NCBI GenBank assembly: GCA_016839705.1
Contig: JAEOTR010000023.1
Coordinates: 1-64,000, forward strand
Source: Promethearchaeota archaeon
Lineage (GTDB): Archaea; Asgardarchaeota; Lokiarchaeia; Sigyniarchaeales; SOKP01
Length of the DNA stretch: 64,000 nt
Direction: 5' to 3'
Shown here: in pieces, positions 1-64,000 of the stretch
Layout of the letters: each line of letters starts with the position of its first letter
Position numbering within the stretch: position 1 is the stretch's first letter
The notes under the pieces: model-generated
What the model was told of the DNA's origin: nothing
The model's input: the letters and a program-made list of their open reading frames with translations, nothing else
Databases searched by the model: none
Position numbers and translations under genes: made by a program

Positions 1-185
1 AAAATAAAAATATCTCTAATCCCATTTTTAATAAAAGTACGGATATTTCTTTCTATAATAGATAATCCACATAATTTTTTTAAATAGAAAGGTTGTTTTT
101 TAATAAGAAATGGATCATCAGGTAGAAATATTATTCCTATAAAATTAATTGAACTTTGGTTAACTGATTTATATTGATTAATCAT
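1..185 (-). CDS. N-terminal part of a nucleotidyltransferase-like protein (possibly CDP-alcohol phosphatidyltransferase fusion); runs off window
   Basis: Manual translation from ATG at 185: MINQYK...KKLCGLSIIERNIRTFIKNGIRDIFI, resembling the NTP_transferase N-terminal helix/strand; follows the NTP transferase gene. Confidence 0.5.
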   Translation of the reverse strand, partial: MINQYKSVNQSSINFIGIIFLPDDPFLIKKQPFYLKKLCGLSIIERNIRTFIKNGIRDIFI

Positions 186-204
186 ATGAAAAATTATCTT
201 AATA

Positions 205-1035
205 TTAGTTTTTTTTTCCTTTATTTAAATAAGCAAGGTACTTAGGGGGGATTAAACCAAAAGGATAAAAGTTAGATTTATTATTACAAAGTCTTATTAA
301 TTGAAGGTATATTTTATAATCATCAATGTCTAACCATATGGTATTTGGAAAATCATAATATCCGACATTTAAATCTGAATTAAGAACTGATAGAACAACG
401 TTTGTAACACCAAATTTAAATAGATTTAACTTGACTCTCTGACAGATTTTTTTAATATTTTTCGATTTTAATATAAATACACCCATATCTAAACGATTAT
501 AATTAGATAAATCCTTTCCTATATCGATGATAAAAGAATTTTTTCCATATACTTTAGTTGCATCCTCTAGGTCGTAATACCCTTTCCTGTGCATTGGATC
601 CGTAGCTAACAGAATATCCTTTCCTTTATAGTTCTTTACCAATTGAGAAAATATATTTTTTGAAAAAATATGATCTGCCATCGATAATAAAACATATTTA
701 GAAGAAATTGTATTGAGACCTAAAAAAAGGCTATATCCATTTTCCCTATCTGGAATTTTATTTTCAATAATATCTAATTCAATATTTTGTATATTTACCA
801 ATGATGGGACTACTGATTTTAAAATCCTTTTTTTGTATTTAAATTTGTTAAAAATTTTACTAGTAACAATCTTTATTTTTCTTATTCCTGCTTTAATCAT
901 TCCAGCAATAATGTAACCTAAAATATTAGAATTATTTAACTCTAAAAAGTACTTTTTAAATTTATCATTTTCATAATTAAACCTACTAGAATAACCTGCT
1001 GCTAGAATTAAACCTTCTATTTTATCCCTATCTAT
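205..1035 (-). CDS. Sugar/inositol-phosphate nucleotidyltransferase (NTP_transf_3, IPCT/LicC-like)
   Basis: Frame extends upstream of the track start (900) to include GLILAAGYSSR; also DMGVF and C-terminal WLDID; no ATG/GTG/TTG before the motif, so the start is probably ATA ~1035. Confidence 0.75.
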   Translation of the reverse strand: MDRDKIEGLILAAGYSSRFNYENDKFKKYFLELNNSNILGYIIAGMIKAGIRKIKIVTSKIFNKFKYKKRILKSVVPSLVNIQNIELDIIENKIPDRENGYSLFLGLNTISSKYVLLSMADHIFSKNIFSQLVKNYKGKDILLATDPMHRKGYYDLEDATKVYGKNSFIIDIGKDLSNYNRLDMGVFILKSKNIKKICQRVKLNLFKFGVTNVVLSVLNSDLNVGYYDFPNTIWLDIDDYKIYLQLIRLCNNKSNFYPFGLIPPKYLAYLNKGKKN

Positions 1036-1403
1036 TATTATAATCCAACTTTTTCATTCGTATTTTTAAATATCTTTTAGGGGAACTGATTTAAATAACT
1101 AAGTTTTCAGAAATTTATTCCTTATGTAATACTTCTTTTGTTGTATCCAGTCGGATATATCCGCAAAAATTCAATTTTTTTATTTCTAAACATCTCGAGA
1201 AATATTTTTTGAATTTCTTTAAGATCTAAATCTCTCTTTTATAGAAATATTAATTTATTAACCTTTATATAAGGTTTAGTTTTTTGTTAAAAAGATAAAT
1301 GGTTTATTAATTAAATAAAAAGTTATTTTAATAAATTTTTTTTTATATGAAATAAATTTAAAGTGTAAAAAATAAAAAAATTAAGGTAGATATTTTTGAG
1401 ATT

Positions 1404-2801
1404 TTATTTTATTAGTACACCAGCTTGATCAAAATTAAGGAATGCTGAAATCTTTTCTTTAAGTGGATATATTCCCTCTTTCAACAGAGTATATAAGAAA
1501 ATCACTATAAATATTGTTGAGCCTAATCCGGGTGCTAATCTACTCAGGGAATCCATAAAAGTAGTAGAGGGATCAAGCGAAAGAAACATCCAAACTAACG
1601 AAATTCCAGCAATTAAAATCGATATAAAGGAAATTGTTACTGCAGTTTTTTTGCTAAGATTCAAATGCAAAGGTCCAATATCAAGTCGAAAAAACTTGGG
1701 TTGTACTACTATTGAAAGAATAGTATGGCTAATTATTTTCTCCTCAAATTCTATGAATACATTTAAAAATCTTCTTTCGATTTCTTTTTTCTTCTTTTTC
1801 TTTTTTTTCGATTTCAGTGGCATTATGGAAAAAATCATAACCGGGGGATTTACCGCATCTTTTTTTACTTCGACTTTTCCAAATATGGGATGAACTTCAA
1901 AACCTTCTCCTTCAATTTTGAGATCTAAAACAGGAGGTTCCTTTTTTGTTGTAACAACTTGAACAGTAGTTTTATAAATGGTTTTTCCTTCTTCATCAAC
2001 TATTTTCAATTCCTCATGTGAAAAATACACATAAAACAGATAACTTCGTTGCTCCATCATAACAGAGTAATATTGTAGTCCCATATTAATATCATATTCT
2101 GTAGGTTGAGGTGCTTCAGCTTCGGTTGTAGATACTATAGGTTTCGCTGGCTCACTAGCTCTAGCACCTGCAAATGCGTCGGAAGGAGGTGGAGGTGCTG
2201 CAGGGGCAGATTTTGGTGCGGGACGTTCAGCAGGTTCGCTCATCGGACCACCACCAGGAGCGGGAGAAGGAGGTGGCATGGATCGTTTTCTCATTTTTAC
2301 AGATTCCTTTTTTTCTTCCGATGCTTGTTTTTCACGTTCATCTCTACTTAAAACTGCCTCTTCTTCAAATATCTCTTCTTTATATTTGACGTCATCTGCA
2401 ATTGAAGACAGAGTACTAACTTCCTCGTCATAATCTTCTTCTTCAATTTTATATGTATCTTTCTTCTTGAAATCCATAACCTTTTGTGGTTTTGCCTTCT
2501 TTCCTTTTTTCTTTTCGGTCTTTTTTTTTCCTGCTAGTTTTAAGTTCTTTACCTTTGTATTACCATGAATTTTATTAAGCGTATTAGCGTCTAAAAAATA
2601 AATATCCTCACGTTCAAATTGAACATCTCCTAACGAAGCGTAAATATCGTTTAAAACTTGACTAATCCTCACAGATTTCTTATAAATTCCTACAAACATA
2701 AAATCTAAGATTTTTACAGATAATATATTTGTCTTTTTATCATAAGACATGTCATTAGTCGTAATTTCAATACTCGAAATATTTTGTAACAGTTCCACCA
2801 T
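1404..2801 (-). CDS. Hypothetical membrane-anchored protein with charged and proline-rich linker and two C-terminal TM helices
   Basis: 465 aa ORF; PPPSPAP and APAAPPPPS segments; hydrophobic C-terminal helices; GAGGT SD upstream. Confidence 0.75.
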   Translation of the reverse strand: MVELLQNISSIEITTNDMSYDKKTNILSVKILDFMFVGIYKKSVRISQVLNDIYASLGDVQFEREDIYFLDANTLNKIHGNTKVKNLKLAGKKKTEKKKGKKAKPQKVMDFKKKDTYKIEEEDYDEEVSTLSSIADDVKYKEEIFEEEAVLSRDEREKQASEEKKESVKMRKRSMPPPSPAPGGGPMSEPAERPAPKSAPAAPPPPSDAFAGARASEPAKPIVSTTEAEAPQPTEYDINMGLQYYSVMMEQRSYLFYVYFSHEELKIVDEEGKTIYKTTVQVVTTKKEPPVLDLKIEGEGFEVHPIFGKVEVKKDAVNPPVMIFSIMPLKSKKKKKKKKEIERRFLNVFIEFEEKIISHTILSIVVQPKFFRLDIGPLHLNLSKKTAVTISFISILIAGISLVWMFLSLDPSTTFMDSLSRLAPGLGSTIFIVIFLYTLLKEGIYPLKEKISAFLNFDQAGVLIK

Positions 2802-2973
2802 AATTCATACCTCTTTATTAGATTAGATGAAAAGTATATTAAATCTTTATAGTTAACAATTATCTTCTTATAAGTTTTTATATTGAAATTATAAATAATA
2901 AAGTAGTTAGTCTATTTATATAAGATAGTTATCGCATTTGCTAATAAAAGAATATCAATATTTGAAATACATT

Positions 2974-3981
2974 TTAGGAATTTAAATCTCTAAAATAAGC
3001 TTTAATCAGTAATAATTTATCTTTCACCTTTCTTATTTTCTCGATATTTTCTTCAATGCCGATAAACTTCTTTATCGCATTATTAATCAATGTAAGATGC
3101 TCATAAGCTTTAGGATTTTCATAGACATTCTGATCAAAATGTTCTTCCCATGGCTTTAATTTCGGGAGAGAATCAACATTTCTTAAGGACCATTTAACTT
3201 TTTCCTTATAATCTTCTGTTAGTGGTTTTAAATTAAATTTATTCCATCTTTGAATTACCCAAGGAGCATATTCATGTAATTTATCAAAATCATACTCAAG
3301 ATCATCTCTCCATTCATACTGGTGCACCCAATTAGCTACAGCTAGAAAATTATCGTTTTTAGATTTAATAAAAGGAAAAAATTTCCAGGGAGTCTGTGTA
3401 ATATCTTCCTCGTTAAATGGATGTCCCTCTCCATATTGGAACAAGTAACCGACATTTTCTATACTTCCTTTATTGAGTGGATTTAATTTCAAATAGGTTT
3501 CAATTTGTGAGATAGTAATCTTACTTCCTAATACTTCCTCTTGATACATTTTATATATAACATTTTTTACCTCATTTGGATGGCAATTACCTGTAAAAAT
3601 AGGGTAATAAGAAAAACAATAGAAGTTGGCATTATCTATCGATTTTCCCTTAAACACTTCAAACCAGCATTCTAATGGTTTAATATATACATTAGATTTA
3701 AGATAATTTATCATGAGGAGAATTGCGCTAATTACGCCAATGGTAATGAAGATGATAAATAAGAATAAACTAAATAATATCGGAGCTAAAAAGTATGTAA
3801 TAGCAATATAAATAAGTAATCCTCCCGCTATGAAGAAGAAGGCTATTAATGAGATGTATGCCTCATGTTCTTTATCTTTCTTTGAATAAAGTATAGTAGG
3901 GGCATATTTAATTATAATTTCCTTACCAAATTCTTCAAGGAATTGATCATAGTCAACTTTATCCCATTCAGAATCAGACAT
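2974..3981 (-). CDS. Hypothetical membrane protein (two N-terminal TM helices)
   Basis: 335 aa ORF with hydrophobic hairpin near the N-terminus. Confidence 0.7.
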   Translation of the reverse strand: MSDSEWDKVDYDQFLEEFGKEIIIKYAPTILYSKKDKEHEAYISLIAFFFIAGGLLIYIAITYFLAPILFSLFLFIIFITIGVISAILLMINYLKSNVYIKPLECWFEVFKGKSIDNANFYCFSYYPIFTGNCHPNEVKNVIYKMYQEEVLGSKITISQIETYLKLNPLNKGSIENVGYLFQYGEGHPFNEEDITQTPWKFFPFIKSKNDNFLAVANWVHQYEWRDDLEYDFDKLHEYAPWVIQRWNKFNLKPLTEDYKEKVKWSLRNVDSLPKLKPWEEHFDQNVYENPKAYEHLTLINNAIKKFIGIEENIEKIRKVKDKLLLIKAYFRDLNS

Positions 3982-4149
3982 GTGTACTAGGAAAGATAAT
4001 TTATTTATTTAAATTTGATTTTATCTTATAAAAAGATTGTTAAAAAGGGATCTTGAGGGATATAAGATATGATTCATAAAACTAAAAGATGAGTTTTAAT
4101 TAATAAAATCATTATAACCATTCTTAAAATTTAAAAAAGAAAAGAGAAA

Positions 4150-5637
4150 TTGAGGATATTGCCGATGGATCCCAATACTAATAGAACCTTGGATACACTA
4201 TTTAACCCTCGTAATATAGCCATTTACAAAGCGAGTAATAAACTAGATTATTTTCTAATGGGGCTAAGACAACACAACTTTCCAAAAGACAAATTGTATT
4301 TGGTTAATCCTGAAGTAGATGAAGTTTTTGGTCAGAAAACTATCAAATCTTTTGGGGAGATCCCAGAAGATACTATTGATTTATTGATTTTAGCAATTGG
4401 AAGAGATAAAATCATTGAGACTTTAAAAATGTTGATTCATCAGAAAAAGATTAAAACGATCCATATCTTTACTGCGGGAATGGGAGAATCTGATAATGTA
4501 GGAAAAGAGCTTGAGAAAGAGATGATGAATATTTTACACAGTAATGAAGATAACATTCGTGCTATTGGTCCAAACTGTATGGGTGTATATTCTCCGAAAG
4601 GACATATCGCTTATGAACCATTTCTTCCAATAGAGCCTGGAAATATATCCTTTGTATTTCAATCAGGAGATCTGCATTCTCAAACGATAAGAATAGGCGC
4701 AAGGCGATATAATTTAAGATATTCAAAAGGAGCTAGTGTTGGGAATTGTCTTGATTTACAAGTTTCTGATTTTTTGAATTATTTTAACAATGATATTGAA
4801 ACGGATATCATTGGGGTATATTTTGAAGGTTTTTCAAAACTTCATCCTAATGAAGGGAAAAAATTTCTAGATACTCTTAAAAGTATGAAAAAACCTGTTT
4901 TATTTATGAATGGGGGGAATACTGAGAGAGCACAAACTGCAGTCTTAACACACACAGGATCAATTGGTTCAAACAAAAATATTTGGAATGGTGTCATAAA
5001 ACAAACACCTATTATTAATGTTCCAACTTCCATGGATGATATGATTGACTATCTTTACCTCTTTAATAGTTATTTTAGTAGATTCAAAAAGCAAGGCAAA
5101 ACCTTAGAAGCTGTTAAATATCCTATGGGAAAAAATGTCTTATTGATTCTGTGGTCAGGTGGATTTGGGATTATTGATACAAACACATTAACAGAATTAG
5201 GATTAAACGTTCCTTATTTTGATGGGAAACGCCTGGAAAAATTAAGAAAAATATATCCTATCAAAATAGGAAGTCTAAATAACCCTATAGATATTCCGTG
5301 GATCTCGTCTTCCGCAAAATACATCGAAGTTGCTAAAACAGCTATTTCAGAAAATATTGATCTAGTATTGATCGAAACAGATATATTTGGTAATGATTTT
5401 GATCCTGAAAATCTAAGTAATTATTACAGAAATATTTTAACACTAAAAGAGTACACCGAATCTCTAGGTAAGACTTTTATGTTAATTCTACCCCAATATC
5501 CAGGCAAAAAAAGAGAAAAATATATCAATAAACTTTTTGAAGATGGATTTATTGTTTATCCTTCAGTCCGAAGAGCAGGCAAATCATTTCTAGCTCTTTA
5601 TGAATATGGCAAAAAAGTCAAAACCTTAAATAAATAG
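4150..5637 (+). CDS. Acyl-CoA synthetase (NDP-forming), alpha/CoA-binding subunit
   Basis: LFNPRNIA, IGPNCMG, FQSG, SVGN, YFEG, phospho-His THTGS, NPID; start may be ATG 4165. Confidence 0.85.
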   Translation: MRILPMDPNTNRTLDTLFNPRNIAIYKASNKLDYFLMGLRQHNFPKDKLYLVNPEVDEVFGQKTIKSFGEIPEDTIDLLILAIGRDKIIETLKMLIHQKKIKTIHIFTAGMGESDNVGKELEKEMMNILHSNEDNIRAIGPNCMGVYSPKGHIAYEPFLPIEPGNISFVFQSGDLHSQTIRIGARRYNLRYSKGASVGNCLDLQVSDFLNYFNNDIETDIIGVYFEGFSKLHPNEGKKFLDTLKSMKKPVLFMNGGNTERAQTAVLTHTGSIGSNKNIWNGVIKQTPIINVPTSMDDMIDYLYLFNSYFSRFKKQGKTLEAVKYPMGKNVLLILWSGGFGIIDTNTLTELGLNVPYFDGKRLEKLRKIYPIKIGSLNNPIDIPWISSSAKYIEVAKTAISENIDLVLIETDIFGNDFDPENLSNYYRNILTLKEYTESLGKTFMLILPQYPGKKREKYINKLFEDGFIVYPSVRRAGKSFLALYEYGKKVKTLNK

Positions 5638-5687
5638 ATAAATCTATTCCCATTGAAATTTTTAATTAAGATTGCTCATTATAGGTA

Positions 5688-8042
5688 TTGAAGCAATTTA
5701 TGGTTGATTTCGAGGAATTTTTACGCTATTTAAAGTCTCAGGATTATTATTCTGATCAAATTTACCATATTGAACATATTCCCCAAAAAGAAGCTCAATA
5801 TAGTGCCTTAGAAGAACCATTAAGAAAACGCCTTCAGAGGTGGTTAGATAACAACAACATCAATCTCTGGCGTCATCAGACAGATGCAATAAATTCAATT
5901 CGTAAAGGAAATAATACAGTTGTTGTAACCTCTACCGCATCTGGAAAATCTCTCTGTTACAACCTTCCTGTAGTACAAGCAATCTTAGAGGAGCCAAAAA
6001 CAACGGCAATTTATATATTCCCAACAAAAGCTTTAGCAAGAGATCAATTCACCGTTTTATCTCAATTATTAGCAAATACTAATATAAAACAAAATAGAGT
6101 TGGAGTTTATGATGGGAGTGTGGATGCAAATGAAAAGAGACTAGTTTTAGCTAATGCTAATATAATAATAACTAATCCGTATGGGCTCCATTTTTATTTA
6201 CCATGGTTTAAACAAAAATGGAGGAGAATTGTTCAAAATCTAAAATATATTGTCCTGGATGAGATTCATATCTATAGGGGGATTTTTGGCTCGAATTTTG
6301 CGCTTTTGATTAGAAGACTAAAAAGAATGCTTGATATTTACAATATAAAGCCTCAATGGATTTTATCTAGCGCTACAATTAATAATCCCCAAGTTTTTTG
6401 TGAAAAGTTAATTGGTGAAGAGTTTCACATTATCGAAAGAGATGATTCTCCATCAGGAGCTAAAAAAGTTATTTTATGGGACTTACCTTATGATCAGGTT
6501 TCAAAAAAATATCGTTCACCACACCAAGAAACTAAAAATCTCTTTATGAGTCATTTAAAATTTAGGGATGGTATACAAACATTAACCTTTACGTTATCAA
6601 GGAAAATGGCGGAGTTACAGGCAATATGGACAAGAGAATCTATTCCTAGGTTAAAAGATAAAATTTTTAGTTATCGAGCCGGTATTAGCAAAAAGAAAAG
6701 GAGAGAAATCGAACAAGGCTTCAAAAATCGAAAAATCTTAGGTATTAGTTCTACCAATGCTCTTGAATTAGGTATAGATATAGGTTCTTTAGATGCTACA
6801 ATAAGTTCTGGCTTTCCAGGAACAATTTCGAGCTTCAGACAACAAATTGGTCGTTCGGGAAGAGGGACAGATCTCTCTATTTCTACTCTTATTCCGATGC
6901 CTGATCCTTTGGATCTTTTTTATATCCACAATCCTAATCAGCTATTTGGACCCATAAAAGAAGAATTACTTATTACACTCAATAATAAATACATCATCAA
7001 GAACCATTTATGTTGTGCGTCTAAGGAGATCCCTATTAGAATTGAGGATTATAAGAAATTCGGGGTCCAAGACAAAGAATTCTTTTTACAATGTTTGAAT
7101 GAATTGATTTCAGAATCTCTGCTTTTAAAGCAGGGAGATCGCTTTTATTGGAATAGCGATTTTTTTCCAAATGAAAAGTATGGATTAAATGACCTTTCAA
7201 CTAAAGGATATAAAGTTATACTAAGAACTGAAATTAGTGAAGAATTATTAACTGTTGAGGATGAAAGTTTTGTATTTCGAGATCTACATCCTGGAGCGGT
7301 TTACCTATACGAAGCCGAAGCGTATATAGTGGAGGATCTTGATCTGGAAGAAAGAATGGTATATCTTTGCAAAAAAAATGTGGATTATTATACTCAATCT
7401 TTAAAGCATACAGATATCACCCCACTTGAGGTAATTTATGAAGGCACAGCAGGAGTAGATAACAATTTATCCTCATATTTCGGAAAAGTGAAAGTAGAGC
7501 ATGAATATTATTCCTATAAAGTTGTTGATACGTTAACTCAAGAAATCCGCTCAAGACATCCCCTTGAGGATATTCCACTTATTAAATTCGAATCCCAAGC
7601 TGTATGGTTCACGATTCCCTTCGAAAATCAAAAGGAAGTAGAAAATAAGGGGTATGATCTTGGAGGAACTGTTCATGCCATTGAACATGCGATGATTGCG
7701 ATGGCTCCTGCTTTAGCTCAAATTTCTCGCTGGGATCTAGGGGGGGTTTCAATAGATTTCGATCCTATCAAACAACAACCAATAATTTATATCTATGATG
7801 CTTACAGAGGTGGTATTGGGATATCTGAAACGTTGTATTTTAATCTGGATGAATTAATGTTACTTGCTTTTAAGTTAATTAAATCTTGTAGCTGTAAAGC
7901 CTCTAATGGTTGTCCAGCATGTATAATGTCCCCAAAGTGTGGTAATTCAAATGATCCATTAGACAAACAAGGAGCATTCTTTCTGCTAGGAAATTTAACT
8001 AATAGTGAAACGGGAATTTCAGTTGATTTAGAAGAAGAATAA
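5688..8042 (+). CDS. DEAD/DEAH SF2 helicase with DUF1998 (Hrq1/MrfA/SftH family)
   Basis: TASGKS, PTKALARDQ, DEIH, SAT, ALELGIDIG, QQIGRSGR; C-terminal CSC...GCPAC...KC zinc site. Confidence 0.92.
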   Translation: MKQFMVDFEEFLRYLKSQDYYSDQIYHIEHIPQKEAQYSALEEPLRKRLQRWLDNNNINLWRHQTDAINSIRKGNNTVVVTSTASGKSLCYNLPVVQAILEEPKTTAIYIFPTKALARDQFTVLSQLLANTNIKQNRVGVYDGSVDANEKRLVLANANIIITNPYGLHFYLPWFKQKWRRIVQNLKYIVLDEIHIYRGIFGSNFALLIRRLKRMLDIYNIKPQWILSSATINNPQVFCEKLIGEEFHIIERDDSPSGAKKVILWDLPYDQVSKKYRSPHQETKNLFMSHLKFRDGIQTLTFTLSRKMAELQAIWTRESIPRLKDKIFSYRAGISKKKRREIEQGFKNRKILGISSTNALELGIDIGSLDATISSGFPGTISSFRQQIGRSGRGTDLSISTLIPMPDPLDLFYIHNPNQLFGPIKEELLITLNNKYIIKNHLCCASKEIPIRIEDYKKFGVQDKEFFLQCLNELISESLLLKQGDRFYWNSDFFPNEKYGLNDLSTKGYKVILRTEISEELLTVEDESFVFRDLHPGAVYLYEAEAYIVEDLDLEERMVYLCKKNVDYYTQSLKHTDITPLEVIYEGTAGVDNNLSSYFGKVKVEHEYYSYKVVDTLTQEIRSRHPLEDIPLIKFESQAVWFTIPFENQKEVENKGYDLGGTVHAIEHAMIAMAPALAQISRWDLGGVSIDFDPIKQQPIIYIYDAYRGGIGISETLYFNLDELMLLAFKLIKSCSCKASNGCPACIMSPKCGNSNDPLDKQGAFFLLGNLTNSETGISVDLEEE

Positions 8043-8208
8043 CAATATCTCATATTTCTGAACACATTTTTTAGCAGTAATCTTAAAATTGATTTTGATG
8101 TTAAATTTTTAAGGAGTAAAAACAATATAATATTTAATATTAGTCTGATACCTACAAAATTAGGTAAAACTCTAAAAAAACAAAATCTTATTAAAATGGG
8201 TTTCAGGG

Positions 8209-8745
8209 TTGGCAAGCGAAATATTTACATTTAAAATAGTAATTTTTGGAGACCCCCGGACAGGAAAAACTACTCTTACTCATAGATTTTTGACGAATTT
8301 ATTCAAAGAAGAAATTTCTATGACACTTGGCTTAGATTTCATGCTGAAGGCGGTAGATATAGACAATATAAAAATTAAACTTCAGATTTGGGACTTTGCT
8401 GGTGAGGAACGATTTAGATTTCTATTTCCCTCTTATATCAGAGGTGCAAAAGGTGGAATTTTTATGTATGATATTACAAACTATGGCTCACTCGCACATG
8501 TTGATGATTGGCTTGAAATTGTAAACAAAGAAATAGATTACGACTTCCCTATTATATTTGTTGGTGGAAAAACAGACTTAATTCACCTTAAAGAAGTTTC
8601 GACAAGAAAGGCAATGGAAGTGGCAAACTCAAAAGGCGCTGATGGATTTATAGAATGCAGTTCTAAGACGGGAGAGAATGTTCATAAAATATTTCACTTA
8701 TTAACTAAACTAATCCTAAAAAATAAGAATCCTGAACAAAATTAA
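8209..8745 (+). CDS. Rab/Ras-like small GTPase
   Basis: GDPRTGKTT, TLGLDF, WDFAGEERF, G4 variant GKTD, CSSK. Confidence 0.9.
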   Translation: MASEIFTFKIVIFGDPRTGKTTLTHRFLTNLFKEEISMTLGLDFMLKAVDIDNIKIKLQIWDFAGEERFRFLFPSYIRGAKGGIFMYDITNYGSLAHVDDWLEIVNKEIDYDFPIIFVGGKTDLIHLKEVSTRKAMEVANSKGADGFIECSSKTGENVHKIFHLLTKLILKNKNPEQN

Positions 8746-8814
8746 TAGATTTTCGCATGATTCTATGATCTATTAAGATAATTTTTTTAATCTTTAACGA
8801 ATTTTTTATAATTT

Positions 8815-9318
8815 ATGGCTACAGATAATTTGAAATGGGAAGATCTCGTTTCACCAACAATGAGTCCTGACGACTATTTAAAAGAATATGGTGAAAAAAT
8901 AGAAAATAACTTTAAGACATACAAACCAAAATTAGATGTTTTAGAAAAAATCTGTTCCCTACTTAAAGATAAAAAGGAAAAGTTAAAAATTGTTGCGTTA
9001 GGAGCAGACTGGTGTCCAGATTGCAACATAAATGTACCCAGAATGATAAAAATAGTAAACTTGATGGAAGACAAGGATGTCAATTTTAAAATTTTGTATG
9101 GTATCATGGTAAATGCTTTACATAAGCCTGGAGAAACTATATGGCATAAAAAACGGTCGCCGTCGGAAGCAATGGAGCCTAAATTTGATTTAAAAAAAAT
9201 TCCAACGTTCTACTTTTTTAATGAAAGTGGTGATCTTCTGGGGATTATCGTAGAAAATCCTAAATACTCCTCAACTCTAGAAGAAGATTTACTTGAAATC
9301 TTAGAAAATAATCTATAG
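8815..9318 (+). CDS. Thioredoxin-family protein
   Basis: WCPDC motif; IPTF cis-Pro loop. Confidence 0.85.
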   Translation: MATDNLKWEDLVSPTMSPDDYLKEYGEKIENNFKTYKPKLDVLEKICSLLKDKKEKLKIVALGADWCPDCNINVPRMIKIVNLMEDKDVNFKILYGIMVNALHKPGETIWHKKRSPSEAMEPKFDLKKIPTFYFFNESGDLLGIIVENPKYSSTLEEDLLEILENNL

Positions 9319-9338
9319 AAATACTGTTTTTGTTTGTT

Positions 9339-9379
9339 TTTTTAAAAATCTATTTCTTTGTGTATTAAAATTTAAATTA
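9339..9379 (+). repeat. 41-bp direct repeat, left island boundary
   Basis: tttttaaaaatctatttctttGtgtattaaaatttaaatta; matches 20783-20823 with one mismatch. Confidence 0.9.
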
Positions 9380-9594
9380 CTTCTGAAGAGGAAATAACTA
9401 ATGTTCTAGACCATGTTGAGGTTTCTCTTAAGCATGTATCTGATGTTCTTATAAATAGATTTATAAAAGATTATAGCCAAGAGAGAGATTTTGTACAAGA
9501 TAATTTGACCTACCGTATTGAATTTTTTAAAAATTATTTCAAAGAATCACTACAGAATAAAATGCCTGAAACAATTAATTACAATAAAAAATAG
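9376..9594 (+). pseudogene. Start-less 72-codon reading frame (probable gene remnant) at the island junction
   Basis: Open frame ITSEEEITNVLDHVEVSLKHVSDVLINRFIKDY...NYNKK* beginning at the repeat end, with no canonical start near its 5' end. Confidence 0.4.
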
Positions 9595-9759
9595 GAAAGT
9601 AAACCAATAGGAAGATACTAAAAAGCTACTCTTTTTCCAATAGGGATATTCTTCTACTTTAATTCAATTCATTTGGGAAATAATCTTTAATAATTCAATA
9701 ATTTAATTAAATCTCATTTAAGCTCTTACAACACCAATATTAAGCAAAAATCCAAGAAA

Positions 9760-9811
9760 TAAAAAAAAAAAGAAAAAAAAAAGAAAGTCATTATGCTCCG
9801 CAGGAGCGGAA
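9760..9811 (-). terminator. Probable terminator of the BMP gene
   Basis: Short GC hairpin (gctcc-gca-ggagc) followed on the minus strand by long T tracts. Confidence 0.45.
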
Positions 9812-11050
9812 TTAAGATTTGTGTTTATTAACGATTCTCCGTGATCTGTTTATCAATACCAACATCACACCAAGCATTGTTGTTGTTGCTAACCCTATGT
9901 ATAAAAGGGGGAATCCAGGTATAGGTGGGGCAGCATCTATGGGACAGTCTGTAGGTTCATCCGGTCCAGTTGATTCATCATCCCATATACGGGGGACTAC
10001 GATTGTACCGTTAGCAATACCGGCTTTGGCATTATCAACTTGATCTTTCACTGACTGAGGGATTATAGTATCATAATGATGGTAGGGATATAGGTAATTA
10101 CCAATGGGTAATTCCCAAGATGTTCCACCCAGCTCTGATATGCCTGTTCCATTCTCGATTTCCTGTGCGACTAAATCCATCATGAGTGTTGTATTCATCC
10201 CAATGCTAGTCATTGTGTTTAAAGGTGCTAAGCTATATTGATCAGCAACCGTTCCGATTACTGCAATACCGGCCTCTATGCAAGCAGCGATAACTCCTCT
10301 TCCGGTTGTATCAGCTACCTGGACAACAATATCAACATTTTTTGATTGTATCAGCGATTCAGTGATCTGTTTACCAAGCGCAGCATCACCCCAATCACCA
10401 GCCACTCTACCATGCACGCAAGCGATATCGTTAACACTCTCAACGCCAGCTTTAAAAGCATAGAACTCCATTGACAGGTATTCATACCATTCTCCAAAAA
10501 TTACACCCAGATTATCGGTTTCTGTCATCAATCCTGCGAGTACTCCAGCTAGGTAGTGACCTTCTGTCTGGAAAGCTGGATGAAGACCCACCGTATTATT
10601 TGGGCAAGGTGCGTATGGGTTAAGACCGGGTATCTGAACAAATAAGGTTTCATTGTATAGTTCAGCAACCCCCGAGAAGTAGGAAGTTTCTATGAATTGG
10701 CCTCCGACCATGAAAACCACATCATATCCAGCAGCACCGTAAGCACTAGCTACAGTATACTGATCGGGATACGCTATTTGGCGTGATATGCTTATATTCC
10801 AACCATAATTGGCCTCCAGAGCGTACATACCTTGTATTGCCACCCAAGAGAATCCCAGGTCGGTTTCATCACCACCTATCATGAGAGCCGCCTTATATGG
10901 TGGTCCTATACTCATAGTAGGTGACTCAATTTGTAACTCGTCATTTGAGATCATGGTTGTACTTGGAACCATTGGAAACATTGAAACCATAATTATAGCC
11001 GTTATGACGATTATGGAGAATCTCCATTTCATATTTGTTTTAACTTTCAT
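9812..11050 (-). CDS. BMP/PnrA-family nucleoside ABC transporter substrate-binding protein with Loki-CTERM-like C-terminal anchor
   Basis: Signal peptide; DLGFS, EGHYLAGVLAGLMT, GDWGD, GRGVI; C-terminal IPGFPL + TM + basic tail. Confidence 0.88.
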   Translation of the reverse strand: MKVKTNMKWRFSIIVITAIIMVSMFPMVPSTTMISNDELQIESPTMSIGPPYKAALMIGGDETDLGFSWVAIQGMYALEANYGWNISISRQIAYPDQYTVASAYGAAGYDVVFMVGGQFIETSYFSGVAELYNETLFVQIPGLNPYAPCPNNTVGLHPAFQTEGHYLAGVLAGLMTETDNLGVIFGEWYEYLSMEFYAFKAGVESVNDIACVHGRVAGDWGDAALGKQITESLIQSKNVDIVVQVADTTGRGVIAACIEAGIAVIGTVADQYSLAPLNTMTSIGMNTTLMMDLVAQEIENGTGISELGGTSWELPIGNYLYPYHHYDTIIPQSVKDQVDNAKAGIANGTIVVPRIWDDESTGPDEPTDCPIDAAPPIPGFPLLYIGLATTTMLGVMLVLINRSRRIVNKHKS

Positions 11051-11190
11051 TATTAATCTAACTATCTAGTTTTGATTTCATTTTTAATAAGATTATTTAC
11101 ATAATCCTCCATCATTTATTAATCATTGATCATTTCATATGAATATTATAAAATGGTTGATAATACCACTTATAGGTTTAATGATTTGAA

Positions 11191-12441
11191 ATGACAAATT
11201 CGATAAGTTCCAAAATTGAAGAAGCGAATGAAGAAGCAGTCAAGAGGATACTATCAGCTGATTGTAACTTAGTTGATATTGAACCAGCTGGCAAAATTAT
11301 ACCCGGTTTTAAGAGTGATTTATTTACACATGCAGGACCACCAATTGAGTGGGAGAGGATGTGTCATACACAGAAATATGCAATTACAAATCTGATAAGG
11401 TATGAAGGATTAGCTGACACACCTGAAAAAGCTGCAAGACTAGCTGAAACCGGAGAAGTTACAATCGAACCCAACCACAACTACGATGCAGTTAGCGGAA
11501 TGTGCGGAGCTACATCGGCATCCCTTCCAGTTCTCGTGGTTAAGAATCCGGTACATGGTAACACTTCTTATTGCCTTCAACAAACAAGTTTGACAGCTTT
11601 CGGTAATAAGTATGAGACAATCAACGAGCTTGATTTTGTACGAAATACACTTGCACCAGTATTGAAAGCAACTATCAAAGAAGCGGGAGGGATTAACCTT
11701 AAAGAAATACTTGCAACCGGCATACAGATGGGTGATGAGCTTCATGGCAAGTTAGATGGTACTAGGAGTGTCTTTGTGAGTGGTCTTCTACCACATATTG
11801 TGAAGACAGATTTCGATAAAGATACCCTTGCTCAAGTTGGGGAGTACTTCAACACCAACCCAGGACGCTGGTACGGAGGAAACTTGATGATGGCATCTTG
11901 CAAGGCAATGATGGATCCAGCCAAGAACATCGAGTACAGTACAATAGTAACTGCAATGGCTAGAAATGGTGTGGAGTTTGGTATTCAAGTCAGCGGACTT
12001 GGGAATGAATGGTTCACTGGGCCTGCGGGGACAATAATTGGGTATACTTTCCCTGGATATCGACAAGAAGACTCTACATTAGACCTTGGAGATAGTGCCA
12101 TCTCAGAAACGAGAGGTTTTGGAGGGATGGCAGCACCAGCAGCGCCTGGTCACGCAAGATTCATAGGAAGAGATTTCAAAGACGCTATTGAGCGCACTAA
12201 ACAGATGTATGAAATCACCCAAACAGAGGACACTCTTTTTCAGATCCCTTATCTTGACTTCATTGGTGTTCCTGTGGGGATTGATATAAAAAAGGTTGTT
12301 GAAACAGGAATTTTACCTATTGTAAATACTGGTATGGCTCACAAGGACGGTGGCCATCCTATGATCGGAGGGGGTAGGGCTGACGCTCCAATGGAATGTT
12401 TTAAAGGAGCTTTTGTCGCCTTTGCTAAGAAGTATACATAG
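11191..12441 (+). CDS. DUF1116 protein (YlbE/YahG; oxamate carbamoyltransferase AllG-like)
   Basis: HAGPPI, MGDELH, TAMARNGVEFGI, DLGDSAISETRGFGG, NTGMAHK. Confidence 0.88.
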   Translation: MTNSISSKIEEANEEAVKRILSADCNLVDIEPAGKIIPGFKSDLFTHAGPPIEWERMCHTQKYAITNLIRYEGLADTPEKAARLAETGEVTIEPNHNYDAVSGMCGATSASLPVLVVKNPVHGNTSYCLQQTSLTAFGNKYETINELDFVRNTLAPVLKATIKEAGGINLKEILATGIQMGDELHGKLDGTRSVFVSGLLPHIVKTDFDKDTLAQVGEYFNTNPGRWYGGNLMMASCKAMMDPAKNIEYSTIVTAMARNGVEFGIQVSGLGNEWFTGPAGTIIGYTFPGYRQEDSTLDLGDSAISETRGFGGMAAPAAPGHARFIGRDFKDAIERTKQMYEITQTEDTLFQIPYLDFIGVPVGIDIKKVVETGILPIVNTGMAHKDGGHPMIGGGRADAPMECFKGAFVAFAKKYT

Positions 12442-12479
12442 TAAAACAACGATTGTGAACACAGAATGGCTGATTTTAT

Positions 12480-13733
12480 ATGGTGAAGGAACTTGAATAT
12501 AAAAAAATAAAAACTGAAAAAAAACTTTTTTTTAAATACCAAAGTTACTTATCTTATCCAATTGGATTGTTTTTGGCCATACTTGTCTTTTGTATCACCC
12601 TCTGGTTGTTGGGCTACGATCCTATCAGCGCTTTAGTATCAATACCTATCGGTGCTTTTGGTAATACCAATAGCCTTAGTGAAACGTTAATCCGTTTTAT
12701 TCCACTACTACTGACCGCAATGGCTTTCTTGATTGCTCTCAAAGCTCGATTCATGAATTTAGGTATCGAGGGGCAACTCTACATTGGTGCGCTTTTAGCG
12801 TATTTGGTTGGTGCTAGGATGGAGATAGTACCTAGTTTTATCGCAATACCATTGATATTTATTGCAGGTTTCATAGGAGGAGTGTTATGGTTGGTAATCC
12901 CACTTTTCATGAAGACCAAGCTGGGAGTTAACGAAATATTTCCAACTGTCGTTATGAACTTCATTGCGATGTTTGTAATCGCTTGGCTCACTAATGGGCC
13001 GCTCAGAGATCCAGCTTCGTTTAATCCAAGAACACCTTTCCTACCAGAGTCAACTTGGATGCCTTTGATAGATCCAATATTTATCATTTATGTTTTCATA
13101 TCTATATTTGGATTAGCAGTTACAATTAAGATTTATCTAAAATGGAAAGAAAGAAAAGTGCATACTACACGATATTTAGCATTATTTTTTACATTTCTTA
13201 CTCTTTCAATTATTACTTTAAGCATAGGATTAATAGAAGTAATAATCATCGGAGAGAATAGCGTATACAGGCTTTATATAGGTGTCTTTATAGTGGTCAT
13301 TATAGCTTTGATTATCTATATAATTCTGTATAAAACAACAATTGGTTATAAAATTAGAGCTGTTGGACAAAATCCAAGGGCTTCCGAACATGGAGGGGTT
13401 GACGTAACTAGGGTTGTGATTACTGCAGGACTGCTAAGTGGGGGAATAGCTGGACTAGCAGGGTTTATGGAAGTATTTGGTGTACATCATTACTTGATTG
13501 GGGGATTTTCTCCTGGTTTTGGTTATATGGGAATAGCAGTAGCAGCTTTGGGAATCTTTCAACCTATTGCTGTAATTTTTGCGGCTTTATTCTTTGCAGT
13601 TCTACAAGTCGGGGGGGAATCAATGCAGCGGGGGGCAGGAATCCCCGTTGATATCATTTTCATCATGCAGGCAGTGCTAGTGCTCACTGTCTTGATAGTT
13701 AAAAAATGGATGACTACGAGGAATTCATCATGA
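12480..13733 (+). CDS. Nucleoside/sugar ABC transporter permease (NupB-like) with in-frame insertion
   Basis: NLGIEGQ, GVNEI, GYKIRAVGQNP, SGGIAGLAG, GYMGIAVA. Confidence 0.88.
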   Translation: MVKELEYKKIKTEKKLFFKYQSYLSYPIGLFLAILVFCITLWLLGYDPISALVSIPIGAFGNTNSLSETLIRFIPLLLTAMAFLIALKARFMNLGIEGQLYIGALLAYLVGARMEIVPSFIAIPLIFIAGFIGGVLWLVIPLFMKTKLGVNEIFPTVVMNFIAMFVIAWLTNGPLRDPASFNPRTPFLPESTWMPLIDPIFIIYVFISIFGLAVTIKIYLKWKERKVHTTRYLALFFTFLTLSIITLSIGLIEVIIIGENSVYRLYIGVFIVVIIALIIYIILYKTTIGYKIRAVGQNPRASEHGGVDVTRVVITAGLLSGGIAGLAGFMEVFGVHHYLIGGFSPGFGYMGIAVAALGIFQPIAVIFAALFFAVLQVGGESMQRGAGIPVDIIFIMQAVLVLTVLIVKKWMTTRNSS

Positions 13734-15049
13734 CAGATATTATTACATTGATCCTTGCAGCAGGTGTTTTACTCGCAGTTCCGATTCTCTTTGTTTCCAT
13801 TGGCGAGGTTTATAATGAGCGAGCAGGAGTAATCAACTTAGGACTCGAAGCAACAATCACGCTCGGTGCCTTCGTCGGATTGTGGGTAACTTTCAAAACT
13901 GGAAATTTCTTCTTAGGCACACTTGCAGCTATTGTTATGGGTGCAGGTGTTGGATTGATTCATAGCTTTACTTGTGTCAAAATGAGAGTCAATCAATTAA
14001 TAGCTGGATTGCTAATCCTGTCCTTAGCTGATGGTTTGGCTAACTTTCTTTATAGTGTTGTCACTAAAACTGCAGTTCCAATTGTTGCTACCCTACCCTC
14101 TATCTATATCCCTTTTCTGAGCGATATTCCAGTGCTTGGGGAGATTTTATTTCAACATAATGCATTTGTCTATCTCGCCTACTTCCTAGCGATTGTTTTC
14201 GGGTTGATCCTATACAAAACCACGTGGGGTCTCAAAATTAGAGCGGTTGGAGAGAATCCTGAAGCGTGTGATGCGGCTGGTATTAATGTTAACCTGATTA
14301 GACATCTTTGTGACATTTTTAGCGGGGCAATGGCAGGATTGGCTGGTGCATTTATGTCATTGGGATATCTAGGGCTCTATGATGGCGGTATTGCAGGAGG
14401 ACGTGGCTGGATCGCCATCATTGTTGTAATTTTTTCACGCTGGAGTCCATTCAGAGCCATTTTGGGTAGTCTGATATTTGGTTTAGGATATTCTGTAGCG
14501 GCTAATCTAATAGGATGGTATGGAGGTTTATTAGGCGTGCCTATTAGTGCTATTCTTATTCCGGTTATAATGTTTATTAGTGCTATTCTTATTCCGGTTT
14601 TAATGTTTCTTATTGGAGTAGCGATTACAAAAAGGCTCGCGGGTAAAAAAAGATGGAATGATAGTTTTAAAACAACTCTCATCATAAATCTTCTATGGTT
14701 TGTAATAAGCTTTATAATATCCTTGATTTTTAGTTTAGTACTTCCATCAGCAGGTTGGATTGGTTCAATTGTCGTCCTTATTATTAGCATAATTCTAGGG
14801 TCAATAATTGCTAGTAAAGTTTATGAAAAAGAATTTGGGGAGTCCTTAATTTTCGTTATTAAAATTCAAGTGATATTATTTATATTGACGATACTAATTG
14901 GTTTTATACTGGGATTTATTTTAGCGTCTGGGATATCGCCCTACTTAATCAATATTATGCCCTATCTTGTGGCCTTAGTAGTAATTGTACTATTTAGAGG
15001 AAAAACAAAAGCCCCATCTGCACTAACCGTCCCGTATTGGAGAAAATGA
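13706..15049 (+). CDS. Nucleoside/sugar ABC transporter permease (NupC-like) with in-frame insertion
   Basis: ERAGVINLGLE, GLKIRAVGENP, GRGWIA, PSALTVPY; start may be the later ATG (MTDII). Confidence 0.88.
   Translation: MDDYEEFIMTDIITLILAAGVLLAVPILFVSIGEVYNERAGVINLGLEATITLGAFVGLWVTFKTGNFFLGTLAAIVMGAGVGLIHSFTCVKMRVNQLIAGLLILSLADGLANFLYSVVTKTAVPIVATLPSIYIPFLSDIPVLGEILFQHNAFVYLAYFLAIVFGLILYKTTWGLKIRAVGENPEACDAAGINVNLIRHLCDIFSGAMAGLAGAFMSLGYLGLYDGGIAGGRGWIAIIVVIFSRWSPFRAILGSLIFGLGYSVAANLIGWYGGLLGVPISAILIPVIMFISAILIPVLMFLIGVAITKRLAGKKRWNDSFKTTLIINLLWFVISFIISLIFSLVLPSAGWIGSIVVLIISIILGSIIASKVYEKEFGESLIFVIKIQVILFILTILIGFILGFILASGISPYLINIMPYLVALVVIVLFRGKTKAPSALTVPYWRK
14542..14607 (+). repeat. Tandem 33-bp duplication (2 copies, 1 mismatch), in frame
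   Basis: tattagtgctattcttattccggtt(a/t)taatgtt x2, encoding ISAILIPV(I/L)MF x2. Confidence 0.9.
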
Positions 15050-15061
15050 AGGTATTATAAT

Positions 15062-16645
15062 ATGACTGTAACTGTAATTATTCGCAAAAACACGTATCGA
15101 GACTCTGTGATTCTAATGAAACTATCTAACAAAGTTGCTGAGCTCGATGGGGTGTTACAAGCTGGTGTTATCATGGGCACACCTACCAACAAGAAATTTT
15201 TGAAAGCCTTGAATCTTCTAACCGAAGATGCCAGACAGGCAAGTCCAAACGATCTAGTGATAGCTCTAGATACTCAAGATGAAAAGAGCATGGCTCATGC
15301 GCTCTCTGAAGTTGACAGGCTCCTTACAACTCGAGTTTCAAAAGATGAGACCAAAATCGTCCCCAAGACACTTGATTCCGCACTTAGAGAGATACCTGAC
15401 GCAAATTTAGTTATTATTTCAGTACCGGGCATATATGCCAAAAGAGAAGCGTCGAAAGCCCTTAAAAAAGGACTTAATGTCTTCATCTTCAGCAGTAATG
15501 TATCTCTTGAAGATGAATTAGAGCTCAAACAATTAGGTCTGGAAAAAGGTCTCTTGGTCATGGGTCCTGACTGTGGAACTGCAATAATCAATAATGTAGT
15601 CTTAGGCTTTGGGAATGTCGTTAATCAAGGGAATATTGGACTAGTAGCAGCAGCTGGAACAGGATTGCAACAGGTTTCCACTCTGATACATAATGAAGGT
15701 TTTGGTATATCCCAAGCAATTGGAACCGGTGGGAATGACCTCTCCAAAACTGTAGGAGGCATCATGATGATTGAAGGCATAAAGCGTTTGGAGCAAGATG
15801 ATGAAACCAAAGTTATCGTTCTCATTTCTAAACCACCCAATCAAGAGATTAGTGAAAGAGTACTAAAAATCGCACATCAATCCAATAAGCCAGTAGTAGT
15901 AAATTTTCTTGGTGGTGATATTGAAAATATTGAAAGTCAAGGTTATACTGCCGCCAAAACATTAGAAGATGCAGCCACCACAGCTTGTGCTCTTGTTCAA
16001 GGAAAACAAGCAATAAAAAATATATTTACTGCATCAAGAGAAGAAATTCTTTCTATCGCCCAATCAGAATGGGATAGATTGACTTCTAATCAGAACTTCG
16101 TACGGGGTCTTTATTCAGGTGGAACTCTCTCCTATGAAGCGTTAATTCTTATGACACCTCTGCTCGAAGAGATTTACTCCAATTCTCCACTGAAACCTCA
16201 TCTGAAGCTAGAAAATTCAACTTTAAGCAAGAAACATACTTGTGTGGACATGGGTGCCGAAGAATTCGTAATTGGAAGACCACACCCAATGATTGATTAC
16301 ACACTCCGTAATCAAAGAATAATCAAAGAAGGAAATGACGCTGAGACAGCTGTTATTCTCTTGGATGTCGTCCTAGGGTATGGATCTCACGATAATCCCG
16401 CAGCCGAACTCATATCACCCATACAAGAAGTAAAAGCTAATGCTGAACGTAACGGGAGATACTTGTCTGTCGTGGCTTCCATCGTGGGTACATCCCTTGA
16501 TCATCAAGAATATCATAAACAATGTAAACTTCTGGAGGATGTAGGTGTGATGCTTATGCCTAGTAACGCACAAGCAGCCAGATTGGCGGCATTGATTGCG
16601 ACTAGAGGTGCTATACAAGATAAACTTTTTGAGGAGGTGCTCTAA
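15062..16645 (+). CDS. fdrA: FdrA/YahF protein (oxamate carbamoyltransferase AllF-like)
   Basis: YRDSVILM, ISVPG, MGPDCGT, IGTGGNDL, GLYSGGTL, GRPHPMID, LDVVLGYG. Confidence 0.92.
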   Translation: MTVTVIIRKNTYRDSVILMKLSNKVAELDGVLQAGVIMGTPTNKKFLKALNLLTEDARQASPNDLVIALDTQDEKSMAHALSEVDRLLTTRVSKDETKIVPKTLDSALREIPDANLVIISVPGIYAKREASKALKKGLNVFIFSSNVSLEDELELKQLGLEKGLLVMGPDCGTAIINNVVLGFGNVVNQGNIGLVAAAGTGLQQVSTLIHNEGFGISQAIGTGGNDLSKTVGGIMMIEGIKRLEQDDETKVIVLISKPPNQEISERVLKIAHQSNKPVVVNFLGGDIENIESQGYTAAKTLEDAATTACALVQGKQAIKNIFTASREEILSIAQSEWDRLTSNQNFVRGLYSGGTLSYEALILMTPLLEEIYSNSPLKPHLKLENSTLSKKHTCVDMGAEEFVIGRPHPMIDYTLRNQRIIKEGNDAETAVILLDVVLGYGSHDNPAAELISPIQEVKANAERNGRYLSVVASIVGTSLDHQEYHKQCKLLEDVGVMLMPSNAQAARLAALIATRGAIQDKLFEEVL

Positions 16646-16815
16646 TGACTGAGAAAGAAAAATTGTTAAACAACGAACTCAAGATCATCAATATAGGAAT
16701 CGAAATGTTTGCTGATGATTTGGAGAAACAAAATGTGGATGTAATCCACGTAAATTGGCGACCTCCTGCTGGAGGAGACCTTGATATCCTCAAATTCCTT
16801 GAAAAATTGGAATAA
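16645..16815 (+). CDS. Small FdrA-associated protein (56 aa), not in ORF track
   Basis: MTEKEKLLNNELKIINIGIEMFADDLEKQNVDVIHVNWRPPAGGDLDILKFLEKLE; INIG...WRPPAGG signature; TAATG overlap with fdrA; GGAGG SD. Confidence 0.85.
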   Translation: MTEKEKLLNNELKIINIGIEMFADDLEKQNVDVIHVNWRPPAGGDLDILKFLEKLE

Positions 16816-16858
16816 TTTTTTTTTACGTGTTCAACAAAGTCCGTAGAAGAATAAAACA

Positions 16859-17764
16859 ATGAAAAAATTAATTATTGCATTGGGTGGTAACGCCTTCATC
16901 CAAAAAGGCCAAGTAGGCACAGCAGAAGAGCAACTTGCAAATATTCGAAAACCTATTGCTTCAATTGCCGAACTCTCGAAAAAATTCCGCATCGTTATAA
17001 CTCATGGTAATGGACCTCAATCGGGGGCTTTACTTTTACAACAAGAAGCATGTGATAAGGTCCCAAAAATGCCGTTATCCATCATCGTTGCGCAGACACA
17101 AGGTCAAATTGGGTACATGATTGAATCCACTTTGGACGAAGAGTTAATGCGCCTAGGTATATCCGATGAAAAACTTTTTCTCACGGTACTTACTTATACC
17201 TCGGTAAAAAAAGATGATCCCGCATTTGAGAACCCTTCAAAACCCGTTGGACCTGCTTATCCAGATTCCCGTCCGGGATTTGTCAACACGTCACGAGGGT
17301 GGCGTCGAGTGGTACCATCACCGAAACCCCATAAAATTTACCAATGGCGAGAAATTAAGCATTTAATGGAAGAAGGGTTTATTATCATCGCATGTGGCGG
17401 GGGAGGAATCCCTGTGTTTAAAAAAGATAAACGACTACACGAAGTCGAAGTGGTCATTGATAAAGATTTAGCAACCGCCAAACTCGGGGAACAGATCGGG
17501 GCCGAAATCCTCTTGATAGCCACAGATGTAGAAAAAGTTGCCATTAATTTCATGCAACCTGATGAGAAATTTGTCGATTCATTAACCATCTCCGAAGCAA
17601 CAATTTTTTTGGACGAAGGGCAATTTCCAAAAGGAAGTATGGGACCGAAAGTCCAAGCGTGTATCAATTTTATTGAACAAGGCGGCGCTCAAGCGATCAT
17701 TACGTCGATTGATCATATCCATGATGCCCTCCTTGGAAAGACCGGTACACATTTTAAAAAATAA
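16859..17764 (+). CDS. arcC: Carbamate kinase
   Basis: IALGGNA, THGNGPQ, PSKPVGP, WRRVVPSP, GGGGIPV, VIDKD, GSMGPK. Confidence 0.95.
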   Translation: MKKLIIALGGNAFIQKGQVGTAEEQLANIRKPIASIAELSKKFRIVITHGNGPQSGALLLQQEACDKVPKMPLSIIVAQTQGQIGYMIESTLDEELMRLGISDEKLFLTVLTYTSVKKDDPAFENPSKPVGPAYPDSRPGFVNTSRGWRRVVPSPKPHKIYQWREIKHLMEEGFIIIACGGGGIPVFKKDKRLHEVEVVIDKDLATAKLGEQIGAEILLIATDVEKVAINFMQPDEKFVDSLTISEATIFLDEGQFPKGSMGPKVQACINFIEQGGAQAIITSIDHIHDALLGKTGTHFKK

Positions 17765-17886
17765 TTTTTTCTCATTAATAAAACTGGATTATTTTGATCT
17801 GTACCTCTGATAAATATCCATTATTTTAAATCACCAAGTGTAATCTCTTCCAAAAGAAATGGTGATATCAATTACCAACCTCTTTC

Positions 17887-18948
17887 TTATGGGATTGATG
17901 GATTAAATTTTTGAAATTTAATCTCTTGAAAAATACCCTCATTTTTATTGCTATTATAGCATATGTCGATTAGCATTAAATGTGAACCTAAGATGACTCC
18001 AAACACAGTATCTGTGCCAGATGTACCACCATAATCCAAGACATTTCTAACAGAATTCTCTAACTCTCTTTGTCTTGAAGTTAATAAATTCTCCATAAGA
18101 GAGGCGACAGCTTCATTTACTTTTCCAACTGAAGCTTCTCTTAAGAACTCTTCGCTTATAATTGTAGTCCTCCCCGAAATAATTGATACAATATCCTTAT
18201 TGATTTTCTTGACATCGATACTCGTTTCATTAAAGTTTTCTGAAAAATACAACATACTAATCATTAATCCGAGAAGCATATCATCAGCAGCAGGAGTTAA
18301 TCCTGGACCCAATCCTACAAGACGTTTGGTAATTCGTATTATGTCATGAGAATGACCAGATTTTATTGCTTTGAGCATTGAGGAAATATAAGGTAATACC
18401 AAATGAGAAACAGAACCTAATTTCTCAGTTTTCGAATCTTTAAGGCCATTAATGTGTGTGAAAGGAATTAATTCACCTAAACCACTGAGTTGATCAGAAG
18501 CAAGGGCAACATCTCTCATAATCTCTATGTTTCCCATAATTGTCTTAAGGGATTGCAGACTAGCTAGAAATTTTCTCTTTGGCTTCCATAGTTCAGTCAA
18601 CTGGGTTGATATCACAATAACATTCTCACCTATAACTATCGACTCACCGACTCGTGCTACGATATCACCCCTCTTTATCCCGATTGTTGACAAATTGATA
18701 TGATTAGGAATGTTTACAAGTATATTCAACGGTCCTTGTCCTACCTCTTGTCCAACCAAACTGATCAATCGGTTCTGCAATACAGTGATGTTGATTACAC
18801 GCTGGAATATACTATGTATCAGTCCAATTTTGCCTTGTATTTGAATCCTGTTATCAGCAGACAGACCTATTGATTGAGCATTTAAGTACAAAGTTTTAGC
18901 ATGATGACCTGAATTTGAACGATAATAGGGCGACTCCAAATCAGTCAT
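17887..18948 (-). CDS. DUF2877 protein (YlbF/YahE; AllH-like)
   Basis: LVGLGPGLTPAADD, RTTIIS, GGTSGTD motifs; context with fdrA and DUF1116. Confidence 0.88.
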   Translation of the reverse strand: MTDLESPYYRSNSGHHAKTLYLNAQSIGLSADNRIQIQGKIGLIHSIFQRVINITVLQNRLISLVGQEVGQGPLNILVNIPNHINLSTIGIKRGDIVARVGESIVIGENVIVISTQLTELWKPKRKFLASLQSLKTIMGNIEIMRDVALASDQLSGLGELIPFTHINGLKDSKTEKLGSVSHLVLPYISSMLKAIKSGHSHDIIRITKRLVGLGPGLTPAADDMLLGLMISMLYFSENFNETSIDVKKINKDIVSIISGRTTIISEEFLREASVGKVNEAVASLMENLLTSRQRELENSVRNVLDYGGTSGTDTVFGVILGSHLMLIDICYNSNKNEGIFQEIKFQKFNPSIP

Positions 18949-19033
18949 AGTGAATTGTCCTCATCTAATCTCAGTCCTCATCAATATTAACAAGGTTCTC
19001 CTATACCATGATCAAAATTTTCATCAGTGGACC

Positions 19034-20668
19034 CTATGCAACACCAGTCATCATCCGACCAATTTCATTGATCTTTGCATCAGCAGCAGGAACTATCCCT
19101 ACAATTTTACCCTCATATATGACTGCGATGCGATCACTCAGGGTCATAATTCTTTCTAAGTCCTCAGAGATGAGTAAAATGGCCACTTGTCTTTCTCTCT
19201 CCTCCAATATCTTTTTAGATATGAATTCTGTTGCTCCAACGTCTAATCCAGCTGTAGGTTGAGCGAGAATAAGCAATTTTGGATTTCTAGAGAGAACTTT
19301 TGCTAAGAGAATCTTCTGGAGGTTACCACCTGACAAATTTCTTACTGGAATATTAGGACTTGGTGTGTCAACGTCATATTCTTGGATAATTTTTTCTGCA
19401 TACTTTTTGATTTCTTCTTTATTCATGAACCATCGATGTGAAAATGGAGTCTTAGTATGGGACTCTAGAATCAAGTTTTCCGCGATAGAAAAATTCATCA
19501 GAAGACCAGTGCCTGCTCGATCCTCAGGGATGTCCCCTATACCTATTTCGATTAATTTCTTTGGGGTGTAATTGGTTACATCTTGCTTCAGAAAGTGAAT
19601 CGTGCCATCTGTAGATGGTCTCATACCAGAAAGTACATCTGCGAGCTCCTTCTGACCATTTCCTGAGACCCCTGCAATTCCAAGTATCTCACCCTCGTGA
19701 ATTGAGAAGGAAATACCCTTGAGGGCTTCTTGACCTTTGTCATTCATGGTTTTAAGACCCTGAACATCAAGAACAACCTTATCAGGTTTAATATCAACCC
19801 TCTCCTGTCCTGAATGGATCTCTCTTCCGATCATTTTTATCGAAAGGTCCTTTGGGTTAGTTAGATTGGTCTCAACTGTCTCAACAAAACGTCCACGTCT
19901 GAGGACTGTGACACGGTCACTTATGGCAAACACTTCGGGTAACTTATGAGTTATAAATACAACAGTTAACCCTTCTTTTACCATGAATTTCAGTGCCTTA
20001 AAGAAATTGTTTATTTCCAAAGGAGTGAGAACTGAGGTCGGTTCATCGAGAATAAGTATCTGTGCACCACGGTACAGAGTTTTTATTATCTCAACTCGTT
20101 GGCGAATACCCATTGGGAGCTGTTCTACCTTTGCTTTGGGGTCAACCTCTAGATTGTAGGTTTTTGAGAGCTCGATGATTTGTTTCTCGACTTCAGTGAG
20201 ATTCAATAGAGGTCCTTTGGAGGATTTGACCCCCAGAATAATATTCTCAGCAACTGTCATTGTCGGTATTAGTGTGAAGTGCTGGTGAACCATTCCAATT
20301 CCAATTGCAATGGCGTCCTTTGGCGATTTTAGGTGAACCGGGATTCCTTGAATTTTAATTTCACCTGAATCAAATCGATAGAGTCCGTATAAGATATTCA
20401 TCAAGGTTGTTTTGCCTGCACCGTTTTCTCCAAGCAAAGCATGGACCTCACATGCTTTCAGCTCAAAATTAATATTATCATTAGCTAACACACCTGGGAA
20501 TCGCTTTGTGATCCCCTGCATCTCTACTATTGATTCACCGGGTTCAATTTGCTTAATTTTAGTATGTTTGTTGTAATCGCTCATTTTCCTTAACTTTATC
20601 CTGTCCCAAAATCTCGAAACAACAGTTTTTATTCGAGTCATTTTTGTGTCATGTATCATTGCGATCAA
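19034..20668 (-). CDS. Nucleoside/sugar ABC transporter ATP-binding protein (two ABC domains, NupA-like)
   Basis: GENGAGKTT, ILDEPT, ITHKL, LSGGNLQK; true start probably downstream (MSDYNK). Confidence 0.93.
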   Translation of the reverse strand: MIAMIHDTKMTRIKTVVSRFWDRIKLRKMSDYNKHTKIKQIEPGESIVEMQGITKRFPGVLANDNINFELKACEVHALLGENGAGKTTLMNILYGLYRFDSGEIKIQGIPVHLKSPKDAIAIGIGMVHQHFTLIPTMTVAENIILGVKSSKGPLLNLTEVEKQIIELSKTYNLEVDPKAKVEQLPMGIRQRVEIIKTLYRGAQILILDEPTSVLTPLEINNFFKALKFMVKEGLTVVFITHKLPEVFAISDRVTVLRRGRFVETVETNLTNPKDLSIKMIGREIHSGQERVDIKPDKVVLDVQGLKTMNDKGQEALKGISFSIHEGEILGIAGVSGNGQKELADVLSGMRPSTDGTIHFLKQDVTNYTPKKLIEIGIGDIPEDRAGTGLLMNFSIAENLILESHTKTPFSHRWFMNKEEIKKYAEKIIQEYDVDTPSPNIPVRNLSGGNLQKILLAKVLSRNPKLLILAQPTAGLDVGATEFISKKILEERERQVAILLISEDLERIMTLSDRIAVIYEGKIVGIVPAADAKINEIGRMMTGVA

Positions 20669-20782
20669 TTAGTCTAATTTATCAGATAAAATTATCTAAA
20701 TGAAGTGAGTTTTTCTAAAAAAATAAATTTAACTTAGAAAAATAGAATCTTTTCCGATAATGGATATATTTTTTTTATTTTC

Positions 20783-20823
20783 TTTTTAAAAATCTATTTC
20801 TTTATGTATTAAAATTTAAATTA
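20783..20823 (+). repeat. 41-bp direct repeat, right island boundary; overlaps likely TATA region of the next gene
   Basis: tttttaaaaatctatttctttAtgtattaaaatttaaatta; ends 22 nt before ATG 20845. Confidence 0.9.
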
Positions 20824-20844
20824 TTTTGACATTATAATAATTCT

Positions 20845-22896
20845 ATGTCGAAACTCAAAGTGAAAAAAGTTATAATTTTTAAACATGGTGTTTCCTATTA
20901 CATTCTTGAAGGCACACTGAAAGGCTCAAGTACATTTGAACTTGAATTTAAAATCGATGAGATGAATGATGTACTGAAGTCGCTTTTTGTTTTAGACACT
21001 AGTGAAAAAGGATATATATCATCTATTTCTTATGACGCGGCTTTAGAGACGTCTCAATTATTAAAATCCATAATGTTAAACATACCAGATCTAGATTCAT
21101 TCTCCTCGTTAGTTAGTCAGATTAAAGGAGCAGATATCAGTATTACAATTGGAGGGGCTAAAAAAATATCAGGGAAGATAATGGGGATTGAATTTTACGA
21201 GAAATTAAGTAAGAATGAAAAAATTACAGAGAAACAATTAGTACTTCTACAAGATGATGGTTTAATTACTAAACATGACTTCTTAGAAATCAAATCAATT
21301 GATATAATGAATGATGAGATTAAGAAAGATTTGAAATTCTTCTTAGAGACTGTAATCGCCGGAAAAAAGAAAGATGCTAAGAATATAATAATTAATTGCG
21401 AATCTGGAGGAGAAGATGAAGTTGAGAGGAATATTTTTGTTTCATATATTCGCGAAAGCCCTATATGGAAAACGTCATATCGTTTAATTATGAGCAAGAA
21501 GCAAGCATTGGAGCAGAAATGCCTACTCTCTGGTTGGGGTCTTATAGAAAACACTACAAATCAAGATTGGGAAGGTGTAGAATTATCTTTAGTAGCAGGA
21601 ATGCCCGTTTCTTTTATTTATGAATTCTATCGGCCAATATTTATTCAGCGCCCAATAATTCAACCCCCAAAAGTATTAAGCGCACGTCCTACTGAAATTG
21701 AAGAAGGTTTAGAGATGGAAAAATATGAAGAATACGGTACAGCGATGGAGGATGCATTACCCGCCGCAGAAATGGTTTCAGCTAAAAAAAGGGCTAGAGC
21801 CCCAAGGGGTCCTCCTGGAGCTGCTCCATCACGAGCATTAGGGATTATAGGGGGAGGAATGTCTGATGAGGCTTTCTTAGATAAAATTTCATCACAGACA
21901 AAGATTCAGACAAAAGATCTAGGAGAATTATTTGAATATACCATTTCAAATCCAGTGACGATAAAAAGAAAACAATCCGGATTAGTTCCAATACTCACTG
22001 AATCAATACAAGCAAAAAGAGTTTTACTGTACAACATGAATGACCATGATAAAAATCCCAACGCGTGTTTAGAAATCACCAATAATACGAATTTAACTTT
22101 AGAAAGAGGTCCCTCTACGATCATCTATGACGATAATCTCGCAGGAGAAGCCATCATTCCCTTCTTAAATAAAGGTGATACGAGATTGCTAAATTATGCG
22201 GTAGAACAAGCGGTACTTATTACCCATGAACAAAAATCTGAGAATAAAAGCGTACATAGGGTAACTTTTGGGAGTGGATATTCCTATGAATATTATTATA
22301 CTAATTTAATGACAACCTATAAGATTAAAAATAAAACTGACGAAGAAAAGGAAATATATTTAGATCATCCCAAGACGCATGGATATAAATTTATAGATAA
22401 GCCTATTGACCCTGAGGAAACTCCTAATTACTGGCGTTTTAAGATTACATTAAAACCTAAAGATGCAATTAATTTTGAGATTAAAGAGCAAAGAGAAGAT
22501 TATTCTAGCAATTATTTATGGGATTTTAACAAGGAAGATTTCTTGAAAAGAGTTGGTTTTTATGTTAAACAGAAATTTATTAATACTGAACTTGAAACCC
22601 AATTAAAAGAGGTTGCGGAATTAATTCAAACTCTAAACAATTTAAGAGCAAATGATGAAAAATTGAATGAAGAAAGAGATTTGATGACTGATGAACAAGC
22701 AAGGTTAAGAGAAAATATTTCTGTCTTAGGTGATGACACCCAATCTGTTTCATTAAAAGAAAGATACATTAAAAAATTGAGTACTCAAGAAACTAGGTTT
22801 GAAGCAATTAAGAAAGAACTAAAAACATTAGATAAGAAGATGACTGAATTAGATAAAAAAATTGCAGAAAAAATGGATATGCTCTCTCCTCCATAA
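20845..22896 (+). CDS. DUF4139/DUF4140-type protein with C-terminal coiled coil
   Basis: KVIIFKHGVSY, MNDVLKSL, PIWKTSYRL, ENTTNQDW, LVAGMP, GELFEY; heptad-rich C-terminus. Confidence 0.75.
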   Translation: MSKLKVKKVIIFKHGVSYYILEGTLKGSSTFELEFKIDEMNDVLKSLFVLDTSEKGYISSISYDAALETSQLLKSIMLNIPDLDSFSSLVSQIKGADISITIGGAKKISGKIMGIEFYEKLSKNEKITEKQLVLLQDDGLITKHDFLEIKSIDIMNDEIKKDLKFFLETVIAGKKKDAKNIIINCESGGEDEVERNIFVSYIRESPIWKTSYRLIMSKKQALEQKCLLSGWGLIENTTNQDWEGVELSLVAGMPVSFIYEFYRPIFIQRPIIQPPKVLSARPTEIEEGLEMEKYEEYGTAMEDALPAAEMVSAKKRARAPRGPPGAAPSRALGIIGGGMSDEAFLDKISSQTKIQTKDLGELFEYTISNPVTIKRKQSGLVPILTESIQAKRVLLYNMNDHDKNPNACLEITNNTNLTLERGPSTIIYDDNLAGEAIIPFLNKGDTRLLNYAVEQAVLITHEQKSENKSVHRVTFGSGYSYEYYYTNLMTTYKIKNKTDEEKEIYLDHPKTHGYKFIDKPIDPEETPNYWRFKITLKPKDAINFEIKEQREDYSSNYLWDFNKEDFLKRVGFYVKQKFINTELETQLKEVAELIQTLNNLRANDEKLNEERDLMTDEQARLRENISVLGDDTQSVSLKERYIKKLSTQETRFEAIKKELKTLDKKMTELDKKIAEKMDMLSPP

Positions 22897-22937
22897 TATT
22901 TATACTGGGAGTTGGAAAAAACCACAGAGGTCTAAAT

Positions 22938-23573
22938 TTGATAAGTGTTACCTTGTCTTTATGGGATACCGGGGGTCAAGAGCGGTTCAACTTTTTCAAA
23001 ACCGATTTTTTCAAGGGAGTTGCTGCTGTTGCTTTAGTATTTGACTTATCTCGACCAGATACATTTGAATCGGTAGATGAATATTTCGGAGATATCCGAG
23101 AACTCTCTGGAAATATTCCTATAATTTTAGTGGGAAATAAGGATGATTTAAAAAAAGATATTGGGGAAACTATTCCACGAGATAAAATAATACAAATGGT
23201 GAATCAATATAATTTGTTTGAGTATCTCGAGACATCCGCATTAGAAAACCTAAACGTAGAAAAACTATTTTATAGATTAGCTTTAACATCTTTAATAGAT
23301 ATAAAACCAAGATTAGGAGAGATAATCGATTCTAATCACTTTAGGTTTAAAATCCTTCTCGTTGGAGCTGCAGCTGTTGGGAAATCTACGCTAATAAATG
23401 TTTTTACCAAAAAGAAATTTGAAGAAAATTACAAATTGACTGTTGGATTAGATTTTATGATCCAAGACCTTGAAATTGAAGAAGAGGATATCCCGAATGA
23501 AACTCTCACCCTAATGAAAAGCGCAACTAAAAAGAAAAGGATCAAAAAGATTCGAAAAAAAGAAGAAGATTAA
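22938..23573 (+). CDS. Circularly permuted Rab-like small GTPase
   Basis: Motif order WDTGGQ (G3), NKDD (G4), ETSA (G5), GAAAVGKST (G1), TVGLDF (G2); GAGGT SD before TTG. Confidence 0.8.
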   Translation: MISVTLSLWDTGGQERFNFFKTDFFKGVAAVALVFDLSRPDTFESVDEYFGDIRELSGNIPIILVGNKDDLKKDIGETIPRDKIIQMVNQYNLFEYLETSALENLNVEKLFYRLALTSLIDIKPRLGEIIDSNHFRFKILLVGAAAVGKSTLINVFTKKKFEENYKLTVGLDFMIQDLEIEEEDIPNETLTLMKSATKKKRIKKIRKKEED

Positions 23574-23711
23574 GACAATTTTGGATATATTTATAGGTTA
23601 ATAATAGTCATGAACCATATTCTTATTTATTAGTATTAATTTGTTAATTCTTACAAGTTATATTTTGAGAAAAAGAAATAAATGATAATAAACTACTGAA
23701 TATAAATCAAT

Positions 23712-23930
23712 TTGGTGAGAAATATGAGTATAACCCAACTTGAAGAAGAAAGAGATGAGTTATTGGACCAAATAGAAGCCCTCGAAGAAAAATGTGATAC
23801 TTTACCAATATGTGAGGAAGATGATGGCTGCGAAAGATGTGAAACTTTTGCTAAAATTGAAGCACTTTCTACTAAGGTAGAAGAAATTGAAGATAAAATC
23901 GAAGATTTACTGGGCGAGGACGAGGATTAA
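23712..23930 (+). CDS. Small acidic coiled-coil protein with four Cys
   Basis: C-x5-C-x5-C-x2-C between two heptad helices; start probably ATG 23724. Confidence 0.65.
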   Translation: MVRNMSITQLEEERDELLDQIEALEEKCDTLPICEEDDGCERCETFAKIEALSTKVEEIEDKIEDLLGEDED

Positions 23931-24018
23931 CCACTCAAATTTCTAAAATTAAGTTTTTTTCCTTTATTTTCTTACTTATAATTTTCTTTTCAATAAAAAA
24001 AAAGAAGGATAAGTTTTT

Positions 24019-25320
24019 TTATAGGTTTTTGAATAATCTCCTTAAACCTCTGGACATGATCAGTTTTTGGACTTCTTTCGTACCTCCGACCACTTCTAAA
24101 ATCCTCGAAACTCCAATATAATCATGCATTAAGGTATTATCGCATACACCCGCACCTCCCATAGAGTTTGCAGATTCGAAGCATACCTCTTTCGCTAATT
24201 TAGCACATATATATTTGTATTGACTCGCTGAAGAAACCATTGATTGAGCTACCGGATCAGGCAAATTTCCACCGTATTTCTTGACTTTTTCATCATATTT
24301 TTCTGCGAATTTTAAAACACCGTGAGTTATTGCTGCCGTTTTAGCCCATAAATCTGCTAAGGTAAATCCAACTCCCTGAAAAAGCAAAATTTCTTTATCA
24401 AACTGTCTTCTCATATTGGCGTATATAGTAGAATGAGCCAATGCTCCCCAACAAGCACTTATACATCTCACTGCAATTGCAATTCTTTCAGGAATTAAAC
24501 CTTCAAAAAGATGTTCTCTCCCCTTTCCAATTCCTCCCAAAACATATTCTTTTGGTACTCTTAGATTCTTAAGCCGTTCTTTTCCTATAAATAACTTGGG
24601 TGTCCAAGGAATGTTTACTCGTTCAATATTCCAACCCTCCCAGGAGGTATTAATTAAAAATTGTCCCATTAAATTTCCCTGATTTTTCTCTGCGGTGGCA
24701 TAAGAAACAGCCCATTTTGCTTTAGGGGCATTGGTATTAAATATTTTTTCTCCGTTTAGGAGAAAACTCCCATCATCCTGTTTATCACAAGTTGTTAATT
24801 GATGTACGGCATCAGATCCTCTTTCGGGTTCTGTTATTAATAAACATCCTACTTCTTGACCTGTGACGAGTTCTTTCAATGCGTCTAGTCTCACAGGAAC
24901 ATTTTCATGGTGAGCATAAATAGGATTGATACAAATAACTGTTGCCCCAGTACTCATTGCAAATTGAGGATCGAAATTATCTAAGGCTAAGATTCTCATA
25001 AATTCAATAGCCATTCCATAATCTTCATAATTTAAATCAATACATTTATAAGGTGTTTGACGAGTAATATAACCTTCCTTCCCAAAATCTGGTACCCAAT
25101 CATAGATATCCTCATCTGGTCCATGTGTTATTTTATTCTTAGTTTCATAATTGAGGCAGAATTCCTGCACTTGATTAAGAAATTTAAATTCTTTTTCAGA
25201 AAGTATCGTTCTTAAATTATCATTTACAAAATTATATCGGTTTTGAAGACTTAATTTTGCTAATATTTCGTCATTAATAACTTGTGTTTCAAATCGCTTT
25301 TTCTCACTCATTTTATTCAA
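24019..25320 (-). CDS. Acyl-CoA dehydrogenase
   Basis: ITEPERGSD, LNGEKIFNTN, RRQFDK.I..FQGV, MGGAG. Confidence 0.92.
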   Translation of the reverse strand: MNKMSEKKRFETQVINDEILAKLSLQNRYNFVNDNLRTILSEKEFKFLNQVQEFCLNYETKNKITHGPDEDIYDWVPDFGKEGYITRQTPYKCIDLNYEDYGMAIEFMRILALDNFDPQFAMSTGATVICINPIYAHHENVPVRLDALKELVTGQEVGCLLITEPERGSDAVHQLTTCDKQDDGSFLLNGEKIFNTNAPKAKWAVSYATAEKNQGNLMGQFLINTSWEGWNIERVNIPWTPKLFIGKERLKNLRVPKEYVLGGIGKGREHLFEGLIPERIAIAVRCISACWGALAHSTIYANMRRQFDKEILLFQGVGFTLADLWAKTAAITHGVLKFAEKYDEKVKKYGGNLPDPVAQSMVSSASQYKYICAKLAKEVCFESANSMGGAGVCDNTLMHDYIGVSRILEVVGGTKEVQKLIMSRGLRRLFKNL

Positions 25321-25376
25321 TTGCTTTATTTTTGATTTTTTAATTTGTATAAATTTTTACCTCGAAAAAATTTTTT

Positions 25377-27620
25377 TTAATTTGGGATTAAATTGAAAAT
25401 TCCTTCGAGATTTTTAGAAATTGCTTCTTTAGTATATAGTAAAGGAACATATTTCCCTCTTAACCATAGTTTCATCAAATCGTTGTAATGCTTATGGAAA
25501 GGTAAACCAGATTGACCTCCAGGAATAACTCCGATAGATTTATCCCAATCAGATAAATCATGAATATGTCGGAATGAGGGCCCCACAATGTTTTCATAAT
25601 TATTCATTGGATCAAATGAACCATTACATAGAGTATTTCCATCCCCTCCAATTTTAAATGGCCCAATATTTAACATTTTAGCTTCCTCATTTGCCTGAGA
25701 AAATGGGTGAGTTAGAACCACTTTATGAAGATTTCCCCATTTCCATTTATTAATATCTGATGATAATCTCTCTGATAAGAACATAATTGTATTTTCTAAT
25801 GCAGCTAATAATTTTTCCTCAAGTTCTTCATTGTTATCACCATAAATCTTAAATAATCTTTTGAGCTCGAATGGATTTGATGTTAAATAGATATCGAAGA
25901 GCTCCTTTCCGATTAGGGGAACTAATATTATTCTTAAAGATTCTTGGAACCAAATTTTGTAAATAGTTCCTGCCACCGTATTTTTCGTAAGGTAATAATC
26001 CCAGTTTTCTAATAAAGTAATAACCTCCCTTAGTTGATTGGATTGTACTTTACCTTTGACATAATTAAGCATTATAGGTAATAACTCCTGTGCTTCTTCA
26101 GTAAAAAGATCTAATTGAAAACTCTTAAAATCTTCAAACGAAAATTTTTCTTTTCCTTGAAGTAATTTTTTGATCCTCAATTGTCGGTAAGGTCTATTAC
26201 TATCCTGAGCTAATAATACACCGTTAGGTGCTTTTTCTTCATTATAATTAGCAGTATACACAAACCCATAATCCGGGTTATATATTGAAAACATCTTCTC
26301 GAATGGTACAAGATCACTCCAATTATATTTCTCATCGGTCCCAGGAGTTACCATTGCTCCATCTCCAAATCTACGTTGAGGAAGCCTTCCTCCATGTTGA
26401 TGACCAATGTTCCCTTCCACATCACCATATATGAAATTTTGAGGTGTAACCGTTATTTTACCTACTGCTTCACGAAACTCCTCCCAATTAGATGCCGAAT
26501 TTATCATTCTAAAGCCTTCTAACGAATCCTCTAAATTTGCAATATAACTGGTCCACTTCATAGCATATTTTCCAGGGAGCTTAATTTTATGAGTTTTGGT
26601 TTCAAGTTCGAGATATTTCATAATTGGTCCAAATTTAGTTAATTTTACTTTATAATCAAGCGGACTAGAAGAACCTTGAATGCTTATTGGTTCATTAACT
26701 ACCTCAAAATCGACCCATTTGCCATTATACATGTATTGATTTTTATTTTCTGGATTAATCTCGAGCTTGAACAAGTCAACATTATCTGTGTGTACTGTAG
26801 TAGCTCCCCACGCAATTTTATCATTGTGACCTAAAATGATAACTGGAACACCTGGAAATGATGACCCAATGGAATTAAAATCAGAGCAACTTAAATGCAT
26901 GAGTATCCAAATTGATGGCAAAGTGAGATTTAAGTGTGGATCATTAGCAAATAAAACTGATCCTGAATTTGATTTGTTGGGGCTAACAACCCATCCGTTA
27001 CTTCCCTTAGATCTATCAATCTTTGCTCCAGAATAGAGGGGGATTATTTTATCTGCCATTTCAACCCCTAAATCCATAATTAAATGCTCCCGTAATAATT
27101 CTAGAGTATAACTCCAACCTCCCAAACCCCATTCAATTAAACTCATAATCCTAAGCGAATCTTCCAGAGTCCATACTTGAGGTTTAATATTAATAATGGC
27201 AAATTCGAGAGGTAGGTTTTCCAAGGCCTTTTGAATTCCAACATTTACACCTTTTACATATGATTTTAAACCTTGGAAGATTTCGTTATTTGGGTTTTTT
27301 CTTAAATTTTCCACACTTCTCTTTGCGATTCGATGCAATCCAAGTGTACGATAATGCTTGTCTCGATCTAATGTTGCTTCACCAACAATTTCTGATAATT
27401 CCCCAGAAGTGACTCTCCTAAAAAATTCCAATTGCCATAATCTATGGGAAGCATGGATATAACCTTGAGCAAAATAAGCATCATTTGCAGATTTAGCATA
27501 AATATGCGGGATACCCCATTTATCCCACAATATCTCAACCTCATCTTGAATCCCTTCTACTTTTTCGATCCCAGATACAGAAGGAAAAGCATTCTTCGCA
27601 ATGTTTAATAAATCTTCCAT
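25377..27620 (-). CDS. Penicillin acylase / Ntn-hydrolase family S45 amidase, no signal peptide
   Basis: DKWGIPHIYA, RLWQLE, autocleavage GSNGW, ANDPHL, PGGQSG. Confidence 0.92.
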   Translation of the reverse strand: MEDLLNIAKNAFPSVSGIEKVEGIQDEVEILWDKWGIPHIYAKSANDAYFAQGYIHASHRLWQLEFFRRVTSGELSEIVGEATLDRDKHYRTLGLHRIAKRSVENLRKNPNNEIFQGLKSYVKGVNVGIQKALENLPLEFAIINIKPQVWTLEDSLRIMSLIEWGLGGWSYTLELLREHLIMDLGVEMADKIIPLYSGAKIDRSKGSNGWVVSPNKSNSGSVLFANDPHLNLTLPSIWILMHLSCSDFNSIGSSFPGVPVIILGHNDKIAWGATTVHTDNVDLFKLEINPENKNQYMYNGKWVDFEVVNEPISIQGSSSPLDYKVKLTKFGPIMKYLELETKTHKIKLPGKYAMKWTSYIANLEDSLEGFRMINSASNWEEFREAVGKITVTPQNFIYGDVEGNIGHQHGGRLPQRRFGDGAMVTPGTDEKYNWSDLVPFEKMFSIYNPDYGFVYTANYNEEKAPNGVLLAQDSNRPYRQLRIKKLLQGKEKFSFEDFKSFQLDLFTEEAQELLPIMLNYVKGKVQSNQLREVITLLENWDYYLTKNTVAGTIYKIWFQESLRIILVPLIGKELFDIYLTSNPFELKRLFKIYGDNNEELEEKLLAALENTIMFLSERLSSDINKWKWGNLHKVVLTHPFSQANEEAKMLNIGPFKIGGDGNTLCNGSFDPMNNYENIVGPSFRHIHDLSDWDKSIGVIPGGQSGLPFHKHYNDLMKLWLRGKYVPLLYTKEAISKNLEGIFNLIPN

Positions 27621-27790
27621 TTTAAACTCTTCTCAAATTGGAATATGTATTTATTAATATTGAATGAGTTAAAAGGAATATCAAATAACAAAAGAATAAG
27701 GAAAAATAAGATTTTAGAGCATATAAAATCATTTAAAAATTCAAAGACCTTCAAAGATAGTATTTATTGGCTCTTCTTCTTAATTATCAA

Positions 27791-29044
27791 TTATGAAATT
27801 TTTTGCTTAATAACGTCTTTTGCTTTTTTTAATTTTTCTAAAGCATTAATATAATCCCCTTCCATAAATTGAAATATTGCATCATTCGCAGGTTTTACTA
27901 ACTCATTTCTCTCCTCGTCATTTAGTTTAGAGAGATTAGTAATTAGTTCTTGACCAATATTAATAGCTTTAGCCCAAATTGATTTAAAATTTTTCGGTAA
28001 TCTTGGAATTCTACTCTCTGTACTAGAAAGGGATCTGAATTTTTTATGGGGTTCTTTTTGATACCAATAAGCTACACTTGAATAATCATTTTCAAAATTA
28101 TTGGCGTGGCCATGTTCAATAGTCCATTTAATATTTTTTTTAAACCTTATGGAATCCTGAATAAACCATCGATACATGGCATTGTTCCCAGAATAATTTT
28201 TATTTTCGATTAGGTGGAATCCTGAAAAAGGACGGCAAAACTCCATTTGTGGGCTAGCTCCACCACCAAAAATTTCCTCTGTCCCTGTTCCATGTATAGA
28301 TGGAGACCATATCTCATCATCAATAAATATCATATCATCTCCTTCGCCATACCATCCTCCTGCAATATTATCAATACAGAGAAATAGACCAACTAATTTT
28401 CCATCTCCCTCAGTATCTAAAATTACATAATTATCATATCCAGTTATATTCTTACCTGGCCATAGCTGTTTATTTATATCGTTTTCTGTAATCGCGTTAG
28501 AAGTTTTGGTTAACTTTTCTCTATTCCAATACGCATGAAAATATCCAATTTCCTCTGGAAATTGTTCATCTAAAATATCATAGTCAATATGATACCATAA
28601 CGATCCATATACACCACCAAAAGTAGAAGAAGATTGATTTTCTATTTCTATTCTCGCTTTATTAGAAAATGGCATAGGAAAATATGTATTAAACCCATAA
28701 CTGCCCCCGATACCTTTATTTACAGTAATCATTAATGAATTAATTTCACGGACTCTACAATTACCAATTAGAAAAAAATCTCCAAAAGGCACTTCCACCG
28801 ATGGATTTTTCTCATTATCCCAGTATATTTTTATGATTGCTCCCCTGAAATCTAATGGATTTTGAAGGATCATGGTGAAATAAATATGTTTAATTATACC
28901 AGGACCTTCAATTTCTGCCAAGATTTTAGTGGAATTACCTTTAATACGTAAATAATCTTGATTTCCTCCTGATTTGTCCCAACTTGAAATTCTTTTGCTA
29001 GCTTTTTTACTTAGTTTAAATATATCAAAACCATTAAAATACAT
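27791..29044 (-). CDS. DUF2961 / glycoside hydrolase family 172 protein
   Basis: SSWDKSGGNQD, GPGII.HI, VEVPFGDFF, YFPMPF, WYGEGD, GTGTEE, IEHGHAN, SVAYWYQ. Confidence 0.88.
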   Translation of the reverse strand: MYFNGFDIFKLSKKASKRISSWDKSGGNQDYLRIKGNSTKILAEIEGPGIIKHIYFTMILQNPLDFRGAIIKIYWDNEKNPSVEVPFGDFFLIGNCRVREINSLMITVNKGIGGSYGFNTYFPMPFSNKARIEIENQSSSTFGGVYGSLWYHIDYDILDEQFPEEIGYFHAYWNREKLTKTSNAITENDINKQLWPGKNITGYDNYVILDTEGDGKLVGLFLCIDNIAGGWYGEGDDMIFIDDEIWSPSIHGTGTEEIFGGGASPQMEFCRPFSGFHLIENKNYSGNNAMYRWFIQDSIRFKKNIKWTIEHGHANNFENDYSSVAYWYQKEPHKKFRSLSSTESRIPRLPKNFKSIWAKAINIGQELITNLSKLNDEERNELVKPANDAIFQFMEGDYINALEKLKKAKDVIKQKIS

Positions 29045-29218
29045 ATTAGACCTATTTTATTGCTGTAAAATATCATAATGAATGAATTAATTATAATTAA
29101 ATCTTATTCTAAATCTTCCATATTTAACTCCATTCAGATTAAAATATGTAATTATTAATACTCTAGGAATTAAATGGAGATTCAAAAGAAAAAAAGAAAT
29201 AAAAGAGAAAATTAAAGC

Positions 29219-30502
29219 TTAGAGCATCTTAAAGAGCTGTCGTAGAGCCATACTCATAATATATTGCTGAATTTGCCTACTTCCTCCAAGAATTTCTTGT
29301 ATTCTTGAAATATTTACGTAATCATGCATCAAAGTGTTATCTGACAATCCAGCACCCCCCATTAAATTAGCAGCTTCATAACATACCTCTTTTGAAAGGT
29401 TTGTGGTATGATATTTAAATTGGGATGCACTGGCCACCATCGCTCGTGAGATATTTCCAGGTATTTTTCCCGCAAATTTCTCCATTTTATCATCATAAGC
29501 TTCCGCAAACTTCAACAACCCTAATGTTAAATTCGTTGTTCTTGCCCAAAGATCAGTTAATAAGAATCCAACTCCTTGGAATTTTAGAATTTCTTGATCA
29601 AACTGTTTTCGTAAATTGGCATAAATCGCAGCATGAGAAACAGCTCCCCAGCATTGGGCAATAGCACCAATTGCTATTCCTAGTCTTTCAGGCACTAATC
29701 CTTCAAAAAGATGCTCCCTTCCTTTGCCCACCCCGCCTAATACATATTCTTTGGGTACTCTTAAGTCTTCAAGAAGTTCATGACCCAAATATAATTTCGG
29801 TACCCACGGGATATTTACCCTTTCACACTTCCAGCCCTCCCAAGATGTATCAACTAAAAATTGTGCCATTAAATTACCATTATTCTGTTCTGCTGTCGCG
29901 TAAACAACCGCCCATTTTGATTTGGGAGCATTAGTGTTAAATACTTTCTCACCATTTAGAATAAATGAGCCATCTTCCTGTTCATCGCAAGTAGTCAATT
30001 GATGCACTGCATCTGAACCTCTTTCCGGTTCTGTGATACAAATACATCCTGATACCTTTCCTGTAGCAAGATCTTCTAATGCTTCTAATCTAGCAGGTAT
30101 ATTTTCATGATGTTCTAATATAGGATTAATTGCTAAAACGGTTGCTCCACTTCCCATTGCAAATTGAGGATCAAACATATCAATCGCAAAATATCGAAGA
30201 AGATCCGCAGTCATTCCATGATAATCATAATTTATATCAATCATTTCAAAATTATGCGCTCGAGTAATATATCCTTCTGCCCCAAATGCAGGGATCCAAT
30301 CATAAATATCTTCTTCTGGACCATGAGTGATTCCATTTTTTTTCTCGAATCTTAGACAAAACTTTTGAACTTTCTTTAAATGATTAAATTGTTCAGGAGA
30401 TAAGATTGCCATTAAGTTATTATTTAAGAAATTGTAGCGATTTTTTAGGCTGAGTTTATCTAAAATCTCGTCATTTATGACTTTATTCATATATTTAGAC
30501 AT
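29219..30502 (-). CDS. Acyl-CoA dehydrogenase (paralog of 24019-25320)
   Basis: ITEPERGSD, LNGEKVFNTN, RKQFDQEILKFQGV; long stretches identical to the upstream paralog. Confidence 0.92.
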   Translation of the reverse strand: MSKYMNKVINDEILDKLSLKNRYNFLNNNLMAILSPEQFNHLKKVQKFCLRFEKKNGITHGPEEDIYDWIPAFGAEGYITRAHNFEMIDINYDYHGMTADLLRYFAIDMFDPQFAMGSGATVLAINPILEHHENIPARLEALEDLATGKVSGCICITEPERGSDAVHQLTTCDEQEDGSFILNGEKVFNTNAPKSKWAVVYATAEQNNGNLMAQFLVDTSWEGWKCERVNIPWVPKLYLGHELLEDLRVPKEYVLGGVGKGREHLFEGLVPERLGIAIGAIAQCWGAVSHAAIYANLRKQFDQEILKFQGVGFLLTDLWARTTNLTLGLLKFAEAYDDKMEKFAGKIPGNISRAMVASASQFKYHTTNLSKEVCYEAANLMGGAGLSDNTLMHDYVNISRIQEILGGSRQIQQYIMSMALRQLFKML

Positions 30503-30679
30503 ACCTTTTACCCCTCTAGTTTATTAAAATTGTAAATACTATTCATGAAAAAAGTAATTTTAATTTTTGGTTTTCTAAAATAATTTGATTCAATATTGCA
30601 AATTGTTTTACTTTTTTTTAAATCCTTATTTATAGAATGATTAATATTGTTCCGTTTTCATTTTGAATATTCAATACAT

Positions 30680-31432
30680 TCAACAAATTAGTTTTTGTAG
30701 TCTGTTTGAAAATCTCTTTGATATAATAAGAGCCGTTTCGAACGGACAATTATTTTTAAACTGAATAACTGAAATAAAATGTTCATCAATTCCTATTAAG
30801 GATAGAACTCCAAATTTTTCGAGGGATATAAGCTCATTAACTCTATAATTCCCTGAAAGAAACCTACCTTCTAATAGCTTAATAATTTCTGAAACCACAT
30901 TTGGCTGTAAATTAGAAACAATAACCCTCCCAGTCTGAGTTAGTAGCGCAGAAGCTACAACGAAAGAAGAAAAAGTGTGTAATTCATTGAAAATCCCCAG
31001 TAAATCTCTTTTCACATCTTCTGAGACTAATTGATTTCCGGTTTCCATTATTTTATTGATATTATGCTCAAAATCGAAAAACTGAGAAATCTCACCATCA
31101 AAATTATCAGTTAATCGATTGAGATCAAATTTATTCAAAAATTGATTTTTAATTTCTCTCAATTGGTTTCTAAGTTCAACTAAATTATCTGTTCTATCGC
31201 TAAACAAGGCAAAAAGCAATTCATCACTCTTAATCTTCTCAATTTCAAATATAAAGCGAAAAAGGCCTACTTCTATTTCAGATAATTCTTCTGTTTTTAG
31301 GGTTTGCTTAACAAATGAAAATATCGCACTGAGAAAGCTGCTAGTTAATTTAACGTTAAATATATCTTCATAAGTTTTATAAAAGATTAATTCACCTGTG
31401 TTGCCTTTCATTATGAAGATATTCTTAATCAT
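30680..31432 (-). CDS. Longin-like plus roadblock-like two-domain protein (Asgard eukaryotic-signature type)
   Basis: N-terminal IFIM..TGELIF...LTSSFLSAIFSF (longin pattern); C-terminal VVASALLTQTGRVIVSNL (roadblock pattern). Confidence 0.65.
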   Translation of the reverse strand: MIKNIFIMKGNTGELIFYKTYEDIFNVKLTSSFLSAIFSFVKQTLKTEELSEIEVGLFRFIFEIEKIKSDELLFALFSDRTDNLVELRNQLREIKNQFLNKFDLNRLTDNFDGEISQFFDFEHNINKIMETGNQLVSEDVKRDLLGIFNELHTFSSFVVASALLTQTGRVIVSNLQPNVVSEIIKLLEGRFLSGNYRVNELISLEKFGVLSLIGIDEHFISVIQFKNNCPFETALIISKRFSNRLQKLIC

Positions 31433-31662
31433 GGAACCCAGACTTTTCTATTCAAAAGATTTTAAAAAACCTTGTTATTTCTCTAAAAAAAGTTCAGATA
31501 TAAAAATCCTTTTATTAATCCCTTTCTTAAGGCAAACGCAACAGACATTTAACTTTTCGTTTCTTTAATCTCACGACATTTATCGAGAAAACGCTTTAAG
31601 TTCGTAATTAATTTAAGAGTATTTGCTTTTTATAGAAAACTAATCGATTCAGCCCTAATACT

Positions 31663-32412
31663 CTAAAATCCATCAAATTTAGCCCATTCATCTTCTTCGT
31701 CAGATTCATCCTCATCATCAGTATAATCTTCAACCGTACTGCTTTTATAGCTCTCTGTTACATCTTCCTCAAATTCTTCAAATTCATCTTCAAATGTAAT
31801 TGATTGTTCTAGATCAGTTATAACATCAGCTGATACCTTTATTTCAGGAACAGGTTCTTTAACCGGCTTTTTCTTTTCAACTAATTTTAGATAATCTCCA
31901 TGAATCTTGATAGTTATTGGAGTTTCCTCTTGGAGAAGTCTAACAACGACTTCTTCACTCTGGGAGGAGTCATGAGGCAAGCGTATTGCTAAAGCACGCG
32001 ATCCTTCAAATACGCCACTGATAATTTCTACAGTATCACCTTCTTCTAAGTATTCTGTCACACTCCTTGGCAATAAGACATGTTTAAGTTCACTTAATTC
32101 AATATTCTGAACAATCCTTCCTTTAATGTGTGGAATTCCTTGAACAGCTATTTGAACCTCTCTCTTAGTGGGTGCTTCGAAAAAAATGTAACCCGGTAAT
32201 AATGGAGAAACAAGCATGGCTCTAATATCAGGAATTGTATCAAGTATTTTAAATCGATAGAAAATTTGTCTGAGGATATTGCTTTCTTGGTTAATTGTAG
32301 TCCTTACAGCAAATAGGGTAGTAAGATCTTCCGCATCTTCTATAATTAGGGTTTCATCAAACTTAATTTCTTCTTCCTCATTCCTTGAAATATCTTCTTC
32401 TTGATCTGCCAC
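31663..32412 (-). CDS. spt5: Transcription elongation factor Spt5 (NGN + KOW) with acidic tails
   Basis: FAVRTTINQE, PGYIFFEA, GIPHIKG, KOW EGDTVEIISGVFEG. Confidence 0.9.
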   Translation of the reverse strand: MADQEEDISRNEEEEIKFDETLIIEDAEDLTTLFAVRTTINQESNILRQIFYRFKILDTIPDIRAMLVSPLLPGYIFFEAPTKREVQIAVQGIPHIKGRIVQNIELSELKHVLLPRSVTEYLEEGDTVEIISGVFEGSRALAIRLPHDSSQSEEVVVRLLQEETPITIKIHGDYLKLVEKKKPVKEPVPEIKVSADVITDLEQSITFEDEFEEFEEDVTESYKSSTVEDYTDDEDESDEEDEWAKFDGF

Positions 32413-32586
32413 TTTTTCTCACGAATCTCATTTGAATTTAGGTTTTTAAAAGATTTATTAGAAAAATAAGTATATGCTAGTATGGGAATACTAAATTATA
32501 AAATTTTGCTTTTTAATTAGAAGTCAATAGTGGTGATTCCAACCAATAGAAGCATACTTTTATGGAAGAATAGTTGTAATTGGGGA

Positions 32587-32976
32587 TTAAAATTGAATAT
32601 TATTAATATCTAAAATATCAGGAACTTTATTATTTCGCTCAAGCCAGGAAATCTCAGCTCTTGTATATCTCCATGATATTTCACATTTCCCTAACTTATC
32701 TTTGCTTTCAGTCTCCCATTCCCACGGGTTTATAATTACTAAGTCTCCACGCCGAATCCATACTCGCTTTTTTATTTTACCACGAATTCTTCCTACTCTA
32801 TGCTTTCCATCTTCACAAAAAACTCGCATTCTCTCGCCACCGAGAATTTCAACAACAACTCCAAACATTTCTCCTAATCTTTTACTCGGGTATTTAACTC
32901 TTGTAATAACGGGTGGTGTATATCCTCCTCTTCCTCCTTTTCCCCTTTTTACTTCTTTCCCTTTTTTTTTAGCCAT
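32587..32976 (-). CDS. eif1a: Translation initiation factor aIF-1A
   Basis: LGGERMRVFCEDG..RVGRIRGKIKKRVWIRRGDLV...WRY. Confidence 0.95.
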   Translation of the reverse strand: MAKKKGKEVKRGKGGRGGYTPPVITRVKYPSKRLGEMFGVVVEILGGERMRVFCEDGKHRVGRIRGKIKKRVWIRRGDLVIINPWEWETESKDKLGKCEISWRYTRAEISWLERNNKVPDILDINNIQF

Positions 32977-33015
32977 AATATTATCTATCTTTTATTGTTA
33001 ATTAGATTTTTAAAT

Positions 33016-33351
33016 TCAAATTTTATCTTCGGGTTTATACTCTCCCTTTATAAAAATAATTTTTATTGGTTTTTCAGAATCATTTCTTATATTGTGCATT
33101 TCTTCAACTTCGCATAAAAACACACTCCCTTGAGGTGCAGCATATTCTTTATCATCAATTATCATTTTCCCATCCCCTTCAGCAAAATAGAAAGTTTCGT
33201 CTATAAACTTATGACCATGTGGTTTTTCACCCATTAGTTCACCAGGATTAAGTAAAATAATACCCCAATCGATAGAAGGGCCTCGCATTAAATATTTAAC
33301 ACCTGAGGTTCCACCTCGATATTCAAAATCGGTTTCATGTACTTTTTTAAT
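33016..33351 (-). CDS. Cupin domain protein
   Basis: HGH....E.FY...G.G and H cupin motifs; frame extends to ATT 33351 (IKKVHETDFEYRGG) behind a GGTGA SD. Confidence 0.8.
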   Translation of the reverse strand: MKKVHETDFEYRGGTSGVKYLMRGPSIDWGIILLNPGELMGEKPHGHKFIDETFYFAEGDGKMIIDDKEYAAPQGSVFLCEVEEMHNIRNDSEKPIKIIFIKGEYKPEDKI

Positions 33352-33496
33352 TTCAATTCACCAGAAGTGTAATTTATACTATGAGAAAAATTATCTAGAG
33401 TAAATTATAAATCTTATCTATTACAAAGAGATTCATAGTTTGATTTCTCTGTTAAAAAATATTGACGAATTCATCAATAGATAAGAGGTATGTAGT

Positions 33497-34684
33497 TTGA
33501 TTCCATCGTTTAATTTCACCACAATTCCACATATACTATTTGGTCCCAGAAAACTAAATGAACTTTTTGAAATTATTCCTAAATTCGGAAAAAATGTACT
33601 TTTCGTTATTGGTGAAAACTCACTTAAAAACTCAGGCAGATGGGATGCAATAGTAACTGAATTAATCCATAAATCACTTAATTATTATGAGATATCTATA
33701 ACAGGAGAACCCTCACCACGTCTTATTGATGATTCAGTTGGGAAATTTCAACACAAAAAGCTTGATTTAGTTATTAGTATAGGTGGGGGTAGCGTTATTG
33801 ATGCGGGAAAAGCAATATCTGCAATGATGTTTAAAAAAGATTCGATAAAAAACTATTTAGAAGGAATTGGTAATAAAATTCATGATGGAAAGAAACTCCC
33901 ATTCATTGCAATTCCTACAACCTCTGGTACAGGGAGCGAGGCTTCTAAAAATGCTGTCATCAGTGAAATTGGACCAAAAGGGTTTAAAAAATCCTTACGA
34001 CATGATAACTTAATTCCCAACCTTTCGATTATAGATCCTGAATTGATGATCTCTTGCCCCCCCTCAATTTCAGCTGCTTGCGGTATGGATGCCTTAACTC
34101 AACTAATTGAGGCGTATGTATCACCTAAAGGAAATCCGATAACAGACGCTTTAGCGATCAATGGAATGAAATTTATGTGTGAAAATTTATTAAAGGCATG
34201 TTCATTAGGAGCATCCAATATTAAGGTGCGAACTGCAATGGCATATGGATCGCTTATTTCTGGAATTACTCTTGCTAATGCCGGTTTAGGCATTGTTCAC
34301 GGATTAGCTTCTTCAATTGGAGGATATTTTGATATACCACACGGCGTCGTTTGTGGAACTTTATTATCTGAAGCTTCCAAAATGAATATAAAAAAGCTAG
34401 AAGAAATGGGAGTTAGTGGGAGGGAAGCGTTAAGAAAATATGCCCAAGTTGGTGCTTTAATAAAGGGAAAAAATACTGTTGAAAACCGCGATATTAAAGA
34501 TCACTGTTCAAATTTAATCAACACTCTTAATGATTGGACTGACCAATTAAAATTAGATCGATTAGGTAAATATTGTATTATTATAGATGATGTTGATAAA
34601 ATTCTTAATAAAACGGGAATAAAAAACAATCCTGTTAATTTAAACCGAGAGGAGATTAGATCTATTATAATGAATCGACTTTAG
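33497..34684 (+). CDS. Iron-containing alcohol dehydrogenase
   Basis: GGGSVIDAGK, PTTSGTGSE, GMDALTQLIE, GIVHGLA, PHGVVC. Confidence 0.93.
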   Translation: MIPSFNFTTIPHILFGPRKLNELFEIIPKFGKNVLFVIGENSLKNSGRWDAIVTELIHKSLNYYEISITGEPSPRLIDDSVGKFQHKKLDLVISIGGGSVIDAGKAISAMMFKKDSIKNYLEGIGNKIHDGKKLPFIAIPTTSGTGSEASKNAVISEIGPKGFKKSLRHDNLIPNLSIIDPELMISCPPSISAACGMDALTQLIEAYVSPKGNPITDALAINGMKFMCENLLKACSLGASNIKVRTAMAYGSLISGITLANAGLGIVHGLASSIGGYFDIPHGVVCGTLLSEASKMNIKKLEEMGVSGREALRKYAQVGALIKGKNTVENRDIKDHCSNLINTLNDWTDQLKLDRLGKYCIIIDDVDKILNKTGIKNNPVNLNREEIRSIIMNRL

Positions 34685-34695
34685 TTAATTTGGTA

Positions 34696-35232
34696 TTATA
34701 CATAAAGTTTCTTTATAACTTCTTTTGCTAATAACTCGAATGCTAAATTCACATTCTCTCCTGTTTTAGAGGAAATCTTTAAATATTTAAAAAAATCATA
34801 CTTTTTAGGAAAAGTTAACGCGAAATCATCGTTTACAGAAATTGATTCTGTTAAATCCAATTTAGTTCCTAGGAAAATTATCGGAATATTTGGATTTTCT
34901 CCTCTACAAATGTTTACCCATTGTTCTATTTTATCTAAACTAGATGGACGTGTGAGATCAAAAAGTAGAAGAGCCCCTCTTGCCCCTTTGGAATAGTTTT
35001 TTAATAAAGGTCTAAAATGCTCTTGTCCACCAAAATCCCAAACTTGTAAATTAATTTTTCTCTTTTCAATCTCTAATTCTTTCATGAAGAATTCAACCCC
35101 GAGTGTCATCTTAGTGTCAACCAGAAACCTCCCTTCAATATAGCGATAAAGGAGGGTTGTCTTCCCCACGCCTCCTTCACCGGCTGTAATAACTTTGAAT
35201 AGTATTGGTTTGGGCATATTATTTCGCTTCAA
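34696..35232 (-). CDS. Rab-like small GTPase
   Basis: GEGGVGKTT, TLGVEF, WDFGGQ, TKLD, SSK; start probably MPKPIL. Confidence 0.92.
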   Translation of the reverse strand: MKRNNMPKPILFKVITAGEGGVGKTTLLYRYIEGRFLVDTKMTLGVEFFMKELEIEKRKINLQVWDFGGQEHFRPLLKNYSKGARGALLLFDLTRPSSLDKIEQWVNICRGENPNIPIIFLGTKLDLTESISVNDDFALTFPKKYDFFKYLKISSKTGENVNLAFELLAKEVIKKLYV

Positions 35233-35253
35233 TTTGCGTAGTTCACAATCCTA

Positions 35254-35697
35254 TTAAGCTCTCTCAAAAGATAAATATTTCTTTTGTCTTAAAAAAATAA
35301 CATTAATACTTAACTTTTTTGATCTTCGGCGTAATTCTGAATCATTTGTAGCAAGAAAGACAGATTGATAATTTTCTTTTAATTCAGTTAACTTTCTAAT
35401 CATAAAATCATCAGTTGTTTCATTTATAGCTTTTATATCTTGAATAAATTCAATCTCAAAACGGTCCTTATTTTTTTCTAAATACGATAAACCAGATTTA
35501 AGTAATCTTATGAATCTCGTTACCCTAGGTTCTCTCTTTCTCTTTGCTTCAAGTTCATTTAGAATTTGTTGGAAAACTATAAACTTTAGTTTCCCATCTA
35601 AATTGGCTCGAATCTCATTTAGATAATCGATTTTAAACTGAAAAGGAAGAAGTATAAAATTAGCATCTAATATAATTAAAACAAGATTGGATCTCAA
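35254..35697 (-). CDS. PIN-domain protein, Fcf1/Utp24-like
   Basis: ILDANFILLPFQFKID, ILNEL, TDD, ATNDSELRRR, IFLRQKKYL. Confidence 0.85.
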   Translation of the reverse strand: MRSNLVLIILDANFILLPFQFKIDYLNEIRANLDGKLKFIVFQQILNELEAKRKREPRVTRFIRLLKSGLSYLEKNKDRFEIEFIQDIKAINETTDDFMIRKLTELKENYQSVFLATNDSELRRRSKKLSINVIFLRQKKYLSFERA

Positions 35698-36215
35698 TAA
35701 GTTTGTCGCTCTAATATTTTTTTTGTTAAAATCTCAAAAGCTTTCCCTACATTTTCACCCGTTTTAGAAGAGATTTTGAGAAAGTCAATTAAATTATATT
35801 CATTAAGAAACATTTTAGCATAATCATCGTCGACTTGAATATCATCATCTAAATCCAGTTTCGTCCCTAAAAAGAGAACGGGAAGATTTGGGTCACCCTT
35901 TCTTACTATATTGAGCCATTGTTCCAAATTTTCTAATGTGGTCATCCTTGTGAGGTCAAACATGAGCAGTGCTCCTTTTGCGCCTAGAACATAGCTTTCA
36001 AGTAAAAATCGAAATCTCTCTTGCCCACCGAAGTCCCAGAGCTGCAGTGTGCATTGTTTCTCCTCAATCAACGTCTCTTTTAAAAAAAATTCCACACCTA
36101 TCGTCATTTTTGTTTCAGCAGAGAATTTTCCTTCTACGTATCTATGGAGAAGTGTTGTTTTCCCTACTCCTCCCTCTCCTGCTGTTAAGATCTTAAGTAT
36201 GAATTTCTTCGGCAT
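35694..36215 (-). CDS. Rab-like small GTPase
   Basis: GEGGVGKTT, TIGVEF, WDFGGQERF, TKLD, SSK. Confidence 0.92.
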   Translation of the reverse strand: MPKKFILKILTAGEGGVGKTTLLHRYVEGKFSAETKMTIGVEFFLKETLIEEKQCTLQLWDFGGQERFRFLLESYVLGAKGALLMFDLTRMTTLENLEQWLNIVRKGDPNLPVLFLGTKLDLDDDIQVDDDYAKMFLNEYNLIDFLKISSKTGENVGKAFEILTKKILERQTY

Positions 36216-36507
36216 TTTTACAATCTCATTTTACTTATTGGACGAATAACATTTAAGATTAATCTTCTGTTGTGCATATTATGAGATTAATCTTTTTTTA
36301 TTATAATTATAATCTTATTACTACTTAATATTCTTTATTTAATAGAAATTTTAAAATTTAATTTAATTCTTAAAATAATTTCTTATTTTTGTTCTTTATC
36401 CTTTTTTTTAGCCATAATTCTAAAACAAACGATGACAAAATAAATTTTATTAATATAGAAATAATACTTCTACTAATCATTTATAAAAAGATGGAATGTG
36501 ATTCAAA

Positions 36508-36801
36508 ATGAAAATGAAAAAGAAAATCCCTACTGAAGCGGATTTAAAAAAATTAGACGTTGAATCATGGGGTACATGGAGTAAGGAAGTTAGTGAATTT
36601 GATTGGTCCTATGGTGATACTGAAACGTGTTACATACTTGAAGGTGATGTGGAGGTAACAGATTCTAAAACCGGTGAAAAAATTGAATTTAAGAAAGGAG
36701 ATCTTGTTCAATTCGAAAAGGGATTAAATTGTGTATGGAATGTAAAAAAACCAATAAGAAAATACTTTAATTTTGATTTGGATTTTGGTGCTATAGATTA
36801 A
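36508..36801 (+). CDS. Cupin DUF861 (EutQ-like) protein
   Basis: SWGTWSKEVSEFDWSY..TETCYILEG...GDLVQFEKG..CVW.V..PIRK. Confidence 0.85.
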   Translation: MKMKKKIPTEADLKKLDVESWGTWSKEVSEFDWSYGDTETCYILEGDVEVTDSKTGEKIEFKKGDLVQFEKGLNCVWNVKKPIRKYFNFDLDFGAID

Positions 36802-36852
36802 TTAAATTCAAATTCTTTTTTTTTAAATTCTCAGCAAATAGCTTCAAATTAT

Positions 36853-37395
36853 TTAAGAAAATCTTTGTTTATCTTGATGTTCTTTAACAGAGGTTTCTCT
36901 CTCGCTGAGCCTTTCAAGTTTAATTAAACCCTCCTTTATAGCTTTTATCTCCGTTCGAGTATTTACTTTATAATCCTTGAGGTTATCTAGAATTTCTTTT
37001 TCAGTAAAACCCTTATTGTATACTTCCTTGAACGCTTGAATAGTTTCCTGATGGTAAAAAATGTATTGTTTATTTAGAAATACTATCAACCACTTTTTCT
37101 TCAACTGGTTCTGTGATAATTCAAACATTTCTTCTCTAACTTTTTCAAGAGATTTTTTAAGCTTACGAGCAATTAATTCATCCTCGATCTTATAAAATCC
37201 CTTCATGAACTTGTGTAATTTATTTTTAAAGAATATTCTAGGAATGTAAGATAAGAAGAATAGTATTATAGTAATAACCGCCATCCAAATTGCGGTAACT
37301 GGATTAAAAAAAGCTATTATTATAATGGCAATAATAAGAAATGCAAACCATTTACGTCCAATAGTTTTAAAAAAGACAATATATTTTTTTGGCAT
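36853..37395 (-). CDS. Hypothetical membrane protein (two N-terminal TM helices)
   Basis: 180 aa ORF. Confidence 0.7.
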   Translation of the reverse strand: MPKKYIVFFKTIGRKWFAFLIIAIIIIAFFNPVTAIWMAVITIILFFLSYIPRIFFKNKLHKFMKGFYKIEDELIARKLKKSLEKVREEMFELSQNQLKKKWLIVFLNKQYIFYHQETIQAFKEVYNKGFTEKEILDNLKDYKVNTRTEIKAIKEGLIKLERLSERETSVKEHQDKQRFS

Positions 37396-37500
37396 AATTT
37401 TCTACTTTAGCACTAGTTATTATGATCTATAACATTAATGATCACATAAAAAAATTATTTCTAGGTAAATCTTTATATAAATAAAGTAAGTAAGTTTCAA

Positions 37501-37676
37501 ATAACCACATAAACAAGCGTTTCCGGGTTCGGATGGGACCGGGTATTATCCTAAATCACCATGACCGTGAGCGAACTCACAGTTTGTAGTTTCCCACAGA
37601 TATCAACCGCAGTACTATCTACAACGCGAGAAAGTTTAACTTCCGGCGCTTTACTTTATGTTATTTATGTGGTTAT
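37501..37676 (-). repeat. Inverted repeats forming a processing stem around the 5S rRNA
   Basis: ataaccacataaa (37501-37513) / tttatgtggttat (37664-37676), perfect 13 bp; aagcg (37515-37519) / cgctt (37647-37651). Confidence 0.9.
37521..37640 (-). rRNA. rrf: 5S rRNA, circularly permuted gene (native 3' half 37640-37576, UUCG link, native 5' half 37571-37521)
   Basis: Minus strand carries the archaeal 5S signatures ACCCGGUCCCAUCCGAACCCGGAA and GUUAA...AGUACU...GGGAA, with helix V UUGUAG/CUACAA and helix I ACUGUGAG/CUCACGGU, in swapped order. Confidence 0.9.
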
Positions 37677-37694
37677 AAAACCACGAGATTACCA

Positions 37695-37702
37695 TTTAAT
37701 AA
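37695..37702 (-). promoter_or_regulatory. Candidate TATA box for the 5S precursor
   Basis: TTATTAAA on the minus strand about 20 nt upstream of the processing stem. Confidence 0.35.
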
Positions 37703-37846
37703 GGACGGTTATTTTCTTTGTAAATACCTTCTTATTTGGTAAAATGTAAATAGAAAAAATATAGCTTAATAATTAAATTTTTTCATTAGAAAGATTAAAT
37801 TTAAAAGGAGCAAAACAAATCACGCTAACGACAGATAGGATTTTAA

Positions 37847-39967
37847 TTAATTATCATTAATTCGAGCATATCTCCTTATTTCCTTAAAAATTAGGAATAC
37901 AGAAAGTCCAGTAATTCCAATAATTAGAATTAAAGACATAGGAAGAATATAATCCATTATGGGTGTCGGGATTATCAATTTAAATCCTAAATCTTGAAAG
38001 ATGTTTGAATTATTCGCATAATCTCTTGAAATAATACAATAGGAATAATCTCCAGGTTTAACTTTATTAAGATTAAATGTCAATAGGTTTTGATTTTCAA
38101 GTAACCCATTTGATCTACTGAAATATTCATAACTTTCAAAATTATTGTCAGATAACAGTAAATGTACACTCTCTATTCCCGAATAATTATCAAGTATTTC
38201 GATTTTAAAATTTATTGTGTCTGAGGTCATTGGGCTTTTAGGAATACATTCAATACCTATAAATTCAGGTTTACTTGTATCTGGAAGTGTAGTAAAATTG
38301 AAATGAGTTGGTATTAAATTATGACCAGTTACAGTTACATTGTAAGTTTCATTTGCTAATGCTGGAAGTCGGAATTTAGTGATCCCGTTTTTATCAGCAT
38401 AGACAGTATTAAATTTACCATCACTACTAGTAAAATAAACTCTTGCAAATGGTATTGTTTTACTGTGAATATCCATAATAGTAATAGATGCAAGTTGACC
38501 TTCATAAATATTCTCGTAAAAAGGATTAGCTGCTTGTTGAGGTATATTTGTATAAATATCAACTTCGGGATCACCTAAAAGATTATAGCTTAAAATATTT
38601 TTCCGTTCAAAATCGTATCTAGTTGATCCAGTTCCCTGCGTATAATAATCACTATTTATATAGGAAACTTTAGAATCATAAAGTGCTTTCCCTTGTTGGA
38701 ATTTTTCTTCCTGAAAAAATTCCTTCCAAAACATTTTGGCATTTCCACGATTAAGTTTTTCTAAATTCTCATCATCTTCGAAATACCAAGTTACTCTTAA
38801 TCCCCCAATTGCCCCGATGGCACCTCCATTAATCCTTTTTATTAGGGTTTCCCCTATACTATTATCATTAGCATCATAACTAGATGTAGAACACGCATCA
38901 ATATATACTAAAGAAGGCATATAAGCATTAGAACTTGAAGCTGCATCTGAACTAGAATAACCAATAGTTGAAGGATCAATATAATAAACCGTTGGGGCAC
39001 CATGTCCTGCCATAATAACTGTTGAATAACCATTATTAAAGAATGCTTTAAGATTTGACCTTGTAAGATTCCCTTCTTCTTTGACTAGATGTGAATAGTT
39101 AATGTCATATTGAGCATAGTGTTGAATAATAAAATTAGTTAAAGCACTTTCATATTCTCCCGAATCTTGACCAGAAACACTATAACTGGAAATACCCCCA
39201 GTTAACAACATTCTATTCATCCAATCTCCTATTTGTGGATTTTTTTCATATTTTAAAGTCTTATTCACCATAATTTCAAGTTCATTTGCATCATTTGCAG
39301 GAAATCTACCGACGTATACTTCTGGAGTCCAAGAGATTTCATCTAAACCATAGAGATTATCTCGGGGAGCTTCACCCCAAATATTATCTTCATCACTATC
39401 CCAACTTCCTGATAAATCTGCATAATAAAAATCTGTGGGCTTATAATATTCACCTGAAATTGACTCAGTCCTTCCTCCTCCCCACCTCAGAACATCTGGA
39501 TTATACACCATTCTGATTGGGATTAAATTTTCTTGAGCATCTCCAGCTAAAAGTACCCACTGAATGTTTTCTTTTTCGTAATAAGATTTTATCATGTTTC
39601 TTATTTTTTCTGCATCATCCCTACCCTCATACAGAGAAAAATTACTCAAGATAATTGTCTTAACACCTTTTTCATTTTTCCAATCCATTAAAGGTTTTAA
39701 CGCATCAATAAAATCCGATCTGTTAGGACAAATAATCAACATTTCAATTTTGGGGTTGTACCACATATCATGTAAAAGTTCATAATCAATATCAGGAACA
39801 AAAGATACATCAACTTCAGGATATCCATTAGTAGACATATTCACTTTAAAAAAATTTGATGATTTTAAAGCCATCATAGAAGAATTTAAAGTTAACCCTA
39901 CAATCGACAATAGGATTAAAAGGAAAGCAATAGAGTATTTTGGCTTCTTTGAGTGAATATGTATCAT
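37847..39967 (-). CDS. Peptidase C25 (gingipain-like) surface protease
   Basis: Signal peptide; WKNEKG, VLLAGD, PTDFYYADL, VYVGRFP, catalytic GHG and DACS, YNLLGDPE; C-terminal TM anchor. Confidence 0.9.
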   Translation of the reverse strand: MIHIHSKKPKYSIAFLLILLSIVGLTLNSSMMALKSSNFFKVNMSTNGYPEVDVSFVPDIDYELLHDMWYNPKIEMLIICPNRSDFIDALKPLMDWKNEKGVKTIILSNFSLYEGRDDAEKIRNMIKSYYEKENIQWVLLAGDAQENLIPIRMVYNPDVLRWGGGRTESISGEYYKPTDFYYADLSGSWDSDEDNIWGEAPRDNLYGLDEISWTPEVYVGRFPANDANELEIMVNKTLKYEKNPQIGDWMNRMLLTGGISSYSVSGQDSGEYESALTNFIIQHYAQYDINYSHLVKEEGNLTRSNLKAFFNNGYSTVIMAGHGAPTVYYIDPSTIGYSSSDAASSSNAYMPSLVYIDACSTSSYDANDNSIGETLIKRINGGAIGAIGGLRVTWYFEDDENLEKLNRGNAKMFWKEFFQEEKFQQGKALYDSKVSYINSDYYTQGTGSTRYDFERKNILSYNLLGDPEVDIYTNIPQQAANPFYENIYEGQLASITIMDIHSKTIPFARVYFTSSDGKFNTVYADKNGITKFRLPALANETYNVTVTGHNLIPTHFNFTTLPDTSKPEFIGIECIPKSPMTSDTINFKIEILDNYSGIESVHLLLSDNNFESYEYFSRSNGLLENQNLLTFNLNKVKPGDYSYCIISRDYANNSNIFQDLGFKLIIPTPIMDYILPMSLILIIGITGLSVFLIFKEIRRYARINDN

Positions 39968-40074
39968 GGAATATTAATAATAAAATGTTTTAAGGTATAT
40001 ATTTAATTTTAGAAATAAAAATATAAAAATAAGAATCTATTTATTATAAAAAGAAAAAGTCGGGTTATTACATC

Positions 40075-40293
40075 ATGCCTGTAAGATTCAATACTTGTCC
40101 ACACTGTTCTAATAAAATTACGTTTAAGATTGAAATAGAAGATATAGATTCTAGTCAATATCCTGCTCCCGTTTATATAGTATGCCATTCTTGTAAGAAA
40201 TTATCTACTTTCTATGTAGATAGCCTCTTGAGAGTGTCATATAAAGAGCTCGAGAAGAAGATAGGTGGGAAAAAAACAATTGAAACCAGATAA
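40075..40293 (+). CDS. Small zinc-ribbon protein
   Basis: CPHC and CHSC pairs; YPAPV. Confidence 0.7.
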   Translation: MPVRFNTCPHCSNKITFKIEIEDIDSSQYPAPVYIVCHSCKKLSTFYVDSLLRVSYKELEKKIGGKKTIETR

Positions 40294-40418
40294 AAGATTT
40301 TTTCTCAAATTTTTCTAAATTAAAAGGGTTTTTTGATTAATTTAATAAAAAATATTTACTTAATGTTTTATAAGAAACACTATAAACGGTAGATACAATA
40401 CCTAAAATTTGTGCTAAT

Positions 40419-42005
40419 ATGTCATTTGATTTAGAAGATATTGCAGGAATTGGGAAAACAACCGCAGAAAAAATGAGAGCGGCAGGGATAGATTCAATTG
40501 AAAAATTAGTTGGAGTTAAACCTGAAGATTTAGTAAAGTTAAAAATCAAAGGTGTAGGTAAGGCTAAAGCTCAAAACATAATTTCAGATGCAACAGAAAT
40601 TCTTGAAGAGCTTAGCAAAAAAGAAAAATCCTCAAAAGTGCTAACGGAAAAAATTGATGAGAAACCAAAACCAAAATCTAAACCTGAAACAGCAACAAAA
40701 TCTAAATCAAAACCAACTTCTAAAGAAAAGCGAACTTCATTAAAAGAATTAATAAAACAACAAGCAGAATGTAATATTGGTCTTGTTGGGCATGTAGATC
40801 ACGGAAAAACTACACTTGTTAAATCTTTAACGGGAGATTGGACTGATCGACATTCTGAGGAACAAGAACGAGGCATTTCAATAAAATTAGGTTATTCTAA
40901 TGCTACAATTCTCTACTGTCCTGTTTGTGATGAATATACTACCGCCCATCTTATAGAAATAAAAAGAGCAAAAGGTCAACCTCGGTTTACATGCCAAAAC
41001 TGTAAAGGGAATTTAGAATTTAGAAGAAATATATCATTTGTTGATGCCCCTGGTCATGAGATTTTAATGGCAACTATGTTAAGTGGTGCGTCTTTAATGG
41101 ATGGTGCTTGCCTTCTAATCGCTGCAGATGAGAGATGCCCCCAACCTCAAACACGAGAACATCTAGCCGCATTAAATATTGCGGGGATTAAAAAAATAAT
41201 CATCTTACAAAATAAAATTGATGCAGTTTCTCGGGAACAAGCTTTAGAGAATTTTCAGCAAATTAAAATATTTGTAAAAGGCACTGTTGCAGAAAATGCT
41301 CCAATCATACCAGTTTCAGCAGTTTTTGAGGCGAACCTCCATTTAGTTATAAGAGCTTTTGAAGAAATTATCCCTACTCCTACTTTTAATGAGGAGGAAA
41401 CCTTTCAATTTTTAATTGCTCGATCATTTGATATCAACAAACCAGGAAAAAATATTGCAGAATTACAAGGTGGGGTAATAGGCGGTTCAGTATTAAAGGG
41501 TAATATTGAAATTGGGTCTCAAATTGAAATAAAACCAGGTATACGCGTTAAGGAGGAGTATATTCCTATTAAATCAAAAGTTGTAAGTATTAGTCAAGGA
41601 GATCAAAATTTAGAAATTGCAAAACCAGGTGGACTAATTGGTTTAGGTACGAACTTAGATCCAGCATTGACTAAAGGCGATCATCTAATTGGACACCTAG
41701 TTGGAAAACCAGGAACACTTCCCGAAATTCTTAAAGAAGTTGAATTAAAAGTCAATCTTTTAGACAGAGTAATTGGTTCAGAAGTACAGATGAAGGTCCA
41801 ACCACTAAAACATGGTGAAAAATTGTTATTAGTTGTTGGAACTGAGAAAACGGGTGGAACTGTTACCAAAATATTAAAGAATAGTACAATAATAAATCTC
41901 ACACCGCCAATCTGCCCTCCTGAAGATTTTATATATGCAATTTCTCGTATCATAAATAGACGTTATCGTTTAATAGGATATGGTGAAGAAGTAAACCACA
42001 AATAG
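40419..42005 (+). CDS. eif2g: Translation initiation factor aIF-2 gamma with N-terminal helix-hairpin-helix extension
   Basis: GHVDHGKTT, RGISIKLGY, DAPGHE, PQPQTREH, NKID, RSFDINKPG, RLIGYG; N-terminal IAGIGKTTAEK and IKGVGKAKA. Confidence 0.95.
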   Translation: MSFDLEDIAGIGKTTAEKMRAAGIDSIEKLVGVKPEDLVKLKIKGVGKAKAQNIISDATEILEELSKKEKSSKVLTEKIDEKPKPKSKPETATKSKSKPTSKEKRTSLKELIKQQAECNIGLVGHVDHGKTTLVKSLTGDWTDRHSEEQERGISIKLGYSNATILYCPVCDEYTTAHLIEIKRAKGQPRFTCQNCKGNLEFRRNISFVDAPGHEILMATMLSGASLMDGACLLIAADERCPQPQTREHLAALNIAGIKKIIILQNKIDAVSREQALENFQQIKIFVKGTVAENAPIIPVSAVFEANLHLVIRAFEEIIPTPTFNEEETFQFLIARSFDINKPGKNIAELQGGVIGGSVLKGNIEIGSQIEIKPGIRVKEEYIPIKSKVVSISQGDQNLEIAKPGGLIGLGTNLDPALTKGDHLIGHLVGKPGTLPEILKEVELKVNLLDRVIGSEVQMKVQPLKHGEKLLLVVGTEKTGGTVTKILKNSTIINLTPPICPPEDFIYAISRIINRRYRLIGYGEEVNHK

Positions 42006-42012
42006 TTTTTAT

Positions 42013-42339
42013 CTATGAAGAATACGAAAGAAAAATTTCACGTATCTTTCCCTTAACTAGATTTAATGATGAGTCAACACTACTAAACACACTCTTTAAT
42101 GTTTTTACAACTTCGATATCAACATCAGAATTTTTAGATTTCGTTATAATTTGTTTAGTTTCGTAGAGGATAGTAGTATTTTCTACTTTAGCAAGAAAAT
42201 GTAGAACAATTTCTATATTTACTTGGCTAACAAGAGAGTTGCTTGTAATTTCTTTAAATTCGTAAAAAACCTCGTCTATTGTACGTCTGTCTAAAAACCT
42301 AATAAAATCATCAATATTGTCACAAAAGATAACAATCAA
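42013..42339 (-). CDS. Hypothetical protein
   Basis: 108 aa ORF co-directional with and 6 nt from the upstream gene. Confidence 0.65.
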   Translation of the reverse strand: MIVIFCDNIDDFIRFLDRRTIDEVFYEFKEITSNSLVSQVNIEIVLHFLAKVENTTILYETKQIITKSKNSDVDIEVVKTLKSVFSSVDSSLNLVKGKIREIFLSYSS

Positions 42340-42345
42340 TTTGAA

Positions 42346-44031
42346 TTAACGAAATTTTTTAAATTTAAGATAGGATAAGGCACCTACTACTAAAATAATC
42401 CCACTTGTCATTCCAAAAATTAAAATCCATAGAGGGAAGTGAGGAACACTAGTGAGAACATAATTAACTTCCTGATCTGTCGTAATAATGGCTTCTTTTA
42501 CTATCTTTCCTTGCCATATCACTCTCGCAGTATAATTCCCACGAGGAATATCATGTAATATAATTTGCCCATTTTCATCGGTTCTACCGGGATCAATAGG
42601 TTGTGTTGTCTTATTTGAGATGTACGTTCCATACGGCGCACCAAAATGAAGTATTTCAACAGTTACACCCACTAAAGGCATTTTGATGTTATCAGTAACA
42701 ATAAGATTCAGTGTTTGCGTTGCCCTGTATCTAATTGAAAACGGGCAAGTTTCACCCATGATTAGATAAGGCATATTCATTTTCAGACCGGATTGTCCCG
42801 GAACTGTATCATTAAGGTCAAAAAATTCCACTTCTCTATTAAATAATGAACTCGAAGTTACAAATGGATCAAAAATAATACCCGTGTCATATAGCGCAAC
42901 ATTTTTCAGATAAATATACCGTGGTCCTGTAATTATTGATATAAAATAGATTCTCTCTCTTATATTTCTCTCGGCTAGCAATCTATCAATAGCCCATGAG
43001 TTCCCGACGGGCTCTTCGAACTTCAAGCCAAAAGTATAGGTAAAATTCAATGAGATAAAACTTCTATTTAGTTGAAATTGATCCGATATTTTAATACTTA
43101 TAGATTTATCGGGATTAAGATAATCATTGACATTCACATCAACAGTATTTATAATAAAGTCCTGATAACTCAATAACTCTCTTTCCGGTGGGAAAATCGT
43201 TAAAGCCGCATCTATAAATTCTATTGGCATTATAGTTTCCGCGTCTGGAAGTAGATAATATCCAAGGAGATAAAATTGATAAGTAAATCTTGACGTAAAC
43301 TCCTGTTCTATTTCTGTCATTATTAAAGGAGTTTCTTCCCTTTGATCTAAACTCCAGTCACCCAGTGCTACATTGTACTCCCAAATTAGGTACATTTCAA
43401 AATTAAAAATGGGTTTGTTGAAATAATCCTCATAATAAAAAACAATATATCCCTTACTATTTAAATAATAATCTGAACCTTTTGTTAGTTTAATGATTGA
43501 AGTACCGTCATCAACGTAAAAATCCAGTAATATTGCGTTGTCAAAAGCTGTACGGTATAGTAAATATCCCGCTTGTGTATTATTATAATAAACACCGAGA
43601 GTTTCATTTAATTTAAGTCCTATTGAATTTCTATTAGTTCCGTTTAAATTATCACTCGTTGCTTGACTGATAGTTTCAATGAATTCTACTCCTGATTCTG
43701 GTAGAAAATAAAATAAAGAAAATGAATTAAAATCCTCATCAAGAAGAGGATGGTCTTCAGAATCATTTACAATACCAAGTTGATAAAAATCAAAATGTAA
43801 ATTATCTATTGTGACATTTCCCAATCCATACTCCTCTTTCGATAATATAGCATTATAATCGTCTTTTGAGAACTCATTGGTACCAAGATCGTTACTATAA
43901 GGGTTATACTCTAAAGTAGGATTAAAGATGAAATTTCCTGCATAGATGGGAATTATAAATGAGATAACTAACAAGGAAATTAAAAAAGTCCTTCGAGAGA
44001 TTATATTATAATTCCTTGTCTTAGGAGACAT
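42346..44031 (-). CDS. Secreted/surface protein with carboxypeptidase-regulatory-like domain and C-terminal TM anchor
   Basis: Signal/TM at the N-terminus; PLVGVTVEI...TDENGQI...GNYT; several N-x-S/T sequons; TM + KFKKFR. Confidence 0.7.
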   Translation of the reverse strand: MSPKTRNYNIISRRTFLISLLVISFIIPIYAGNFIFNPTLEYNPYSNDLGTNEFSKDDYNAILSKEEYGLGNVTIDNLHFDFYQLGIVNDSEDHPLLDEDFNSFSLFYFLPESGVEFIETISQATSDNLNGTNRNSIGLKLNETLGVYYNNTQAGYLLYRTAFDNAILLDFYVDDGTSIIKLTKGSDYYLNSKGYIVFYYEDYFNKPIFNFEMYLIWEYNVALGDWSLDQREETPLIMTEIEQEFTSRFTYQFYLLGYYLLPDAETIMPIEFIDAALTIFPPERELLSYQDFIINTVDVNVNDYLNPDKSISIKISDQFQLNRSFISLNFTYTFGLKFEEPVGNSWAIDRLLAERNIRERIYFISIITGPRYIYLKNVALYDTGIIFDPFVTSSSLFNREVEFFDLNDTVPGQSGLKMNMPYLIMGETCPFSIRYRATQTLNLIVTDNIKMPLVGVTVEILHFGAPYGTYISNKTTQPIDPGRTDENGQIILHDIPRGNYTARVIWQGKIVKEAIITTDQEVNYVLTSVPHFPLWILIFGMTSGIILVVGALSYLKFKKFR

Positions 44032-44283
44032 AGTAGACCTTTTAGTTATAGAATCTTAAAAACAGAAAATTAAAACTTATTAATTAAATTTTCTAAAGAT
44101 TTTAACTTTTTCCTTGATTTCATCAAAAATTCGATATTAAATAGGAATATTTATAATAATTGAATTTATTTGGAATTTATCAGATTTCAATCAGAATAAA
44201 AAAATTTGATTTAACTTACGATTTTCTAGTAATTTACACAAATAATACAATACTCTTTGTAATCTAATATTTAATTGATGTAA

Positions 44284-45663
44284 ATGACCAAGAGCCCAAA
44301 CAGAGCTAAATTTTTAGAGGTTTTTAACCATGCAGTCGATCAATTTATTGATCATTCCTATACTCGAGTTATTAACATTTCCCATAATGATGCTGATGGT
44401 ATAAGCAGCTTACACATTATCCAAAATTTATTACATAAGCTAAAATTAGATTATGATTATTTTATATATAATCGATCTGTTTCTTGGGATAATTATTTAA
44501 ATGGAATTCTTTCAAAAAGGCAAAGTGAAAAGACAGCTTTGATCTTTACCGATCTAGGGTCTAACTTAGCAGAATTAGTTCCCATTATCAGAAATAGAAA
44601 GGAACATTTTTATATACTTGACCATCATGAAGTAGAAGATTCAATTAGTATTGATGAGATACCTGAGAATCTAATTTTTGTTAATCCCACTATTCATGGG
44701 TATGATGGTCTCGACCATATCTCTGGGGCTACTCTAGCATTTATGTTTGCGAAACAAATAAAACACTCAATAATAAAACAAGGATGGTTAACGGTAATAG
44801 GAATTGCAGGAGATTCATTAAAGTCTATGGATAAACTTCAATCCTTTAATCGGGAAGTGTATGAAGAATTAATTGACGAGGAACTTATAGAAGATAAAAA
44901 TGGACTCACTATTTTTGGAAATATGCATGAATCTATCAAAAACGGCTTAAAATATAGTATTTTACCCTTTATTAAAGGTTTTGGGGGGGAATCTGATCAA
45001 CCTATTATCTCTTTTCTTAACTCTAAAAAAATTAATCCTAAAACAAAAGTTATTGACTTACATGTCAATGAAATCAAAATTCTTCAGCAAAAAATAAATG
45101 CCGATAGTTATGGCCATTTTGCTTTAATACCCCAAAAAGAAGGATTATTAAAGTTTGCCTTCGAGCATGCCCTCTTAATAAATATTCTCTGTTTTAAAAA
45201 TATTAGCGCGGCGCTCTCAATTATACAATTAAAATCAATAACTCGTTATGCTAAGGATATGTATGCTGAATATATTCACCATCTCGTAAATAATTTAAAA
45301 ACGATTTCTAATGATCCACCATCTTATGAAACAGAAAAAGCTGTTTTTTTAGAGGTAAAAGGAAAAATACCACCAAGTAATTGGTCAGATACAGCTAGTT
45401 TCAGTGCTGTTAATGAACTTTTTAGTCCTGAGAAGATTTTATTTTTAGGTGGTCTAGAAAAAAAATCTGGAACGATCAAATTAAGTATTCGATGTTCTAG
45501 AAAATATCTTGAAAATCATAATGAGAACGGTGTAAATAATATTATTTCTAAAATAAAAAAAGAATTGGGTGGGATAGGTGGAGGTCATAAATTAGCTGGA
45601 GGCATTAGATTATCCGTCCCATCCTATAATCGTTTAAAAAAATATTCTACAGATTTTATTTAA
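44284..45663 (+). CDS. DHH/DHHA1 nuclease, archaeal RecJ/GAN (Cdc45-like) family
   Basis: HNDADG, TDLG, LDHH, ISGA, AGD, GGGHKLAGG. Confidence 0.85.
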   Translation: MTKSPNRAKFLEVFNHAVDQFIDHSYTRVINISHNDADGISSLHIIQNLLHKLKLDYDYFIYNRSVSWDNYLNGILSKRQSEKTALIFTDLGSNLAELVPIIRNRKEHFYILDHHEVEDSISIDEIPENLIFVNPTIHGYDGLDHISGATLAFMFAKQIKHSIIKQGWLTVIGIAGDSLKSMDKLQSFNREVYEELIDEELIEDKNGLTIFGNMHESIKNGLKYSILPFIKGFGGESDQPIISFLNSKKINPKTKVIDLHVNEIKILQQKINADSYGHFALIPQKEGLLKFAFEHALLINILCFKNISAALSIIQLKSITRYAKDMYAEYIHHLVNNLKTISNDPPSYETEKAVFLEVKGKIPPSNWSDTASFSAVNELFSPEKILFLGGLEKKSGTIKLSIRCSRKYLENHNENGVNNIISKIKKELGGIGGGHKLAGGIRLSVPSYNRLKKYSTDFI

Positions 45664-45693
45664 TATTTTTAAAACAAGATTTTTGCATTAAAA

Positions 45694-45990
45694 ATGACAT
45701 TTCTTGAAAAAGTAAGAGATTGTTCATACCTAGCACATATTAAAGTAAAAACTAATTCGAAAAAACAAGATGTCATTAATAATGGGGAATTTCTTACAAT
45801 TTTAGTTCGATCGAAAGCAATCCATAACAAGGCAAATAAAGAGTTAATAGATCTTATAAAGAGAAAACTGGAGATATCTTCAAATCAAATTCAAATTATT
45901 AGTGGTTTAAAAAGTTCTAAAAAGTTAATTCAAATAAATTTTTCAGAAGATGTTGAAGAACGAGAAATCTATTCTAAACTAATCGTATAA
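45694..45990 (+). CDS. DUF167 (YggU) family protein
   Basis: IKVKTNSKK, A..NKANKELI, IISGLKSSKK. Confidence 0.85.
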   Translation: MTFLEKVRDCSYLAHIKVKTNSKKQDVINNGEFLTILVRSKAIHNKANKELIDLIKRKLEISSNQIQIISGLKSSKKLIQINFSEDVEEREIYSKLIV

Positions 45991-45995
45991 GTATT

Positions 45996-46346
45996 CTAAC
46001 TCCCAATTTTCTTCATTTTACCACATTTTAAACATATAATAAAGTGAGTCATTCCCTCATCAGCACTTCGTGTTTGACGAGTTTCCAAATGTGCTTTATT
46101 ATATCCACAACGTGGACACCTAAAATCTTTGATGCTACTCCTTAAATACTCCTCTTTCCACGCCATAAATTCAGAAATGTTTGTAATTTCACCCCTGATA
46201 GAATGTTCTATTTTAGTCGTTAATTTATAAGCTCCAGAATTTTCTTCAGTTAAATTCTTCGTTGCTCCACATTTACATTTAAAAATTTTTTTCCCATTTA
46301 GCTTAGAAGGGAGCATCATACTTCCACATTTGTCGCAGAATTCCAT
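45996..46346 (-). CDS. tfs: Transcription factor S (TFS/RpoM)
   Basis: MEFCDKCG N-terminal ribbon; CPRCG...QTRSADEG..FIICLKCG with intact acidic DE pair. Confidence 0.92.
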   Translation of the reverse strand: MEFCDKCGSMMLPSKLNGKKIFKCKCGATKNLTEENSGAYKLTTKIEHSIRGEITNISEFMAWKEEYLRSSIKDFRCPRCGYNKAHLETRQTRSADEGMTHFIICLKCGKMKKIGS

Positions 46347-46420
46347 AAATCTTTAATCCGTCTAATAATGATTAATACCTAAATTTAAAAAATTAATTAT
46401 CCCAAATAATTTTTATTCAT

Positions 46421-47395
46421 TTATAGTTTAAATCCAAAAATCAAAGCACAAAAGATTGTTCCTGCAAGAAGATCTGCAGTAGTACCAGGATTTAAATTAC
46501 TGTTTTTCCCTTGAATTTCCCTATCTAATTTAAAAGTTAAGTCTAAACCTTCTTCAGATGAGATGCCCCCATGCTGTAGAATTATTCTTGCTTTCTCTGA
46601 TATATCTATAGCAGCATCAATACCCGATTTTCTGATTATAAGGGTATCAGGATGATTTGATAATAACTTCAAATAAGTATTTACAGTTGTAATATTAGTG
46701 TTATGAAACTGATAAAGTGTTTCAAGGAAGTAAGGTAATCCCTCAGTTAAAATAATACTAAATCCCGTTGAATATTCATAACTAATTAGGTCATATTCTT
46801 TTGAGATTTCAAAGATCTTCTTTAAGTTAATTTTATCAACCTGAATCTCTTTAATTGAATTTTCTTTGGTAATATCATACTTTTCAACGCTCCCTAAACC
46901 CCCGGGATTACAGGTTCTTATAGCCTCATACAAATTCAGTGTATCTTCTACTGTTGATTCATCAATTACTCTTAGTAAATGATATTTAAAATCATTAAAT
47001 TTGAATGTGTTTTTTTTTAAGCATATAGTAGCAGCTGCAGCAAGAGGAGATAGTATTAAAATATGTCCTAGTAGAACATTACCCCCACTTTGCCATTTTA
47101 TCATTTCTTTAGTAGCATTCTTATAAAAAAGACCTAGTCCAATAGACTCATAATCTTTTTCAATATTAAATGAACTTTGGTATATTTTGTTACACAAAAC
47201 CTTGAAACTTGGTTGGATTGCAGTAATTCCCGCTAAAAAATGTTCAAATTTTGTATCTTTAAAATCTTGAGTACGATGCACATTACCAGGCTTTGGCCAA
47301 CCCGCTAATTCTAATAAGCTTGCGAGATTAATACTCCTCGTTATATCATCAATTGATTTAATAGATAAACTGAGAATGGGTTTTGTCACAGACAC
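46421..47395 (-). CDS. citG: CitG-family triphosphoribosyl-dephospho-CoA synthase-like protein
   Basis: KPGNVHR, GNVLLG, PDTLIIRK, NPGTTADL. Confidence 0.85.
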   Translation of the reverse strand: MSVTKPILSLSIKSIDDITRSINLASLLELAGWPKPGNVHRTQDFKDTKFEHFLAGITAIQPSFKVLCNKIYQSSFNIEKDYESIGLGLFYKNATKEMIKWQSGGNVLLGHILILSPLAAAATICLKKNTFKFNDFKYHLLRVIDESTVEDTLNLYEAIRTCNPGGLGSVEKYDITKENSIKEIQVDKINLKKIFEISKEYDLISYEYSTGFSIILTEGLPYFLETLYQFHNTNITTVNTYLKLLSNHPDTLIIRKSGIDAAIDISEKARIILQHGGISSEEGLDLTFKLDREIQGKNSNLNPGTTADLLAGTIFCALIFGFKL

Positions 47396-47445
47396 AACTA
47401 AGTATAGTTTTCAATTTATATAATAATATTGAGAAAGAAGTTGAG

Positions 47446-47766
47446 TTAGTAATAACTTAAATCGATTATTTTTTTCTCTTTTATTGAATATCCTTCTTTT
47501 TCAGATGATTTATATGAAATTGGTCTAAATTCTTTATTCAAACCTTTTTTATATAAGAATTTTTTAATCCTAAGTCTTAAAGCTCGCTTTGATAAAGTTA
47601 GGGGTAGCGAAACATTTAGTTCATTTCCATCACGATCAAGATTAATCTGTGGTAATGCTTCTGCTAAAAATCTGACTAAGTCAACTACATGCTGATCGCT
47701 CTTAAAACTTAAATCTTTAACAAAAATTGTAACTGTTTTGCTTTCAACTTCATTCATACTATTCAC
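47446..47766 (-). CDS. rpl22e: Ribosomal protein eL22 (L22e)
   Basis: LSKRALRLRIKKFLYKKGL...FRPIS...GYSI resembles the eL22 SKRYLKYLTKKYLKK motif. Confidence 0.75.
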   Translation of the reverse strand: MNSMNEVESKTVTIFVKDLSFKSDQHVVDLVRFLAEALPQINLDRDGNELNVSLPLTLSKRALRLRIKKFLYKKGLNKEFRPISYKSSEKEGYSIKEKKIIDLSYY

Positions 47767-47898
47767 TGAATAAATTAATTAAAAATATTATAAATTTTTT
47801 ATGATTTTAATAATTTAATTCATTAAAGTTGTTTCTTATTGAGAATTTTTGAGTTTATCAAAAGAAAATTAATTTTATATTAGTTAAGGTGGAATAGA

Positions 47899-49173
47899 TT
47901 GGTAAATTATGTAAATTTAGATTATACACCAAATAACAATGATCTTATTGCTATGTACTATGTAGAATTATCACCCGAATGTACAGATTTAGAGCAGGCA
48001 TGTGAAGAAATTGCAAAGGAAAGCTCAATAGGTACTTGGACTGAAATTGCTACACTTTCTGCTGATATCGCTGAACGATTGAAACCTTCAGCATTTTATA
48101 TCGATCCAAAAAATAGCATTGTTAAAATAGCTTACACAGAAGAATTATTCGAAGCAGAGAATTTGCCACAAATTTTAAGTGCTGTAGCTGGAAATATTTT
48201 TGGAATGAAAGTTCTAAAATACTTGAGATTATTAGATATTAGTTTTCCTAAAAATATAGTTGAAAAGTACAAGGGACCGAAACATGGAATCAATGGAATC
48301 AGAAAATTGACTAAAGTTAACGATCGTCCCCTCCTAGGAACAATTGTAAAACCAAAGGTTGGATTGAATGAAAAAGAACATGCAAAAGTGTGTGGTGATG
48401 CTTGGAGAGGGGGATTAGATATAGTGAAAGACGATGAAAATTTAACCAGTATGATTTTTAATAAATTTGAAGAAAGAGTCATCGAAACATTAAAGATACG
48501 GGATAAGATTGAAAAAGAAGTAGGAGAAAAAAAAATTTATATGCCAAATATCACCGCACCCCTCACAACTATGAAAAAAAGAGCTGATTTTGTTATTGAT
48601 AATGGTGGTGAATATGTGATGATAGATATTGTTACGATCGGATTCTCTGCCTTACAAGATATTAGAGAGTATTTAGACAAAAGAGAAGTAGTACTCCACG
48701 CACATAGGGCAATGCATGCTGCTTTTACTCGTAATAAAAAACATGGGATGACGATGTTAGCTTTAGCTAAATTGATGAGACTAATTGGGATGGATCAACT
48801 CCATACTGGAACAATTGTAGGGAAAATGGAAGGTGGAAGACAAGAAGTTTTAGAAACCAACAAGGTTATAACCGAAAACAAAATAATTGGCAATGATTTA
48901 TCAATCCTCGATCAAGCTTGGTATAATATTAAACCAATATTACCTGTAGCATCAGGCGGTTTGAGCCCTTTAGATGCACCAGAATTGATGAAGATTTTGG
49001 GAAAGGATATGGTTTTTCAATTTGGAGGGGGTTGTCATGGTCATCCTGATGGAACAGAAATGGGGGCTAAAGCAATAAGACAAGCCATTGATGCAGTTTT
49101 AGGAGATTATGGTTTAAAAGAATATTCTAAAAACCACGCCGAATTAGCCAGAGCTATTAAAAAATGGGGTTAA
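47899..49173 (+). CDS. rbcL: RuBisCO large subunit, form III
   Basis: ESSIGTW, GTIVKPKVG, GLDIVKDDE, HAHRAMH, GKMEG, VASGG, FGGGCHGHPDG; catalytic motifs intact. Confidence 0.95.
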   Translation: MVNYVNLDYTPNNNDLIAMYYVELSPECTDLEQACEEIAKESSIGTWTEIATLSADIAERLKPSAFYIDPKNSIVKIAYTEELFEAENLPQILSAVAGNIFGMKVLKYLRLLDISFPKNIVEKYKGPKHGINGIRKLTKVNDRPLLGTIVKPKVGLNEKEHAKVCGDAWRGGLDIVKDDENLTSMIFNKFEERVIETLKIRDKIEKEVGEKKIYMPNITAPLTTMKKRADFVIDNGGEYVMIDIVTIGFSALQDIREYLDKREVVLHAHRAMHAAFTRNKKHGMTMLALAKLMRLIGMDQLHTGTIVGKMEGGRQEVLETNKVITENKIIGNDLSILDQAWYNIKPILPVASGGLSPLDAPELMKILGKDMVFQFGGGCHGHPDGTEMGAKAIRQAIDAVLGDYGLKEYSKNHAELARAIKKWG

Positions 49174-49187
49174 TTTGAACAATTTAT

Positions 49188-50123
49188 CTATTCTATAATT
49201 TCTGGGTACAGTTTGGCAAAATAATTTGATATATGACTCGAAGCAAATATTCCTGCTTCCGTAATTAAGCCATCTATATACCTACGAGATACAGTTTCGA
49301 AAGCAGGATTTAAAATATTAACATTATTGGGTGGATTTTCCCAGACTTCTTTTGGATCTCTCATTTCTATAGTCTCTAAAATTCCCAGATTTGTCTCAGG
49401 ATTATATTTCAAAAGTGGTGATGCAACATAGAATGGAACATGCTCTTCATGGGCTACTAACGCTAAAAGTCTTGATCCGATCTTGTTGATAATTGTTCCT
49501 TCACTAGTAATGCTATCTGCACCAATTAAAATTAGGTCAACTTGAAAATGTCTTACAGCCCATCTCATAGCACTATCAACAACATGAATAACTTCGATAT
49601 TTGACTCAATTAATTCCTTTGCAGTAATCCTTCCTTGTAATCTGGGTTGAGTTTCTGTATTAATTACTTTAAAATTTTTGTCTTGCTTCTTTGCTTCTAA
49701 TAAAATAGCAGTTACAAGACTAGAATGACAATGTGTCATTATAACAAATTTTTTGCTTGCATTAGGAATACGTCTTGCACCTATTTCAGCGATTTTTCTT
49801 TTAGATTCTTGGAGCATTTCATTATACTCGTTTTTATATCCTTCAATTATCTCTGGAATATTTTCTAGACTACAATTATGTTTTTCCCTTTCTAATTTAT
49901 GCACTATAAAATATAAACCATTTTTCATTGCAGGTTCAGTTGGTCTTGTATCAATTAAAATATCTTTTGCTTTGTGAAGGCTTTCAATACACCTATCGAT
50001 AGATTTGTATTGTAACCGCTTTGCATAATTATTTAAAAAATCAATCGCATTCAAAGCTATATTTGTAGCCCCTTGTATTTCTAGTGATCTGATTTTTTCC
50101 GCATCTTCCAATAATTTTTTCAT
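49188..50123 (-). CDS. Ribose-1,5-bisphosphate isomerase (eIF2B-like family)
   Basis: IQGATNIA, TRPTEP, THCHSS, ETQPRLQG, GADSI, NKIGS, NPAFE; adjacent to RuBisCO. Confidence 0.88.
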   Translation of the reverse strand: MKKLLEDAEKIRSLEIQGATNIALNAIDFLNNYAKRLQYKSIDRCIESLHKAKDILIDTRPTEPAMKNGLYFIVHKLEREKHNCSLENIPEIIEGYKNEYNEMLQESKRKIAEIGARRIPNASKKFVIMTHCHSSLVTAILLEAKKQDKNFKVINTETQPRLQGRITAKELIESNIEVIHVVDSAMRWAVRHFQVDLILIGADSITSEGTIINKIGSRLLALVAHEEHVPFYVASPLLKYNPETNLGILETIEMRDPKEVWENPPNNVNILNPAFETVSRRYIDGLITEAGIFASSHISNYFAKLYPEIIE

Positions 50124-50145
50124 AGATTGTCACTTACTACTTTTT

Positions 50146-50340
50146 TCAATTTTCAAAATTATTCTTCTCATGGTTTTCTTGATCTAATTCAAAATCTTCA
50201 GGGTCAATTTCTATGTAAAAGTGTCCTAGATAGCCACAATTGGTACATTCATACATATTTGGGGCTAACCAGCCCGAAACATTAACAGCATTTCTTAATT
50301 TTGGTTCTTTGCATTTGGGGCAAATTCTAATATCTACCAT
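50146..50340 (-). CDS. Small zinc-finger protein
   Basis: CPKC...SGWL...YECTNCGY.G. Confidence 0.75.
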   Translation of the reverse strand: MVDIRICPKCKEPKLRNAVNVSGWLAPNMYECTNCGYLGHFYIEIDPEDFELDQENHEKNNFEN

Positions 50341-50447
50341 AATTTTAATACAACTAATTTTGTATCTTTAAGAAAAAATACATATTAAGAATAATTATTT
50401 TTCTATAAATTTTTAATTAGAAAAGAATTAAATCGAATCCTAATATT

Positions 50448-51377
50448 ATGACAAATGTAGTGGTTGCCAGATCTTTTGGATTGGATTACATTTACCTTGA
50501 TATAATATTTCTTATCATCTGGATTCTTTTTTTAGTAAAAAAAAAATATTGGATTCCTATTGCTTGGGGTTTGTTGGGATGGTTTGTTTATCTCTTTACT
50601 GATTATATTCTATGGTACTTGATTACCCAAACACGACAATACATTGGACCATTAGATCCCCTTATATTCTTTATTTGGTTTTGTTTTTCCCCAGGATTTG
50701 TTCAATTCTCATATGTTATTTTGATGTTTGAAAAAAGAAATAGACATGATTTACTATTTTTTACATTTCTTTTCTATATTGGTTGGATAATAGTATCAGT
50801 CGGATCCCAATTACTCCCAATTGATGATACTGTTATCAGAGTATATCGCGATATGAATGTAGATAACCAAAGATTTAATATGACGATGATGGTATTTGTT
50901 AACATAATAATTGCTGTTTTTTTATATATTAAAAAAAGGTTGCGTTTAGAAGATGTTCTATATTTATTTTTAGTAGGAACCTTAGTTGAATTTGCTTTAG
51001 AACTCACACTAGCTGTTTCAGGTATACGTCAAGAACAAGGAACATGGAATTTAGGTTTGATGATTCTTAATTCTTTAATTGAATTTAATCTAGGAATCGT
51101 TTTAATATATCTATTATGGGTACCAATAAAAATAAAAAGATATCAGAAATATTATCTGCAATTAAGCTATAAGGATTTAAAAAATATTAAAACAAACTTC
51201 GATATTGTTGCTTTTATCTGTAATAGTAGATCAATAAATGAAAAACATATGAAGAATTATTCCCGTTTATACACAATCGAAGATTTCCTCTCTGACATTA
51301 TGTATTATTGTCAGAAATATAATAAAAAACCAATCAAAGAGAATTTATTAAGTGAGATAAATCGTTATTGGGAATAG
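50448..51377 (+). CDS. Hypothetical polytopic membrane protein
   Basis: About seven hydrophobic helices plus soluble C-terminal tail. Confidence 0.7.
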   Translation: MTNVVVARSFGLDYIYLDIIFLIIWILFLVKKKYWIPIAWGLLGWFVYLFTDYILWYLITQTRQYIGPLDPLIFFIWFCFSPGFVQFSYVILMFEKRNRHDLLFFTFLFYIGWIIVSVGSQLLPIDDTVIRVYRDMNVDNQRFNMTMMVFVNIIIAVFLYIKKRLRLEDVLYLFLVGTLVEFALELTLAVSGIRQEQGTWNLGLMILNSLIEFNLGIVLIYLLWVPIKIKRYQKYYLQLSYKDLKNIKTNFDIVAFICNSRSINEKHMKNYSRLYTIEDFLSDIMYYCQKYNKKPIKENLLSEINRYWE

Positions 51378-51526
51378 CTAGTACTGAATTAGATTATTTT
51401 AAATAATTAAGTTTTATAATAATAAATTAAATTTATCCCCTCTTACTATTTAATAATAGGACACCCTACTTGTTGTTAAATACAACAGATTGATATATTT
51501 ATAATCAGATTTAGTTATTTTTTTAT

Positions 51527-53353
51527 ATGAAAGATATTGAATTGCAGAGAAAGAGTTTACCTAATGAACCTGGTGTTTATCTGTTCAAGGATAAAGAGGA
51601 TTCTATAATTTATATTGGAAAAGCTATAAACTTGAAAAAACGAGTGAATCAATATTTTCTAAAAACTAGTTATAATGACCCTTATTATGAAGAAAAAATA
51701 AAGGAATTAGTTAATAAAATTCAATCTGTTGAATATATAGTGACTGAAAATGAAAAGGAAGCACTCCTTTTAGAAAATATTCAAATTAAGAAATACTTAC
51801 CTCGATATAACGTAATTATGAGGGATTCTAAGACATATCCCTGGGTTGCTATTTTTTACTCTGAAGATTATCCGCGTATCCGAGTTCTTAGAAATCCCCA
51901 TAAATACTCTCAAAAAAATTTATTCTTGGGACCTTATACGGATAAAAAAGAGATTATTAGAATCTTAAGAGATTTAAGAAAAATTTTCCCTTACTGCTCA
52001 TGCAAAAAACCGGTTAGAAAAGGAAAAAGACCTTGTTTATACTACCAGTTGAAACTTTGCCCTGGTCCATGTTTTTCCGATATAACTAAAGAAGAATATC
52101 ACGATAACATTAAAAAAATCGAATTATTTTTAAAAGGCGAAACAAGTGTAATAAAAAAACAAATTGGAGAAAAAATGGAAAGAGCTTCAGGAGAACAGAA
52201 CTACGAATTAGCAGCCTTATGGCGAGACAAACTAGAAGATATTGAACATGCAACAGATCAACAACATGTTTTTATGGATTATGAAGCCAATAAGGATATA
52301 ATTGCAAATTATGCTGAGGATAACTTTATGACTTTGGTTGTCATCCATATTAGAGAAGGAAGAATAATTAATAGAAATTCTTTTAACTTCGATTTAAGAG
52401 AAAAGTTAGTTCACAAAACTGAGATTTTTGCTTCAATTTTAGAACAATATTATCAAGATTTTAAAACAAAATTACCAGATCAGATAATTATAGCTGAGTT
52501 AAATAAGAAATTTAAAATTTTAATCAATTATTTAAAAGATTTAAAACCAGATATACAAATTAGAACTCCGAAGGATGATTACGAAATCAGTTTAATTCGA
52601 ATCGCAAATAAAAATGCCGAAGTTATAGTTCAACAACAGGTTGAAATGGAAAAGATTAAAATGGATGAAATCGATTTCAGGGAAGAAGTTCTAAAGGAAG
52701 CAAAAGAAATTCTGAACTTACCAAATGAACCTAGGATTATTGAAGGTTTTGACATATCGAATGTCGAAGGTACCGATGCAACGGGCTCAATGGTCTATTT
52801 TCTGGAAGCAAAGCCTTACACTAAGAATTACAGGCATTTTAATATTAAATCCAAGTCAACTCCTGATGATGTGGCAATGATAAAAGAAGTAATAAAAAGA
52901 AGATACGAAATGATTTTAAAAAGAAATTTAGAGCTTCCTGATTTAATAATAGTTGATGGTGGAAAAGGTCAATTGAATGCAGGGATTTCTGTTTTACAAG
53001 AATTAGGTCTCGAAATCCCTATTATAGGTTTGGCTAAAAGATATGAAGAAATCTATTTTCCTAACCAAAAGGATCCAATTACTCTTCCAAAAAGTTCACA
53101 AATCTTAAAGCTCCTTCAAAGAGTCAGGGATGAGGCTCATCGTTTTGCTGTCAGACTCCATAAAAAACAAAGGAAGAAACGAATGATTGGTTCTATATTA
53201 GATGATATTGAAGGAGTGGGCCCAATTTCACGAAATAAATTACTTAATCATTTTGGGAGTGTGAACAACATAAAAAATGCTTCCTTTGAAGAAATATCAA
53301 AAATTGTTGGGAAAAAATTAGCTAAAGTGATTCTGAAAGAATTTAATGAGTAA
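51527..53353 (+). CDS. uvrC: Excinuclease ABC subunit C
   Basis: GIY-YIG PGVY..YIGKA, UVR domain, IEGFDIS, VDGGKGQL, RVRDEAHRFA, HhH. Confidence 0.96.
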   Translation: MKDIELQRKSLPNEPGVYLFKDKEDSIIYIGKAINLKKRVNQYFLKTSYNDPYYEEKIKELVNKIQSVEYIVTENEKEALLLENIQIKKYLPRYNVIMRDSKTYPWVAIFYSEDYPRIRVLRNPHKYSQKNLFLGPYTDKKEIIRILRDLRKIFPYCSCKKPVRKGKRPCLYYQLKLCPGPCFSDITKEEYHDNIKKIELFLKGETSVIKKQIGEKMERASGEQNYELAALWRDKLEDIEHATDQQHVFMDYEANKDIIANYAEDNFMTLVVIHIREGRIINRNSFNFDLREKLVHKTEIFASILEQYYQDFKTKLPDQIIIAELNKKFKILINYLKDLKPDIQIRTPKDDYEISLIRIANKNAEVIVQQQVEMEKIKMDEIDFREEVLKEAKEILNLPNEPRIIEGFDISNVEGTDATGSMVYFLEAKPYTKNYRHFNIKSKSTPDDVAMIKEVIKRRYEMILKRNLELPDLIIVDGGKGQLNAGISVLQELGLEIPIIGLAKRYEEIYFPNQKDPITLPKSSQILKLLQRVRDEAHRFAVRLHKKQRKKRMIGSILDDIEGVGPISRNKLLNHFGSVNNIKNASFEEISKIVGKKLAKVILKEFNE

Positions 53354-53385
53354 AAGTCTTAATATTAAAAAAAAAAAGGATTTAA

Positions 53386-54663
53386 TCATAAATATTCAGT
53401 TTTTATCTTCGAGAGCATAGCACAGATGATTATTATCGCTCCTAATAATATAAATGTTGTGCTTAAATTCCACATTACTAAGTATCCAATAAGGGGATAA
53501 AGTATCGTTCGTATGAGACTTGAAATCATATTTATTGTACTTATAACTGTCGCTCTATTCTGTGATTCGATCTGGTTATTAATGCTTTTAATAAATATTA
53601 TCCTCCTCGAGAATCCGAATCCAATTATTGATAGAATTAAAGGAATACTAATTGGAATGTAATAGATCAACGCCACTAGAATAAATCCAATTCCAGGTAC
53701 TATGGTATATAACCGTAGAAATCTTCTCTTATTTCTCACCTTGTTTTCGAGTTTAGGAATAATATTGAAAAACACTATTTGTATAATTGTCATTGATGCG
53801 CCAATGAATCCAAAAAATACCAATTGAAAATTCAATGCTTCTAGATATAGTTGATATGTCCATATTAAGAAAAATACAATAGATTCAGTTGTTATCATTT
53901 CAAATGCTAATATCCGTAGAATTTTGTTATTTATGAGCTCCTTAAATCCAGATTTTATCACAGTTAAATATTTCTCCGCTTTTACTTCTTCCAGTTCGTG
54001 ATTTGGCTCTTTTAGCGTTAGCGAAACTATTGTTGCTATGATAAATGGGAAAAACATGAAAATCATCACAAGGTTTAATGAAAAGTACGCGCCTATCATA
54101 GATCCGATTGGAGCTGAAATTCCAATTCCTATCAACATGAAGCTCCTATTCTTAGCAATCACCTGTGATATATCATTTTCTCTTCCAAGTTTTCTTAAAG
54201 AATCATATATAAAGGCTTGATCCGTTCCTGATATTAAAGCTCCTGCAAATGCCCACAGTGTTTCACCAATAACAAAGATGATTATATTAGGATAGCTTCC
54301 ATAGATCAGTGCTGCAACCGCAGTAATGAATGCTCCGAGTATTAAAGAGAATTTTCTACTTACATAATCAGCTATTGCTCCACATGGAATCTCAAATAAT
54401 AAAACCATCATTGTAAAGTAGCTTTGCAAAAGCATTACTTCCACGAAAGTAAGTTTTCCCCACGTCATGAAAAACGGTAATAATACTCCTGAAATCAAAT
54501 GAAGACCCATGAGAAAATTAAATAGATACGATTTCCATAGATTTGCATTCCATTTGTTTAAATCTGATTTATCATGAACAATACTTTGGGTTCCTTCTGT
54601 GTTTCCATTTTCTATGCTCAAGTTTTCGAATTCTTCATTTTTTTCACAATATTCTGCTGTCAT
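53386..54663 (-). CDS. MFS transporter
   Basis: FEIPCGAIADYVSRK, SGTDQAFIYDSL, RATVIS; about 12 TM helices. Confidence 0.9.
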   Translation of the reverse strand: MTAEYCEKNEEFENLSIENGNTEGTQSIVHDKSDLNKWNANLWKSYLFNFLMGLHLISGVLLPFFMTWGKLTFVEVMLLQSYFTMMVLLFEIPCGAIADYVSRKFSLILGAFITAVAALIYGSYPNIIIFVIGETLWAFAGALISGTDQAFIYDSLRKLGRENDISQVIAKNRSFMLIGIGISAPIGSMIGAYFSLNLVMIFMFFPFIIATIVSLTLKEPNHELEEVKAEKYLTVIKSGFKELINNKILRILAFEMITTESIVFFLIWTYQLYLEALNFQLVFFGFIGASMTIIQIVFFNIIPKLENKVRNKRRFLRLYTIVPGIGFILVALIYYIPISIPLILSIIGFGFSRRIIFIKSINNQIESQNRATVISTINMISSLIRTILYPLIGYLVMWNLSTTFILLGAIIIICAMLSKIKTEYL

Positions 54664-54694
54664 TTTGATCCATTCTGAGTATTTTTTTATTTTT

Positions 54695-54964
54695 TTAGCA
54701 GAAGTTAAGAAGATTATAACAGGCTTTATTCGCTTCTAGATTTCGCAAGTAAGCTTCCTTTTCTTCACGATATCTCAAATTATATAGTTCATTGATTCTA
54801 AGCTGACATAATTTACGATTTTGGTTTTCTAATTTACCCTGCCATTTTCGTAGTATTTGTACTATTAGCTCAATCAATTTTTCATTTAATTCTCCATTTG
54901 CTCTTTCTAGGCTCTTTTTATCTCTTAATTCTGCCCATTCCTTTAATTCTAACAAAATTTTCAC
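54695..54964 (-). CDS. Hypothetical small helical protein
   Basis: 89 aa ORF directly upstream of the MFS gene. Confidence 0.5.
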   Translation of the reverse strand: MKILLELKEWAELRDKKSLERANGELNEKLIELIVQILRKWQGKLENQNRKLCQLRINELYNLRYREEKEAYLRNLEANKACYNLLNFC

Positions 54965-55181
54965 CTTATTTTTTATATTTTTTACTTTTTTTTTTTAATT
55001 TTATTTTTAAAAAAACAACATATTTGATTATCCTAAGTCAAAGTTATTGTGCACTCTATCTTGTCTAGTATCAAAGAAAAAAAAGAAACAAGAATTTAGA
55101 TCAAATAATGAAATAGGTGTAGTAATTGTATCGAAAGTGTTAAAGAGTAAAAGCTAATATTTGCCGAATTTCGTGTATTTA

Positions 55182-55319
55182 TTAGGATATAGTATTAATG
55201 CTATGTACCTTAAAGTACATATACATTAATGTCATGGCCATTGATTTACATATAGACGGAGTACGGATTAGAGTATCTCCATCGAACAATCCAATCCATC
55301 TATGATCTTTAAGTACCAT
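55182..55319 (-). CDS. Possible 45-aa leader peptide / small ORF in a structured leader
   Basis: MVLKDHRWIGLFDGDTLIRTPSICKSMAMTLMYMYFKVHSINTIS*; TTTAAATA box about 50 nt upstream. Confidence 0.3.
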   Translation of the reverse strand: MVLKDHRWIGLFDGDTLIRTPSICKSMAMTLMYMYFKVHSINTIS

Positions 55320-55458
55320 GATTTATTCAACAAATATGTTTAAAAAATATATATTATATATTAATATTTAAATCTTACTGAAGATTTCGATTCTATGACT
55401 TAAGTGGGAAAAGGGTGGGTATTGATCCAATTATACTTCTTTTAAGAACTAGAAGAAA

Positions 55459-56898
55459 TTACATTCTGGCTATAAAGAGCTTAATAAGTTCAGTTGTGGC
55501 TTCACAATAAACTCTTGCCAGGGATTCTCTTTTGGCCTCGCTAAATATTCTTATTATGGGTTCGGTATTTGAAGGGTGAATTAAAACAAACCACTCCTTT
55601 CCTATTCCAAATCGGAGATCAAAATCAATTTGTTCTACATTTTCACCCTCATCTATTAGCTCTTTTTTTACCAATTTGATTATCAAAGCTACATCTTTAT
55701 TCTTAATTTTTATGTGTTTTCTATGGGAAAAATACCTAGGTAATTGAGCTACCAGAGCGGATATCTTTTTTCCGGTTTTCACTAAAATTTCTGTAATTTT
55801 CACGGCTGCAAAAATACCATCTCTGGTTTTGTTAAAATAAGGATATATCAATCCCCCACCTGAACCTTCTCCTCCGAAAACTAATAGATTTTCAGCGTCA
55901 TTTCTCCTTTCTTTAATCAAAGTGTTCATTTTTGCAATTAAATATCTCTCTCCTATGGAGGTTCGAAATACTTTCGCATTATATTCTTCTGCTAGTGCTT
56001 CAAATCGTAAAGAAGAAGCTAGATTTGTAATAATAATAATTTCTTTATTTGAATTATAATGATTTTTTAGATAATCTTTTGTAATAAGTGATAAACCAAT
56101 ATCCCCAGAATAGTAGGCACCATCATCCCCAATAATAGCTAATCTATCTGCATCTGAATCGTGAGCAAATCCTAAATCAAACTTACCTTGCCATACTTCC
56201 ATTATTAAATCTCGAAGATTTGTTTCTATTGGCTCAATTCCTCGAGGAAATGCGCTTTTAACAAGTAATTTATTATTAATCAATTTAACTCTGCAGCCCA
56301 TATCTTTTAATATCTGAGGAGTTGCAAACTTTCCTGCTCCCGCTCCAGTATCAATCACTACTCTAAGCTTATTCCTTCTAGTAATATCTTCAAGATCAAT
56401 CTGCTTGAAAAGATCCTGAGTATATTGTATATAGGGATTCAGATTCTCTATATTATCATGTACTTTTTTTCTTTTAACTGAATAGGATTTTACATTAATT
56501 AAGTTTAGCTTGCTTTTAATGTATTCCATCTCAGCGGCTTGTAGAAAATTTCCGCTAGAAAGTAATTTTAAACCATTCCATTCCTGAGAGTTGTGAGATC
56601 CGGTAATAATGATACCGGCTGGAATGTTGAGATTACTTTTTGCATGAATTATAATGGGAGTTGGGCAAATTCCTGCATTAAATATTTTAAAACCAGTTGC
56701 AATTAAACCATCAATAACCACCTTTTCAAATTCTTTTCCACTTGGTCGAGTATCTCTACCTATTATAACTCTTTTATCTTTGTCATTAAACCACAAACCA
56801 AATGCGATCACAATTTTCTTAACAATTTTAGGATTAAGATCTTTTCCAACTCTACCACGAATTCCGCTTGGAGTAAAAAGTAAATTTTCTTTTTCCAT
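55459..56898 (-). CDS. Phosphoglucomutase/phosphomannomutase (alpha-D-phosphohexomutase)
   Basis: SGIRG, GRDTRPSG, TGSHN, HDSDADR, GGEGSGG, PSNTEP. Confidence 0.92.
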   Translation of the reverse strand: MEKENLLFTPSGIRGRVGKDLNPKIVKKIVIAFGLWFNDKDKRVIIGRDTRPSGKEFEKVVIDGLIATGFKIFNAGICPTPIIIHAKSNLNIPAGIIITGSHNSQEWNGLKLLSSGNFLQAAEMEYIKSKLNLINVKSYSVKRKKVHDNIENLNPYIQYTQDLFKQIDLEDITRRNKLRVVIDTGAGAGKFATPQILKDMGCRVKLINNKLLVKSAFPRGIEPIETNLRDLIMEVWQGKFDLGFAHDSDADRLAIIGDDGAYYSGDIGLSLITKDYLKNHYNSNKEIIIITNLASSLRFEALAEEYNAKVFRTSIGERYLIAKMNTLIKERRNDAENLLVFGGEGSGGGLIYPYFNKTRDGIFAAVKITEILVKTGKKISALVAQLPRYFSHRKHIKIKNKDVALIIKLVKKELIDEGENVEQIDFDLRFGIGKEWFVLIHPSNTEPIIRIFSEAKRESLARVYCEATTELIKLFIARM

Positions 56899-56925
56899 CC
56901 TTTCTGCGTTATTATTAGTTTATTT

Positions 56926-57948
56926 TTAAATAACTATTTTATTTTGTTCTATACAATACTTTGCATATGTCAAAGCTCCTCTTAAGCCAATTTCATCTTG
57001 AAATTTTGTGAGTTTTATTTTGGGGGGATGATTTATAGAAAACCTAATAGGATCCTTTTCGAACTGTTCAATTAACTCCGGGATTATCAAATCTTTATCA
57101 TTCATCATTGCTCCTCCCAAATAAATTGATGAGCAATCATAATAATTGTTTATTAAACCTATACCCACTTTCGTATAAAAAATACAATCATCAACAATTT
57201 TACAAGATAAAATATCTCCCTTTCTTGCAGCTTGGAAGACTTCCTTGGCAGTGATTTTAGTTGTATCATTCTCTATAATTTCTAACAATAAATCCGCATT
57301 TAACTTTCCTTCTTTTATCCCTTCCAAAGTTCTTAATTTTACTCCAGTTCCAGAGCTATATGCCTCCCAGCACCCATAAGCCCCACAATTACACCTAACT
57401 TTACTTTTGGGATTGACTATTCCATGTCCAATTTCAGCAGCATTACCCTCTTTTCCTAGTAATAAATGGCCATCGCAAATAACTCCTCCTCCAATTCCCG
57501 TCGACATCGTAATATATACTACATTATCTTTTTCATTTTCTTCTGCTTCAAAATAATGAACACCTAAAACACCTCCGCTACCATCATTAATAAAGTATAT
57601 AGGAATCCTTGGAAATTGATTTTCAATTGGGTCCCTTAATGGGATGATCCGAAAACCTAAATTTGCATTGTTGAAAACAACTCCAGTGTCAGTATTTAAA
57701 GGGCCTGCAGAGGCAATGCCTATGGCTAATAGCTCATTCTTCCTAATTTGATTTTCTTTCAATAATTTTAAAAGTATCTCACATATTGAAGTGCTGATAG
57801 AGAATTTATTCTCTTTTAAGGTTCTCGTTGATTTTTTCTTTAAATTTACTTCATTCAAATCTATTGTACATATTGCAACCCGAATCCAGGTACCACCAAT
57901 ATCAACACCTGCAATATATCCTTCTACTATTTTTTTCACCCATATCAA
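56926..57948 (-). CDS. ROK-family sugar kinase (glucokinase-like)
   Basis: GVDIGGT, IND, STGIGGG, AEIGH...CNCG..GCWE. Confidence 0.92.
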   Translation of the reverse strand: MIWVKKIVEGYIAGVDIGGTWIRVAICTIDLNEVNLKKKSTRTLKENKFSISTSICEILLKLLKENQIRKNELLAIGIASAGPLNTDTGVVFNNANLGFRIIPLRDPIENQFPRIPIYFINDGSGGVLGVHYFEAEENEKDNVVYITMSTGIGGGVICDGHLLLGKEGNAAEIGHGIVNPKSKVRCNCGAYGCWEAYSSGTGVKLRTLEGIKEGKLNADLLLEIIENDTTKITAKEVFQAARKGDILSCKIVDDCIFYTKVGIGLINNYYDCSSIYLGGAMMNDKDLIIPELIEQFEKDPIRFSINHPPKIKLTKFQDEIGLRGALTYAKYCIEQNKIVI

Positions 57949-58033
57949 TTTATTGTTATCTGATTAAATAATCTTAATCAATAATAGTTTTTCATTAAAA
58001 TATATACAAAACCGTTGATAAAAAATATCTATT

Positions 58034-58831
58034 TTAATAAAAATTGATTGTAATACTCTTATCTTGAATCAGGTCTTCAAGATATTTGACAATTTCATTT
58101 TTTCTGGTATCATCAATGCTATATACATAATACTCAGCAGGAATCCTTGCGGTTGTGTATATTTGCACTAAATCAGGTTTTATCCTTTTCAATGCTAGGG
58201 CTAATTTGTCTAAATTTGAATTATTATTATTTGATGTAAAATCTCTGTTGTAAGAATTGTAAATTAAACTTTGAATAACTAATTTATGATCAACCGTCTT
58301 TTCTTCTCGAAGTTTCACTAATGAATTTATTATCGCTTCAATATTCGGTGATTTATTATGGGGACGATTAGTTCTTTTAAAATCGTCATCTGTAGCCACA
58401 TCTAGTTTAGCTAATATAAACTCAAATTGTTTTACTCTTTCTCTAATCTCTTCTAAATATAGTGTGCTGGAATTAGTAAAAAGAGTAAGTAAGGGTTTTT
58501 GCCCTGTCCATTCACAATTTTCCCTCACCTCATAAGCTATATTTAGAAAATCCAATAAATGATCATTCAAAGTTGGTTCTCCATTATAACCGAAAGTAAT
58601 TGAATTCAAATGAGGAACTAGTGATAGAATAGAAGCTAATTCTTTTCTAAACTTGGAAGAGGGTGGAAATTTTATTCTAAAATTTGGAGGTACTAAATTT
58701 TTTTTATCAGTACTACCTATCTCGCAATATACACAGTTAAAAGTACAAACCTTATAATTTGGTAAAACATTGATTCCTAATGAAAGGCCTAATCGTCTTG
58801 ATTGAAAAGGTCCATAAGTGTAATCACGCAT
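58034..58831 (-). CDS. Radical SAM protein (COG0731/TYW1-like)
   Basis: YGPFQSRRLGLSLGIN, CTFNCVYC, GEPTL, TNSS, AKLD. Confidence 0.88.
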   Translation of the reverse strand: MRDYTYGPFQSRRLGLSLGINVLPNYKVCTFNCVYCEIGSTDKKNLVPPNFRIKFPPSSKFRKELASILSLVPHLNSITFGYNGEPTLNDHLLDFLNIAYEVRENCEWTGQKPLLTLFTNSSTLYLEEIRERVKQFEFILAKLDVATDDDFKRTNRPHNKSPNIEAIINSLVKLREEKTVDHKLVIQSLIYNSYNRDFTSNNNNSNLDKLALALKRIKPDLVQIYTTARIPAEYYVYSIDDTRKNEIVKYLEDLIQDKSITINFY

Positions 58832-58899
58832 ACTAAACTTTCTTAGTAATTTGATAAATCAATTTTATTCCAATTGTATTATTCATTCTTTTAGACTGA

Positions 58900-59631
58900 T
58901 TAATTATTTTTTAAATTATATCTAATAAAATGTTCTATTGCTTTATTTACTTGTTTAGGTTGTTCTAACATTACTAAATGCCCTGCTTTCTCAATTACTA
59001 CAAGTTCAGAAATATTAATTTTTTTATGAAAAAATTCGGAGTATTTTACAGGAGTCATATCATCTTCCTTACCAACTAATATTAAACAAGGAGTATTGAT
59101 TAAGGCAGTTTTATCAAGTGTATCAAATCCATCACAAATTCTATAATCATCATATATAACTTTCGGGTCAGTTTTCAAATATTCCTTTTTAAGATCATCC
59201 CCCATATCATCTATAAACATTTGAAAGTTATTTTTCACAGTTTCCAAGATTGAGGGCAAAACTCGCAATCTACACCCGGTCCCAATTAAAATTAAAGCAG
59301 AAACATCATCAGGGTATTTAAAGTAGAAATCTTGAATAATTGCTCCTCCTAAGGAATGTCCTGCTAAAATCACCTTTTCAACTTTTAAATAATCTATAAA
59401 CGATCTAAGGACATCAGTGTATAAATTTAAGGAGAGTTCTTGAAAATCATCAGAATTATTATGAGAAGGTAAATCAAGTGCATATATATTATAACTTATT
59501 CCTAGTTTTAATTGATCCTTCCATATATTTGAATTTCCACCTGAACCATGTATAAAAATCAGTACCTGGTTCGAATTATTACTTTTTATCTGATAAAATA
59601 CCTTTTTTCCAGAATAGTTAAAAAACGGAAT
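58900..59631 (-). CDS. Alpha/beta hydrolase
   Basis: GHSLGG nucleophile, Asp, AGH; frame extends upstream to ATT 59631 and includes FIHGSGG and ALDLPSH. Confidence 0.88.
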   Translation of the reverse strand: MPFFNYSGKKVFYQIKSNNSNQVLIFIHGSGGNSNIWKDQLKLGISYNIYALDLPSHNNSDDFQELSLNLYTDVLRSFIDYLKVEKVILAGHSLGGAIIQDFYFKYPDDVSALILIGTGCRLRVLPSILETVKNNFQMFIDDMGDDLKKEYLKTDPKVIYDDYRICDGFDTLDKTALINTPCLILVGKEDDMTPVKYSEFFHKKINISELVVIEKAGHLVMLEQPKQVNKAIEHFIRYNLKNN

Positions 59632-59684
59632 AAATTCACACCTAAATATTTTGTTATAACAAATATGAAAATTATTTGGTAAAT

Positions 59685-62240
59685 TTATTCATTTGTATTA
59701 ACATCACTACGCTGCATTTCAAGGAGACGTTTATATTTTCCATTTAAAGCTAACAAACTCTCATGATTTCCTTCTTCTATTACATTTTTCTTCTTAGAGT
59801 CTAAAACGATTATAAGGTCCGCATTTTTTATTGTCGAAAGACGATGTGCTATAATGATAGTAGTTCGTCCTTCGCGTGCTTTATTTAAGGCATCTTGAAT
59901 CAATGTCTCTGTATAGGGATCTACTGAAGATGTAGCCTCATCTAGAATTAAAATTTTAGGATCCGTTATTAATGCTCGAGCAAAAGCAATTAATTGTCTT
60001 TGCCCAACGGAGATATTTGATGCATTTTCCTTTAGCTTTGTATCATATTTTTTATACAAAGTCTCGATAAAATTATGTAAACCTAAAAATTTTGAAACTT
60101 CAACCATTCTCTCCTCGTCTTCTGGAGTTGGATTTTCATATGCATACAGAAGATTTTCCTTTATAGTTCCCGTAAAAAGAAATGCATCTTGAGGAACTAA
60201 TCCAATCAAACCCCTTAGATCCTTCTTACGAACGTTCTTGATATTAATATTATCAATTAGTATATTTCCATTATTCGTATCATAAAATCGAGCAATTAGT
60301 TTAATTAATGTCGTCTTACCCGCCCCAGTTTCCCCTACAATAGCTACCGTAATTCCTGCTGGTATTTTAACAGAAATATCTTTTAAAACATATCCCGTAG
60401 ATTGTTTATGTTGGATGAGTGTTTTCTGCTCAATAATGGCATCTTTAACTATTTTTGGAATCTCTTCGTATATTTCTGGAGGAATCATTATCGTTGCAAG
60501 CATTTGGAGCATAGACTGACGTGACATTTGACCCATACTCCCCCCCATCATACCGCCTCCTTCTCCCCCCATCCCACTACTTCCTTGTATTCCTTTACTT
60601 GAAGTAAGGGATCTCTCTAAAAATTTCACCATCATAGAAATTGCTTCTGGAGGCATCATACTCCCAAATGAAAATGGTGCACTTTCTGTTCCTTCCTTCA
60701 ACGGTTGACTTATTTCACTCTCATGCTCGCCTGTAAAGGAGATTTTATACTCAGGATGCGTTTTTGCAAATTCAGTATCAGGAACAGCATAGTTTAACTC
60801 TCCAAGAAAAGTATCAATTTTATTTGGAATTTCTTCAGACTTTGCTCCCATTAAGTTAAACATTAATTTTCGTGTTAAGTCTTGTGGCATATGCATTATA
60901 TTTTTCATAATAAATGATGAATATGGTTCGGGAAAAGTTTTGATAAATTCAATGGCTCGTTTCATCATGGGATCCTGCTCCATACTTCTAGGATCATGCA
61001 CCATGGGTTTTACTGGTTCCTCACTTGTGTTGGTTTGTTCATTATTTATAATATACCCGAAACTCGCGTTTTCGAATTCGATAGAGCCTTTTACCTCATT
61101 AAAAAATAATGGTTCTTCATCATCGGCAATTTCCACTTTTTCTTCTAATAAAGAATAGATACGATCGCTTGCTGCCAGTGAAGAATTTATGACCTGTTGA
61201 ATTTGCATCAACATCATAAACGGTTGGAAAAATTGCCCTAAAATAGTAATATATGCACTTAGCACACCTACTGTAACTGTAATACCGAAAATTGAAACAT
61301 TGCCTAGTATTACAAATCCACCAGCTAATAAAATGCACGCAGTAAGGATTGTTGTTATTACATTTATTAACGGGAATATTGTTGCCATATATCTCCGTAT
61401 TCTTATCATTGCGTTGTAGTTTGCTTTATTTGCGTGATCAAATTCTGAAGACGCTTTTTTTTCTTGTCCATAAGCTTGAACTACTTTTGCACCACCAATA
61501 TTTTCTTGTATTGAGGAAGTTACCCTGCTAATCGTCTTCCTAGTTTCCTTAAATAATCCAATTGCCATTTTCCTAAAAAATCTTGTTATAAGGAGGAATA
61601 TCGGGAAAATTGGCAGGCTAATTAAAGCTAAAAATGGATTGAGTATAAACATAAATAGCACAGTAAACGCAATTGAAACTATACTCGATATTATTTGAAC
61701 AAATTGACCTCCTACTAACTGATTAAGCAAAGTAACATCATTAGTAGTTATAGACATAATATCTCCCGATGATCTTTGATCAAAATAAGCTAGGGACATG
61801 TCCTGCAATTTATAGAACAAATCATTTCTTATATCGTAAGTAACTCTCTGAGAAATTTTTCCCATCCCATATTGTGAAAAGAAACTAGTTATCGCCATAA
61901 ATAATAATAATGAGAAGTAGATGACGCTCATCAATAGTATGAACGGGATATTACCCGCAATGATCCCTTTATCAATAATATTAGCTGTAATCATTGGTGT
62001 GAATGAAGTTATTATCGTACCCATTAGTAAAAAGATTAGATAAAGAGAAAATTTCCATCGAAATGGTTTTAAATATGAAAATAACCATCTCCATAATTTA
62101 CCTCTTGAATGCTCTAACTCTGATGCGTCAATGTCCATCATGAATTTATGGTGAGTACCTGCAGTGGGTTGGATTATTTCTTGTTGTTCTTCCTCATCTT
62201 CTTCCTGTTGAACTTCTTCCTGTTGGTTTTTAATTACCAA
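59685..62240 (-). CDS. Heterodimeric ABC exporter subunit (TM288-like) with large NBD insertion
   Basis: TMD + NBD; GETGAGKTT, degenerate signature ISVGQRQ, ILDEAT, AHR. Confidence 0.92.
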   Translation of the reverse strand: MVIKNQQEEVQQEEDEEEQQEIIQPTAGTHHKFMMDIDASELEHSRGKLWRWLFSYLKPFRWKFSLYLIFLLMGTIITSFTPMITANIIDKGIIAGNIPFILLMSVIYFSLLLFMAITSFFSQYGMGKISQRVTYDIRNDLFYKLQDMSLAYFDQRSSGDIMSITTNDVTLLNQLVGGQFVQIISSIVSIAFTVLFMFILNPFLALISLPIFPIFLLITRFFRKMAIGLFKETRKTISRVTSSIQENIGGAKVVQAYGQEKKASSEFDHANKANYNAMIRIRRYMATIFPLINVITTILTACILLAGGFVILGNVSIFGITVTVGVLSAYITILGQFFQPFMMLMQIQQVINSSLAASDRIYSLLEEKVEIADDEEPLFFNEVKGSIEFENASFGYIINNEQTNTSEEPVKPMVHDPRSMEQDPMMKRAIEFIKTFPEPYSSFIMKNIMHMPQDLTRKLMFNLMGAKSEEIPNKIDTFLGELNYAVPDTEFAKTHPEYKISFTGEHESEISQPLKEGTESAPFSFGSMMPPEAISMMVKFLERSLTSSKGIQGSSGMGGEGGGMMGGSMGQMSRQSMLQMLATIMIPPEIYEEIPKIVKDAIIEQKTLIQHKQSTGYVLKDISVKIPAGITVAIVGETGAGKTTLIKLIARFYDTNNGNILIDNINIKNVRKKDLRGLIGLVPQDAFLFTGTIKENLLYAYENPTPEDEERMVEVSKFLGLHNFIETLYKKYDTKLKENASNISVGQRQLIAFARALITDPKILILDEATSSVDPYTETLIQDALNKAREGRTTIIIAHRLSTIKNADLIIVLDSKKKNVIEEGNHESLLALNGKYKRLLEMQRSDVNTNE

Positions 62241-62253
62241 ATTTTTACCCTCC

Positions 62254-64000
62254 CTAATTGGTTCCCTCTTCTAATTTAATTTTTGATTTTTGTTTTTGAT
62301 ACAATGTTTGGTAAATTTGGTTGTATAGAACATTTGAATCTATTAGTTCTTCATGCGTACCAAATCCTACTACTCTACCCCTATCCAAAATTACAATATA
62401 ATCTGCGCCTCTAATTGTAGAAATTCTTTGAGTAATTATAATTGTAGTCGTTCCTTTCATAATTCTTAATAATTCTTTTTGAATTTGATATTCCGTCTCT
62501 ACATCTACTGAACTTGTAGAATCATCGAGAATTAAAATTTTTGGCTTGATTAGTAAAGCACGAGCTATTGATAAACGTTGTTTTTGACCTCCTGATAGTC
62601 TTGTACCTCTTTCCCCAACAATAGAATCATAACCCTTAGGTAAAGTCTCAATAAAATCATGTAGATTAGCAATCTTAGATGCTTCTATTATTTCATCCTC
62701 GGTTGCTTCTTCCTTCCCATAGGCTATATTTTTTGTTATACTTTTATTAAAAAGAAATGTTTCTTGAGACACGATACCAATATTTTTACGTAGATCCTTT
62801 ACTACGTATTCACGAATATCTCTGTTATCAATTTTTATGCTCCCTTCATTTACTTCATAAAAACGTGGTATTAAGTTTATAATTGTAGATTTCCCTGATC
62901 CTGTTGTCCCCAATATTGCTATTGTTTTTCCGCTAGGTATATTAAATGATACATTTTTTAAGATTCTGTGATCATGAGTATATCCGAAGGAAACATCATC
63001 AAAAACAATTTCACCTTTTAATTCAAAAGATTCATCATCAACAACAATTTCACCATTTACTATTGGAATAGCGTCAGGAAGGTCCTTAATGTCTGGAGTT
63101 GATTCCAAAACCTCTCTGACACGAGTGAGTGCCGCATCTGCCTGAATGTAAGCTAACATTATCTGACCAAACATCATTAACGGAAAACCAAGAGCCATTA
63201 TATAGGATTGAAGCGTAACTACAGACACCAATACCAACGGGTCTTCAATAAACTGAATACCACCTATTACTAGATTAAATATTGTCACAATACCAATAAT
63301 TATGTAAATTGCAGGTGCATATAGCGAATTGAATTTCACTGAGGAAACACTGGCATCATAAAACCTTTTGTTGTGTACTAAAAATTTTTGTCGTTCCTTA
63401 TCTTGAGTACTAAACATGCGTACTACTTCAGCACCAACAATATTCTCCCGTATTGTATTTGTTAAATCACCAAAGCTTTCCCTTGTTTCCAAAAAAATTG
63501 GTTTTAGCTTCTTCGCAATAAAATATGAGAGAAAAAGTGAAAAAGAAATTACAATTACTAATATAAAAGATAATTGAATATTAAATAGTACAAACATAAT
63601 AATAACTCCTCCTATTTGAAGTGTGGATTGAAGTCCTAATGTTAAACCCATCCCAAAAATCATTTGAGTCTCTTCTATATCGCTTGTGGCACGAGATATT
63701 AATTGACCCGTTTCAGTTTTATCGAAGTAAGAGAAAGATTGCCGATAAATGGCACTACTTATATCTGTGCGAAGATGATAAATGGCTCTTGAAGAAACTT
63801 CTGCACCTCTAAGTCTGGAAGCTCTATTCGTTATATACCTTAAAAAGGAAAACAACAAGATAAATCCGAAATTAATTAAAAACGTTATTGCAGGTTGACT
63901 TGATTGGAGTCCCCCTACCATTCTCCCAATAAAAACTGGGGTGATCATGTAAAAAATTGTTGAAACTACTAAATATATAAATTCAAGAATGAAATACTTC
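62254..64000 (-). CDS. Heterodimeric ABC exporter subunit (TM287-like); N-terminus probably beyond window
   Basis: GTTGSGKS, LSGGQKQR, degenerate Walker B ILDDST and H-loop TQR. Confidence 0.92.
   Translation of the reverse strand, partial: KYFILEFIYLVVSTIFYMITPVFIGRMVGGLQSSQPAITFLINFGFILLFSFLRYITNRASRLRGAEVSSRAIYHLRTDISSAIYRQSFSYFDKTETGQLISRATSDIEETQMIFGMGLTLGLQSTLQIGGVIIMFVLFNIQLSFILVIVISFSLFLSYFIAKKLKPIFLETRESFGDLTNTIRENIVGAEVVRMFSTQDKERQKFLVHNKRFYDASVSSVKFNSLYAPAIYIIIGIVTIFNLVIGGIQFIEDPLVLVSVVTLQSYIMALGFPLMMFGQIMLAYIQADAALTRVREVLESTPDIKDLPDAIPIVNGEIVVDDESFELKGEIVFDDVSFGYTHDHRILKNVSFNIPSGKTIAILGTTGSGKSTIINLIPRFYEVNEGSIKIDNRDIREYVVKDLRKNIGIVSQETFLFNKSITKNIAYGKEEATEDEIIEASKIANLHDFIETLPKGYDSIVGERGTRLSGGQKQRLSIARALLIKPKILILDDSTSSVDVETEYQIQKELLRIMKGTTTIIITQRISTIRGADYIVILDRGRVVGFGTHEELIDSNVLYNQIYQTLYQKQKSKIKLEEGTN

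What the first reader, a model, noticed from the sequence alone, without database searches (positions are those of the whole stretch)
37501..37676. Circularly permuted 5S rRNA gene whose ends form a BHB-like splice site, predicting a covalently closed circular 5S rRNA
Seen in sequence, minus strand 5'->3': AUAACCACAUAAA..AAGCG CCGG AA^GUUAAACUUUCUCGCGUUGUAGAUAGUACUGCGG..CUGUGGGAAACUACAAACUGUGAG-UUCG-CUCACGGUCAUGGUG..ACCCGGUCCCAUCCGAACCCGG AA^A CGCUU..UUUAUGUGGUUAU. The native 3' half of 5S comes first and the native 5' half second. The normal termini (helix I, ACUGUGAG/CUCACGGU, 8 bp) are closed by a UUCG tetraloop. The hexamer CCGGAA is duplicated at both new ends. The two CCGG copies pair as a 4-bp central helix, each followed 3' by an A-rich bulge (AAA; AAG, or AA with GUU:AAC pairing), and this sits on an outer AAGCG/CGCUU helix plus a 13-bp perfect stem. 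Established: archaeal splicing endonuclease EndA cuts after the second nucleotide of each BHB bulge and RtcB ligates; permuted tRNA genes and the permuted, circularised SRP RNA of Thermoproteus use this route. Inference: cutting here releases 37640->37521 (120 nt), and ligation regenerates CCGAACCCGGAA|GUUAA with no gain or loss of bases. The ribosome would then carry a circular 5S rRNA, or one re-opened at the UUCG loop. I know of no described permuted 5S gene, and standard rRNA scanners could miss or half-call it.
Basis: partly seen in the sequence, partly recalled or inferred. Interest (0 to 1): 0.97.

Follow-up and report, generated by a model that had tools for sequence, protein, structure and literature searches.

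The report
Back-to-front 5S rRNA gene, rejoined
The only 5S ribosomal RNA gene of this Loki-type Asgard archaeon is written back half first between tRNA-intron-type cut signals, and environmental RNA contains the exact 120-base cut-and-rejoined form, probably a closed ring, which explains why 5S genes look missing from many Asgard genomes.

Summary
On the minus strand, 37640-37521 holds a complete 5S rRNA in swapped order: 3' part, helix I closed by UUCG, then 5' part. It is flanked by duplicated CCGGAA, a 5-bp helix and a 13-bp stem. Rfam sees only two sub-threshold halves. The re-ordered 120 nt gives one full-length hit to a profile of canonical 5S from the sister family.

This is the genome's only 5S-like locus. 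EndA and RtcB genes are present. The layout is conserved in 118 of 131 genomes of the family, with compensatory changes in the outer stem, the helix next to the bulges and helix I.

Two break points coexist within the genus. Some relatives also carry 30-31-nt introns. In every case, cutting after the second bulge base restores the same canonical sequence.

RNA contigs from four metatranscriptome studies carry the predicted joint. One contig is 150 nt, which is 120 plus the 30-nt overlap of a closed cycle. None covers leader or trailer.

Cutting and rejoining is therefore strongly supported. That the ring itself is the ribosomal 5S is likely but unproven.

I found no paper describing a permuted archaeal 5S. 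This scan has noted the same thing before on other Asgard DNA.

The parts
37694..37703 (-). Promoter-like A/T box (CUUAUUAAAU), about 20-27 nt upstream of the outer stem. Inferred archaeal TATA element.
   Evidence: Read from the sequence. A matching block (..AAAATAACCGnCCUUAUAUAAUGG..) lies at the same distance in relatives. No transcription-start data, so this is inference.
37664..37676 (-). 5' strand of the outer processing stem (AUAACCACAUAAA)
   Evidence: 13 perfect pairs with 37513-37501. 8 of 11 tested pairs show compensatory changes among 25 type A relatives.
37652..37663 (-). Leader spacer. In most relatives this is a small hairpin such as GUAGC-AAUUC-GCUAC.
37647..37651 (-). Helix flanking the bulges, 5' strand (AAGCG)
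   Evidence: Pairs with 37519-37515. Compensatory variants include AAAUG/CAUUU and UAACG/CGUUA. UAGUG/UGCUA is a third variant, in which the two pairs nearest the central helix become G-U wobbles. 3 of 5 pairs change on both sides.
37643..37646 (-). Central 4-bp helix of the BHB, leader strand (CCGG, a copy of the helix III 3' strand)
   Evidence: Pairs with 37526-37523. It pairs in 70 of 71 related loci; L049 has one mismatch. It is invariant or changes C to U on one side only, so there is no covariation.
37641..37642 (-). Two discarded bulge bases (AA). The predicted 5' cut lies between 37641 and 37640.
   Evidence: In relatives these two bases read AA, AC or AU, while the next base G is invariant.
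37521..37640 (-). 120-nt 5S rRNA body in permuted order. It runs: helix II 3' strand; helices V and IV with loops E and D (37624-37584); helix I 3' strand (37583-37576); UUCG cap (37575-37572); helix I 5' strand (37571-37564); loop A; helix II 5' strand; helix III with loop C (37544-37521).
   Evidence: re-ordered full-length hit. (helices I, II, IV and V covary). (model R1 scores 98.1 bits at 37550-37640). (RNA contigs cover only 37521-37646).
37572..37575 (-). UUCG tetraloop joining the native 3' and 5' ends of 5S
   Evidence: Always 4 nt in 71 loci: UUCG 29, UUAG 22, UUUG 14, others 6. The three closing pairs occur in five Watson-Crick versions.
37523..37526 (-). Central helix of the BHB, 3' strand (CCGG, the real helix III 3' strand), followed by the retained AA (37522-37521)
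37520..37520 (-). Third bulge base (A), discarded. The predicted 3' cut lies between 37521 and 37520.
   Evidence: This position reads A, G or U in relatives, while the two bases before it are invariant.
37515..37519 (-). Helix flanking the bulges, 3' strand (CGCUU)
37501..37513 (-). 3' strand of the outer processing stem (UUUAUGUGGUUAU)
37448..37454 (-). Run of seven T on the transcribed strand. Possibly the terminator of the 5S unit, or part of the next gene's promoter.
   Evidence: Sequence only. A similar block is seen in some relatives. Not tested.

Best explanation
This is the functional, and only, 5S rRNA gene of a Loki-type (Promethearchaeota) Asgard archaeon. It is encoded in circularly permuted order as a stand-alone unit between two protein genes.

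Proposed pathway:
1. The primary transcript starts near the outer stem. It folds so that the 13-bp stem and the AAGCG/CGCUU helix bring the two ends together.
2. The leader copy of CCGG pairs with the CCGG at the 3' end. [quoted passage not shown]
3. The tRNA-splicing endonuclease EndA cuts after the second bulge base on each strand, between 37641/37640 and between 37521/37520.
4. RtcB joins the two ends of the released 120-nt piece. This recreates ...CCGAACCCGGAA-GUUAAAC..., the normal continuity of helix III and helix II. Helix I stays closed by a UUCG loop.
5. By topology the product is a covalent ring. I think it most likely (about 0.6) that this ring, not a re-opened form, is what the ribosome uses.

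Shown: the permuted order; conservation and covariation; the single copy; the exact joint in RNA; the absence of leader and trailer from RNA contigs; the presence of EndA and RtcB genes.

Inferred: that EndA and RtcB are the enzymes; that the molecule is a ring; that it sits in the ribosome.
For: Gene identity:
- Swapped Rfam halves.
- The re-ordered sequence gives a full-length hit to a canonical 5S profile, 43.5 bits against 19.7 + 7.7 as it stands.

Only copy:
- No other RF00001 match at E <= 10 in the 3.36-Mb, 93% complete genome.
- No genome of the genus has a match over the Rfam cut-off, including two single-contig genomes.

Conservation:
- A covariance model that crosses the capped helix I matches full length in 118/131 genomes of the family across 12 genera (77-107 bits), and in families f3 and f4.
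- The sister family f2 has normal 5S genes at 53-69 bits.

Structure:
- 93.6% of cells are paired, against 36-44% with slid partners.
- 26 pairs change on both sides, against 13.2 in shuffles (0 of 500 shuffles reach it).
- These include the outer stem, the helix next to the bulges and helix I.

Cut sites:
- 70 of 71 loci have a fully paired 4-bp central helix, and all 71 an adjacent outer helix.
- Two break points occur within one genus. Type A breaks after CCGGAA. Type B breaks inside loop C, GGUC^CCAUCC.
- Three intron sites also exist in relatives. All restore the same sequence when cut after bulge base 2.
- 66 of 67 loci processed in silico give one full-length hit. 58 share an identical 33-nt loop C region.
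- Discarded bulge bases vary and retained ones do not.

RNA:
- The joint 37640->37521 is seen in runs X4 and X5. Wrap-around contigs are seen in X1 and X2. These are four separate studies.
- The X4 contig is 150 nt, equal to 120 + 30, with 2 mismatches to the window.
- Cover is confined to 37521-37646.

Enzymes:
- EndA, 197 aa with N- and C-terminal domains.
- RtcB, 564 bits.

Precedent: the permuted SRP RNA of Thermoproteus, circularised at a site cut by the splicing endonuclease (PMC4731332).
Against: - The central CCGG/CCGG helix never covaries.
- The leader CCGG could instead pair with the 5' strand of helix III. RNAalifold prefers that pairing, and the nearest-neighbour model puts it 2.8 kcal/mol below the BHB fold. 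The BHB fold is 5 kcal/mol above the minimum.
- On the leader strand, the bulge is only 2 nt if G37640 pairs with C.
- The genome shows a single short EndA gene of the kind usually said to need canonical motifs (PMC5829648 abstract). Type B relatives lack a clear inner helix.
- The RNA evidence is assembled contigs, not reads. A closed cycle in an assembly graph can be built from a mix of molecules. Contigs give no ends, strand or abundance.
- There is no test of ring form and no ribosome association.
Confidence: 0.8

Rival explanations
1. Ring as an intermediate only. The transcript is cut and rejoined as above. The ring is then opened in or near the UUCG cap by another nuclease, so that the ribosome carries an ordinary linear 5S. 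This would parallel permuted tRNA genes of Cyanidioschyzon, where a circular intermediate is processed into a linear tRNA.
For: - Permuted tRNA genes use a circular intermediate (Soma 2007, as cited in PMC4267664).
- Archaeal 16S rRNA rings are re-linearised (PMC12918454).
- Contigs cannot show ends.
Against: - The cap is always a tight 4-nt loop of variable sequence (UUCG, UUAG, UUUG and others) on a covarying helix. No conserved site for a nuclease is apparent.
- In more distant lineages the loop varies in length and sequence.
- Contigs that run more than once round the 120-nt cycle assemble even at mean depth 4 (X4). Cap-spanning words are therefore not rare relative to junction-spanning ones. 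This is a weak argument.
- The Thermoproteus SRP RNA stays circular.
Confidence: 0.25
2. Linear permuted 5S. The RNA works as a linear molecule with its ends in helix III / loop C and is never rejoined, as in brown-algal mitochondria.
For: Permuted linear 5S molecules exist in stramenopile mitochondria (PMC4267664).
Against: - RNA contigs carry the rejoined sequence and lack leader and trailer.
- Two different break points give the same joined sequence.
- The duplicated CCGGAA and the flanking helices would have no role.
Confidence: 0.03
3. Rejoining by other enzymes. The ends are trimmed and ligated by enzymes other than EndA and RtcB, and the BHB-like geometry is incidental.
For: - The central helix does not covary.
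- An alternative pairing is predicted to be more stable.
Against: - The same geometric rule predicts five independent sites exactly: two break points and three intron positions.
- Other agents' notes report many BHB mini-introns in this genome. I did not check them.
- EndA and RtcB genes are present.
Confidence: 0.07
4. Dead rearranged copy or assembly artefact, with the real 5S gene lying in unassembled DNA.
For: The genome is a 97-contig draft, 93% complete.
Against: - The same layout occurs in more than 120 independent assemblies, including closed chromosomes with no other 5S.
- There is strong covariation.
- It is expressed and processed in four RNA studies.
Confidence: 0.01

Closest known systems
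Permuted SRP RNA gene of Thermoproteus tenax / T. uzoniensis (Plagens et al. 2015, eLife, PMC4731332)
   Same: - An essential structured RNA is encoded in permuted order.
- Its termini are brought together in a motif cut by the tRNA-splicing endonuclease.
- The ends are ligated to restore the functional RNA as a circle.
- It was likewise found because the canonical gene seemed to be missing.
   Different: - The RNA here is 5S rRNA, a ribosome component, not SRP RNA.
- The layout is spread over many families of a phylum rather than a few species.
- The break point moves within one genus.
- Relatives add BHB introns inside the gene.
- Ring form and enzyme are shown by experiment for SRP RNA, and only inferred here.
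Circularly permuted tRNA genes of Cyanidioschyzon merolae (Soma et al. 2007, cited in PMC4267664)
   Same: The 3' half is encoded before the 5' half. The halves are rejoined through a circular RNA formed at a BHB-like motif.
   Different: In that case the ring is only an intermediate and is opened by tRNA end-processing enzymes. The system is a eukaryotic nucleus and the RNA is a tRNA.
Circular pre-16S/23S rRNA, and circular or permuted mature 23S rRNA in archaea (PMC12918454; PMC7758197)
   Same: A BHB in a long processing stem is cut by EndA and the ends are ligated to form rRNA rings. For 23S the ring, or a permuted form of it, can be the ribosomal form.
   Different: - Those genes are collinear with the RNA. 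Circularisation is not needed to restore sequence order.
- That literature states that 5S does not take this route.
Permuted mitochondrial 5S rRNA of brown algae (Valach et al. 2014, PMC4267664)
   Same: It is a 5S rRNA whose helix I is replaced by a closed hairpin and whose ends lie elsewhere. Standard models miss it.
   Different: - It is organellar.
- The final RNA stays permuted and linear, with no cutting and rejoining.
- The ends lie at the three-way junction, not in helix III / loop C.
Minor circular isoforms of normal 5S rRNA in Halobacterium and Sulfolobus (PMC12558985, citing Danan 2012)
   Same: 5S-derived circular RNA has been detected in archaea.
   Different: Those isoforms have heterogeneous ends, come from collinear genes, and are interpreted as degradation by-products. 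Here the joint is precise, encoded by the gene's design, and required to make a 5S at all.

Membership tests
5S rRNA (Rfam RF00001) | Match to the family covariance model at or above its gathering score (38 bits) | tested here: not met
   As the sequence stands there are only two partial hits of 23.1 and 22.1 bits. This is expected for a permuted gene. The model could not be run on the re-ordered sequence, because the tools take references only.
5S rRNA (Rfam RF00001) | Full-length sequence similarity to canonical 5S once the order is restored | tested here: met
   nhmmer with an HMM of nine canonical 5S genes of the sister family gives HMM 3-115 of 118, 43.5 bits, E 2.7e-15. 66 of 67 related loci behave the same way.
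5S rRNA (Rfam RF00001) | Helices I, II, IV and V supported by compensatory changes, and conserved loop C and loop E sequences | tested here: met
   helix I has 3 of 8 pairs, helix II 3 of 4, helix V 4 of 6 and helix IV 3 of 6 with changes on both sides. The loop C and loop E motifs are invariant in alignments A1-A3.
5S rRNA (Rfam RF00001) | Sits in the large ribosomal subunit | not testable with these tools
   No ribosome-derived data. Indirect support only: it is the sole 5S-like locus.
Permuted RNA genes restored by the tRNA-splicing machinery (Thermoproteus SRP RNA type) | 3' part encoded upstream of 5' part, with the native ends joined by a loop | tested here: met
Permuted RNA genes restored by the tRNA-splicing machinery (Thermoproteus SRP RNA type) | Bulge-helix-bulge at the new termini: a 4-bp helix, a bulge 3' of each strand, and flanking helices | tested here: met
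   The geometry holds in 70 of 71 loci; L049 has one central mismatch. The outer flanking helix covaries. Reservations: the central helix is invariant, one bulge may be 2 nt, and the inner helix is only GUU/AAC. A competing pairing is predicted to be 2.8 kcal/mol more stable.
Permuted RNA genes restored by the tRNA-splicing machinery (Thermoproteus SRP RNA type) | RNA that carries the joined ends | tested here: met
   The joint 37640->37521 is seen in contigs of runs X4 and X5. Wrap-around contigs are seen in X1 and X2. This is contig level, not single reads.
Permuted RNA genes restored by the tRNA-splicing machinery (Thermoproteus SRP RNA type) | Covalently closed circle (RNase R resistance, gel behaviour) | tested here: inconclusive
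   Contigs run more than once round a 120/121-nt cycle: X4 is 150 nt and X2 is 140 nt. That is consistent with a ring, but an assembly graph cannot prove single-molecule circularity.
Permuted RNA genes restored by the tRNA-splicing machinery (Thermoproteus SRP RNA type) | Cleavage by EndA and ligation by RtcB | not testable with these tools
   Both genes are present in the genome.
Brown-algal type permuted 5S (mtPerm-5S) | The final RNA remains linear with relocated ends and is not rejoined | tested here: not met
   The rejoined sequence is present in RNA, and flanks are absent from RNA contigs.

The most novel reading that the evidence does not exclude
The ribosomes of this archaeon, and of most Asgard lineages sampled, carry a covalently circular 5S rRNA. 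If so, a universal ribosomal RNA exists without ends in the closest known relatives of eukaryotes, and the gene can be expressed only through the tRNA-splicing machinery. The break point and extra introns would then be free to move round the ring during evolution, as the two break-point types within one genus suggest.
Probability: 0.6. Interest if true: 0.92.

Novelty: new variant of a known kind. Interest (0 to 1): 0.88.

Why it matters
5S rRNA is one of the most conserved and best-studied RNAs. In the papers I could search it is treated as a collinear, linear gene product in archaea. One 2026 paper states that archaeal 16S and 23S, but not 5S, pass through circularisation (PMC12918454).

What this locus and its relatives show:
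- In a large part of the Asgard archaea the 5S gene cannot give a 5S without being cut and rejoined.
- This makes ribosome production dependent on the tRNA-splicing enzymes.
- It probably gives an end-less 5S rRNA.

It also solves a practical puzzle. Standard annotation finds no 5S gene in these genomes. The authors of closed Heimdallarchaeum genomes wrote that 5S 'could not be predicted' (PMC8813620). In an even sample of 151 Asgard genomes, only 49 have a 5S over the Rfam cut-off. This affects genome-quality standards that ask for a 5S gene.

The cultured Loki-type strains probably belong to the sister family, which has normal 5S genes. This placement rests only on closed 4.4- and 6.0-Mb genomes in that family, not on names. 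If it holds, existing ribosome structures would not have revealed the permuted form.

Tried and rejected
- **Rfam at gathering threshold.** Nothing in the whole 64-kb window. This shows only that standard scans are blind to the gene.
- **Folding.** The plain minimum-energy fold and the RNAalifold consensus do not return the central BHB helix. RNAalifold pairs the leader CCGG with the 5' strand of helix III. I keep this as a caveat, not a refutation, because only the BHB pairing explains the exact cut sites.
- **Running RF00001 on the re-ordered sequence.** An HMM test was used instead.
- **Intron finder.** It left 4 of 71 loci unresolved: L029, L034, L043 and L064.
- **Distant loci.** I could not draw a convincing BHB by hand for the GC-rich locus L023 or the closed-genome loci L144/L145, where a hairpin sits between the outer stem and the cut region. 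For those, only the permuted order is claimed.
- **RNA cover.** The lack of contig cover over leader and trailer is used only together with the joint. On its own a part without cover proves nothing.
- **Other weak Rfam hits near the locus.** rseX, caiA and a trypanosome LSU hit have E of 3-8 and lie in AT-rich spacer. They are chance matches.
- **Bacterial promoter/terminator scan.** Not used, because it does not cover archaeal promoters.
- **Literature.** Eight searches found no permuted or obligatorily circular archaeal 5S. The library lacks most subscription journals.
Full report
**1. What is in the sequence**

On the minus strand the region reads, 5' to 3':
- a 13-nt arm, AUAACCACAUAAA (37676-37664);
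- a 12-nt spacer;
- AAGCG (37651-37647);
- CCGG (37646-37643);
- AA (37642-37641);
- a 120-nt body (37640-37521) that ends in CCGGAA;
- A (37520);
- CGCUU (37519-37515);
- G;
- the perfect complement of the first arm (37513-37501).

Inside the body, ACUGUGAG (37583-37576) and CUCACGGU (37571-37564) pair and are closed by UUCG.

**2. It is a 5S rRNA in swapped order**

Rfam at its curated thresholds finds nothing in the whole window. With relaxed thresholds, RF00001 gives two sub-threshold hits on the minus strand:
- One hit covers 37674-37574. Only the 3' part of the model (helix II 3' strand, loop E, helices IV/V, helix I 3' strand) aligns with high posterior probability.
- The other covers 37545-37520 and matches model positions 26-52 (helix III and loop C) almost perfectly.

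The 3' part therefore lies upstream of the 5' part.

I built a profile HMM from nine canonical 5S genes of the sister family. As the sequence stands, it matches as two swapped halves: HMM 47-115 at 19.7 bits, followed by HMM 3-45 at 7.7 bits. The same 120 nt opened in the UUCG loop gives a single hit to HMM 3-115 of 118, at 43.5 bits and E 2.7e-15. The covariance model cannot be run on a re-ordered sequence with these tools.

**3. It is the only 5S gene, and it is not an artefact**

- The genome (3.36 Mb, 97 contigs, 93% complete) has no other RF00001 match even at E <= 10.
- None of the 24 other genomes of the genus searched has a match over the Rfam cut-off. Two of them are single-contig genomes.
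- Genomes of the sister family f2 have normal 5S genes at 53-69 bits.
- A pattern scan of one genome per species returned 54 further loci. All come from Asgard (Promethearchaeota-labelled) metagenome-assembled genomes made by different groups, and all have the capped helix I.
- The gene is a stand-alone unit in a 450-bp spacer between a C25-peptidase gene and a 180-aa ORF, both on the same strand.
- An A/T box sits at 37703-37694, at promoter distance. This is inference. It is conserved in relatives.
- The 62-codon ORF on the plus strand (37561-37749) is a by-product of the RNA gene.

**4. Conservation and covariation**

I built a covariance model (R1) from 50 distinct sequences. It runs from the helix II 3' strand, through loop E, across the capped helix I, to the helix II 5' strand. 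A normal 5S gene cannot match this layout end to end.

In 151 genomes of the order:
- It matches full length in 118 of 131 genomes of the family, across 12 genera, at 77-107 bits.
- It matches in family f3 (70.6 bits) and family f4 (55-68 bits).
- It matches only weakly (27-33 bits) in f2.

On an alignment of 25 distinct type A precursors, I tested a structure consisting of the outer stem, the BHB, and helices I, II, IV and V:
- 93.6% of cells are paired, against 36-44% when partners are slid by 1-3 columns.
- 26 pairs change on both sides, against 13.2 in shuffles. None of 500 shuffles reaches the observed value.
- Pairs with compensatory changes: outer stem 8 of 11, the helix next to the bulges 3 of 5, helix I 3 of 8.

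Across 71 loci:
- The three distal pairs of helix I occur as AAG/CUU, GAG/CUC, AAA/UUU, AGA/UCU and UGC/GCU.
- The cap is always 4 nt: UUCG 29, UUAG 22, UUUG 14, others 6.

**5. Where the RNA is cut: natural experiments**

Two layouts coexist within the genus.

- Type A (this window and 27 others): the leader ends in ..GCG-CCGG-AA^G and the body ends in ..GAAC-CCGG-AA^A-CGC..
- Type B (43 loci): the leader ends in GCG-CUGG-AA^C, the body starts with CAUCCGAACCCGGAAGUUAAAC, and it ends in ..AUAC-CCGG-UC^A-CGC.

In both types a 4-bp helix forms between the two ends (fully paired in 70 of 71 loci; L049 has one mismatch), with a helix of 3-5 bp directly next to it. Cutting after the second base 3' of that helix on each strand gives the same joined sequence, ..ACCCGGUCCCAUCCGAACCCGGAAGUUAAAC.. 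. The two types differ by the relocation of a 16-nt piece from one end to the other. The promoter region and outer stem are unchanged.

Relatives also carry 30-31-nt inserts, shaped as a hairpin plus a 4-bp helix plus two bulges, at three places: inside loop C, at a second loop C position, and in loop D. The same rule removes them exactly. Body lengths are 120-122 nt without an intron, 150-152 with one and 180-181 with two.

After processing in silico:
- 66 of 67 loci give one full-length hit to the canonical profile, at 34-56 bits.
- 58 share an identical 33-nt loop C region, whichever layout they came from.

Finally, bases predicted to be thrown away vary, while their retained counterparts never do. 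The leader bulge reads AA, AC or AU.

**6. RNA evidence**

Eight of the 15 public runs that hold part of the stretch are on record as RNA. I laid the assembled contigs of four metatranscriptomes from four studies (mangrove, salt marsh, marine sediment and one unnamed) on 37401-37800.

- Cover is confined to 37521-37646. No contig enters the leader beyond the duplicated CCGGAA, and none enters the trailer.
- A joint 'from 37640 to 37521, goes back 120' is reported in X4 and X5. Its position is ambiguous by 6 letters, which is the CCGGAA repeat.
- The X4 contig is 150 nt with two mismatches to the window. It reads 37592->37521 and then 37640->37563. That is one full turn of a 120-nt cycle plus 30 nt, the length an assembler with 31-letter words returns for a closed cycle.
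- X2 has a 140-nt contig that wraps a 121-nt cycle of a close relative.
- X1 has a 139-nt contig that runs through the joint into loop C.
- X5 shows the joint together with the cap of another relative.

No single DNA layout, type A or type B, is collinear with a contig that crosses the type A site, the type B site and the cap. These contigs therefore represent the rejoined RNA.

Limits of this evidence:
- Contigs are built from words of many molecules.
- They give no ends, strand or abundance.
- They cannot prove that one molecule is a ring.

**7. Enzymes**

The genome has one splicing-endonuclease gene of 197 aa, with the N-terminal and catalytic domains (97.8 and 35 bits). It has one RtcB gene at 564 bits. 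Other agents' notes on this genome report several BHB mini-introns in protein genes. I did not test those.

**8. Weak points**

- The central CCGG/CCGG helix is invariant, so comparison cannot tell it from the alternative in which the leader CCGG pairs with the 5' strand of helix III. RNAalifold chooses that alternative.
- With the 5S helices enforced, the energies are -51.6 kcal/mol for the BHB fold, -54.4 for the alternative and -56.6 for the unconstrained minimum. The BHB fold is accessible but not predicted to dominate.
- On the leader strand the bulge is 2 nt if G37640 pairs with C.
- Type B lacks a clear inner helix. Short single-subunit endonucleases are described as strict (abstract of PMC5829648).
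- None of this outweighs the exactness of five independent predicted sites and the RNA joint. But the enzyme assignment remains an inference, at about 0.8.

**9. Ring or re-opened?**

Joining the two ends of one excised piece gives a ring by topology. Whether the ribosome uses the ring is not shown.

In favour of the ring:
- The cap is a tight tetraloop of variable sequence on a covarying helix. There is no conserved feature a nuclease could recognise.
- In distant lineages the cap varies in length.
- A complete cycle assembles at a mean depth of only 4.
- The Thermoproteus SRP RNA stays circular and functional.

In favour of re-opening:
- Permuted tRNAs, and 16S rings, are re-opened.

I put the ring as the mature form at about 0.6.

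**10. Spread in the phylum**

I searched an even draw of 151 Asgard genomes from 29 families.

- Rfam finds a 5S over its cut-off in only 49, mainly in families f9 and f14 plus a few others.
- R1 also matches small closed genomes of about 1.4 Mb (family f5, 62-64 bits) and families f6, f16 and f20.
- I fetched 26 sub-threshold loci. In families f4, f5, f6, f7, f8, f10, f11, f16, f19, f20, f22, f23 and f27 the 3' part precedes a capped helix I and the 5' part. This includes two closed genomes of 3.1 and 3.3 Mb.
- One locus in f3 breaks at a third place, between helices II and III.
- One locus (L140) shows at least two tandem permuted units.

The authors of closed Heimdallarchaeum genomes wrote that the 5S gene 'could not be predicted' (PMC8813620). 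A permuted gene is a ready explanation.

**11. Comparison with what is known**

- **Closest system: the permuted SRP RNA gene of Thermoproteus.** It is circularised at a site cut by the splicing endonuclease (PMC4731332). The present case works the same way but concerns 5S rRNA. It spans much of a phylum, has mobile break points and carries nested introns.
- **Permuted tRNA genes.** These share the first step only.
- **Archaeal 16S/23S rings.** These use the same enzymes, but their genes are collinear.
- **Brown-algal mitochondrial 5S.** It is permuted but never rejoined (PMC4267664).
- **Minor 5S circles in Halobacterium and Sulfolobus.** These are heterogeneous and are read as decay products (PMC12558985).

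Eight full-text searches found no description of a permuted archaeal 5S. A 2026 paper states that 5S does not take the circular route.

This scan's own notebook shows the same finding noted before on other Asgard genomes. Those notes are unchecked leads. They neither raised nor lowered my scores.

**12. Verdict**

- Cutting and rejoining of the transcript rests on strong comparative evidence plus contig-level RNA evidence.
- The enzymes and the ring as the final ribosomal form remain inferences.
- Novelty: a new variant of a known kind (permuted RNA genes restored by the tRNA-splicing machinery), applied to a universal ribosomal RNA.

Noticed in passing
L033, L034, L037, L041, L049, L063, L072, L074, L076, L080, L082, L085 (loop C); L059 (second loop C site); L014, L016, L019, L027, L030, L038, L073 (loop D): Relatives carry 30-31-nt BHB mini-introns inside the permuted 5S gene, at three different sites. 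Some genes have two. Cutting after bulge base 2 restores the canonical sequence each time. I found no report of introns in 5S rRNA genes in the papers searched.
   Followed up: partly
L013-L030 (type B) against window, L019, L027, L031 (type A), all in the same genus: Two break points coexist in one genus. They differ by the relocation of a 16-nt piece (CCAUCCGAACCCGGAA) from the 3' end to the 5' end of the body. The promoter region and outer stem are unchanged. This would fit copying back from the ring or a duplication-loss path.
   Followed up: partly
L012 (G026, family f3): A third break point, between the helix II 5' strand and helix III (..CAUCGGAA / GAAAACACCC..). Helix I is closed by a 7-nt loop. 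I did not work out the BHB here.
   Followed up: partly
L136/L137 (closed ~1.4-Mb genomes, family f5); L144, L145, L160 (closed 3.1/3.3-Mb genomes, family f7); L138-L140, L146-L161: Permuted, capped 5S loci occur in many other Asgard families. In f5 the flanks form a 10-bp helix, a CGUG/CACG central helix and bulges AAA/GAA. Only 49 of 151 evenly drawn Asgard genomes have a 5S over the Rfam cut-off.
   Followed up: partly
L140 (G164, family f16): At least two permuted 5S units in tandem, about 40 nt apart. The second runs into masked bases.
   Followed up: no
L151 (G263, family f9): A 5S gene in normal order whose Rfam hit is stretched to 152 nt at only 32 bits. It seems to carry an insert after helix III, possibly an intron in a collinear 5S gene.
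   Followed up: no
window 37561-37749 (+): A 62-codon ORF lies over the 5S gene on the opposite strand. Gene callers could report it as a hypothetical protein.
   Followed up: yes
window 37847-39967 (-): The upstream neighbour is a 706-aa protein with a peptidase family C25 (gingipain-type) domain, at 203.8 bits. The downstream 180-aa ORF (36853-37395, -) has no Pfam match.
   Followed up: partly
G032 (L005), family f2: A closed 4.4-Mb genome of the sister family has three normal 5S genes in tandem, about 375 bp apart. The sister family keeps the collinear gene, and in several copies.
   Followed up: no
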